Assembly (NCBI GenBank): GCA_017499595.2
Contig: CM039007.1
Location: forward strand, 2,294,001 to 2,358,000
Source: Psilocybe cubensis
Lineage: Eukaryota
Direction: 5' to 3'
Length of the DNA stretch: 64,000 bases
The translations under genes and the position numbers were made by a program. This document shows positions 1 to 64,000 of this stretch, in pieces (the stretch's first letter is position 1; each line of letters begins with the position of its first letter). The notes under the pieces are model-generated. The model did not search any database. It saw only the letters and a program-made list of their open reading frames with translations, and was not told where the DNA came from.

Positions 1-3000
1 GACCATGTCGTCGGTTGGGCAATAGACAAGTCGAATCGAACCATTTTTGACGATCCAGCGAATGAAGTGGAAACGGATATCGATATGCTTAGTGCGTGCA
101 TGATATTGGTGGTCCTTTGTGAGCGCAATGGCGGATTGATTGTCAGAAAATAAGACTGTAGTGTCGAGGGAGGAGGGGAATAGATCCTTGAGGAGGGATC
201 GCAGCCAGAGACCTTCCTTCGCGGCGTGAGTAATCGCAACATACTCGGATTCGGTTGTCGAGAGTGAAATAATCTCCTGTCGCTTCGCCGACCAGAAGAT
301 TGCGCTGCCGTGTAAAATAAAAGCGTACCCGCTGATAGCATGCCGATCCTCGGCCATGCTCCCATCCGCATCTGCGTACCCTGCTAACTCCCTCTGCTGT
401 CCTCCATATGACAGCCAGAGATCCTTCGTGCCCTTCAGATAGCGAAAAATTTGCTTTACCGCCTCCCAATGAGCCTCGCCGGCATTCGTTGAGAAGCGAG
501 AAACAGTCTGGACGGCATAAGCGATGTCGGGGCGCGTACCAAGTGACGCGTACATGAGCGATCCAACAGCTTCGTGATACGGAACGTCGCGCATCTTCGC
601 AAATTGAGCAGTTGTGGTCGGGGATTGAGCAGATGTGAGTCGGGTGTTCGGATCCATGGGAAGCAAGATGGGCTTGAGGTCTTGGAGGCCATATTGACGT
701 ATAATGGAGTCGATATACGAGCGTTGGGAGAGAAAAATGCGACGCACAGCGCGATCGCGAATGATTTTGATACCCAACAACCAGTGTATGTCGCCTAAAT
801 CCGTGATATCAACGTGCTTACTAATCGCAAGTTTGAACTCAGCTATGAGCTCAGCCCGTGTTGCCACGATCGTGCAATCATCAACGTGTACCAACACGAT
901 GACCAGCTCCCCTTGCCCTCCCTTCCTCACGAACACGGCCTGATCCACCGCGCACCTCGAGAAGCCGAGGTGCTTCACCATAATTTCGACGAGCCGCTCA
1001 TACCAACGACGACCCGCCTGCTTCAGGCCGTACAAGGCCTTTCAAAGACGATACACCTGGGTGGAGGATGATGAGGTCGCGACAGCGTAACCAGGCGCTT
1101 GTCGCATATAGATGACCTCGTCGGGCTTGAGGACACCGTTCAGGTAAGCCCCCTTGATGTCTATTTGCTGGATTTCGTAGTTATTGACAGCAGCAACCGC
1201 GAGTACAGCCCGAATAGATGCAAGACGCGAAACGGGCGCGAACGTGTCGAAGTAGTCGACACCCGGCACTTGAGAGAAGCCCTGCGCGACGAGACGCGCT
1301 TTGTAGCGTACAACGTTGCCTGCGGCGTCCTTCTTCGCGCGGTATACCCACTTCGAACCAACAATGTTCGCATTTTCAGGTGCGTCGACGATCTCCCATG
1401 TCCCTGCCTTCTTCAACATCTCAATTTCCTCATCCATCGCCGCCTTCCACAGCAACCAGTCGGGGCGCCTTTTTGCCTCCGTCAGCTATCGCGGCTCAAG
1501 CGCTTCCACATCCGCAGCATCGGCCACGAGTGCGTAGACGTCGTCGTACTCGACAACATCGTATTCGGCAAGGAGCGACGCGTCCTCCCCCTCAACATCA
1601 ACGGATTGTGACGACGAGGGAGCAGGAGGTTCGGTGGATGGTACCGTGATGCCCCTGGTGATTCTGGGGTCACTCGGGCGATGGGATGCGACACCGACGC
1701 CTTCGAGGATGTCGCGGATGCGTCGGGTGGGCTTTCAAGCGCGTTTTGGATGTGTCTCGGGCTCTGAGGCGCTGTCCGTGGCATTATCGGGTTCAATTTC
1801 GACGCGAGGTGTCGCTTGGGAGGTACTGGGGGTAGCCAGAGGTTCAACGGGGGCTTCAGCAGGCTGGTTTGCAGCCTGATATTCGGTGAGTTCGTCCGTC
1901 TTCGTTTCGACAATCTCCCAATCCTCCCCCTCGAGACGAGAGACTGACGATAGCGTCTTGTCATAATAGACATTTCGCTCCACCGTCACGGTCTTCTTGT
2001 CAGGCCAATATACCCGTACCCCCTTTGACTTCTCGTCAACGCCCAACCATTGTCCCTCCTTCACCCGCCCGCCCAGCTTCATAGCGTTTGTCTCCAGACG
2101 CACCCACACCTTCTCGCCGAACTCGCGCAGCTCGCTGAGGTCGGGCTTTTTGCCAAATGCGGCCTCATAGGGTGTCACACCCTTGAGTGCCTTCGTGGAC
2201 GTGCGGTTCAATAACCATACGACGTGCCGACACGCTTTGCCCCACAAGGACTTCGGAAGACCGCTGGCGTGCAGAAGCGCACGCACACGTTTGATAATGG
2301 TGCGGTTACGCCGTTCCACAACGCCGTTAAACTGCGGTGTGTCGTGGACGGTCTGCTTCTGGGTGGTACCCCGGGTCTTCAGGTGAGCAATAAATGCCTT
2401 CCCTTCATATTCGCCACCCTTATCCGAATGCAGGCACTTGATGCGAACGCCAAACTGCGTCTCGCACCAAGCCTCGTACTCTCGATAGGCCTCAAAAGTG
2501 TCGGATTTGAGTCGGAGGAGATATAATCGGGTGAGTCGTGTTGCGTCATCCGTAAACGTGACGTAGTACCGCTTACCACCCTTTGTTTCCACCGGCGCAG
2601 GTCCCCACAGATCCGAATGGATCTCGTCGCCAAATGCCGCCGCTCGCTCGCCACCTCGCTCCTTCGCTACTGGCCGCCGCGTCGCTTTCGCATAGACGCA
2701 CGATTCGCAAAAGAAAGCCTCGTCGCTCGAGGTTGTAGCAAGACGTACACCGGTCACGAAGCCCTTTTCGACAAGGCGCTTCGCCGTTTTGGGTGCGATA
2801 TGGCCCATTCAACGGTGGAATTGGTCGAGCGTGATCTGCTCGACCACAGCATTGGCTGCGTCGGCCTCATGTGCCACGCAATACATCTCCTTCGAGTTGA
2901 TGGGGATGCTGCCCACGCGCTCGCCCTCGGGGCCGGTAATGGTGCACTTGCCATTGCCGAACGTGGCTGAAAAGCCATTCTGGTCGAGCCGTCCGATGGA

Positions 3001-4515
3001 AATGAGGGTGTACCCTACCTCCGGCGAGTAAAGGACCTTGGTAAGTGTCAGTTTATTGACATCTACCCCGTCTGGGACATCAATAGTCATTGATCCAACC
3101 CCCGTAGCACAGAATTCACCTTTGTTTGCAGCACGTAGGGATAGGGGAGAGGTTTCCGTGAGGGTATCGAAGTCCTCACGGTAGGGCGAGATGTGGCGAG
3201 TGGACCCGGAGTCATAGATCTCCACTCGAGGTGCGTGATTTGCAGCTGCGGCATCGAGCGTCGCACTAATCTCATCAATTACAGCGTGCGCGTCTTCCTC
3301 GATATCATCCCCCAGCTCAACAAACTCATCAGAATCCCACACAGGGTCGTCAAAGTCGCCTGCATCACTTCCCACCTCCGAAAACTCGTCACCATCCATC
3401 AGCGCTGCCTCGCCTTCATCATCCACCTCCCCCTCACTCTCCGAATCTGTTTTCGACACGGACTGAAGATCTGGCAGAGAGTCTGCCTCCGAAACGGTCG
3501 CCGTGAACACGGCATGCACGCCGTCGCTGTCCGAATCTGTTTCGAGCACGGCGTGTACGTCGCCGGCCTTCTTGTTGCCAACCGAGTTGTCATTTGACTT
3601 CTCGCCTTTCGGCGGCTTTGGGCAGTTTCGCTTGAAATGGCCCTTCTCGCTGCAGTTGTAACAGGCGCCGCGCGGCTTCGAGTCGCGTTTTGAAGTCGAT
3701 TTCCCAGCCGGTTTGCCTTTCGACGACGCAACACCCATGGACAAGGCCTCGTCCTTGTCATCGTCCTTCGATTTTCCCGTGCGACGGCTGCGCTGCGTCT
3801 TCTGACGCTCGAATTCCTCGGAAATCAGAAAAATAAGAACATCGGGGGACAGGGTCTTTGTCAGGGCAAACAAACGGGCCGAAGCAAGTTGATTCGAGGC
3901 AAAGTTGGAGAGATTGACAGGAAGCGACGAGATAATAACGGAACGGTAATCCTTCTCGTCGATGTCAACGCCAACCGATGCTAACTCTTCTCGCTTCACA
4001 CGCAGGTTATCGAGAAACTCGCGCACGTTGCCCTTGTCAGGGCACTTCGACTCGAGGAATCGGGTACGAAGATCCGTTTGCGCATAAGCGCCCTTCTCCG
4101 TGTACTCAGCAACAATGGCCTCCCAGCGCTCGCGGACGGTTCGCTTGGAGTGCACGCGCATCAACGTCGAGTCCGGAATCTTCTGCGTGAGCAGATATTT
4201 CGCCGACAACTCGTCCTTGTCCCACTTCTGCTGTGCGGCAAGGTCCTCGGCAATAGGCTTTGGCGTTGTTTGTACCGCGGCAGAGGTGGCAGGCGCACTT
4301 TCGGGGGCAGTCGCAGGTGTAACCACAGGAGCAGGGGACACGTCGGACACCTCAGGACGTGTCGACGAGCCGTCGAAGTGGTCCCAGAGACCTTTCGCCT
4401 CAACAGCGTCCTGGAAACGGACCCGGAAAATGGCCCAGTTCACGCCAGTCGCATCCAGCTTTGGAATGGACGACGGCAGCGTGTCCGAGAGCACAGCAGT
4501 AGTTGTAACAGACAT
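1..4515 (-). pseudogene. gag-pol polyprotein of copia element A, interrupted by four in-frame stops
   Basis: ORFs 2809..4515, 1735..2808 and 1042..1455 share one frame, which then stays open from 1041 to base 1. Stops: TGA 2809-2811, TGA 1735-1737, TAG 1486-1488, TGA 1042-1044. Confidence 0.9.
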
Positions 4516-4579
4516 GTTGACAGTACACAGGCAAATTTACGAGGTAAGGCTTTGATCTTCAAGTTAAGCAATGGGGCCG

Positions 4580-4591
4580 GGGCCCATAACC
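4580..4591 (-). other. Primer-binding site of copia A (GGTTATGGGCCC, internal tRNA-iMet half-molecule type)
   Basis: Minus strand reads ...TTCTTACA|GGTTATGGGCCC immediately after the LTR terminal CA, matching the PBS known for Drosophila copia-type (hemivirus) elements. Confidence 0.85.
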
Positions 4592-5014
4592 TGTAAGAAA
4601 ACTAGTAACGAGCTCAGTCGTGTTCGAGCAGAACGATTAATATATTTGTAAGTACCTAGTAACGAGCTGGTACAAATGTATAAGTAAAGAAGTAAATAAG
4701 AAACAAACAAGAGAATCTCACCTCAGTCGTGTTCGAGCAGAACGACTGAGGTTCGAGTGAACGAAAGCACACATTTTATATGCGTGCACTACTACTGTAC
4801 ATAAATGATAATAGATATGAAACACAAAGTAGATTGCAGTAGAATTGCAAAGGAATGAAAATGGGATAGTGGCAAGAGCGCCCGAGAATGAACAGAACAA
4901 AAGATATAATACAGATAATAAATTGTACATACTTGTGGCACTTTGTGGATGCCCTGGGCAGGGCTTATCGTGCGCCGAGCGCGCTCGATGCGTTTGCTTA
5001 GTGCACATCTCACA
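4592..5014 (-). repeat. 5' LTR of copia A (~423 bp)
   Basis: Minus strand begins TGTGAGA and ends TCTTACA (6/7 inverted match). TATA-like TATAAAA at ~4774-4780. Abuts the PBS. The partner LTR is outside the window, so the right boundary is inferred. Confidence 0.75.
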
Positions 5015-8000
5015 TCTCCTCCCGTACCTCTGCTCCGGCTGGGCCCTGAAGAAATCCGGACACATGCATGGTGCCATATCCGGCTCCTGCTGCCGCACAC
5101 AGCCTAGCTTCCAGAATTGGTGTAAAGCCTACTTCACAGGCACTCCAGATCATGGAAAGCGTTGCCACGAGCAGCTTACAAATTCCTTCGGATGTCTCCC
5201 TCGCAGAAAGGTTGAAGACTCCGCCCGTCAACTCTGAAACCATTGACAATCACATGGTCGTTGATGGTGAGATCACATCTCCGGAGATCGAAAAGCTTAA
5301 TAATGAGCTATTCGGACCGGAACCAAAGCAATGGGGTGATATCCCAAACTTTGATGATCAGAGAGAACGGTCTCCTGATGTTCCTATTGAGGAACATGTG
5401 GATTACGGAGAAGACAATGAGGATCTCTATGACGGTTACTACGATGACCATTTTGTTGATAGGCAAGTAAGTTCTAGTTCTAGCAATTGGACCATAAATA
5501 ACGCTGAGATTCCCACAGGGACTACCCCATCTAGAGACAACAACGACTCAACAGTCGACCGGCCGGAAGAGGAGGAGTTCCCTGTAGATATTTACTACTC
5601 ATTTGTACATGATGTATACCAAAAATATCTATCTCATTTTGCGTGTTGTCCAGATTGCAAAGGAAAAGGAACTGAAAAACCCAAAAAGGGGAAAAAAGCC
5701 ATAACGCCTTGGTTAATGGACAGTGGTGCTAGTGTGCACTTTACTGGCGATAAGTCTGATTTCGCAAGTTACCAAGACTTTGCTGAGAATAATCAACCTA
5801 TTTTGCAAACTGCCACTACCACGGTGCCTATCACCGGTTTTGGAACAGTCTTCGTAGAAGTGGTTTCACACTCCGAGGATCTGGGACATGAAGTCCGCCG
5901 ACTCCATCCTGTTCTATACATGGAACAATTACATGTCCGATTAATGTCGATGGGACAACTCCTGTTGTCCGGCATGACCATAGAAGGAACAGCTAAAGTC
6001 CTTCGGTTCTTTGATTTGCCTGAGAAATCATATGGCCTACAAGCCAGGGCAGATTCAATTGAATCGAACAGACATCCAATGTATTGGGTGCATACGCGCA
6101 TTGTCTCTGGAGAAGACATTAGCATGTTATCTTCAACTCTTCAAGAGTCAAGTGACCTTTGGCATCGACGCCTTGGTCATCCCTCTGACGATGTTCTAAG
6201 ACATTTTAGGGACTCCACTAAGAACTTTCCTAAAATAAGTGTACCCAAGGACAAAAATGTCTGTGAAGGCTGCGCAAAGGGTAAAATGACTGATAAGTCA
6301 TATGACAAAAACCCCAAACGCGCGAAGAAGCCTTTTGATCGTATCTATTGTGATCTCAAGACATTTTCTGTTTATTCCTACCAGAAGTGTAAATACTTCA
6401 TATCCTTTTTGGACGATCACACCCCACACGTATGGCTCTACTTTCTTAAAAAGAAGAGTGATGTCGCTGCGGCTGTGAATTCTTTCAAGAATATGGTGGA
6501 AAAACAGTACGGTACCTCCGTCAAAGAATACTTCTTTGATAATGGCGGAGAATTCGTTAGTACCGAGTTCTTGGAACGGCTACAAAATGCCGGTACACGT
6601 GCCTGCTTTACAGCTTCCTATGCTCATCAGAGCAATGGTCGAGCTAAAAGACTAAACAGGACAATTATGGAAAAGTCTGAAGCGATGAGGCATTACGCCT
6701 GTCTACCGGATAGCTGGTGGCAATTTTGCTGTGCCCACGCTGTCTTCCTATACAATAGGACTCCGGTAAAATGCATTGAGTGGAAGACACCCCATCAGGC
6801 CCTTAAGGGGGAGTTACCTGATGTGTCTAAAATTAAAACTTTGGGATGCGCAGCTTATGTGTACCTACACAAGGAGCAGCGTAAAAATAAGTTATCACCG
6901 CGTTCCGAGTTGATGACATTCCTCGGCTATGAATCTAATTCGGTGATGATTTTTATGAGATCTCCGAATAATGTGGTCTTTCGTGCAAACAAGGCCCTAT
7001 TCAATGAAACCTTATTCCCAAAGTGTGAATCTAAGAGGAAGATTCCACCCAACACACGCTTTAATCCTCCAAAACCAAAGGGACCCTCCTTTGAAATTGG
7101 CTATGGAAGTGAGTCAACCGATTCCAATAACGACAACTTTCCAATGCCACCTCTGCCGAAAGAGACAGGCGATCAACCGAGCCCACGGTCCGCCAGTCCT
7201 CCAAGTTCTATGCCAGGGCCTAGTTCACGTCCTCCTCGTGACGATGACGATGATCAGGATGACGATCAGGGATACGTAACACCTCCCACGTCAGGTCAAA
7301 AACCAAAAATGCCTGATACACCTGTCAAGCCTCCGCCCAGAAGGTCGGATAGAACTCGGAAAGTACCAGAGCGGGAAGGCAATGTTTACCAACCCGGAAC
7401 AACAACCGATAAAGATCGACGTAAGAAGCTGCAGACTGTTTCACACGGAGTGGCATCCGTCCCTGATTACGTGCCACTTACTCGATCTAGTAGCAATCGC
7501 AATGTTGAATCTGGTATCCCTAATTCAGGGATGGAAGGGGGAGTAGCAAACAGTCTTTTCGCGATATTACTTTCCAAATGGGTCTGCGAAATCATCTGCG
7601 CTACTGATTATGGTCTCACAAAGGATGTCCGTGACTGGACCCTGCGTGATTTGCTGAAATTACCAGCTGACCAACAGAAGGAATAGAAACAAGCCATGAA
7701 AGACGAGTTAGAGGTCCTCGTCAAAAGAGAGGTCTATGAGCTTGTTGATCTCCCTAACGGCCGAAAAGCCATCAAATGCAGATGGGTCTACGACATCAAA
7801 ACTGATGGTCGGAAAAAGGCTCGTCTGGTAGCCAAAGGCTTCTTACAGATAGAAGGCCTAGACTATGATGAGTTATTCTCATCTGTAGTCATGCTACCAA
7901 GTGTTTGCACAATATTTGCCCTTGCCGCACTTGAAGGGTGGAAAGTCTGGTCCCTTGACGTCATATCGGCCTTTCTTTATGGTCCGTTAGACGAGGAGAT

Positions 8001-9183
8001 ATATATGGAACAGCCTGAGGGCTTTGTTCTAAAGGGACAGGAGAAGAAAGTACTCCAGCTTAAAAAGGCAATTTATGGGCTCAAACAAGCCGCACGAGCA
8101 TGGTGGTTCGAGCTAGACAGAAGTCTAAAAGAGCTCGGATTCACTAGACTATACTCGGACGCCGGCATCTTCATCTCACGTCATACCGATGGCACATTAG
8201 CAATAATGTTTGCCTATGTCGACGACATCCAGATTACCGGGCCCAACTCCGAACTCTCACGTCAGAAGAGAGATCTCTTTATGAAAAAGTGGGATTGCCG
8301 GGATCTCGGAGAATCACGGGAGTTTCTCCGCATGGCTATTGATTACAAAGATGGCAAAATCCTCTTGAGTCAAGCCAACTATTTGGAGAAGATTCTAACC
8401 CGGTTTGGCATGAGCGATGCTAAAGCTGCTAGAACTCCCTTACCCACGGGCTATCACCCAATGCCGTTCAATGGTACTAGTTTGGCACAACTTTGCTCGC
8501 AGTACCAATCAGTGATTGGTTCCTTGCTTTACCTAATGCTTGGAACTAGACCTGATATTGCCTATGCAGTGACTCAGATGGTGAAGTTTGCTTCTAATCC
8601 GTCTGAAGACCACATGAACAAGGCTAAATATATTATGCGGTACCTTGTTGGCACACGCAAATATGCCTTAGTTTATGATGGGAAGTCTCGCGCAGGCCTA
8701 TATGCCTATTGTGACGCCTCTTATGGAGATGACCAATCAGAGCTCAACCTTAAGCGTCGGTCTGCACAAGGCTACTTCTTTAGCTTGGCAAATGCTGCGG
8801 TCATGTGGAAATCACAGACACAGAAGTTAGTCTCAACGTCGTCTACTATGAGTGAATACATGGCACTCTCCGACTGCGCCAAAGATTGCGCATGGATTAA
8901 AAATCTATTTGCGGAACTGGCCAAACCAATTTCCCACGTCCCAGTCTATACGGACTCACATGGTGCAATATTCAACGTGCAGAATCCCGTGACACAAAAA
9001 GGGATTAAGCACGTGGAGATTCGCTATCATTACATACGGGAACAAATAGAGCAAGGCACACTCAAGTTATATGCAGTTCCGACTGCCGATAACGTTGCCG
9101 ACATGTTTACCAAGAATCTAGGTCCTGACCTATTCTTGAAACATAGATCTGCTCTAGGCCTTGAATTTTACCCGCTAGATTAG
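5015..9183 (+). pseudogene. Truncated gag-pol of copia B
   Basis: ORFs 5068..7686 and 7696..9183 are in frame, separated by TAG 7684-7686 at a position where Trp is expected (QQKE*KQAM). A further TGA lies at 5047-5049. The third integrase catalytic residue reads K (SNGRAKR) instead of E. Confidence 0.88.
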
Positions 9184-9242
9184 TCTGTTCATGAAAACAA
9201 GTAGAGTCCCGCCTTATGGCGTGCGCACCACTTGAGGGGGAG

Positions 9243-9561
9243 TGTTGAACGACTATTATTAATAAAGATCACGTTTGACCGTGTGACTCTCAGAGTCATA
9301 TGATAAGTCATGTGAATAGATTACTAAGTAGATAGATGACTAAGTACTATACAGTAGTTACTGTCACTAGTCATATGTAACGCACTCTAGGTGTATATAA
9401 GGGCGACACTAGTGCCCTCTAATAACAAGCGGTTTTCACAACCCACTCGAGTAGCTACAACTCAAGTAACACAACCCAAAGGGTAAGTATTAAGTCAAGT
9501 CCTTAGCCACTGCGTACATAGACTGTGTAGAGTAGTCTTGGGCACATTATGCTGCTCAACA
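9243..9561 (+). repeat. 3' LTR of copia B (319 bp)
   Basis: Starts TGTTGA directly after the polypurine tract and ends TCAACA (perfect 6-bp inverted termini). TATATAA at ~9394-9400. Gypsy integrase sequence starts immediately after. Confidence 0.85.
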
Positions 9562-11033
9562 ATATGGGTTATTTGCAACAGAATAACAAAAGCTGCTCAT
9601 TTCATTTCCATTAACGAGTCTATAGATGCTCCTGCCCTAGCTGAAATGTATTTAGATCATATCTTTTGTTATCACGGTTTCCCCGAGTCTATTGTCTGTG
9701 ATAGAGGATCAGTTTTCATCTCTTCTTTCCTCACAAATCTTATGAGACTCTGGGAAACCAAAATGCACCTTTCAACTGCCTACCATCCACAGACAGATGG
9801 TCTTATGAAAAGGACAAACCAAACATTGGAAGTCTATCTAAGAGCATTCTGTTTGTACAATTAGGACAATTGGGTAAATTTCTTGGCCACTGCTGAGTTC
9901 TTTTTTAACGATACCATGAATTCATCAACTCAGCAAACACTTTTTTTTTGCAAATTTAGGATATCATCCCACCTTTAACATCAAAATCACGGAATGCTCA
10001 ACAAATCTATCCGCCAACAATGTAGCATCATATCTTGACATCATACACAAGGAGTTACAAGCCGAGCTTTGACACGCTAATGAATATATCACCAATCACT
10101 ACAACTGTTATCATTTACCTGGCCCAGAATTCAAAATAGGCAATCAAGCATGGCTTTGTTGCAGGAATATCAAGACCATTTGTCCCTCTGATAAACTAGA
10201 CTACAGAAAAATTGGACTGTTTAAAATCCTAAACAAAAAAGGATTAACCTTGTATCTTCTTGAACTCCCTTGCTCATTATCTTGCTTACATTCCATTTTT
10301 TACATCTTGCTTTTAGAATTTTATATTCAAAACAATTTGCACCCAGTGACTCATAAGAATATTGAACTCAAAGAAGAGCCAACAAACAAAATTAAGAAAA
10401 TTCTGGATTGCCATAAGAAAACACCTGGGTTCCATTTTCAGAAATATCTAGACATGACTTCAATGTGCTTGAGTCTTTCCATTGTCAAAATCAATCCAAA
10501 CCTCACCCTCTGAGATTTGAGTTTTCAGCACTACCATATTCACAACCACAAACGTTGACCAAATACCAAAACATCCAATCATCAATTACCTTAATTATCA
10601 TCCCACAAACTCCACTGGAAAATCTGAAGCATGGATGACCAAATACAAACCTCCTTATCACTAGCATTTGCATACTGGTCGACAAATCAAACCACCATCT
10701 TGTTACCTTGCCTCCCCATAACAAGGGGGTAGTGTGATGATTTGTTTGATTACAATCACTTGTTATGGAACTCCAGACTTGTGATTGTATAGATTAGATA
10801 ACAGACACTTTAGATAGGTATTGGAAATCATGTATTTGATTTAGAACCATATCTATGGCTAACATAGTTTATACTCAAATATCTCCATAGTTAGACTATT
10901 TCATGATCTGAGTAGTATATAAAGTTTGTATTTATCAGAGTTGATTCCTCACGGAATCAACTCTGTGCCAGATTCCCAAATTCATACTTTTCTCTTTGGG
11001 CATATTTCTCTTTTTATCCAAGCATTTCTGACA
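9562..11033 (+). mobile_element. Degenerate Ty3/gypsy retrotransposon C (integrase remnant, PPT, 3' LTR)
   Basis: Gypsy integrase motifs IWVICNRITKAAHF, GFPESIVCDRGSVF, STAYHPQTDG and YLLELP, with several stops and frameshifts. PPT AAGGGGGTAG precedes TGTGATG at 10733. Confidence 0.88.
10733..11033 (+). repeat. Probable 3' LTR of gypsy C (~301 bp)
   Basis: TG start after the PPT, TATATAAA at ~10916-10923, candidate TGACA end at 11029-11033. The right boundary is inferred. Confidence 0.6.
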
Positions 11034-12865
11034 AGTACCAAAGTCCTCTTTAAAGTCTGTACAGGATGATTATGCTTATCAATGTAGTGATACTCTTATT
11101 GACTGAAGCATTTGATATTACTTTGTAATTAGTAAAAGCTACATCTTTAAAAATCAGTCTTAGAAGAAAAAAATCTGTTTTGTTAACATTTGGCAGTGCT
11201 GGTGCATAATCTCAATTAATATATTAAACTTATTCTATTTTCAAAATCCATATGATAGTTTGTAGTGCAATTTGCCTAGTATAGTATCCAGCTCTTTTAT
11301 TAAGATTAGAGCAAGTTTGGGAGTTACATTACAATAGGTTGTGTTTCTATATACTAAGACTTTGTTGAGCGGATAAATCATGGACTGCCTTGAAATATTG
11401 CAGAGAGCTAATAGAAAATGTACATTTTTTGTTGTGTGTACTATTATATCATTGCCGGTGAAAACCAAAGATAATTCCCATGACCTGTTAAGGTCTTAGT
11501 GGGTTTTTTATGGAGGAGACCAATTTTTTTGCCAAAGTAGATCGCATGATAATTTGTAATCCATTTTCCACATGATAATCTCCACACAGCCCACTCCAGT
11601 CCCCTTTGTTTTTTTTGCAAGATTCTGTTTTCTACAGTAGCGTGTGCCTTTGAAGGCCCTTTAGTTTCAACATAAACCTGCCACGCCATGAGGAGTCAAC
11701 CGGATGTTGACGACAAATGGCGGCAGTGGTGCTGAAATTAACATAAATTCAAGATGTATATAACATAAATTTGTTACTCATATAAAAAGCCATCATACCG
11801 TCTTGTGAGGACTTTGGAGCCTACATTGTCTCAGGACAAAAGTTGTTACAGGACTGCGGAAAAATATCAGGTATTCCAATCAAGTTTATATTTTGCAGTT
11901 GTTTTACTCATTTTGTTAGTTGATAATCAGTACTTTACTACAACTCTATCTCCCGCTTTTTGTCCTGGTTTACTAGTTGCTATTGAAGTTGTAAAAAAAT
12001 CTGGCACAGGTCTTTTGAGGCATTTGCTAAGTCCACTTTTATTATCAAGAGGAGGGCCAGAAATTATCTTCCAAATCCACTACTTATGCAACATTTTTTA
12101 ATAACATCAGCACTTAATTGTACTATTGGCATGCAAAGTCAGATCAAAAACTCTGTGAAAAGGAAAGTAGGTAGAAATAGCCAAAATATGTCTACTAGAA
12201 GAAAAAATAATGATATAGAATATAGAGATATAGTATGTGTTGGTGCGGCTTAGCATAATAATTAAATGCCCAGGTCGTGGGTACTGCCGTAGACTTGCAG
12301 CCCTGATTGATTTTAAACAGAATTCCCACGACCTGATAAGATCTTAGTGGGTTTATTAGGCATCCAAATTTTTTAACAAACCTTGTCATATGATTCTTTG
12401 TAATTATATAATCACGTGTGTTTGTTCATAACACTATAGTAAGTCATTCAAATTCAAACCAACATCCAAGAATGCAGCCTCCTTTTTTCATGCTACGTCT
12501 TATATCCCTATGTCATTCCGCTTTGACTCAGATTGCTTTTAAATTCTAAAAAATGTATTTAGCATTTGTCTTTTGCCCTTTATTATCATCACACTATGAA
12601 TCTCCCTATAGCTTTCATATCTGAACGCTGGCGTTCTGTACTTTTTAACCCACGTTTGCCGGAAAATTATGGTCAATGGGATGCCCAACCAGCTCACACA
12701 CTATCCATTGGCCTCCTCTCCCACAATGTCAATATCCTTTTCAATTATCAATCTTTAAATTTCATTGTTCCCTCAACTTTTATTCCAACCTATTATAACT
12801 TATTTTTAGTCAATGATACAGTAAGTATTTTGGGCAACAATAAGAAGGTAAGGTGAAAAGGTAAG

Positions 12866-13461
12866 TAGTGTTGCTGCCAGAGTGCAATGCAGTGACAGTG
12901 AAGCCATTTTTGGGCGACTGTGACACACTTCACAGTGATCACAGTCCCTATGAAGTGCTGTGAAGTGTTTGTGATGTCATTCACCGTCTTGACCTCATAA
13001 AATGGTTGACGAAAGGTTGACACTTTGCAAGTCATTTTGTTTATATGTATTTACTTAATCAGTGTCCTAATAGTCCAAGTCACTTCAATGTAGCAATTTT
13101 TTTGACTTTATTCAACAAATCCAGCGAAAACCAAGCAGAAATGTGAATCAACGACAAGATCAAAGGGATCTGGACCACGTGCACTGTTGAATATTTTATT
13201 GCAATCTTATCTAGATAGATAAAGGTCATGTGCAATAAATATCCTCCATATATAGTAGGTATCCCGAACATTCTCATGTATTCAACAAAAATGCATGTAA
13301 TACTTCCATATTTAGTCTAGATTATCTGACACTGCAATTTACGGCACACTTTGCAGAGCACTTCACTGCGACTTTGTTGCGCTGTGAAGTGTGTCGGAGA
13401 ATGAAAAAACAGAGTGCAGTCACAGTCACTGCAGAGTGACTGCGCTCTGGCGGCAACACTA
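12866..13461. mobile_element. Non-autonomous hAT-type DNA transposon (MITE), 596 bp
   Basis: 21-bp TIRs: TAGTGTTGCTGCCAGAGTGCA versus the reverse complement of the right end, TAGTGTTGCCGCCAGAGCGCA (19/21). Subterminal inverted block GACACACTTCACAG / CTGTGAAGTGTGTC. Perfect 8-bp TSD AAGGTAAG at 12858-12865 and 13462-13469. No coding capacity. Confidence 0.92.
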
Positions 13462-13641
13462 AAGGTAAGGTCGTGGGCTTTGCCGCAAGCGTGCGGCCCT
13501 GACCTTCACGTGGCCTCGAGGCTCGTAACAAGTGCACGTGATGCACCGACATTGGAGCAAGGCTACACTTTCGCTTCTTCCGAACTCCATATCACCAATG
13601 TCAATGTCCGTAGAAAAATTTGTGTCCATATCCTTCCAGAA

Positions 13642-15134
13642 ATGACCAACGAAACGGCCACCCACGACGTGGATGAAGCAGTCGCGCGCCCAGCGAAGCG
13701 ACGCCGCGTCGAGACTCGGATGCCGGTGCTCGCTGACGGGTTTGTCGTGCATGACACACCGACACCGACGACGGCGAAAGTGGTACATAAGCCCGCCGTA
13801 CCGCGGTTTATATCAGGTTTTAGCGCGGGCGACGGTGTCAATGAGGATGGTACAATACAAGCAGATGTGGGGAGGGCGCCAGGGAAAGGTAGGGATAAAA
13901 TGAAAGGTAAAGCGATGGTGCATAGGCCACCTGTGCTCGTCGCTGGACTTGGAGCGAGCTCGTCCACGTCCAAACTCAATAACGACGACTCTGTGGTACC
14001 TCCAGAGAAATCGAGGGAGAAGAGGCGGGTCGGATCAGTGCCACATCTTGTGCTGAATGCACCGGGAACGGCTAAATCAGCGGGCATTGGCAATGGCACC
14101 GCGTCTCATCTGCGCCCTGCACACGCACCTCCAGCTGTTGTACTCCCTACAAAAACATCCCTACGGCAAATCAACCCCCCGACCATCGTCCTACCCCCCA
14201 AAGCTCCATCCAAAGCTCTTCAACCGATCCAACCCCCCAATCTCCCTTTACACCCAGCAAAGAAAAAGGAACTGTATGCGTTATCCACGTCGGGCCTTGG
14301 GAGGCTGAGTGACCTCTCCTCACAGAACTTTGCGGAGAGTCTAGCGGGGATATTGCTGAGAGACCAGCGGCCTGATCTGACTTTGCTGCGGCTGCAGGAG
14401 GAGAAGGAGGGGAAAGACGATAGCGACTTGTTGCGGGGACTGCAGATGAGCCCGGAGAAGGCAGGGAAAGGAAAGTGGAAAGGAAAGGGAAAGGGTCCTG
14501 CGTTCGTACGGTACGTTTCTTTCTCCTTTTGTTAATGTGTTCATTTCAGTTTTCTTCTCTATCGCGAGTACGGATAACTGAATACTATAATACACAACCC
14601 TACAGAGGTGGGCTGGCCGCACAAGCCGCGTCGTTCTTCGAGCGCTCTTCGACAGCGCATATTCTGTGGAAGAAGGATATCGAGCGTACTGCCGCTGCCA
14701 TACACGCATCTCTGCCTGCCGAATTCAGCGCACGCGTGGTCAAGGTTCTGCACCGGCGAGCAGTGGACACATCGCACGCGCCCTGCATCGCGCTCTGTCA
14801 AATCCGCGCGCAGAACGGGGGACCACATCCCAAATACCAAGCCAGCACACTGTACCGCGTTGTATTCGCCACGCCCACGTCCAAGTCCACTGCAACCAGC
14901 GACAAATCCGCGCCGTCCTTCGCAGAAGGGCAGACGATCTCTATTTTTACACCATACCGCGAACTGTCTACATCCCCAAACGCTTCGAACAACGCACCAG
15001 AGCCTCCGCGACGGCAGCTTGCGCCTCTACCGCTTCTGCTTTTTACCCCGCCAGTGCCCCCTACGCCTGACCCGCTGACGGCGCCTGTGCACAGCACCGC
15101 GATCATATGCACGCGCTTCCAGATACACACCTAA
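13642..15134 (+). CDS. Hypothetical protein (~465 aa): basic NLS-like N-terminus, C-terminal region resembling SPIDR/DUF4502
   Basis: Two exons, 13642-14510 and 14606-15134, joined by a GTACGT...ACAG intron to give ...GPAFVRGGLAAQAASFFERSSTAHILW... PAKRRR lies near the N-terminus. The SPIDR similarity is from recalled motifs only. Confidence 0.75.
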
Positions 15135-15732
15135 CACCCCCCCCGCCGAATTCTGCACCATACCATAACACGCTCTTCTCATTCTTTACCTCCAACTCAT
15201 TTTTCATAGTGCGCGCCATTCATCGCGCTTTGCCTGACCTAGGGGCCCCAGTCCAAATTCGTCTTCTGCTTTCATCCTTTTCACATCGCATCCATCTGTA
15301 AATGTTTCCTGTCCAGATCCACGCCTATCCTAGCCGCTATACCTGTTGCTGTGTACTAGTTACTGACCGTGTTCCTTGTAGTAATAGTAATAATTGATGT
15401 CTTAGAAGGCTGCAGCACATGCACTGTGAGTGCTATCTATGTATGACGGGACTTGCTGAGTCATCCACGCCCCTGTGTTGGGTTGCTCCATCGACGCAAA
15501 CGTTGACTCTTCCCAAGTTGCAACTTGCTCTGTCGCATACCCCATGTCCCCCACCCTCTGAATATCTGTCCGCGGTCTGATATCCAATACCCACAACTGT
15601 GTACGTTCTGTGTTGTACACCCCAGATCCACATCAAGCATCCTGATCTTCCCTATCTAGTCACTTTGTGCCAGAAAAATACCCATAGACCATCGACTGCA
15701 AAGTCGTATACCCCATCGCACCCAAGGCGAGC

Positions 15733-17984
15733 ATGCATTCTGATGCGTTTGACGTGATACCGTACGATGTAAGTCTCCTGCCCGCGCGCGAGAAGGGTAG
15801 ATGCCGATCCACACCCCACTTGGATCTTTCCTCGTCTCGCACCCGCGCCGATGTGCTACGATTTTCTGTTTGCAATTGGGTATTTACATATGCCGTTTGT
15901 ACAGGATATCAAGGGCGACTGGCAGAAGCTCGGTTCTGGCTCCTTTGGAAATGTGTACAAAGGTCACTACCTCTCGGATCTTGCTCTCTCTTTGCACTAA
16001 TTCCCCCATAGGCAACTACCTCGGCATCGAAGTCGCGATAAAAGAGGTGCTCCCCTCGACCGAATACGATGTCGCCAAATACTTTGAACGCGAATGGCGA
16101 CTCATGAAAGAGTGCCGGCACCCCAACATCTGCCTCTTCATCGGACTCTCCCGCGCACCCCCGCCAGACAACCGCATCTTCATCGTCTCCGAATACATAG
16201 ACAACGGCAACGTGCGGCTCTACATCCACGACACCGCCCGCCCCTTCCCGTGGAAACTGCGGCTCTCCTTCGCCACAGACGTCGCCCGCGCACTCGCCTA
16301 CCTGCACGCGCGCTCCTGCATCCACCGCGACCTCAAAGGCGAGAACCTCCTCGTCACGTCCAACGGGCGCCTCAAAATCACCGACTTTGGCTTTGCGCGC
16401 ATCGCCGCGCGCAACTCGGAAGAGTCCAAGCGGCTCACCTTCTGCGGCACCGACGCGTACATGTCCCCCGAGATCCTGCGCGGCGACGCCTTCGCGCTGC
16501 CCACGGACGTCTTCTCGCTCGGCATCATCCTCTGCGAGATCGGTGCGCGCCGTCTTGCTGACGAACACCACTTCAAGCGCGCTGCGCCCTCTTTCGGTAT
16601 CGATCCCGCTGAGGTGAAGCGTCTGATGAGCCCTGGGTGCCCAGACGACTTTTACCAGCTATGTCTCGATTGCCTGCACACAGACCCCACCGCGCGTCCC
16701 ACAACGCGCGTCATCCTTGCGCGGCTTGGAGCGATCGAGGCCGAGGTCCTGCGCCGCCCGGGCGAGGGCGACGATGGGATGCATCTCGGAAGCGTGCGCT
16801 TTATGACGGGCGGCAAGCGGCCGACGCCCGCACCACGCATACCGAGCTTCGGTATGGGCGTAGGCAAGGATATCCGCAGCGGCGGGGCGAGCTCGTCAGA
16901 GGACGACAGTGACGACGAGGAGCTCATGGAGGCTGTTGCGGGCCTGTCCAGCGTTGGCATCAAAAGCGATTGGAGCGATAAATCCCTAAGTGAGCTCACT
17001 GTCCTCCTCCAATTTTGTCTACCTTTTTAATTTTACATCCATCTAGGCAAGCAACCGTTGCTCAACCGCACAACGGAATCCCATGGCTCAGAATACAGCA
17101 CAACAGTAATCAAACCGCACAACACATCCTCTCTTCCTCCCTCGCTCTCCTCGATCCTTACCATCCGCCCCTCTCCCGACCCTTCCCCCGCAGACCCGCC
17201 TTCCCCTCCTCAAGGCGCATCAACGCTCAACGGCCGCGCACCGCTCCAGGCCCTAGAAGACCCACTCGGCACCTCCTCCATCCTCTCCATCGCGACGATG
17301 GACTCATACCACACCGCCTCCGCCGCATCCGTCTCTCTCTCATCATCCACCGTCTCCAGCGCATACGCCACGGAGGGCGGGTCGACCATCCGCGGCGTCG
17401 ACGTCGACGGGGGTGGATACGCGCCTCCGCTCGTGCACCGTTTCACGCTGCTCAAGCCCGGCGCGAAGCAGAAGCGGCATAGCGGAAGCGGACCTGGCTC
17501 GCCCCCGCTCGGCGGCGCTGCCAACGGTAATGGCAACGGCAACGGTGGTGGTGGTGGTGGTGGTGGTGGTGCCGCGGCTCCAGAGACGTCGGGATGGAAC
17601 CCGCTCGAGATCCTATTCTCCAGCGGGCTGCTCGTGGGCAAATGCGATCTGTGCAATAAACGCCTGGGATGGAAGCCCGTGCTGGAGTGCGACGACTGTG
17701 GACTACGGTACGCACACCCTTACTACCATTTTTCATCATACATACGTCCCAGGACGCTAACCCTGCGTTGTTGCAGAACACACGTCAAATGCGGGGAGCT
17801 CGCGCCGCAGAACTGCGGCATCCGCCTCGCAGGGGCGGGGGGTGTCAGCGGGCCCGTCCCGACGCAAGAACAGCTGCAGAACCCGTTCTACGCCATGTCG
17901 CCGCTGTCCAAGGTCCGCCAGCAAGCGCAGCACGCCGGGGAGCAGATGAAGACGCGTTCAGCGGGCCCTCTTGCACGGCGCTAG
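15733..17984 (+). CDS. TKL-group LISK (TESK/LIMK-like) protein kinase with C-terminal C1 zinc-finger domain
   Basis: Spliced GSGSFGNVYKG, VAIK, HRDLKGEN, DFG, CGTDAYMSPE and DVFSLG. C-terminal HRF...CDLC...CDDC..THVKC...C. Introns at 15769-15904, 15963-16011, ~16989-17046 and ~17708-17776. Confidence 0.92.
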
Positions 17985-18675
17985 CCCCCCTCCCGCGTAG
18001 GTAGGTAGCTGGATATGCTGACATTGCTGCTCTCTTTCTTCATTTTTTTTTCCGTTTCATTCAACGGGTTTACGACGATACGACGCATGACGATATTCAA
18101 TCAACTTCATTCAAGCACACGCACGCACATACGGAACCCGCAAGCATAACTTATGCACAAGCAACAAACGTCTCTTTTAAAGTTCTCCTCCATCCCTCCC
18201 TCCCTCCCTCTTTCTCTTCCATTTTCTCCGCGGTTTCTTTTCATCATACACTTTTCTCGTCTCACGGACTTTCTCTTTCTCTCTCTCTCTTTTCAGTATT
18301 GACTTTCATCGTTGTTATACTCGTTACTCTGTATCGTGTGTCTACCAGTACTCTATTCATTATAAATCAATAATCCAAGGATGGTCAAGTACTTCTATAT
18401 TATATCATAATAGTATAAGGCAAGGCGTACGTCTAAATTTCTAAATTCGTCTAAGATAGTAGCAAAGCATCAGCATCAGCATCAGCATCACAGCCAACCA
18501 ATTACTCCTCCCCGGCACATCCAATTTCAGCCTGCCTGTCCAACGCGACACCACACCACACAACGCGACACAACGCAACGCAACGGACAGCGCAGTCCAA
18601 TAGCAACTACCCCCGCACTCCCTCCACTCCACTCCGCTCCGTCTCGTTCACGTTTACTTTTACTTGGATTATGGT

Positions 18676-21600
18676 TTACTTGGTCCGCAGCCCTCTAATC
18701 TCAGCACCGAGTTCAATAGCCCGCTTCCCCTCCAACCAAAGCATCGCCTCTATCAAAAAAAAGAAAAGTAAAAGGAGGTCATCAGCTTCTTGTTCGATTA
18801 TTACATTCTTGTTTTTTTTTTGGGGGGGGGAGGGGGGAGGCTGGATAAAAGTATCCGTATCGTGAGACCCGTGAGACCCGTGTTCAGTGTCTATATCCAG
18901 GAAACGCAGACATAGACATAGATAGACACGGACACATGGACATGGACAGACATCGAAGACAATGTCATTTTTGTCTGGCACTCGCAACCCAATCCAAACC
19001 CCCATGCATCTCTCCAGATGGACACCGGTATTCAAACTCAAGGACAACCCACAGCCCCCAAAGCCAAAGGCCAAAACCCAAAACCCAAAGCCAAAAAAAA
19101 AGACAGAGAGAGAGAAACAAAAGATCGAGAATTAAACACCCACCTCTATAAGTCTTCGGTACAACCTTCCTCAAATCCGGACTCGCAATCTCTTTATCCT
19201 GGCACCACGTGAACCTGAAATCATTCGTCGTCTGCTCCTGGCCCGTTTTCACGTCGACCACGTTCGCTTTGACGCCTACGTGCTATTATCCCACGAACGG
19301 GGAAAAAGTGAGTAGCTCGGTGAGTGACGGGTCAAATCGCATGTCAAACAAAGAATAAAAAGAAAAGTTGAAAGGGTATCAATGATGCGAAGATGAAGAT
19401 GAAGATGGAAAGATGAAAAGAAGAATGGATGCACTGCGAGTGAGATGTCGCATGATACTATAGGACGAGATAATCATCATCACTGATGATGATGATGATG
19501 GATGGATGGGACGTTGATGGTATGATGAACAGACACAGTGATACAGTCCATTATAACCATCCCTCAAACATATATACACATATATATGCTGAGGAGATGA
19601 CAAAATGCCGGGGAAGCCAACGATAACAGATAAAACAAACATCAAATCAAATAAAAATAAAAAACAGAAACATGACAGAAACAGAACAGAACAGAAACAT
19701 CCAAAAAAAACCACAAAACCACAACAACACAAAAAAACAAAAAAAAACAAAGAAACCAAAAAACGAAAACTCACAACTAAAATGGCATACCCAGCCTCCG
19801 CCGCCTCAGTCGTATACAAAATCTGCGACCTCAGTCTCAGAATCGATCCAATAGGCACAGGGCGTGCAAAGGAGATGCCGTCAAGCGAGAGGAAACGGAC
19901 GTGGCCGCGCGTGAACATGCTTGCATTTGCGAATCCCAGCTTCAAGCGATGGAAAGAAATGTATATATCAGTTTTATGGATGGGTTAAAGGAACAGAGTA
20001 TACGCCGGGATCGCCATCGCCAATCGCCAATCGCCATCGCCACTTGCTATGCGATGCGATGCGATGCGCAAAGTTGCAAACCCCGCACTGACCTCATAAG
20101 CTAACCGCATAAGATACCCTCCAAAAATCTTTTGATGGATGCTATCAGACGAAAAAAAAAATCAGCAAATCAGAACCTCCACCCCCCCCCCCCCCCCCCC
20201 CCCCCCCCCCACCCCCACCACCCACCAACACCCAACACATCACCCAACAAAAAAAAACGCGTACGCACTTCCTCTCCTGCGGAAACATCAACAAACACTT
20301 CTCCAACACCGTATCGCCCATCCACACATGATCCACCCCCGGATCAAGATCCCCGCCTCCCTCCACCCGTTCCTTTCCTTGCCCGTGTTTTAGATATACA
20401 GCGTGCAGCTCCTCTGCTTCTTCAGAGCTAGGCGGGACGCGCGAGAGCGATTTGAGTGCTGAGGACTGGCGGCGCTGCTTCATATCTGGTCATCCACAAC
20501 CCAGACATGCCCAATTGCAATTCAATATCATGCATATAATCACAGCTATGAATGAAGGGGTGAAGACGTACGTTCTCCTAGGAGGTGCAAGCTGCGCTCT
20601 TCGGGCGTGGTGAGCGCAAGAGGGTTAACCTGGCGCGCGCGGTGCGTCGTCGAGTTACGACACACCATCGAGAATCTGCCTACAACACACATACGCACAC
20701 AAAAATTCAGACACGGAAAAACAACACATTACTCGGAAGAATGCTGCACTGACCAATGAGGACAGTCTCGTCCGGCAGCCCTTTGCCCGTCGACTCCATT
20801 TTCACTGCAACTTCCATCGAGCTGCGGCCTGTATATATGACTTGGCCACTTAACCTCAGATCTCTAGTTGGATCCAGCGGGGAAAGCATGTCGAGTCTAT
20901 AAGACGGTGTATGTTAGCAAACAAGTACATGCGATGGGGTGAACCTTGGATGAATAGACTCGAACGTGGATGAATAGACTCGAACGCACCTGTCGACTGA
21001 AGCAGTGACGATGTAGAACCCGCTATTTTGGATGTTCACAACCGTTGGGCCGAGCATATGTTTATACGCGATAGATCCCGCCAACGAGTCGAGGTGCTCC
21101 ATCAACCTACACGAAAAAGCAATCTTGAGAAAAACGACTACAACGCCAAAATATCCGCGAGAGACAGACAGAACACTGACTTTCCTGTCCTGATCCCGCC
21201 AGAGGCGTTGGTATACTGCTCCAAAAGCTCCGAGGACGAGCCGAAAGGGAGGACGAGCTCTGAATACGATTCGTGCATGTACCGCGGGGCCAGCGGGACG
21301 TCATCTTTGGTCTCGTCCTTGGCTTCTTTCAGCTGAGGCTTGGTGGTCGCATTCAAGAGGGTCTCTGACCAGAGACTTCGGGATCGCATGGGGACGGCGC
21401 TAGACGTATTAGATCAACCAGCCGTACCGTAATCGGTAAGCTCAAGGAAGTCAAGGAACGGACCTGTGATACGTAGGGTCCGATCTTTCCCCTAAAAGCC
21501 AAAATTGAATGAATGGTTGAGAAGGGGCCAACAACGCCAATAGGTTACGAAAAAAAGAAAACAAGAACAGAACACTCACTGACCGCCCGCAATAGGGTAT

Positions 21601-21745
21601 CCATCGACGACACATCCTTGTTCTCCTCCGCGACAGCCTTGTGTGCGTCTGATTTCGCGTTCTCTGGTGGTGGAGTTGAGTGGATGAGACGGGGATGGGT
21701 GGGAAGACGAGGCTTTTTTGCGCGTCTAAATGCAAAGGAGAGCAT
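18676..21745 (-). CDS. Double HotDog-fold acyl-CoA thioesterase (ACOT9-like), probably mitochondrial
   Basis: Exons encode MLSFAFRR (transit-peptide-like), YTNASGGIRTG, MEHLDSLAGSIAYKH, IVTASVD, TGRSSMEV, LMFPQER, IFGGYL, ISFARPVPIGSIL and VVPKTY...EAMLWLEGKRA. Confidence 0.88.
20182..20210. repeat. C29 homopolymer (G29 on the transcribed sense strand) in a thioesterase intron
   Basis: Direct reading; flanked by further C-rich runs. Confidence 0.9.
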
Positions 21746-22042
21746 TTTTTCGCGGAAAAACATCAATGAGGGAAGAGATATGTCGGAGCGGGAATTGCCG
21801 AGGACATTGAGACCTTGGCAACAGAAGATAGCGGCGAAAGAGTGATATGATCTTACCCTGGTTGCTCGAAAGTATGAACCTGGGAAAATAGAAAGCCATA
21901 GCCTTGGGTTGATTGTTCTGTTCTGCCTGGCTTGAGCCACTGTCAGTTTGAGTGTCCCTCTTCCTCGTCTTCTCTCAGCGGCAGGACCGTTTTCCTCAGC
22001 TTTCCCCTCGCTGAGCTGGTTCTTTATTCACTCGTTTATATC

Positions 22043-24824
22043 ATGCATTTCTCCACTTATTTCTCCAGGACGGGTATCAAGGCCAAAGCTGCCTCTGCCG
22101 TACGTGATACTTATTTTTCTTTTCACATTTTCAACTTTTGCTCACATATTGCTCCATTGAAGTACGCTCGCATCACACTCACACGGGGCACAGCGGCCTT
22201 CTTCGTCTTCAGCTTCATCTACTGCTTCATCCAAGGCATCGTCCAGTCCTTCCTCTTCTCCACAGACGTCGCCTATGGTTCTCTCGTCTCCGGCATCGTC
22301 TCCGGCTCAGGCCTCGTCACCCGCCAAGAGACCACCTTCCTCGAAGGCACCAGAGGCCATCTCATACTCCAGATGTGCACCGATATCCCGCACGGCCAAA
22401 AGGTCTATCCCTGCTTCACCATCTTCAACGCCTCGGCGCTCGCCAGCGATGGAGTCTCCGCGCCGGGCCCAGTGCGGACGCTGGGTGATCAGTGGGAAAA
22501 TGGTATGCAGATGACGGCCGGGATCGACGAGCAGACGAACCAGCCGGCCGTGGTGCTCCAGTCCAGCAACGCGAACATCACCCTCAGCCAGCAATGCGTG
22601 CGGAACCTCGCGTACACCTCTCAAATGTAAGATCCCCACCCCCAACCGTCCTCTCTAAACCACTCAATATCAATACAATACAGCCTTGCCAATCTACGAA
22701 GAGAGGACATCGCATGGATCTGCCTCCAATTCTGGCTCCTCGCCATCTCCTTCCTCGCAATCCTCAACGACTCCGTGCCACACATGTACGTCTAATTTAT
22801 TTATTTATATCCTCGTCCTCACTCCGATCATCCAACATCTCGCTAGTCTGTCAGTCCTAATGACACGCTTCATATCCACCGCCTGGTCCTCCTACTCGGT
22901 CTGGCGCGGGCAGGCCTTCAGCGCCAACTTCCAAGAACTAATAGGCGACCCCGGCACACCCTGCTCTCTCGACATCTTCCAGTCCTTCTGGGGCTCACGC
23001 TTCGGTCTCCAGGTGCGCCTACCAACATCACTGACTGACTGACTGACTGACTGACTGACTGCTGACCGCGCACCACGTCAAAAAAAAACATGCAGATAGC
23101 AGATCTGCTCTTGAGCGCGACAGGTCTCATTTTCTTCTTCTGTCTCTCCTGGAAACTTCTCAGGGTACGCACCGACCCTCCCCTCCTGTCCTCACCGCAT
23201 CACACCCATCCCAATCCCAACTAACTTGCCCACCCAGATCTACAGCGACCAGTCCTTCAAATGCGTCGGTGCCCCCGAACACGTAATGCGGATACACAAA
23301 GTCAGCCCATCTCCTCTCCCTCCTTCCCTACTTGATAATCTCCCAATCCCAATACCCATCCCAATACCCGATGCTAACCACTAACCACTGACCCCCACCC
23401 AGTTCTTCATGGCCCTCCTCGCCTCCCTCCAGCTCGAAGCATTCGTGCTCGTCACAAGCGGCGGGCTCTGGATCGACGTGCTCATGAACACCGCCATCGT
23501 CGAGATATCCGCACATACAAAATTGTATCAAGCGCTGTTTATTAGTACCACCATCGTACGTCACCCTCCCTCTCTCTGCCCCCCCTCTCTATCGCTAGTA
23601 CTCGTCTATATCAAGCTCACAATTATTTCATAGCTTTTGGTGCCGTGGATTGCAATGGTCCGTCTTCCCTCCCTTCCCTCCCCTCCATTCCCTCACATCC
23701 GCATCCCCAACATTAACACCTCACACAGGGCTGGTACTCAATCCGCCGAGAAATGAAACGGGTCATGATCATCTTCCTCGGGATCGGGATCTGCATCATG
23801 GCAGGCTGGGCGACCATGTTCTACTCGATAGTTTACAGATGGTGCGTTTTTCGCTTTTTACCCTTTTCTTTTTCCCTTTACCCTTTTCTTTTTCCCTTTA
23901 CCCTTTTCTTTTTCCCTTTACCCTTTTCTTTTTCCCTTTACCCTTTTCTTTTTCCCTTTACTCTTTTCTTTTTCCTTACTTCCTTACCTCCATCGACCCC
24001 GCCTCTCATTTTCCATACGCATTACATCCCACACCGTCCTAACTTGTTTTCCTTTACTTCCTCTATAATTATTTCCTTTACTCACTCACCGTCATTCCTT
24101 TTACCCTTTTAACAGGAGCTTCATGCAATGGCCCTTCCTAGGCTGCTTCACCGTCGCCTCCTTCATCCTCCTCCTCTCCAGCATCATCCTCGGCATCGTA
24201 TGCCGTATCAACTTTGGCAAAGGGCTCGCGCAGTACCGTAAGCATTTCCCCCTCCCTCTCTCTCTCCTTTTCCCTCTCCCTCTCCCTGCTCACTTCTCAT
24301 TTTCTCCCTTCTACCACCGCACACCCTCCCCAAATAATATTATCCCTCATTCTCATTCCCTATCCACTAATCCCTTTCTTTATCCCCTATCCCTTTCTTT
24401 ATCCCTTCATCCCTTATCCCTCATTCCCCATCCACTACTCACTAACCCCACACCAACAGTACACGCAGAAGAAACCCTCCAATCGCTCAACTTCGCCCCC
24501 GACGCATTCACAGTCCGCACACGCACAAACAGCATCAAAGACCTCGAGTCCCGCGCCGGCAGTGGCGGTAACAGTGGCGGAGGAGCGAACTTTTACCATC
24601 CAGGCGATGAAAAGTTCCACGACTCGGAGGACGATCACGATCATTATAAAAGCTCGAAGGACTTCACACAGATGTATTTTGTGCAGACGCTGCCGAGTCG
24701 TGCTGTAGGAGGAGGAGGAGGAGGGTTCCAGACAGAGTCGACTGCGCCGTCTTTCTACGAGTATTCAACGTCGAGGTCGACGTCGGACAGGAGTAGAGAA
24801 GAACGCTCATTTTTCACCGAGTGA
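22043..24824 (+). CDS. Multi-pass membrane protein, fungal conserved family (NFGKGL motif; possibly UPF0658-related)
   Basis: Multi-exon. Encodes YARITLTR, LRREDIAWICLQFWLLAISFLAILNDSVPH, SIRREMKR and WPFLGCF...CRINFGKGLAQY, with many hydrophobic segments. Confidence 0.8.
23031..23060 (+). repeat. (CTGA)7 microsatellite within intron 23013-23095
   Basis: Direct reading. Confidence 0.9.
23861..23980 (+). repeat. 20-bp tandem minisatellite (CCCTTTTCTTTTTCCCTTTA) x5 plus one degenerate copy, intronic
   Basis: Direct reading. Confidence 0.92.
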
Positions 24825-25597
24825 TTGATCAGTTGGTTCTGGCATATACCTACCTACCTCTTTCTTTGACATACCTCTTTCTTTCTTCCTTCCTTTCTTC
24901 CTTTCTTTCTTTGCCTTTTTTTTTCGTACTTCGTACTTCTTCTGTCTTTGAGCCTCGACGCCCGCCTTTCTTTCTTTCTTTGCCTTTTTCATTTACCTGT
25001 TCATTTTAACTTTCACCTCCATTTTCTCAACCCTTCCTTCCATTGTACCTCGTTCACTTTCGAACTTAGAATACTAGTGGACAATGTAAGTAAGTAAGTA
25101 TGTACGTACTACGCAGTCGTGTAAGCTAAGTTTTCCAAGTTAAAGCGATGATTTCGAGAATCGAGAATTCGAGAATCGAATCCCGTAACTCCTTGCCTTG
25201 TTTCGATTATCAATCTGTATACGTATACTGCATTGACAATGGACTTGCCATTTCCCACTTTCAAGGGTTTCACCTTGCAAGCTCCTCCGCTTCTCACCTA
25301 CATGATGGTACAAAAACACAACACCATCTCCAACACAACAAGCAGAGCAAAAAATAAAATAAAATAACAATAACAATAAAAAAAGTTACATACACAATCC
25401 CACCAGAAATTCATAAAAGGACTGAAGGTAGGTAAGTACCTAGTACCTAGGGTATGATGGACCGCGAGAACCCACGCCCACGATTCACAAAACCAACAAC
25501 ACATCCCCTCAAAAAAAAATTCATCCTCTCGTACTTGCTTCCTAATTCTATACATACACAATTCATCGACTTCAGACTTCCTCCTTTCTTATCTTTT

Positions 25598-28466
25598 TCA
25601 AATAGCGCCAGCGCGAGCACGAGGATTCGCAGGCAAGCCTTGCTTCACAAGCTTCCCCGCGCCGCCTCCAGACCTCGATCTCGAGCGCGCGCTCGCTCTC
25701 GACTGAATAGAAGACGACCTCTTTGGCACCCTCGTCAGAATATCTCCTTGGCCTACCGGTGCCGCAGCCGCCTCGGCGCCTTGCGTCCCTTTGGACTGGC
25801 TGGACGGGCTGGTGGGGTTGGATGTGCTGGAAGGACTAGTATCTCCACGAGCTTGAACGCGCGAGGCTTCGTTACGCCCATAGCCGCCTCGCACACCTTC
25901 CTCCTCACTCCCTTCATCATCCCACCCAGAGCGCACTCCCACCCCCTCCCTCATGTCCAGCCCAGGCGGCGGATACGGCACATCTCCCAGCACCGAGCCC
26001 CCCAAACTCTGACTCAGACTCTGCGACTTGCCATGCCCATGCCCAAACCCAAACCCATGCCCATACCCACCACCAAGCGACCCCGACCGCCGCGCCCTAC
26101 TCACAGCAACCTTCGCCAGCCTCGTGGGCGCAGGGGCCATCTCCGAAATAAGCGGCGGCGAGAACGAGAGCATCACAGGCGTCCCGGCGCCTTCATCCGA
26201 GTATATCGACGAGCCTCTATCCTGCACGCGCGGTCTCCCATTTGACTCCGCACGAGCGTGCGCGCGCGCCCGTGCCCGCGGTTGGGTGTGGGTGTACATG
26301 TGGGACTCGTCCTGCTGGTGTTGATGGCGGTGGGCCATGGCTGGCAGCTGGAGCGTGATATCTCCCAGCCGCGTTCCACTGGCATCACCTTGTCCTCCCT
26401 GCTTGGCTTTACCGTACAGATCCATCTTCTCAGTATCACCACCATAACCGTGCCCCTTCCAAAACGACACCGGCGTGAAATCAACACCCTCCAACGCGTC
26501 AGTGACTTGTACTACACCATCCAACAACAGTACGGTGAACATAACGCCAGCCGGCCCATCAATCAAAACGTTACGCATAGGAAAGGAAGGAAACTCACGG
26601 TAATGCGCTAACCCTTTGCCAAAGTTGAGTCTGCACACGATAGCTAGGACACTCGTGAAGACGGTCAGGACATAAGCTGTCACAGTGACAGTAGCGAAGA
26701 ACGGCCATGTCATGAAGATGTACCGATACACTTGAAAAAAACGAAAAAACGCAACCGTAAACCCATGATCAGCTTAGTGATGCGCGAAAAAAAGCTTACA
26801 TGGGCTGAAGAACATCAACGTCGAGATTGACAACAAGAAGATGGATATGGCACAAAAAATGCCAAATCGGATTCTACACTCCTTCCGAACGCACACCCAT
26901 CCCTTTCATAAAAGTTGATGTCAGCAAATGTGGCAGCACACAATAAATAATATCCTACAAGGTATAGCATCGGGAATTGAAACTGGAAGGTGACGAAGTC
27001 AGCGTTTATCTTCGGGGTCATAGATGCAGGTTGATGGGACGTACCACTAGGATAATAACGAAAGCAGCCAGATACAATTTCGAATGCAACGCCATCATTT
27101 TCATCATTCCATGACAGACTTTATCGATCCACATCGCAGAAGAAGCGAGCGAGAAGAACCCGGAGAGTTGCAGACCAACTGAGAACAGCAAAACGGTCTA
27201 CAAAAGCAAGATGAACAAACACATCACATTTATTTCCTCGAACAGGTTCGATTTTACCTTGTAAACTCCATGAATGACCGGAGAAGCGCCAACACGGCTA
27301 AACGACTCGGTGGCATATACCTACCATGTATCAATACTGTGCACCCAGATAAGTCCGAACAATAAAAGAGCTTACCTTGTACAATCTCGCAGAAACATAT
27401 AGCAATGCAAGTAATACTACGCTGTTGACGATCACGATTGGAACCTTGGATCCAAAAAATTAGGAATAAAACGGGATAGCAAGCCTGTCGTTTTAAAGAA
27501 TTCGATACTTACAGCGTGCTGTATCCTAATATCCCACCAACCCCCTAACAAATCTTTTCCACCACAAGCTTCAGGAACAATATGCCTGCGATAGAAACTT
27601 GTCAAGGCTTGTGACGATGATACACGATACCCAGCCCAGCCCGTGCCTAGGACATGGCCAAAGAACGCCGCCCCTAGATGAGGGATGGATTCATTCAAAA
27701 TCTACTTTGCAATAAGTAATATGGCAAGTTCCAGAAAAGCTATTTCTTACAGTTACGAGCGCCAGAGAGAAAAGCCAGATTTGGAAAAGAAAGGTTACGA
27801 TATCTTCCCGCTTGGAGTCTTCAAGTCTAAAACGACGATAAAATTTTAACAAAGCTTCCAGATACCAACCGAAATTGTAGACTCACGTTTCATCCAACCA
27901 AGCCATAGAAAGGATACAATTATCGCTCAAGCCAGAGTCATTAGTCAAAACGCTAGAAGCAGATTTAACAGGCGACCCATTTCTAAGACCATCCGTATCG
28001 CCATCACCGTTTCCAGCCTCTTCGATATCCAAAATATCACCGTCGTCGTCCCAGTGGCGCTTACTTTTTCTCGAACCAAAAACCAGGTGCACTGTGCACT
28101 TCGTCCCACGTTGATCTGGGATACTGGTACACGTCTGCAACACTCCTTTCTCTAGCACAAGCACTTGGTCAGAGGGGACATTCTTGACTACCGGCGCAAG
28201 CGCAGCTACGGCCATGGAGTTATCGGTGAATGCGACACCTTGTAGCGCACTGAGAACGATGCAAGAGGCGAAGGCGAGGAAGAAGTAGAATGTGGTAAAT
28301 CGCGTCAGAGTGATTCTACTGTACTGCAATCAAGGATACGGGGCATGGCTGAAGTGTTAGCAGCTGACTGTGTTCGTACGAGAACAGCGACGAGACGCAC
28401 CAGCAACTTCACTCGAAGTATAGAGAGTGTACGTTTCCATAGCTGGCGAGCGGCTAGGCTGACCAT
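25598..28466 (-). CDS. Multi-pass membrane protein, paralog of the 22043-24824 gene
   Basis: Encodes YSRITLTR, KREDIVTLLFQIWLFSL, LNESIPH and WPFFAT...CRLNFGKGLAHY, with a long low-complexity C-tail. Start inferred at 28466 (MVSLAARQLW) with a 56-nt first intron at 28324-28379. Confidence 0.8.
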
Positions 28467-29536
28467 TCCTAGGGAACCCGAAGTACGAGGGAATGAAAAG
28501 TGGACTCCTGGTCTCGCGAAGTAACGAAGTGATCAAAAAATAATGCTCATGCCCTTGAAGGTAAAGAACGAATGGCGAAAGCGGAAAAAAAGGACCAGCC
28601 AAAGAAGAAGGAGAAGGAAGAGAAGGAAAAGGAAGAGAAGGAGAGGGAAGAGACAGCGGTAGATGCTCCACAAGAGGGATCAAATAACAAACCCCATCCA
28701 ACTTGCAATATTTCAAGGGTCAATATTGGAAAGGAAATTGCACATGATCGCTGTTACCGTCGCACCAGGTGCACCAAATGATAGTCGAGAATTCGGTGGG
28801 CATGCCGATTACTGTAAAGATCGGAACATATTGACATTGAATGCGATGTGGTATGCATCGGATATACACTGGTCAGCACGGAAAGATAGCTCTGGGCAAG
28901 CTCTGGAATTCCAAAAATACCCTATCAACAAGCCCCTGACAACAAAACTTCCGTGGGCAAAACGCGTCATTCTTTCGTCGTTCCAAAGGACGCGTCTGGT
29001 GAGAATATGATAGGCAGCGGCTTTACGAGATGATCATTTTCCCAGCAGTTTTCATGTCTGAGAAAAAGTATTGAAATTTGAGCAAGTCAAAGTTCGAGTT
29101 AAGTTCGAGTTCTTGCACCCGAATTCTGCCAGCGAATCATCATTGCAAATCACGTGATCGTTGCTTTGGAGCAGAGACTAAAGGATGGTAGTATGCCGGT
29201 TGCAGCAACAAGATTTGATTGACCAAATGAAGTTGGCACCACCACCACTTCAGCATTGACAATTAGCCTTCCGTGTCCGAGTATTATTCTTTATGAAACA
29301 ACCCGTAGTAATAATTAACACAGTAGTCTACAGTAGTACGGCACGGTTAAAGACTGTTTGCAACCGTAGACAGAATGAATAGAGACTAGGAGTTATCCCG
29401 TTAAAACCATTCTCCGATCGACATGGATTCCATTGAAGGAAGTGTGTTTGTTTTCTTTCTTTGTTACTGAAGTACTTGGGCAAACGATGCAACAGTCGGA
29501 TCCCTTGTTCAACAAATATCAACTGCGTTCTAAACT

Positions 29537-31724
29537 CTAGTTATTTTCAAAAGGAAGAATATTATTTATATTAGCAAAATGCTCCATGTCAGCACAGGAG
29601 CCTTCCTTGATACAATTCGCCATGATGGTTGCAATGTCCAACCCTTCGAAGTAAGCGCCATGCAGGAAACCTATAAATAACACAAAACGGCATGAGTTGG
29701 CATGAACGAATTTCTTGGCGTCTACTTGGCGTACCAAAATATTTCCTACTCGTCGCCTCTCCAGCAAAATACAGCCTCCCAACGTTAGCTCGTAGATTGT
29801 CAAGATGCTGGCTGGCAAATGCTGGGGGCCAATTTGAATAAGATCCTCGGAAAAGGGGATTACTGTGCCATCGGGGGAAGAAGAAATCGAGAGGCTCTGG
29901 CACGGTAACGTTTGGGAACATAGATCGAACGACACCCATGACCTCCTCTTTGACTTGTTTATCCGGTAGAGCCTCTATCCTGACAGAATAATCTCCCGTC
30001 ACGGTTACAAAGAGAATGCCTGATCCGGGAAGGAAATTCTTATGATCCAAGCTTTGCCATACGGGATACCTCCCACGTTCAGAGTCTGCAAAAATTGCCA
30101 TCTAGACATGTCGGTAGACTTGACACTCAGCACAACCACATTGATAAGATAAACCACAAAATTTAAAAACAAACCTCCGTATCAAACCAAAATTTCTTTG
30201 GAAATTGCAAGAATATTTTCGTGTATGTAGCCATCACCATGCTCTGAATGGCTTCCTGTTTAAAATCTAGATTTCCTTTGATATTAGCAACCATTTTATA
30301 GCCATGACTGAGTATATTATTACCTGGCAACGCTGGCTTAAAGCTAACGTCATCGTGCTGTAGGACGCCCAAGCTAAACGTGCATAAAGCATAGTCTCCG
30401 GTAAGGGTTTGGCCATTGACCAGTGTTACAGTGACACCACTCTTGGAGTATGATATGGACTTGACCGTAGAGTTTAACAGCATTTGTTGAGGTTTCAAGA
30501 ACTCATTAGCTTCCTGTTGAATCAGAGTTTTGAACCCTCTTTGATCTATCGACATCTGATTGTCGTCTGAAAATCCTCCTTGGTCAGTGTCGTAAGTGAA
30601 ATTGTTACCCTGAATCGGAGGATCAGATAGTCAGTTCAATGCACCTGCAAAAATTAATGTAATAGATTACCCAGGAAGAAGCGATTAATGATGATTGTTC
30701 AGGGGTTTGAGCATACTCCCAATCGAACTACATGGGGGTTGAGAACATGGGCATCAATCATTTTTAGCAATACATAGAGTATTACCTGATAGTATTCTGA
30801 TGCACTAGCATGAGCATTTTTTGCGTTTGCCTTGAGAAGACCATACCCAGTTCTGGCAGAGAGATCGACAAGGTTTTGATCCACACGCGCGCCTAAGATC
30901 AGATTTGGTGAACGTCGCCACTAAAATGATAGTCCCCAACAAAGATGCAAAGACACTCACCAGCAACAACAGTCAGGTTGTCGAAATCATCACCAGACTG
31001 GTCAAATACATCCAAAAAGTCTACCGCACCCGTCGCATCGAATGTAGCTTGAAAAAATAGAAAAACAAAAGATTAGAAACTAAAAATAACGCCAGTTACA
31101 TTTCATGGCTTTCCGCCTTCCCGTGTGCATGCTCCATGACATCAATGGTAATGGAATTACACGTCATGAGCCAGGACACAGGGGTGATCTTTACCACCCA
31201 AGGAGACCCTTGTGGCAGTCAAATCATGGAGAAACTCGGTGCATATCCCTCTGTGCCATCCGTTGCTCACCCTAGCCACCCTCTAGAATCCAGAAAAACG
31301 CCCTCAAAAAAAGATAAAATTACTCACAGACACTCCCAAACCAATCATTAAACTGTGTCTTCACCCCATGTTTCTTGGCCAACGTAAAGATCGGATTCGC
31401 AGGGCCATTACCCTCTTGCGTGCCCTGTATCCAATTCGGCCCTTGCTCAATCGTCCTGTTCGCAAACGTCGCGGTCTGCATCCTCCCACCCAGTTCATTG
31501 CGTGCTTCGACAATAACAAAATCGTCGATCCCACGTTCATGCAGCGTTCGGGCAGCGATTACCCCGGTCACACCCCCTCCCAAGATAAGCACTTGATGGT
31601 GCTTTGTAGTAGCCGGTGGTTTTGGAGAAGGGGGTGCAGTAGTCGCGGCATATGCGAACCTAGAGCAAGAGAGAAAGTGTTGCAGGTACAGGGAAATAGC
31701 CAAAAGAAGAGCAGCACGTCCCAT
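29537..31724 (-). CDS. Flavin-containing amine oxidase (polyamine oxidase), secreted type
   Basis: Signal-peptide-like N-terminus, FAD motif VLILGGGVTG, EARNELGGR, GPNWIQG, YTKIFLQF, FRGSYSNWP, FAGEATS and HGAYFEG. Confidence 0.92.
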
Positions 31725-32056
31725 CTCGCGTCCAAGATAAGGCCAGAATCACACGAAGCTTGTAAAAAAGCAGTTCATGTTATATACGTCCAGCGGTGTG
31801 CTTTCTTTACACCTGTAAACCTGTCATCGTGATATATTCCTACCACGCTTGAGAGGTAAGGTCTAAAACAGTGGTAACGCACACATGGGCAGTCACGATT
31901 GCGTGCGGGCTCCAATGCACAAGAAATTTTAATTATTCACATCTATAGGATCTGCGCGCACGCCGATCTAAATGTCATATTAATAGTCTTTCACAGTACC
32001 CACGAGGCGGTGATTCATGTCAAGGTTTCCGTTCCTTATCTCATCCCTAAAAGAAT

Positions 32057-34555
32057 CTATGCCTTGGGCAGAAACGACACCAAGGCGTAGCTTTCGAGCA
32101 TTCAAAAAAATTAGCCCAAACTGGATAAGAAGCAAAAACACCGTAATCGTACCGCCCATCTACGCGCCACTTCTCTCCTCTAGCGTCTAATCTGTCGGCT
32201 ACTTCCCGCTCAACACCGACGACAACATCGGCCTTGTTTGTCCTCAAACTTAGAATTGGGAATGAGCCAGCCAAAGGTCCTATCATAGGAGTCATTACGA
32301 GGTCATCGGACTACGCAAAAACCTATTACCTATGGCTTCTTCAAAAGGGGTCCACGCAGGCCATTTGATATCACCGGTGAGTCTATAGGACATGTATTCA
32401 TTACCAAATCGTTAAAAAGCAAGATATAGCCTAACTCACTTTCTATAACTGAAACGCCGATGAATATGAATACCATCATCACTCAGGATACAGAAGACGG
32501 CGCCAAGATACTTACTTCAAATCGCCCTGGAAAGACCCACACCTTTAGCTCGACCGTGCCGCTGTGTATTAAAATACACACACCTTGAAAATCACAAGCC
32601 CACTTTCTGCCAGCTGCGAAAATGTGACAGGAGCCTCGGTCTTCATATCCCAATAAGGCCGGGGGGTCGTCCAAAACTCGCCAACCTCACTGCCCGCATC
32701 TCCACCCAACGGCGTGTCAAGGGGCACAGAAAGAGCAAACACACCTTCATCAACGTACTTCTTCCATCTTCCCACCATCTCTTTCAGATAGTCTGTGTTA
32801 ACGTCAGGGGAGTTAACGACTTCCTCTGGGAAGAAGGTTACGTCGGAAAGGATAGACAGGGTGGCTTTGAAATCTGGGGGAGTGACATCGGATACAAACC
32901 AAGGGATCAATTTGGGGCTAAATCGGAACGCATGTTAGTGCCAATACCTGCAAAGCAATAGCAAAACGCACTGGAATACCACTTTGGAGACGTAAGGAGT
33001 ATAGCTGACGAGGAAATCCGCAAAGACTAAATCTGTAAACAGCTGAAAGAGCCCAAGTTCAAATGAAATGTAAATACTCATCAGTAATGGAACATACCTC
33101 GAATCCAGCTTAGGGGATACGCCAATCAGAGTATATCAGTTTCAGTTAAAGGTAACATGAACGACGACGTCACCACACACAGTTATCCAATACGAAATCG
33201 ACCTGGGCATCCTTCAAAGTCTCGATGTAGCTCCAAACAGCTTCTTCATCATCCTTTAGAATGAATTGTTGCCTGGCAATGCGTGCATCCTTTCCAACAG
33301 TTTGCAAATTCTGGATATCCGCTTCCGTCATCTGGGTGAGAAGAGACAAGTCCTATAGCCAAAGAAGATGAAGCTTCGAAGGATAAAGATGATATGCATT
33401 TTACCAACCGTTGCATTTCCCCTGACATTGGCGGGAAGTGCGTAAGCTTATAAGACAAGATAGACAAGCAAATTAACGTTGGCTAAAAGGTGCTCACCAA
33501 AGACACATTTGTATCATTTCATTGAACAAGATTTTTAGCTTCTCGGGGTCCGACTTTACGCCCTCGACATCACTTCCCAGCTCGTGAATCGTCTTAGCGA
33601 TTTCTAGAAGAACGCATACATGAAAACTCTTTAAACAAAGTGGATGAGATATGATACTGACGGAAAATGGCCTTTCCTGAATGTTTGAAAGTCTTCAACT
33701 TCTGATCCTCAAATGGATCATACGTCTTCCAATGCTGCGTCTGTACGAAGAAAGATCGAAGAAGGCGATACCTATTCAACCATTATCCGCGTCAAGTAAT
33801 TCAACCATATGTGCATATAACTCACAAATAGCACCTATGCGGATTGTAAAGAAATTCAACCTCACGAAAATATGGGAGCACAGACGGAGGGTGTTGACGC
33901 ACTCTGCAAACAACCAAGGCGCCGTGAACCACGTATTCCGATTGTCCTGCTTCAACGCCTCCAATTCCGTATTGTAGAGATCAGCACTAGCCTCTCCATC
34001 CTGCGGAATTTCTCTACCACACCAACAACGAATGTCAAATGCCACACCGAGGAAACAGACCCACCCAACAAGTGCAATGTCACTCACACTAACACCCTGT
34101 CCCTCGCCATCTCATACTTCAACTTGCTCAACTTTTCGATAATCGCAGTCCCTTCCGTCGTTTTCTCTTGCAAAACCTTCTTCTTCTCCGCATCCTCGTC
34201 GCCGATCTCTGATAATTGCACCGTTAGCCGATGGCACGCGTTGTGCACCGTGTCGACGACGCCTGTCAGGATGATCGGCCAGCGTTTGATGACGGTCTCA
34301 TATCTTCACAGAGCAAGTCCCAGTGCCATCATAAACAACGCGACATAAAAGCAATTTCAAAGGCGAAAGCGTGATCAATTAGGGATTTCGGCGTTGACTG
34401 ACTGTCAGGTCCTGATATGAGATCGCATATTACCCATGATTACTCACGAGAATCTACGAAATTTGAATGAATTCAGCGTTATAGATTACTGCGATACTAT
34501 CTTACCCGTTTTTATCAGTGGGATCATGAGGAGGAAACGGAGGGGAAAAGGGCAT
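32057..34555 (-). CDS. DUF89/ARMT1-like damage-control phosphatase
   Basis: The spliced product contains FSYETVIKRWP, WFTAPWLFAECYLYR, LWGNATDLSL, FVLDNSGFELFTD, HPKLIPWFVSD, IFKGDLNYRKLTGD and LRTNKADVVVG. It requires several microexons. Confidence 0.92.
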
Positions 34556-34871
34556 AGTTCAAGTTAGGAGTTGAGTAGACTTTCAACAAAAAAGTGAAGA
34601 CGATCACAAGCTGATCAATCCAGCCGAAAATAACCGTGCCGATAGCCTTAACGCCGAAAGTGACATAATAATGTATAATGGGCGACGTCTGCTTGGCCAA
34701 CGACCGACACCGACGAGCGCGTCAGCATTTCCAATGATTGCGTATATAGACCATAGATTTCAGATAGTAGATACGGCTGAGTAAAAAGCAACAATTATAA
34801 AGAGCATGAAAAGGGAAGGGAAAGCGATATGAATGTAGAAGTAGTAGTACAGTGAATCCACCTGGAGTCCG

Positions 34872-35299
34872 TCACTTGGACTGGCTAGCTTGAAGCGCCT
34901 CGTATTGCTGAGGGGTATATGTTTTCTGACAAAGAATACAGTCAAAATATCATGAAAATTTTACTGACACTCCTACCTGCGAGAATGCATGCATTTGCGC
35001 GATTTGGTCTTTCAATAACTCGTTAACTGTGCACAAATGAGTAACCCAATCGCCCATGCTATGAGAGGTACAGACTCATTCGGTGCCGGGCCAGTGTAGT
35101 TTTCCCCTGGAATGCCTATTCGGACAGAAACGCGTTCGTCGATATGCCCGAACTAATGCAATGGGAGCGCACATACCTCGCTAACCAACACAATCGCATA
35201 ATTCTCCCCACACCCACTCGACTGATCCTCAATCTCGAGATGCGTGACAGGGATAGCGCGCTTGATAGCCTTCTCGAGAGCAATGGTGTCTATCGGCAT
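34872..35299 (-). CDS. BolA-family protein (BolA2/Fra2 type)
   Basis: Four exons: MPIDTIALE...EDQSSGCGENYAIVLVSE|AFQGKTTLARHRM|INELLKDQIAQMHAFSQ|KTYTP. No mitochondrial presequence. Confidence 0.9.
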
Positions 35300-35526
35300 G
35301 GCGGAGAACGTGAAGAGTGTAGTGTGTCCGAGTCTGTATTTGCAACGCCCAAGTGATGGCTGGAAGAAACAAGAGGTGGGTGCAATCTCATCTGATAAGA
35401 TCCTCACTCTGACAGGATCACGCGCTCCGGCCAATTCAATTTGATTCCGCCCGACCCCTAATCGCGTTCTCACTCTCAGCTCGCTCAGTAAACAACGCTC
35501 GTTCTCATATCAGTATCGTCTCTCTT

Positions 35527-36984
35527 ATGGATACCAGAAAACAAGAATACCCCGAGCTGTACAAAGCAGCTTTCACTCAACCAGCAATCGATAATCATGC
35601 CCACCCACTTCTGCGCGTCGATGCACGCTACAAAGTCCCGTTCGAAGGGCTCGTCTCCGAGGCAGACGGCGACGCCCTAGTAGAAGACGCTCCAAACACT
35701 CTCGCATGCATGCGTGCCACCAAACAGCTTGCTGAACTATACGGCTTGGACAAATCCTTAGATTGGGAACAAATAAAGGAGCATAGAGACCGCTTAGATT
35801 ATTCAGATCTGTGCAACCTGTGTTTCAAGAACGCAGGGATACACACCATCCTGATCGATGATGGGCTTGGAGGCGTGGCTGAGATGGCTGAAGGATATGC
35901 ATGGCATGACCAGTTTACCACCGCGCCGACGAAGAGGATTGTCAGAGTCGAGATTGTCGCAGAGGTGCGCTTCCTACACTAGTCACTGGCATATCATATA
36001 GAGCAATCATAGGGCATATTGAGGACCTTGTTTGCAGCTGGGAAAGAGTCAGACCTTGAGGGTTTCGAAAAGACGCTGCAGGAGAGTCTGAAAACGAGCG
36101 CCGAGCAGCAGGACGTTGTGGGATTCAAATCCATCGTGTGCTATCGCACAGGAATGAACGTGTCAGTATATGGGAGTGATAGTGAAAAGAGAGAAGCCCT
36201 CGCCCAAGTATACGCAACATACAAGGAATCAGGAAAGATACGCCTGCAGCACAAACCGCTGAACGACCAGGTCGTGCGCATCGCTCTCACCGTAGCTGGC
36301 CGCTACAAGTTGCCAGGTCAATTACCTTCAACTTTTTACCATCCCCACCAAACTACTAACCCATCCCAAAGTTCAATTCCACACGGGTTTGGGTGATAGC
36401 GATATCACGCTCACTCTTTCGTCGCCAGCGCATCTACAACCCATCATCAAACAATTCCCAGATACTCCTTTCGTGCTTCTCCATTCTTCCTACCCTTACA
36501 CGCGCGACGCGGGATATCTTGCTGCGGTATATCGTAACGTCTATCTTGACTTTGGAGAGGTGCGTGTACACACTGTCACGACTTGCAAAGCAAACGATAA
36601 TGACGATGTATGTAGGTTTTCCCGTTTGTTTCCGGGGACGGTCAGCGATCCATAATCCGTCAAGTGTTAGAGTTGGCGCCGACGAACAAAATAATGTGGT
36701 CCAGTAAGAATTGGCCAATGAATCTCCTTGTAATTGCCGACTGAACAACGCGCAGGTGACGGCCACTGGTGGCCCGAATCGTACTACCTCGGAATATATC
36801 AGGCGCGACAGGCAATTTTCGAGGTGAGCTAGAATTTATGAGCCTCTCCTGACAATGAAAGCTAAAATGAGGGCAGGTGTTGTCCGATCTAGTGGAAAGA
36901 GGAGAAATAACAGAGGCGCAAGGAGTGCAAATCATCGAAATGAGCTTGTTCAAGAACGCCAAGCAGCTCTATCAATTGGCCTGA
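35527..36984 (+). CDS. Amidohydrolase-2 family protein (FluG/NodGS N-terminal-domain-like, stand-alone)
   Basis: Motifs IDNHAHP, ILIDDG, GFKSIVCYRTG, QFHTGLGD, LLHSSYPY, NVYLDFGE and SDGHWWPESYY. Stop at 36982-36984 with no glutamine-synthetase domain following. Confidence 0.9.
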
Positions 36985-39298
36985 TTGGTAAGCTTCGGGT
37001 GTTGCCGGCCCTGAAGTGAAGTTCAACTTGTTTCTCGAGAGGTTTTCTGAGCTCTCCAAAGATCTATATCATCTTATTATCTGCTATCATCCATTTTTGC
37101 ACAGATATACTGCATATATGCGTGCATAAACTTCCCGTACATGCAGAATCGATGAGTTATTCGTAAATCTTCTCAAAAACTCTAGTTTCGACTTGTTAAC
37201 TGGAGCCAAATCCACACTAATCCGTCTTAACCATCTCTCTTATTGAAGTAAACGATATATGAGAGGCGTCATTATATCATGGGTTAAATTTTAAACTCAG
37301 GTGAGAGGTTGAAGCTGGTAAGATATCTACGTCGACCCGAACCCGGTGGATTCTAATCAGGCCTGGCCCGCAATGCAATCGGATGACGAATCGATGACAG
37401 AGACACGAGTTAGTTATTCGATCGATAACTGGCAACAAATACAAACATACCCCTCTCGTCGAGTATATATACCCTCTACCCCTCTTCCAACCATTTCTTC
37501 CATCGACGTCCACCACCGCCACTTTGGTCTCCTATATGCTCAGGCTCACAGCGAGTTTTCGATGAAACGCCCTAGTGGAGATTCCATATTTGTCATCCTC
37601 TCGTTTGATACGCAACGTCAATCCAAGCATGGTGGATCATATACAGGCTTAGTTTGCATTTGGAGGATGAATGGAGTCCGAGTCTGGATGACACAGCGAT
37701 TATGACCCGTCGCTACACAGCGCGAGTTTCGTTTCACTCGCCCACGTCCTGACACGCTGAGGGTATAACAGCTCATTTGATCGATGACTACCAACAGCGT
37801 CGTATGCCATTGGTTAGATATATTTACCCAGACCCTCCTTTAACGAATTCTCCCCTCGACATCCACTATCGATCCTCTGATCTCCTTTACACGGAGTTTT
37901 ATTGAATCGCCTTTCTCATAGGAGACGCAAACCTAGCCGCCTAAAATGGTACTCGCTGATCCGCTATTCTTCATAGGAAGAGTCAGGAAAACTCGATGAT
38001 ACGCCACAGTTGACCACCGGAGTACTTCAAGGCAGACTATGGAACATCCTGAGGTCTCGTCTACTATTGGATAATTACACAATCAACGAGCTCTAATATC
38101 CGTAGCGACGCGCTGCGGTTCTCGCTTTGCCCACCAATGTCTCGCTTCACTGTGAGGCCAATTCTCTTCCAATCCGGTTCAGCATGTGTACCCTGGCTCT
38201 TCTTCAGCGATGATTTCCCTCGATATTCATCCCACTTTGCCTCTTTGTCTGCATTTATCCGCAGGCTTAAAGCGAATTATAACTCTTCTCGAAAAATCTA
38301 AATTCTGCGTCGTATGATGGATGACTAATTACCCAAACTCCTTCAACAAACGGGAGAACATGCATCCACTTTCGTCCCCTAGATCTCCAATACTTATCCC
38401 CAGGCCTGGGGATATTTCAGTACTTACTTCCCGACCAACTCAATGATGCACCTTAGTGGCTGTCCCTATCTGATATCTCGCCCAACTCAACCTCAAATAA
38501 TACGTTGATATATAGTAGGAAAACCACCACATGCACCCATAACTACTGTTTCCACGTTCTCGTCCAACCGTAAATGGTACAACCAACTAACGCCACCCAC
38601 ACCGCAATCACAATTCCCTTCTAAATAGTCAAATTTGCACCCCAGAACAGAAGCTCACACACTGATAACGATGGTAAGTGTTTCCATTCTACTCTGATTT
38701 GGGAAATGAGGAAATGGCTCTACAACTGTCAAGGGTTCCCCTTGTCTCTGATACCAGTAGCAATGGCTATAAAAAAACAGTTCAATCATCTTTCAAACAA
38801 ATGGACTCCTTTCCCAGAGGGTCCCGATGAATATATGGAGTGAAGAAGAAGCTTGCGCGTCATCCAGCAAATACTTTGGACTGCTATTCAAACTGTACAT
38901 TGCTACTCGAACAGGTGGACCCATGGAACTTTTTTATAGGAACTATTTGCACATCCCAATCACAGTTCACCGCTGATCTACTTGTGCCGTTGCAGGTCTC
39001 ATCAGATTGCAACTATGAAAATCCGGTGACTAGGTTTAAAAAAGAATGTAAGTGGGACTCGACATAGATAAGGCAACAAAGCGACAGACAACATGTCAAA
39101 GACCCAATAATAATGCATTCAGCCGTTCGATTCGATGGGCCCCCATGTCGAAAATACTTCTCCACAGAAGCTACAGGTTCCAAATGTTGGTAGCGAGCAC
39201 TGACAAAAACAAGATTATCTCAGTTCAAGTCTGCTTTATATGCTGAGGTTTTGAAGATTGACATTACCATTTTTTAGCCACATCTCTCTTTTTTCACC

Positions 39299-40891
39299 AT
39301 GTCTACCCCAGAAATACCATCCATCTCCCAGAGAGATGTTGCTAGATAGTGAGTGCTTGGTGCCTTAGACGTTATCGCAAGGCCTGCTAATCTTCACTCG
39401 TTCGTTACAACAAACAGCGAGCGAATCCAAGGGTATATTCACACATCCGCACTCTCAGTTTTGCTATACGATTTCACTCTCACTTTTGGCGCCGAAGTGC
39501 ACTTCATCTGGAGACGACCAAAAACTCTGAGCAGCTATCTCTATTTCTTGCAGAGATTATTGGTTGTATTAGCTTTCATCCCAACAATCGACCTTCTCTT
39601 AAACGCAGATATCCGACCACAAAACGGCTTTGAAGTAAGCTGAATTCAGTATAATACCTCTTATTTGACATATATCTGACTTCTGATTTGTTGGAAAGAG
39701 GTTTGCAATGCCGACATTCACGGTGGACTATGCTGACTTGAATGTATCTCGAAGATGTCCTTCAGATGTTGTTGAAAACATAGCCACAGTTGTGCTAGTA
39801 GCCAATGAATTCTTTATCAACTGTAAGTTCTCTCACCTCTCCATGCTTATTTTTGTGTTAATATTTTCTACGTAGTTTATCTGAGTCTCAGAATTTGTGC
39901 TCTTTACAAGCAATCACGCTACGTTATAGCATTTGCAACTGTTTCGGCGGTTATCGCCATTTTGATACCATGCATGGTTTGTAATAAGTCCGTCCCACTC
40001 TTTTACAAGCTTATGGATAGAAACAGCTTTTCTTAAGCAATAAGCAAACAGGGTGTGATCGCTTCTTTGCTCATGAAGTGTATGTTTTTCATATACATCC
40101 AATGGACTCGATTATCTGTTAATCTTCTGTTTTCCCATCTTGCCTCAAAATAGATCTATGAGTGGGTTTCGCTACAATTTCTAGCCTATATGATGATATT
40201 TACATGTTCATCTTTCTGAGGGCAGTGTTGCTGGCGTCATGGGGGTTTCTGATTCTATATGAATCCATCCTCTTTGGATTGATTCTCTACAAAGTTATCA
40301 AAGATAAACCGCACCGTTTAGCTGGACTCGGAATAGGCAGGCGCTCATCAATACGATTTCTAATTCTCAGAGATGGTGTGTAAATATCCCTTTCTTGGAC
40401 TTAGAAACAAAGCTTAGTCCTTCTAAAGGTGTCCTATACTACCTGTAAGCATCATCGTTTATCAAATGCAGTTCTTTAATTTAACCAATTCTGCAGAGTG
40501 GTGATAATTTTCAATGTCGCAAACGTTGCTACTTTTTTTGTAAGCTATCATTCACTTTCATGATCACATCTGTTACTAGCTAATTCACTATCAACTCAGC
40601 TTCCTCAAGTGCGTCCTTGGTTCTTTTTAATATTTTAAAGCTCAACTTTAGGCAATCCAGCCATTTCTCCGCGGGTGCTTGTCCAGGCTATCTGGCAAGT
40701 AAGAATTATTCTTACTCAATTTCCAAATGCATTCCAAATTAGACGCTGATACTATGCTACCCAGTATATCAATCATCATGATGACGCGCCTTGTGCTCAA
40801 TCTGCACGAAACGGCAGATGGTGATATAGGATCGTACCCTTCAAAAATCTCTTCGTTACATTTCCAAGCGTCAAATTTTGATGATAACTAA
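39299..40891 (+). CDS. DUF6533-domain multi-pass (7TM-like) membrane protein, tandem copy 1
   Basis: VLLYDFTLTFGAEVHFIW..K...YLYFLQR, LRICALY, LILRDGVLYY and MMTRLVLNL are hallmarks of this Agaricomycete family. Many small exons. Confidence 0.85.
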
Positions 40892-41470
40892 AGGACATAA
40901 TAGTTTTTCTTCTCAAAACCATCCTTGTATTATTCAAGTCATTGATGGGATGCGCAATCATACACCCGACTTCCACGACCAGTGGCAACATGATACAACG
41001 AAACTGATAAATTGCAGGAAACTTCTTTCCTTTAATCTAATCTAATATCTACTACTATCGAGTCGTGAACTCAAGTCCTCTACCTCCAGGATAAAAGATA
41101 TTGAGCTATCGAGCTTATAACTCAACTACTCTATTCAGAAGACTGGCAGACTCGCTATTGGTGACAATGACAACTGCTCCATTGCACCCTTTTATGAACT
41201 GAGGAGATGGCTCTACAACAATCACGAATCGCCACGCACAGTCACGTACTATCCATAGTATGTGATGACAAATAGTGATGTAAATAACGATCAGTGATTC
41301 TAGCGGATTTTCACCGTCCATGGCACTCCCATCCCCTTATTCGGCCAAGGTTATGCTATAGAATTGAGAACAGAAAGTAACTTGAAAATTATCTCAGTCC
41401 AAGTTTGCTTTATATTCCTGAGGTTTGACGATTGGTAATAACATTTCTGTCCACTTCTTTTCATTCTTTA

Positions 41471-43061
41471 ATGGCCAGCTCAGAAACGCCAGTTTTCTCC
41501 CTAAAGGATGATGCCACATTGTGGGTGCTTGATGTCTTGAATATATTGTATATTACTTATATTGACCTGTTTGTTGCGGAAAACAGCGAGAGGATCCAAG
41601 CATGCATTCATGCATCCGCATTATCAGTGCTTCTATATGACTTTACTCTCACTTTTGGAGCCGAAGTGCACTTCATCTGGAGTCGGCCAAAAAATCTGAA
41701 CAGCTATCTCTATTTCCTCCAGAGATTCTTGGCCTTGCTTACTCTCATCCCCTCAATTGAAGTTTTCCGGGATGCAGATATTGGGTCTGTGAGTCTTTGA
41801 ATGATACAACATGCTCAATATATACCCTGACCTCCCATCTTTGAAAGAGGTTTGCGATGCCAATATTCATGTTTTAATGTGCTGAAATACATCTCACAGA
41901 TGTTCTTCGGGTCTAGTTGAAAAGGCATCCGTACTTTTGCTATTAACTAGCGAGTTCCTCGTCAATTGTGAGTGAATCTCTCTAATACACGCGGATATTT
42001 CAAGCTGTAAACAACTCTCTGTTTAAGTGTATCTTAGCATCAGGATCTACGCCCTTTATAAACAATCACGTCGCATAATAACGCTCGTGGTGTTCTCGTC
42101 CGTTATTGTGACTTTGATACCATGCCTAGTTCGTAACAAATCCATGCTCCTATTCCAAAGCTCACTGACTGGAATAGCTGTTTTTGGCCAACGGCCAGCA
42201 AACAGGGTGCAGGCTATCCTTTTCCCATGAAATGTATGCTATCATTTATCTACAATGGACATATTCGTCTGATTGTATCGCATTGTGCGGTCACGCAACG
42301 CCATCCAAAACAGATCAATGAGTGAGTTTCGAGTTGTGTCCAAGCATGCCCTGTCTGCAGCTTGTGAAGTATGTTACTCATGTATTGTCCTGAGGGCAGA
42401 GTTGGCGGCGTCATGGGGATTTTTGATTCTGTATGAATCCATCCTCTTTGGATTGATTCTCTACAAGATTGTCAAAGATAGGCCGCACCGTTTACCTGGA
42501 CTCGGGATAGGCAGGCGCTCGTCAATACGATTTCTAATTCTCAGAGACGGTGCGTGAATAACCCTCAGTTCTTGAACTTGAGAACCAAAGCTTAGTCCTC
42601 TGAAGGTGTCTTATATTACCTGTGAGCATCCTTGTTCTAGCAAATGCACTTTATTTTATTTAATTCTGCAGAGTGGTGATAATGTTCAATCTGGCAAACA
42701 CTGCTACTTACTTTGTAAGCTATTCACTTTCATGATCTCGTCCGTTACTAGCTAATTAATTCACTGTCAACGCAGCTTCCTCAGGTACGTCCTTGGTTCT
42801 CCTTCATATTTTAAAGCTCAAATTTAGGCAATCAAGCCATTCCTCCGCGGGTGCTTGGCAAGGTTAACCTGCAAGTAAGAATTATTCACACTCACTTTCC
42901 AAATGTGTTCCAGATTAGATGCTGAAATTATGCTACCCAGCATATCAATCATCATGATGACGCGCCTGGTACTCAATCTGCAGAAAACAGCAGATGGTGG
43001 TATAATATCGCGCCCATGCCAGGTTTCGTTACACTTCCAAACGTCAAATCTCGATATTTGA
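41471..43061 (+). CDS. DUF6533-domain multi-pass membrane protein, tandem copy 2
   Basis: Same motifs and exon-intron structure as copy 1. Confidence 0.85.
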
Positions 43062-43325
43062 CAGACATGATTGTACTCTGAAGCAACGTAGTCATCCCAT
43101 TGATGTATATAAGTTGCTTTAATCAATCCTACAGACCCTCTGGTAGAGGTTTAGATGGATTCAAAAGGGGTGATCAAAAGGAAGGTACAAAGAATACGCT
43201 GGAACTACCTATTCATCTATTGTTCCACAATAAACCAGTCACAATAAGGCGACTTACTTATGAATATGCTTCTAAAATCATAATTCAGTATCCGTCCTAT
43301 ACACAATATCAATCACAAGAATCAA

Positions 43326-45157
43326 TCAAGCACTACTAACAGCTATTGGAAGTGAAAGCGTAGACGTAGGAGTTACATATGTGTACCCCAGCAATCCCAA
43401 TACCTGGCGATCAGCGTCATCTTCACGAAATAGACGAATCCTGGGCATGTAAATCATCTTTTCGCATGAAATAACCTCGACTGTCAAAGGAGGAAGACGT
43501 TGGCACGACGCCGGTGCCAAGTAACACTCCACACGCCTCCTCAGCTTTTCGTAGAAACACCTGGAGAGTGCAGTTGTGGGTCGAGCTAATTCAGGCAAAC
43601 ATCTAATGTGCGATGAATCGGCATGAATGCTAGTGGAAACGATGTGCACAGACTTGATGTCCGGCATACAAGACACTATAATATCCATAAGAAGTTTCTA
43701 TGGTGTGCTATCAGATCGCGTAAAATGATTTAAAGTGTTTATTTTACTCACAAAGGGGTCAAGAGGAGACGACGACCTTTTTTCTCCCACATGATCAAAG
43801 TCCTGCAGATCAGACAACTGGAAATTGACAGCTAGATGTTTGAGCTTCGAAAAGATCGAAAACCTGCCAGAATTAGAGCCGCTGAAACACCAACGGCCTT
43901 CGGGGTAAGGAGGTACAATCTCGAGACATTCCAGCGACTGAGCGTGGCCTAGGAGTGCTTTCTCAAAGAACAAATCAGCCGTGCCATCAGCAGGTTTACA
44001 CGGATTGTCGATGAAACGAAGCCTTTTCAGTCCCGAGTAAGATGAGAGGTAGTCTATGAACGAAGGAGGTGCCTCGTCCAAGGTGATTTCTTCCAGATGG
44101 ATTCCATTAGAATCTAGCACTCGCCACACATCGCTAGGAAGAGAGGTATAGAACAGTGATGTATGACTCGGATGAGGATGTATGTCCTCCAAACTGATAG
44201 ATTTAAGGCTAATCAAGTGTCGCATGACAACTGCGTCGTCCAAGCACAGATTGACAGACTTTAACTTCAGGTTAACCAGACCAAGAGGGGGTGCAGTCCT
44301 AGGATAAAGCCTGAACAGATTATGAAGACTATTATATGCGTGGAGATGGTCAATGCCAGTATTGCAAATATCAATCGAGCGGAGGTTCGGATTCTGAGCG
44401 ATGGCTTTAGCAACGTTGTCAAAAATTAGTTCTGCATAGGGAGGAAAAGCTACTCCCGTCTTTATGCTTATCTCTGTGAGGTCGTTCAGACAGTCCAGCT
44501 CCAGTGGTATTTGCGGCCAAGATTCGAACCGAAACCGAACACTGCGCAGACTGGGCAGCTCCTTGATGGCGTTCATGGCAATCCGAGAAGCTGGGTAACA
44601 GTCGTGCTCGTGCTCTTCCCATCTTCAAGAGTCAGAGTTAGCTTTATAGAGACCAAACGAGCTAATTGGAAGGACACCCACATAACACTGTTAACCCCCC
44701 TCAAAGAAGTAATAGCATCGAATAAATGAGCTGCCAACCTCTTCCTCGCATCAGCCGCTTCAGAGGTCTCCTCAGGGTACGGTGACGGCGACCAAATCGT
44801 CGACGCCAAAACGGCACGCGAAGCCGCTGGAGCGAGCATGCCAATCGAGAGCACTCGCGCAGCAGCACACGCAGGATGTTTTCCCGCTGCCAGTGCCTCG
44901 ATCTTGCGAACGCCCTTCACCATGTTCTCCTTGCAGACCTCGAGATGGACCGTCCGGAACACCTCATGGTGCAAGATTGCCGCCACAGCCTTGCACGACA
45001 GGCGAAAACGCTTGATGTCAGGCAAGCCGAGCTGGACACTCAATCAGCGGATATCGTTGAATCGAGTTGATATAAAACATACCTCGTTACCTATAGCCAG
45101 TATGATCTCAGGCGCAAGGCGAAGCAAAGAGTCTGGTATGTTCAGTGTAGGGGCCAT
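43326..45157 (-). CDS. F-box-like / leucine-rich-repeat-like hypothetical protein
   Basis: N-terminal LLRLAPEIILAIGNE|LGLPDIKRFRLSCK (F-box-like), followed by LxxLxL repeats (LPSLRSV, LRSIDI, LKSISL, YLSSYSGLKRL, LKHLAV). Confidence 0.7.
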
Positions 45158-46097
45158 TGCTAGTCAAAGGTGCTGATACGGTTTGCTATTAATAACGAGG
45201 GATAGTAAGAAAATTCTGCGGGATGTGCCAGGACTCGAAGGGGAAGTGATGCAGTATTTATACCCATACCAAAGTAGTGACTCAGACACAAATTGAATGG
45301 ACAAAAGCATTGGTTTCTCGGTAGACGGGCAATGTCGCGCGCAGCAATCTGACTCGACCTCCACTCGCCACCTGGCCGGTGTCATTCGTCGTCGGCAACA
45401 CCATGCTGAAAGCGAAACTGCATTATACACTGTTAGAAAAATTAAACAAGTAGGGCTTGAGTAGAGTCGGTCGAAAAAATATTTGCTCCACAGTCGGATG
45501 ACTCGAAGTCCTGCTTCTCCTGTTTCAGTCCTGGAAGAGGTGCTGTGAACAATGCGTAAACCAAATTCAGATACCAACTTGCGCTGCTACGCTTCCTTAC
45601 ATACCCGTGATAAGTAGTTGTGTGAGTACTCAGTAAAGTAAGGCATGAAGCCATCTGTCCCTAGCGCCGCGGTATTTATTTTTAACCATGACCAAAGCCC
45701 TGCCATCCAAACGCAAGTACACATTGATTCTTTACACAATCGGAATTTTGAGGGTGAAGAGGGTCAAAACTTTCAGCAAGACGAATCATGAGGGGTATGA
45801 ATGCTATGCGTGTTCGTGTGGATTTAAATTAAGTATGTTACGCCTCCAACTACTACTAATCTACCTCGTATCGTATCACTCTTTTTTGTTCACGACGTTT
45901 TCCAAAGAAATATACAGCACATCCAAAACAAACCAGCCAGCCAAAAGCCAGCGCGGTGGATGGGGTGCTTGTGCAGCTCTAGGGTAATCCGTCTAGAATA
46001 TAACCAATAAAAACAGGTGAGGGGGAGCGGTAATGTGCGTAGGGTCGTGGTGGGTAAGGTGGTTGGTTATAAGGTACAAGGAACGGGACAAAACCAA

Positions 46098-48542
<2,445 letters not shown>

Positions 48543-48617
48543 GATGGTGGTGGTAGTAGTTTTACAGAAAAGCAGGAAATTGGGACGACGCCGTATTTAT
48601 TTGACTTCCGGGCGACA

Positions 48618-48698
48618 TGACGTGTCACTTAGACGTGGCCAGATCACGTGCTTCCCCTCTCTTGAACCCTCTCCATCATTACGCCGAGAGACGTGGCA
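48618..48698 (-). promoter_or_regulatory. Cluster of ACGT-core UPRE-like bZIP sites upstream of BiP
   Basis: TGACGTGT (48618-48625), GACGTGGC (48632-48639), CACGTG (48645-48650) and AGACGTGGCA (48689-48698), 75-155 bp upstream of the ATG. Confidence 0.6.
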
Positions 48699-49517
48699 AG
48701 GCTATGTTGCTCTACGTTTTACTGTCGCATTTGACGTTGGAATAGGCTTATGGATACCCCTTCATATTCTGGTACCTCTCTAGGTCAGAAAGCACCCGAT
48801 TTCACTAAAGTTTTCATGACCTCAATCGTTTTGTAGCAATTCGCTCGAAATTTCGTTTCGTTATCAAGCAAGTATGTACGTACATCTGGGCCATCACAAT
48901 CAGTAATTAACGGTCATCATCTACAGTCGACACGGTCAATGACTGACTCCTGAGCGGACTGTACAACCTTGCAGCACATCGCCGTCATTTCTAGAACTTA
49001 CCGGATGATCGACTCCCGCTTGGACATAAATGGAAACAAATGCTCAGATCATGACGACTGTTCCGTAGCGTGCATGTGGGGGAGGCCACGTACCTCGATC
49101 GATATTGAGGTCAATTACCCCGCATCGCTTACGCAGGGGCAGAGTGTAGAAGCGCGATTGAGTCGCGTTTGTTTGCCGGTTCAAGCTAGGTAAGAAAATA
49201 CGCCTCATGATTTCCGAAGTTTAGGACTATTCTTGGAGTATTATTCTCAACGAAATATTCTAGTAGATTCTCCTTCTTAGTCTTTACTTTATCAGCTACA
49301 ATACTCGCAGATTCCGTCCAATTCATTTACGCTCGGGCGCCAAGGCTCGATCGTAATGTAGTGGATTTAAGCGCCCAAGACATCCAATGAATGAAAGAAA
49401 ATGACCCACATGAATTTAAACGTTCTCTCGACAAAATCGGCAAGAAATTTACTCCATCCGTCATTAATAATTTTCATTGCATCTCCAAACAACCCATGCT
49501 AATAATTTATTCATTAT

Positions 49518-52500
49518 CTATGATACAGATCCCGACTCGTCCAGGACAGGCACTTCCTCATCAATAAAGTCGATGAAAAGGTTCTGAAGGACATAGCTTC
49601 CATGAGATTTAGCCACCAATTCCATCTGATACCTTCCTGGTTCGAACCGTCCCAATTCAAAGCTCTCCGATACTAATTCTTCTGTAAGGTCGTCCAGGGG
49701 TATAGAAATAAGCTTTTCGCCATTATGCCGCACATAAACTTCGGAGGCGTTTGCAAGAAGTTCCCCACAATGCAACAAGCGAATCTTGATGCTGGACGCG
49801 GTTGTGATATATACAAATATCTGCGCCAACGTTTCAGAGATTGTAAAATCACGAAGGGAAGCTTGCCATGGGCCTTCAGGGGTATGGAAAAACATAAAAG
49901 AATTGCCTGTTTGGAGATCCCACCATCGATCGCGATTGCGTTGAATAAACGCCGGCTGTTCGATTTTGCATCCATCAGGGCCACTGATATAAAGAAGATG
50001 CTCATTTTCGGGTATTGAATCGACCAGTTCTAGTGGAACACCTGTCACAGAGCGAGCGGTTTTATTTTTGATGACTTCAAGAATGATTTCGTTATTGCAA
50101 CCTTGTACACCGTACACAGTAGACGCATACAGCTTCGCAAGCTCCAGAGACGTTGTACCATGGAGATCCGCAAACCTACCGCACGTGGAGTTATAGGCGA
50201 TGGGGTATTGGTAGACGTTTTGAAGGTCTGAAGAGTAGACAGTATGCCTGATTCGTTCGATTTTTTCATCAATGACAAGTCGTTCATTGTTGCGGTGGGA
50301 ATCACAATTGAGCTGCTTCAATCGCTGCCTGACCTCCTTAACAAAACGAAACCGTGTTTGATGACTATCCGAGAAAAGAAAGGGCCATCCATCAGACGCC
50401 CTTTCCAGATAGGCTTTTAGGTCAGCGATTCCCGATGGTTTTTGTCCGTCTTCCTGGAGAGCGTCTCGCCACTCCCCCTCCATTAGTATCATACCATGAC
50501 TCCAAGCTCCTTGAGGATTGAAAATTCCCTGTTGATTCCACGGCCGTCCATATTCTTCAGCAAGTCCCTCAGCGCTGTTCATCTCTCTGTTCATCCTCTC
50601 GCGCGCCTGGTCTCTCTCTCTCTCCAACCGCTTCCGGCGCCCTATCGTAAACTGTGTCAAAGCCCACTCCCTCAAATGTTCTTGCTCCTGCTGGGCACAA
50701 AAAGCGACCATCTTGCCCCTGAGGACCTCCTCTAACTTGACTGATGCTTTAAGCACAGCCAATTCGCGTTTCAAACACTCCCATGCCCTCTGCAAATCCC
50801 ACTCCGTACCCTCCCACGTAATTTTTTCGCTGTCCAATTTCCACTGATGGTGAGGGAAATAATCCCAGGCTTCCATATGCAGTTGCTTCATATTCTTAAC
50901 AATCGAGTGGCCCAAATTGTCGATCAGCTCAGATTTGAGAGAATGCTCGTACCCTCGGTCGAGATACAGCTGGTCGCGCTCACTCAGAGGATACATAATC
51001 TGATTCGAGCTTCCCTTCGCTAATTCAACGCCACCTGGGAGAAGTGTCCAGTTCCATAGAAGAGTCGCTATAAGCAAAATGAGAAATACTTCCAATCGAA
51101 ATTATTTGTTACAATGACATTACCTGTCTGGTTGGTGCCGGTCTGGTTGAGAGCATGTACCAAGGACTTGTAATATTCTTCAAGCATATCAAAAAGTAAG
51201 GGGTCGTTGGATCGCCATGCATGACTTTTATAGTGTTCCGCATTGGCATCGGTAGTAGCCTCCATTTCGTTGGCGATATCACTGTAAGCTACAGTAACAT
51301 CGATGTAGTTGATCACACCATCTTTCGCAAGTAGCGTGATGGCAATCCTTTTGTTAGAGTCAAACGCAGTCATATACAGCCGCTGCTGTTGAATGGGTCG
51401 AGAGGCCGCAGTGAGTGTAAAGTACAAGGAAAGATTAGCCAGACTGTTGAATCTCTCAACAGGTCCAGTGTAAGGTAAAATCCATTCCAAAAACTGTCGT
51501 TCAGGCATCAATGGCAAGGTTTTTTTGATCCCCTGAGACTCTATAACCTCGACGCTGTTTTCAGTAGTGACCATCGGGTGTCCCTCAGTCAGGTCCAGGT
51601 TTACCATGACGCCCGTGTCTTCGTCCCAGGTTGGATTCCATGCCCAAACAAGAATTCGGATAACAGATAGCGCAGCCTCCAGTCCAAGCCATATAAGCGG
51701 GCCGTTATCTTGACTATTGCTGACAAGCGTGAAGCAGCCGACATACCCTACCACCGTAGCCGGCAGGGATATACATAGGACGATCCAAGAGATCAGAAAA
51801 AATATACGATCCAAAGCGGCAGTAGGAAAGTGTTTGTTGCGTAACGCTGTTAAATGTTCTTTCAAATGTCCCAGGTTGGAAAAAGAAGGAGACTGCATTC
51901 CGATGGACACATGCTTTGACGGTTCCATGGGAATGTTTGCTGATTGGTCTGGAATCTCGTTAATTGGACTTGACACAAACGCGAGACCGTCCGGGTGCGG
52001 TTGACCTTTTGGCTCATAGTACATATCCTGCGGAAATAATGTCGAGTCGCAGTATAAGCCATCGTTTGGATTCTCTGATTTAGGCGGCTCTTCTAGTCCT
52101 AAACTACAGCTTGCTGTTTCTTCGGGACATTTCAACTTCGGTTCTACTGGGTCTGGGCATGATTCGTCTAGATTTGTTCGTTTGCCTTCATCCGATGACT
52201 CTGAAGGGCAATTCAATGGATTATTGAGGAACAGCTCAAGCCTCCATAGACTTTGCTCGGCAGGAAGGGTCAGATCCCACATCAGGTTTTCATCTTTGGC
52301 AAGGATCTGTTCGGCATAACTGTGGTTCATCTTGAGTTCATTAACGAGAACGCGGTGCATTGCGATGAAAATGATACGATTCTTCATAAGAGATATGACA
52401 CGAGCTTGCATAAGAAACTGGCAACAAACAGCCGCCACAGAGCTGCCAATTGTCCGCAGTAACGGGAAGATCCATGGCGTGCGTATTAGCGATGGTTGAC

Positions 52501-53029
52501 TATCTCGCACGATTAGAGCAATGTACGGTGTAACCCCTAAAATGGCAGCACAAAAAGAAAACAAAAGAAGCCAAATGTTCCAAATTTGTGATTTCCAGGC
52601 GACCATCAGCTTTTCCGCGTTTTTGAGCTGCTTTTCTTGGAGTATATCGATGATCCGTGTCTCCGCCTGGTAGCGTCCTCCGTCCATTGCAATGAGATTT
52701 GCGACATCGCCCACGGGTTTAAAACCGGCATTATTAAGCATCCTAGACCCTAACCATAGCTCTGGCGAGAACTTGACACGCAACATGGGCAAAGAGATCG
52801 AAAATTTTGGGATGGATATACTGGATACAAGGGTAGATATTCCGGCTTTGACGATGCCAAGACTCCCAAAGATCGATAATGGTGCTCCTGCCGCGTAGAG
52901 ATACCCTCCCGCAAGGGCTGATCCGACGTGGTGCTCGCATTGCTCAGTTCCGAGGAGAGGTAACAGTCCTGCAACGTCTTGAATACCTCCAGTCAATGTT
53001 CTTCCAACATCTTGAACCGAATCAGACAT
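49518..53029 (-). CDS. Large uncharacterised membrane protein (~1151 aa), 'GIQD..LLPLLGTEQCE' family
   Basis: The 653-aa and 525-aa ORFs are joined in frame by a 56-nt intron at 51068-51123 (GTAATG...TTATAG), giving ...NQTATLLWNW... Hydrophobic segments in the N-terminal half; charged helical region and beta-rich end in the C-terminal half. Confidence 0.8.
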
Positions 53030-54940
53030 CTAGAACAGTAGATTAAAACGGAATAATTCCTTAGAGTAAGGATCGAATAGCCTACTGGTAATGTTTCAAA
53101 AAAAAACGTCGGTCTTGAACACACGCGGTGGTCCCATGTAGCCGGTTATATAGCGGATGGCCACCACTTGTCCAAACAAAGCAAGCCAACGGTGAGGCTG
53201 TTTCGAGAGATGTCAATGAAAACCGGGACTCCCGGACAGTACCTGCTAAGATTAGAATTGAGCAATATGCAAGGGTAGATGTAAAGATGTTTCTACCACG
53301 TTGCTTTGAGCATGAAATTGAAGCCGTTTCCAAAGAGCACAGCATGCGACCCGAAGCCACTAACTCTCGGTCTGAAAACCAACTGTTTACAAGCTGTACA
53401 CAGGTTTGATACATTCCTCATGATGGTAGCCTTGTTATGTAAGTAATTTGTTTCGTTGCATGCTTCGCGTTCCAACTGCTACCACAAGGGCGGGGCAATG
53501 TGGTTTATCCGTGTGCTTCAAAATGCACAGTGTGCTGCATGGATAAGTTCTGAGAAATAACAGCTTCTTCCATAAGTGTGGTGCAGCATTAGGCGGTGTT
53601 GTGAGAGAGAGCAGGAAGCGACAGAGCGGTAGTTATTCAACGACAATGAGCTCCTGAGTGCGAACGATTTGTGGTTATGGTTCTCAGCGGACATTGAAGC
53701 TGAGATCAAACTCTATGTAAATGAATCATTCGAGCCGTCGGCAACGCGCCATTCAAAAAAGAAACTCGTTGACTTTATGAAGGCTCATCACCTTCCACTG
53801 AGTCGTAGTTTTGTGAACCCGGAAATGAGAAGCCCAGATACAGTGATAATCTGACAGAGATTAATTCCGTTCGGAGCGATGGGAATATCTATGGAGGCAT
53901 GCCAATTGTACGCCAGTAGGAAATATTTGTCCGTCCATAATGCTTAGTGGTCTTTTGTTTCTTAAGCCATGCTTCAGATCGTGGTATGGGACACTCCCCA
54001 TCTATGCATCAGGATTTGATCCATTGATTTGGCTATTTTTTAGCTCCTTTCTTCCCCTACTGGAGCTTAGCTTCAGCAATGTTACCAGTCAATCATGGGG
54101 GCACTGGACTAGAAGTCGAAATTGGAACCGTGACAAGGAGAGGAGCAAGAAATCTCGCTTCATAGTATCAGTGATTATGCACGCCTATAATCATGAACGC
54201 TTCCATGATTGGAGTCCAAGATAGACCTGCTGACTCTTTCTTCGTACTAGCTCGAAAAGCAGAACGGAAAACCCTCCTAAACTTCAGTATAATTAAACAT
54301 TAGGAATCAACCTTGGGAATCTTTCTACCGCAAGCAATTGTAGCACTCAATTGAATTGGACTTTAAGTAGATGGTTTCGATTTTTCATGGATGTTCCTGA
54401 CAGGCCACTTTCAGTTCCGTATTGAACAATCACGCATGTATTGAAGCTACTAGTATTGGCGAGTCTGCACACAAAAATGCTGTTATTTCTCTTGCCTTTT
54501 CGCATTAACTGGAGCGTCGGAAATGAAATTCGGATGCAGTATGACGCAGTTAGATAGAGGAGCACATGTCACGGTACATATATACACGCCGCGATAAGTT
54601 CTGGAGAGTGGTGACAGTGATAGCGATAGTAAACAACTAGGTTACATACACAGCAGTACAGCGACTAAGTTATGATAGTGTGAAGCAGAGAGGGGGAGGA
54701 AAATCGAAAGAGGTATTACAACAAAAAGCAAAAAAAGAAAGGAAGTCAGGAAAAATACAAGATTAGTCCAGGTAGTAGTGCCGGAACACTGGGACGAAGT
54801 AGGGTGAGAAGCGGAGGTTAAGAAGTGGAAGGGGTATTGAGGACCGAGGTTGTGTCTGGGGCGGCCAAGACGTCATCTGATAACCAAACCCGAGTTAGTC
54901 GTCACCCATACCAATATCCCAATTCAATCCAACAGCCGAC

Positions 54941-55994
54941 TTAACGAGAGGACACCTCGTCCTCATCGTCAGAATAGGGCGAGACACATATGGCACGATA
55001 GGATGCCTCCCGCCGCCTGTTGGCATATCTCTTACTCAAGGATGATTCTGCAGGCGGAGTGTTCTCGCCCCCATCGTCAATCGGTTGCGGCATGACGGCA
55101 AGCACCAGCCGGAACGCGTCCTTCCCATTTAGATAAAACCGGTACAGCCGTTTTTCGCGGATGAACCCCAGGGATTCGTAGAGCGAGAGTGCGGCGAAGT
55201 TGTCGTATTCAGTTTCGAGAACGACCTGTATGAAATGGATAGAGGAGTGACAAAAGAGGGAACGTGGGTGAAGAAGCAGGGAAAACATATGAATAAGTAC
55301 GATTGGACGTGGCACGGCAAGATACGAAACGAAAAGTTGGCGCGACGCAAATGAAACGGAAGAACGAATAAATGGATGTTCAAAAGGAACAGGATTACTA
55401 ACCTCATCGACACCATCCTGCTTCATTGCTTGAATTGAACTTTGAACGAGCGAGCTAGCTAGAATATCCCAAAGGAACACCCAAAGGGAGAGAGAAAAAA
55501 AAAAGTAGAGTCCGCACCAAAGGTGGTTTTCCCATAATCTAAGATTTCCTGTGAGGACGAAGAAGAGGGGGGAAGCGTATACTAACCTATACCACGTTTC
55601 CTCCACTTCTTATCAACACTGAGCATTGCGATGTATCCTCTGTTTGCAAGATCGTTGTGGATACTCTGCTTGCACACAATGACTCCTACCGGCGCGGCGT
55701 CGACGGAATCGGCTGGGTATGCCTATGAAGAAAAGGTGAATAACCTAGAGGTATAGCGTATAACATAGGAAATACATACCAGATATGAAAGATGAGGCCT
55801 ACCGACGCGATAATCGGGTCAGAATTACCAATTGAAAGTGATCACACGACGCGAAGAGCTTACCACTGATGCAAGAAATAGCGGAATGTGTATATGACGT
55901 AGGGCTCGCTGAGCTCGCTCTGTACCAAGGCCATGATATGTGGTAGATCCGACTCGCCTTGATACTGGCGATAGAGTATAGGACTGGAAGCCAT
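54941..55994 (-). CDS. MAK3: N-terminal acetyltransferase C catalytic subunit (NAA30/Mak3)
   Basis: Motifs [27 protein letters not shown]...[16 protein letters not shown] and [21 protein letters not shown]. Confidence 0.93.
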
Positions 55995-56141
55995 GAGATA
56001 TGTGTACGGAGGATGGTGGTTGTAAGAGGAGAAGAAGCGAATTACCGAGCTGTCACACTTATACCACCGCGCGGTCACACCCTTTCCCCATAATTGATTT
56101 CATTAATGTAAGTAGTAGATACAGACGATCTAGCCAATGGC

Positions 56142-58481
56142 TCATGCATTAACGGTATCGACACGGGCATTACCCTTCTTCTCGAAGTTATCCCCGCTGA
56201 AGGACCCGCTCGCAGAGTCTGATGACGGCACTTCGATGTTTGCCACAGGCCCCGTAAACCAGTGAACACCGCCCACCACAGGGAAATAGTAATACACCAA
56301 CGAAAGCACCATCACACCTCCAAAGACCGCCACAGTGTAATTCATGTCCTCTACACTCGTCGTAGGTGTAGTGGGAAATAGGAACACAACGCTCATGAAC
56401 GTCATGAACACCACGGCGATAATGGCTATGGGGAGACTCTGCCAACATGTACGAATTAGATCCGAAAACTTTGGGGCAACCTATTCGGACCCACCAGAAC
56501 GCCGCAATAGAAGGGACCGGGTTTGAAGTTATTTTCAAATATGAACCGAGCAGCGATAGGAACTGCATAGGCATAATAAAGGCCAACCACGGATAAAGCG
56601 AATACAGCATTGATAGCTTGGTCACCTGCAAATACGAGGAGACCTAGGGCAAGAGACAATATGGCATCGTACCACACAGTGTTGACAGGAGTCTTGGTGA
56701 AGCTATTCATTCTATATAACCATCCAGAAAACGGAAGTGCTGGAGAAGTTGTTAGATGAACGGAAGCACAAAATCGGAACTTGGAAGATGCCAACCTGAA
56801 TCGCGGCTGAAAGCAAATGTCTGACGGCTCGCAGCCAATAGCTAAAGCCCGCATTAAATTAGCACGATGTCGAATTGAATATCACGTACCATGCTGGAGC
56901 CCATCATATACTGCACGATGACAACGAGAGACCAAATTGCAAGAGTGGGTTTCTCTCCAAAGCTATTGAAGAATATTTGTGCCATAGGTTGGTCGCTATC
57001 GATGAGAGACTCCAAATCAGACCCCATGCAGAACGCCAACGACATATTAATGGCTATGTAACTTTATTAGACTTATCAAAAAATAAACTTTACCATTATA
57101 AACTTACCCCATCCCAAGACACCCGCAATTCCAATTGCATTAACTATCGCCCACGGAACAGCAGTAGCGGCGTTAGATGCTTCTTCGCTGATATGCACAC
57201 TGGAGTCAAAGGAACAGATAGTCCACAAAGGAGCTAGGAAGCTTAGGATAAAAGCGTAGCCATCTGGCCATCCGTTACCTAGAAGACGGCGACGATTGTG
57301 AGTATCTGAAAGTGGAACATGATATACATTTACATACTGTTAAAGAAATCACCCAGAGCGAACTTCGCCGAGTTTTTGAATTCATGAGGGGTAGAAGCAG
57401 GAAGTGCAACGATGATGGCGAGACATAACCTAGGAGACCCTCGTATCAGAAAATCCAGTAAAATCTCGCAAAGGTCACTCACAAAACATTAAGAACAACA
57501 TAAACCGTCTGAAGTCGAGCCAACACGGCTGTTCCGAGGCAGCATATGACAGCATGAGAAAGCACAATGGCAGCATAGACACCACTATATCAAGCATTCC
57601 AACAACGCTGTAAACGACATACCAGCCCAGTATATGAACGAAATTGCTCACAAGAGTTGTGCCGATGTTGGAGTGAACGTCCCCCCTGACCCAATTGTTG
57701 CCGCCGCCATAACCTGCACTGCACAACCCCAATCAATTGATGCAACAGATGCGATAGATCCTATCGTATTGGCATCTATTATAAAATATAACGATGATCA
57801 ACATTTGTTTAAAAGGTAAACGCCTATCTTGACGAGCAGGCAAAAACCACGCACATCCAACCGACCAACACAAAATATTCCTCCACCGTGGAGATGACAG
57901 AGAGTAAGTCCAAAAGTATAGCTTTCGTATTCGAGATGATCCAAAAGATGAAATATTGTAAGAAAGTGGAAATGAAGTCATTCAGCGCTAAGTTTGGGAA
58001 ATTTTAGATAAATGGAGTGAGCTCACCCCACCAGAGGTTGGAGCTGCTGACGCTAGCTCCGCCATAGATATGCCCACGAATAGAATGAATATGCTAGCCA
58101 CCAGCCACTAAAAATTGACAATGGTTTACATTCCACTCCTTTATGGATCGCAGATACTTCAGACACACTTACCCCCCAGACCATTGCTGGTCCCCCTCCG
58201 TTAGGTATCGCATAGAATAACACTGACGCTATAGACGGCAGGAGCCCAATAATCGAGAATGCAATTCCGAAAACCTATTTCGCAGTTCGCAGAAAATAAT
58301 TATTATCAGCATGATTCGAACCTCGTATGACCACCATTTCAACAATTACCTCTAGCGGTTTGAAAGCCCTTTTGAACTCCTGCTTGTACCCCAGCGTCGC
58401 CAAAAGTGCTTCGTCCTTCTGCCTGATTTCTTCTTTTCTAGACATGCGCTTCGTCGTTCCAGAAACAAAGCCATCCGCCAT
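56142..58481 (-). CDS. APC-superfamily amino acid/GABA/choline permease, copy 1
   Basis: Motifs LGYKQEFKRAF, PNGGGPAMVWGW, AELASAAPTSGGLYFW, FDSSVHISEEASNA, AFSRD and MNYTVAV. Confidence 0.92.
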
Positions 58482-59661
58482 GGTGGAAGTAGAGGTACAA
58501 GAACGTGCGGTGTATCCGAATGCGATGGCGTGGAACCAAGTCAAGTTTACTCCAATGGAGGTTCAAACTAGCTATTCCCACCTGTAGATTGATTGATACC
58601 AACGGAGTTCGTGAGCTGTTGCAGATAAGCACCATGGAGCCAATTATATCCCACAAGTGCTTTAAATATACATAAAGACGTACCTCGGGGCCACCTATTG
58701 ACGTCTGAGAATGAGAATACTCGCCAGACATTGACAGGCGGAAAAACCAGAGCCCCGGCCTTCAGGACGGTAGGGGCGGTTAAAGAAAAAGGGGATACCA
58801 AGGTAGCGACGATATAGAAATTGATAGGAAGTTATATGCCAGAGATAATGTCAAGAGCACTGAGCAGACACCACCAAACCCCTGTTCCTAGGCCCCATCG
58901 TCGGCGTGAACAGTAGCTAGTGATATGAATATCCGGAGTTTTCTGTTCAGGATGTGGATTCTCAAACTTTGAAAAGATTCTTAGCAGTGCTCACAGGCGA
59001 GTCAAGATATGAGGCACGCATGTGGGTGTGCATGTGGTGCACAACTAAGTTGGTTTCAACGGATGGAGGTGGTGAGAAGATCGATGTCAGCAAACATCCA
59101 AGATCACGTGATTGATCTATATATAGGTCAACTCATCGGCATTGGCCGAAAGATTTGCCCAAGTTCGTTGCTTGACACGGAGAGTACCAATTAACCAGAT
59201 CTCAGAAGCGCGTATCAGGATAGACTGTCAAATCCTTGACCTAATCAAGCTACTCTTGAGCTATGAAATGGCGCGCTCATTTTCGAGGATTGCAATGTAC
59301 TGCAATCGAAGCTTCTCAGTGGGCGTTGAGCGCTGGCCAAGAGCTCGACGGCGTTTCAAGCGGCTGACCCCAGCGCAACCTATGAATTTCCTGCAGAGAT
59401 TTGCCGGGTGTAACAGATTTGAACACGCTTCACTTCCAAAAATTAACCCACACGTGTGTAGCATGCAACTTGGGTATCAGGTTAGACACGCAAAGTTGCT
59501 CAACTTCATCCAGGTTTCAAATCGAAACAATTAATTTCTACCTTTGATCATGGAGCTACTTCTGGATATTTAAACACAAACTCCACGAAGTACTACTTGT
59601 GTAGTTTATTTGCGATACATGAGCCATTTAACGTAAATGAATAGGTTCCAATCGGTCAGGT

Positions 59662-61934
59662 TTATGAATTAATTACTTCAACAGTCTGCATGGTCCCACC
59701 CTTCTTTTCTTCGTCAAAGGACCCAGTGCTCCCAGAGTCCGGCAGAGATCCAACATTAGCTCTGGGACCGGTAAACCAATTTATGCCTCCAAAAACAGGG
59801 AAGTAGTAATAGATCAGACATAGAACCATTACTCCCCCAAAGAAAGCAACCGCATAGTTCATTTCCCCCACGTTCGTTTGCGGTGTAGTTGGGAACAAGA
59901 AAACGATGATCATAAAGGTCATAAAAATTATAGCAGTCACGGATATTGGCACGCTCTAAAATAAATTGAGTAAGACGAAAAATAATTTGAAGACGATCAA
60001 GTTTGCATTGGTAACTTACCAAAATCCCGCAATAGAAGGGCCCGGGTTTAAAATTATTCTTACCCAAAAATCGAGCGCAAATTGGCACAGTAAATGCATA
60101 ATATAGGGCGATTACCCCTAAGGAAAATAACGCGTTCGTTGCCTGAGAGCCTGCAAATGCGAGTAATCCAAGAGCAATGGCAGATCCAGCAGCAAAAAGC
60201 ACCGTATTTACTGGAGCTTTGGTATATCCATTCACTCGATACAGCCATTTAGAGAATGGAAGGGCTACAGAAATCCAAGTTTAGATGATGTAAACCTGCT
60301 CAAGGGAATGACATACCGGAGTCCCGACTGAAAGCAAAGGTCTGACGACTCGCAGATAGAAGCTATATAGGCCGTTAGTCAATTTCACGGTACCTCTACA
60401 GAGATATTTTACGCACCATGCTTGTACCCATCATATATTGAACGATCACAACAAACGACCAAATGACGAGAGTCGTTTTGTGACCGAAGCTATTGAAAAA
60501 AATGGCTGCCATCGGTTGATCGCTATTGACGAGGCTCAACAAATCACGTCCCATGCAAAAAGCCAAAGACATATTGATAGCTTAACGGAGGTCAGCTATG
60601 AGCAAATTTAAATTAAGAGAAGTGATAATACCCCATCCGAGTATGCCTGAAATTGCAATCGCAGAGACAATTGCCCAAGGAACTGCAATTGCAGCATTAG
60701 ATGCCTCTTCGCTGATATGTACTGCGGAGTCGAATCCACCTAAAAGCATTGTTCATATAACCACAGGTCCCTTGTAAATTTTTTATGCATACCGATTGTC
60801 CATAACGGCGCCATAAAGCTGAGAATAAACGCAAACCCATTAGGATAACCATGAACTATAACACGCCCAAATTATTAGGTTGATGATTTGAATAACCGCC
60901 GTGAACACGTACGATTGGAGAAATCCCAAAGCGCCGTCTTTGCAGGGTTTCTAAATTCAGTAGGAGTGGCTGCTGGCAGGCCAATAATAATTGCAAGGCA
61001 TAACCTATTCGTAAATTTCACGATGAGTGATCCCCACATGAAGTCACATTACTTTCACTTACAGGATATTGAGAACGATGTAGAGATTTTGTAGGCGAGC
61101 TAATAAAGTTGTCCCGAAGCAGCAAATAACAGCGTGGGATACCGTTATGGCTGCGTACAAGCCACTGTCATAGACGGTCAAAACCCAATGTGTATTGGCA
61201 ATGTAATTTACTTACAAGAGCTGTGCGGGAGTCGCAGTAAATGTGCCGTTAGATCCAATGGAAGCGGCAGCCATGATTTGTACGGAACATCCCCAATTAA
61301 TCCCAGCAACTCCTGATATATTGCCCAACGTATTGGAGTCTATAACCAGTCGTCAACCTCTAGCATAATTCATTTTCTTGAAGCTAAATCACGTACAGCC
61401 CACCGTCCAACAGAGTACATTCTTCCATCTGGGAGAGGAGAGGGAATGGGTCCAGAAGTATAACTTCAAATGACATCAAAATTAATAAATTGCAGACGTC
61501 ATGAGGCAGACGCACTCCGCCAGAGGTAGGCGCCGCTGATGCGAGCTCTGCAATAGCGATTCCTATCAATACGACAAATAGACTAGCTACCATCCACTTT
61601 TGACGATTTTTAGGATTAGTGAGTCAAACATAATTACCACCATCACTTACCCCCCAGACCATGGCTGGACCACCTCCGTTGGGAATTGCAAAGAATAAAA
61701 CCGATGCCATGGATGGTAGTAGGCCTATAATTGAGAATGCGAGCCCGAACAGCTATCAAGGCCCTGTGGATTAGAAAACCTTTCAAATATTAATCAAAGA
61801 AGTACCTCGAAGGGCTTGAAAGTTCTTCTAAGCTCCTGCTTGTACCCTAGAGATGCCAGTAAAGCTTCATCCCTCTGCGTTGTATCATCTTTGAGTCCGG
61901 ATGCGCTTCCATTTACCACTGCAAGTGAGGGCAT
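59662..61934 (-). CDS. APC-superfamily amino acid/GABA/choline permease, copy 2
   Basis: Motifs LGYKQELRRTF, AELASAAPTSGG, GFDSAVHISEEASNA, FKPGPFYCG and MNYAVAF. Confidence 0.92.
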
Positions 61935-62789
61935 AGTAGGGGTCGTGTATCTTGGACCCTACTGTGAGACCGAGAGTCCGGCATTTTATCAACCCTCTAT
62001 ATAGTGGAAGGCCTTAAATTTGGCTTATTGGCTAGTCTATAAATGTTAACAGTGAGATAAGAAGCTCTTTTAAGAACTCCCAAAAACGAAAGATAAGGGT
62101 TATCCAGAAGTCCTGCTACTTCCACGCATAAACCATTAGGTTGCAGGTTGCACGGAGGCATTTAAGCGACCAAGTTTACATGTACAGCATCGTTCTAAAT
62201 TTTCTCAACTTCGTGTTACGGTCAACAAAAGATTTCAAAGGCAAGGATTTTGGTTGAATTGCTAAGGCGGTCCGACGCTGAGGTGGAGCGGAGGTTCCTG
62301 GAACTCTGTATTAGGCGGAAAGTTCAATAATTTTTGCGATGTATTGAGCGAATAAATACCTTGATATGCCCCAGGGTTGGCGGTTCTTTTCTGGGTTCGA
62401 TCAGTGCCTACTGAGAATCTCGCCCACAATAGCATGAACCATAACTTCTTTATAGAATCTCAGAGTCAGAAATTCGAGTATATCATCTCTCTATATGACA
62501 CACTCCACAGAGTCGATTCGCTGGCCAGGGGCGCCACACTTGCGCCAGGCTAACCGGTAATAAGTCATCGGAGTTTAGATGAGTTGCCAACGTACAATCT
62601 AACCTTCGTATCTGGAACCTCCCAAAACTCCTTGTAGCGCGCTTCGTTGCCCCATGATGATTTGATTTTTGCTCCAATGAAGATTCGAAGCTACATAAAA
62701 TCGTTACCCGCGAACACCACGGCCCGAATAGTAGTCACCAGACACGGGCAGGGCTATTATATGAATCTATGCCCTATTAATGATGAGTC

Positions 62790-64000
62790 TAACCCACGTA
62801 GTTCCACGTATAAATGAACAGAGTACATTGAATAATCAATGCTCCAGGAGGTTTTACCGCTATAAGAATCACAGTTGGATTGAGAGTGCCATTTCTTCTC
62901 ATCGCCGAATGTCCCAGTGGTGAATAGGGGCTATAAGTCAATACATAGATTCGAGGACGAGAAAGTATGTATACCATGGACTGACCCAATCACTACTGCC
63001 ACGAAGACAATGCCCTAAAATAATACCCTCATTAGTAAGGTGGATCCAATCGTAATCAGGAACATCATGGTCATGAACGCCATGAATACCACGACAATGA
63101 TGTCGTTTCATGGATTCTAAAAAGAAACCGTTCAAATACCATAACACAAAGAGTGAACCATTAGAGTCCAATTAGAAGATTGTTAGCTGAAGGACACATA
63201 GTGACATTAAGTTCCATCGATGATCGAACTGATGATGTGCGCCCTTGGGGATACGAGGTCGTGTGAAGAACGTAAACAAGCGGAAATCAAATACCACTAA
63301 ATCTCCACAGACAGTAATGGAATTTTTAGAATAATTGTGGGCCACCAACCTACGATCTTCAAGCTCTATTAGCCGGAGTAACTGGTGTACTACGAACATG
63401 ACTTCTTGAATTTGAATTTGAGAATTGATCAAACGTCCAGATTACAGGTTAAGCACCGAAAAGTTCTTGACAGCAGACTTGATAACAGCAGTGAAGCATG
63501 TTGCCTCGAGGTATGAAAGCGAGGAAGGCGAACGTCCATAAATATTCGATCCGTGCAACATGGCCAATTGAAACTGCACGTTTCAAGTTGTCTTAGTTCT
63601 GTCGAGCATTGCACAAACATGTTGAAGAGCACGCGATGCCATGCCGCTACACGGAATGCTATAAGGGAGTCATTCATTCATCGTATGTTGATGTAGTCAA
63701 TACAGTGAAATGAAAGAGGTGAAATCAATATTGTTACACGATTGGGGACACTTTAAAGTAAGGTTGTCGCGTTACTATTGGTCCGTTTTCTTGACAAGAA
63801 TGTCGTAATGCCCAGGACTTGTCAGTGTACATCATGGTAAGCAGACGTCTGGTTGCAACTGATTGAACATACCGATACAGCAATACGAGAGGAGGCGCGT
63901 CCTGGCTTGAGTCATAACGAAATTTGATGAAGTCTACCCCGTCCTCCCTGACGCCGTTCAGATATGCAAGGTCTACATTTAGCTGCAAGGCCCTGCATAG
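62790..64000 (-). other. Possible partial or degenerate multi-exon gene running off the window
   Basis: A series of short minus-strand ORFs with protein-like composition and GT/AG-like junctions. One segment (FVVHQLL...VAHNYSKNSI...VVFDF) faintly resembles kinase subdomains VI-VII but lacks catalytic residues. Confidence 0.3.

Follow-up and report, generated by a model that had tools for sequence, protein, structure and literature searches.

How the reading frame of two tandem DUF6533 genes of Psilocybe cubensis is carried from the second exon to a conserved cysteine codon is the question raised by this locus: in both copies the upstream exon ends in phase 0, and the downstream exon needs two further bases to give R-C-P/S. 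The initial annotation had proposed that these bases come from a 2-nt exon, AG. Our analysis of the window (the whole 64,000-nt stretch of DNA in which both genes lie) indicates that these tandem membrane-protein genes most likely contain one 2-nt exon apiece.

Gene models, protein family and public annotation

The following gene models were obtained.

39299..40891, + strand: DUF6533 gene copy 1, re-derived 13-exon CDS of 296 aa, open over 891 nt
39299-39348, 39418-39634, 39699-39700, 39755-39822, 39876-39976, 40027-40079, 40154-40161, + strand: copy 1 exons 1-7
40226-40375, 40429-40444, 40497-40539, 40600-40608, 40652-40698, 40765-40891, + strand: copy 1 exons 8-13
39418..39634, + strand: copy 1 exon 2, with the DUF6533 domain, phase 0 at its end
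39755..39822, + strand: copy 1 exon 4, starting A-TGT, in which TGT is the conserved Cys
41471..43061, + strand: DUF6533 gene copy 2, 13-exon CDS of 290 aa
41471-41520, 41587-41788, 41848-41849, 41900-41967, 42028-42128, 42178-42233, 42314-42321, + strand: copy 2 exons 1-7
42400-42549, 42606-42621, 42672-42714, 42776-42784, 42828-42874, 42941-43061, + strand: copy 2 exons 8-13
40154..40161, + strand: 8-nt exon of copy 1 (copy 2 homologue 42314-42321)
40429..40444, + strand: 16-nt exon of copy 1 (copy 2 homologue 42606-42621)
40600..40608, + strand: 9-nt exon of copy 1 (copy 2 homologue 42776-42784)

When AG was counted as an exon, both copies gave intact ORFs with 12 intron positions in common, and all 24 splice sites in the two 13-exon models were canonical. 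Exon lengths differed between the copies by 15, 3, and 6 nt, all multiples of 3. The dN/dS ratio between the copies was 0.28 over 289 codons lying on both sides of the microexon junction, so the frame has to be maintained across it in both genes. No third DUF6533 copy was detected in the window by tblastn and blastn.

The exon-2 translations of both copies matched the Pfam family DUF6533 (PF20151) with E values of 3e-14 (53.2 bits) and 4e-13 (49.7 bits), above the gathering cut-off of 24.1 bits, which agrees with the family assignment made in the initial annotation. These were the two matches among four pieces scanned; the 22-aa exon-4 pieces (n=2) had no Pfam match. Similarity reached the full length of the protein, past the 46-residue DUF6533 domain: 47 of 150 fetched relatives aligned over at least 220 residues of the 296-aa copy 1 model in blastp, and relative P0011 matched residues 8-289 with an E value of 6e-43. 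Cys91, which forms a conserved pair with Cys156, was kept in 31 of 39 relatives, and it fixes the downstream frame together with the hydrophobic segment after it, whereas the residue preceding it showed no conservation among the 39. Only five hydrophobic stretches of the re-derived protein exceeded a crude hydropathy threshold. Word-based protein searches, which covered length classes other than the "shorter" one, returned only P0001 (JR316_0010977) and one Suillus protein and no public protein for copy 2.

The public model for copy 1, JR316_0010977 (P0001, 232 aa), removes 39635-39698 and reads 39701-39754 as coding. It thus lacks the microexon and translates intron 3 as protein, in keeping with the expectation that gene predictors miss such exons. 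It also skips approximately 600 nt downstream, with loss of the central hydrophobic segments, and is clearly wrong there. The main worth of the microexon finding lies in the correction of this annotation. If microexons of 2-16 nt proved common in DUF6533, many database members would probably be mis-built, and gene counts, structure models, and alignments of the family would be distorted as a result.

The AG dinucleotide and its flanking introns

The junction between exons 2 and 4 is made up of the following elements.

39635..39698, + strand: copy 1 intron 2, 64 nt, donor GTAAGC, CTGAC 19 nt before its end, acceptor AAG (GAAAG)
39699..39700, + strand: copy 1 proposed 2-nt exon AG, completed to an Arg codon by the next A (AG+A), directly before Cys91
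39701..39754, + strand: copy 1 intron 3, 54 nt, donor GTTTGC, CTGAC 18 nt before its end, acceptor AAG (GAAG)
41789..41847, + strand: copy 2 intron 2, 59 nt, donor GTGAGT, CTGAC 17 nt before its end, acceptor AAG
41848..41849, + strand: copy 2 proposed 2-nt exon AG
41850..41899, + strand: copy 2 intron 3, 50 nt, donor GTTTGC, acceptor CAG

All of the coordinates, splice motifs, and phases that had been given for the two copies were present in the sequence, and omission of AG broke the frame as predicted, with a stop after 6 codons in either copy. The four introns flanking the microexon were 50-64 nt long, and the 20 other introns of both genes 43-80 nt; read as a single intron, the same span would measure 120 nt in copy 1 and 111-115 nt in copy 2. 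Each of the four carried CTGAC or CTGAA 14-19 nt upstream of its acceptor, with no AG in between, including copy 1 intron 2, whose acceptor is the first AG past CTGAC; the strict CTRAY motif was absent from copy 2 intron 3. The introns on both sides of the microexon are canonical (GT-AG), have donors fitting GTNNGY, carry branch motifs, and are of ordinary length. Retention of intron 3 in copy 2 led to a stop, and its length differed by 4 nt from that of copy 1 intron 3, which together mark intron 3 as intronic. Dinucleotide shuffles of the span contained a 2-nt-exon solution in 22 of 5000 cases for copy 1 and 10 of 5000 for copy 2; to count, a solution had to have a donor fitting GTNNG, a loosely defined branch motif, and sub-introns between 43 and 80 nt long.

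A 13-nt block over the microexon (39694-39706 and 41843-41855) was identical in both copies, confirming the reported identity of GAAAG-AG-GTTTGC between the paralogs. Outside the longer exons, it was the only identical run of at least 10 nt in the 5' half of the genes except for one of 10 nt that straddles the intron 1/exon 2 border. Identity between the copies was 40/57 in intron 2 and 37/50 in intron 3. The accompanying statement that the flanking introns diverge is correct for the 5' half but not for the whole gene, where introns (522/657) were as similar as exons (685/862), both at 79%. The two paralogs are non-independent witnesses for the microexon.

In a position-weight model of splice sites trained on 20 mutually non-independent introns, the signals flanking the microexon were the weakest in the gene: the donor GTTTGC scored 1.3 bits, the lowest of 24 (others, 5.0-10.6 bits), and the four flanking acceptors scored 0.2-2.8 bits versus 1.2-8.8 bits for the rest. 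A G at position +5 was present in 24/24 donors, including GTTTGC, while position +6 was T in 14, C in 8, and A in 2; GTTTGT is used as donor at intron 5 of copy 1. Acceptors of both genes were CAG (13/24), AAG (6/24), or TAG (5/24), with GAG in 0/24.

Alternative readings of the junction

All paths with one or two introns were enumerated, allowing GT and GC donors and a minimum intron length of 40 nt; in copy 1, 20 donors and 11 acceptors combined into 100 open paths. Most paths either removed conserved sequence from exon 2 or 4 or relied on GC donors, and were rejected; among the paths listed, both flanks were kept only by the microexon model and the alternatives considered here. The candidate 2-nt exon is the sole in-frame solution with homologous GT-AG sites in both copies. 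A profile of 39 relatives gave the microexon model 237.7 bits in copy 1, against 234.0 and 231.7 bits for the alternatives, and 230.7 bits in copy 2, against 228.9 and 228.3 bits. Since the margin is just 1.8-6 bits and the loop before the conserved Cys varies in length among the relatives, some of which carry long inserts, homology hardly separates the junction models. The following site is also relevant.

41785..41790, + strand: alternative donor in copy 2, GTCTGT, beginning 4 nt before GTGAGT

The microexon had been described as required in both genes; it does give the best model, but copy 1 also stays open when the 54-nt intron 3 (18 codons) is retained, and copy 2 stays in frame through the GTCTGT donor and a 115-nt intron. 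The microexon might thus be absent and each copy conventionally spliced in its own way, which we regard as unlikely: in copy 1 only 39635-39698 would be removed, leaving 39699-39822 as one exon and adding 18 residues to the loop, and in copy 2 a single 115-nt intron would run from GTCTGT at 41785 to 41899. Both solutions are open and in frame, JR316_0010977 follows the copy 1 version, GTCTGT matches GTNNGT, and loop length before the Cys is variable among the relatives. However, paralogs whose other intron positions all coincide would then differ here by unrelated solutions, and the conserved AG-AG-GTTTGC block, the branch motifs, and the acceptors would be left unexplained, a combination found in at most 0.5% of shuffles. 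The 115-nt intron falls outside the 43-80 nt range, GTCTGT scored 2.5 bits versus 8.9 bits for the adjacent GTGAGT in the model built from 20 non-independent introns, and the 18 retained codons of copy 1 are noncoding in copy 2 on account of a stop and a 4-nt indel. The profile scores were slightly below those of the microexon model, and the public model that backs the copy 1 version is the one with the downstream error noted above. A GC-AG intron (donor GCCGAC or GCCAAT) preceded by an exon of 11 nt (39699-39709; 41848-41858) would likewise be open and in frame, at homologous positions in both copies, and would add R-F-A-I ahead of the Cys in each, with profile scores (234.0 and 228.3 bits) near those of the microexon model. 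It is extremely improbable, given GC donors of -7.4 and -8.8 bits that lack the +5 G seen in 24/24 donors, introns of 45 and 41 nt, and disregard of the conserved GTTTGC. Decay of both genes into pseudogenes, with the frame break as a shared inactivating lesion, would be consistent with the small size of the subfamily (only two proteins at E 1e-10 or better among 1.84 billion representatives) and with the failure to find a public protein model for copy 2; the dN/dS value, the two intact 13-exon ORFs, the canonical splice sites, and exon indels restricted to multiples of 3 make it highly improbable.

The initial annotation had further suggested a possible on/off switch through use of the second AG as acceptor. 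Under such a switch, regulated choice between the two AGs (39698/39700; 41847/41849) would decide whether the mRNA is productive or is frameshifted and short-lived. The second AG is present in both copies, its use would lead to a stop within 7 codons, and the weak flanking signals would permit regulation. Yet the second AG would be a GAG acceptor, a type used at 0/24 sites here, and the frame-keeping AG is the first after the branch motif. The same arrangement of an acceptor AG followed by an exon AG occurs at intron 9 in both copies, so the AG-AG layout at the microexon is not special, and the switch did not stand up as a likely explanation; we consider it very unlikely. Also quite unlikely is a reading in which the junction, placed in the first outer loop of a GPCR-like receptor, would be spliced in any of three ways. 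Under it, inclusion of AG would give the normal protein, use of the second AG would give a frameshift and decay, and, in copy 1 only, retention of intron 3 would give an in-frame receptor with a loop 18 residues longer by the conserved Cys. If this were true, the weak signals would let the fungus tune the form or dose of the receptor by condition.

Proposed splicing and comparison with known systems

We consider it probable, and hold with fair confidence, that in both copies AG acts as an internal exon of 2 nt, constitutively included and bordered on either side by a short GT-AG intron of ordinary type. AG would fill positions one and two of an Arg codon; this residue falls in the loop that leads to the third hydrophobic segment, directly before the conserved Cys. 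Short fungal introns are recognised by intron definition, so each flanking intron would be recognised singly and the length of the exon would matter little. From the layout of the sites we infer splicing of both introns and its order: U1 pairing at GTTTGC would overlap the upstream acceptor AG, so the introns would probably be removed consecutively. If the upstream intron were removed first, the resulting junction, AAG-GTTTGC in copy 1 and TAG-GTTTGC in copy 2, would present a usable donor, regenerated in a manner reminiscent of recursive splicing. Were the downstream intron the first to go, the upstream intron would be expected to take the first AG past CTGAC (AAG) and not the GAG two bases on. 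Both orders of removal would produce an identical mRNA.

DUF6533, a large family in basidiomycetes, was recently connected to a peptide-sensing receptor on the basis of fold (PMC13652807). The two P. cubensis proteins resemble the DUF6533/Gpe1-like seven-helix receptors of that report in their Pfam match, full-length similarity, and conserved Cys 91 and 156; they differ in that only five hydrophobic stretches pass the crude threshold, and a receptor function is putative.

For splicing biology, the junction would represent one more instance of a phenomenon already reported. The near overlap of an acceptor with a donor recalls recursive splice sites (zero-length exons) and fungal stwintrons, with which the junction would also share probable consecutive removal and a donor context regenerated after the first step. 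Those systems leave nothing in the mRNA, however, which the P. cubensis junction does not fit: when the whole intervening sequence is excised using the strong donors, translation runs out of frame into a stop, so two bases have to remain. Single-nucleotide exons described in Fusarium CYP621A (PMC12940212) and Arabidopsis (PMC4674806) were similarly inferred from a phase mismatch and related genes, and they also precede a conserved residue or motif; they are backed by read-level confirmation and 20 orthologues, whereas the present case has two paralogs and their sequence.

The closest parallel comes from a long-read (Nanopore and PacBio) annotation of Coprinopsis cinerea, in which 57 2-nt exons were reported in 50 genes. 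Of 89 gene models there that include an exon no longer than 3 nt, 63 acquire a premature stop when it is omitted; these ultra-short exons sit between short introns and are missed by predictors (PMC12230235). Three supplement files of that report (4,286 characters) contain no DUF6533, PF20151, or microexon. In contrast to the read-based C. cinerea exons, the P. cubensis microexon is predicted from genomic sequence, but it shares with them its occurrence in Agaricomycetes, the 2-nt size, the short flanking introns, the stop upon omission, and the failure of predictors to find it. The P. cubensis pair is thus probably a further member of a rare 2-nt exon type already documented in mushrooms.

Structure of the tandem DUF6533 genes

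Two tandem DUF6533 genes, copy 1 (39299–40891) and copy 2 (41471–43061), lie on the forward strand in a duplicated unit (39211–40882 versus 41385–43055; 73% identity over 1722 aligned positions) that includes about 90 nt 5' of each ATG; no third DUF6533 copy was found within the window. The exon-2 translations matched Pfam DUF6533 (PF20151) with E values of 3e-14 (copy 1) and 4e-13 (copy 2), and the two short exon-4 pieces gave no Pfam match, leaving two of the four pieces matched overall. When copy 1 exon 2 was searched without a profile against 1.84 billion representative proteins, 176 matched at E ≤ 0.001, only two of them at ≤ 1e-10; the best, with 100% identity, was P0001, the public protein of copy 1 (hypothetical protein JR316_0010977, Psilocybe cubensis, 232 aa).

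When a 2-nt AG is treated as exon 3, rebuilding by coordinates yields an intact 13-exon ORF in each copy (296 aa in copy 1, 290 aa in copy 2), with 12 introns at identical positions within about 1.6 kb, an unusually fragmented structure. Residues 8–289 of the copy 1 model aligned to P0011, a DUF6533 relative, at E 6e-43, and alignment with family members was nearly end to end; 143 of the 150 relatives fetched matched, 47 of them over at least 220 residues. Between the copies, dN/dS was 0.28 over 289 codons, exon lengths differed by 15, 3, and 6 nt, and most intron length differences were not divisible by 3, indicating that the frame is kept across the junction in both genes. Three other very short exons are conserved, and both genes need them for the frame and for the match to relatives:

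40154–40161 (copy 1) and 42314–42321 (copy 2), forward strand, 8-nt exon
40429–40444 (copy 1) and 42606–42621 (copy 2), forward strand, 16-nt exon
40600–40608 (copy 1) and 42776–42784 (copy 2), forward strand, 9-nt exon

Tiny exons are thus a habit of this tandem gene.

The public model JR316_0010977 is mis-built. Mapped back on the window, P0001 keeps intron 3 (39701–39754) as coding, leaves out 39977–40579, and then translates stretches of intron 10, exon 12 (there in a different frame), and intron 12; through these errors the model lacks roughly 100 conserved core residues. Its intronic or wrong-frame segments are as follows:

40580–40609, intronic or wrong-frame segment of P0001
40653–40679, intronic or wrong-frame segment of P0001
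40745–40764, intronic or wrong-frame segment of P0001

Word-based searches, which have limited sensitivity, found no public protein for copy 2, which may be unannotated.

Intron identity between the copies was 65–74% for introns 1–5 and 79–91% for introns 6–12, and the 3' half of both copies contains many long identical runs inside introns; gene conversion of the 3' half may explain the higher identity there. Elsewhere in the window, an Hsp70 gene lies on the reverse strand at about 46100–47730 (PF00012 at E 7e-136 and 1e-52 in two ORFs). The opposite strand there carries ORFs matching PF10712 'NAD-GH', a family known to consist of antisense Hsp70 frames. GC content ranged from 0.35 (10001–12000) to 0.63 (16001–18000), and GC skew was strongly negative (−0.35 and −0.32) at 22001–26000.

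The proposed two-base exon and its splice signals

The initial annotation had proposed the AG exon between introns 2 and 3, and its coordinates and motifs were all correct when checked in the sequence:

39699–39700, forward strand, proposed AG exon of copy 1
41848–41849, forward strand, proposed AG exon of copy 2

Exon 2 ends in phase 0 (39634 in copy 1, 41788 in copy 2) and exon 4 starts A/TGT (39755 and 41900), needing two preceding bases. As had been claimed, skipping AG breaks the frame: joining exon 2 directly to exon 4 leads to a stop after six codons in both copies. The junction reads GTAAGC...CTGAC...AAG/AG/GTTTGC...CTGAC...AAG in copy 1 and GTGAGT...CTGAC...AAG/AG/GTTTGC...CTGAA...CAG in copy 2. 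In the 5' half, if the longer exons are set aside, the copies share only two identical runs of at least 10 nt: one of 13 nt over the AG (39694–39706) and one of 10 nt that spans the boundary between intron 1 and exon 2. Since introns are as similar as exons over the whole gene (79% each), conservation of the 13-nt block is informative for the 5' half alone.

The four introns flanking the microexon measure 50–64 nt, within the 43–80 nt range of the other 20, and each has as its acceptor the first AG past a CTGAC or CTGAA motif 14–19 nt upstream. G occupies +5 in all 24 donors of the rebuilt models, including GTTTGC, and +6 is T (14), C (8), or A (2). Scored with a weight matrix derived from the remaining 20 introns, a small set of paralogous pairs, GTTTGC reached 1.3 bits, the lowest of the 24 donors (the rest 5.0–10.6), and the four flanking acceptors 0.2–2.8 bits versus 1.2–8.8 for the others. 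A 2-nt solution of equal quality arose in 22 of 5000 shuffles for copy 1 and 10 of 5000 for copy 2, or in 5 and 2 when a strict CTRAY branch motif was demanded, a test that intron 3 of copy 2 itself fails.

Alternative splicing paths and the proposed mechanism

One- and two-intron paths were enumerated across the junction, and among those listed that keep both flanks, three remain beside the microexon. In copy 1, splicing only 39635–39698 would make 39699–39822 one exon, adding 54 nt (18 open codons), and this is exactly the reading of P0001; the 54 versus 50 nt length of intron 3 in copies 1 and 2, together with the other length and dN/dS data, argues that the piece after AG behaves as an intron. 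In copy 2, the donor GTCTGT (41785), which precedes GTGAGT by 4 nt, would give a single 115-nt intron in frame, but single-intron alternatives measure 111–120 nt against 43–80 nt for the other 20 introns. An 11-nt exon (39699–39709 and 41848–41858) followed by a GC-AG intron would serve both copies, although its donors, GCCGAC and GCCAAT, score −7.4 and −8.8 bits. Against a profile from 39 relatives, the microexon models were ahead by only 1.8–6 bits; relatives differ in the length of the loop at the junction and do not conserve the residue preceding the Cys. The statement that the microexon is required in both genes was thus too strong, because in-frame alternatives keep both flanks; what stands is that, judged from the sequence, it is the only solution with homologous canonical sites in both paralogs.

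For the microexon, the best-supported mechanism is two ordinary short introns, each recognized separately and excised one after the other. Removal would be consecutive, as base pairing of U1 with GTTTGC reaches into the upstream acceptor, and the product would be the same whichever intron goes first, so long as splicing takes the first AG. The acceptor there is of the AAG type (6/24 here), and the AG two bases on is of the GAG type (0/24). Intron 9 in both copies also ends in CAG before an exon starting with AG (40495–40498 and 42670–42673), so the AGAG layout alone is no sign of a switch. The suggested on/off control, in which the second AG as acceptor would give a zero-length exon and a frameshift, is speculation.

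Protein context and other ultra-short exons

AG and the next A form the codon of Arg90, directly ahead of Cys91. Of 39 relatives, 31 keep this Cys and 38 keep another one at position 156. A recent paper (PMC13652807) describes many DUF6533 proteins as sharing a fold with the Ustilago peptide receptor Gpe1. On that reading, Cys91 and Cys156 could form the loop disulfide common in receptors, with the microexon then located in the first outer loop. Only five segments passed a crude hydropathy scan.

Judged by titles and the start of abstracts, none of the five papers found for DUF6533 deals with gene structure. In the Coprinopsis cinerea long-read annotation (PMC12230235), internal exons of ≤15 nt occur in 1,165 gene models and exons of ≤3 nt in 89, of which 63 run into a stop if the exon is left out; 57 exons, in 50 genes, are 2 nt long. 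One-nucleotide exons are likewise reported for Fusarium CYP621A (PMC12940212) and Arabidopsis (PMC4674806). Two-base exons are thus already known, and the P. cubensis DUF6533 pair probably adds a further case.
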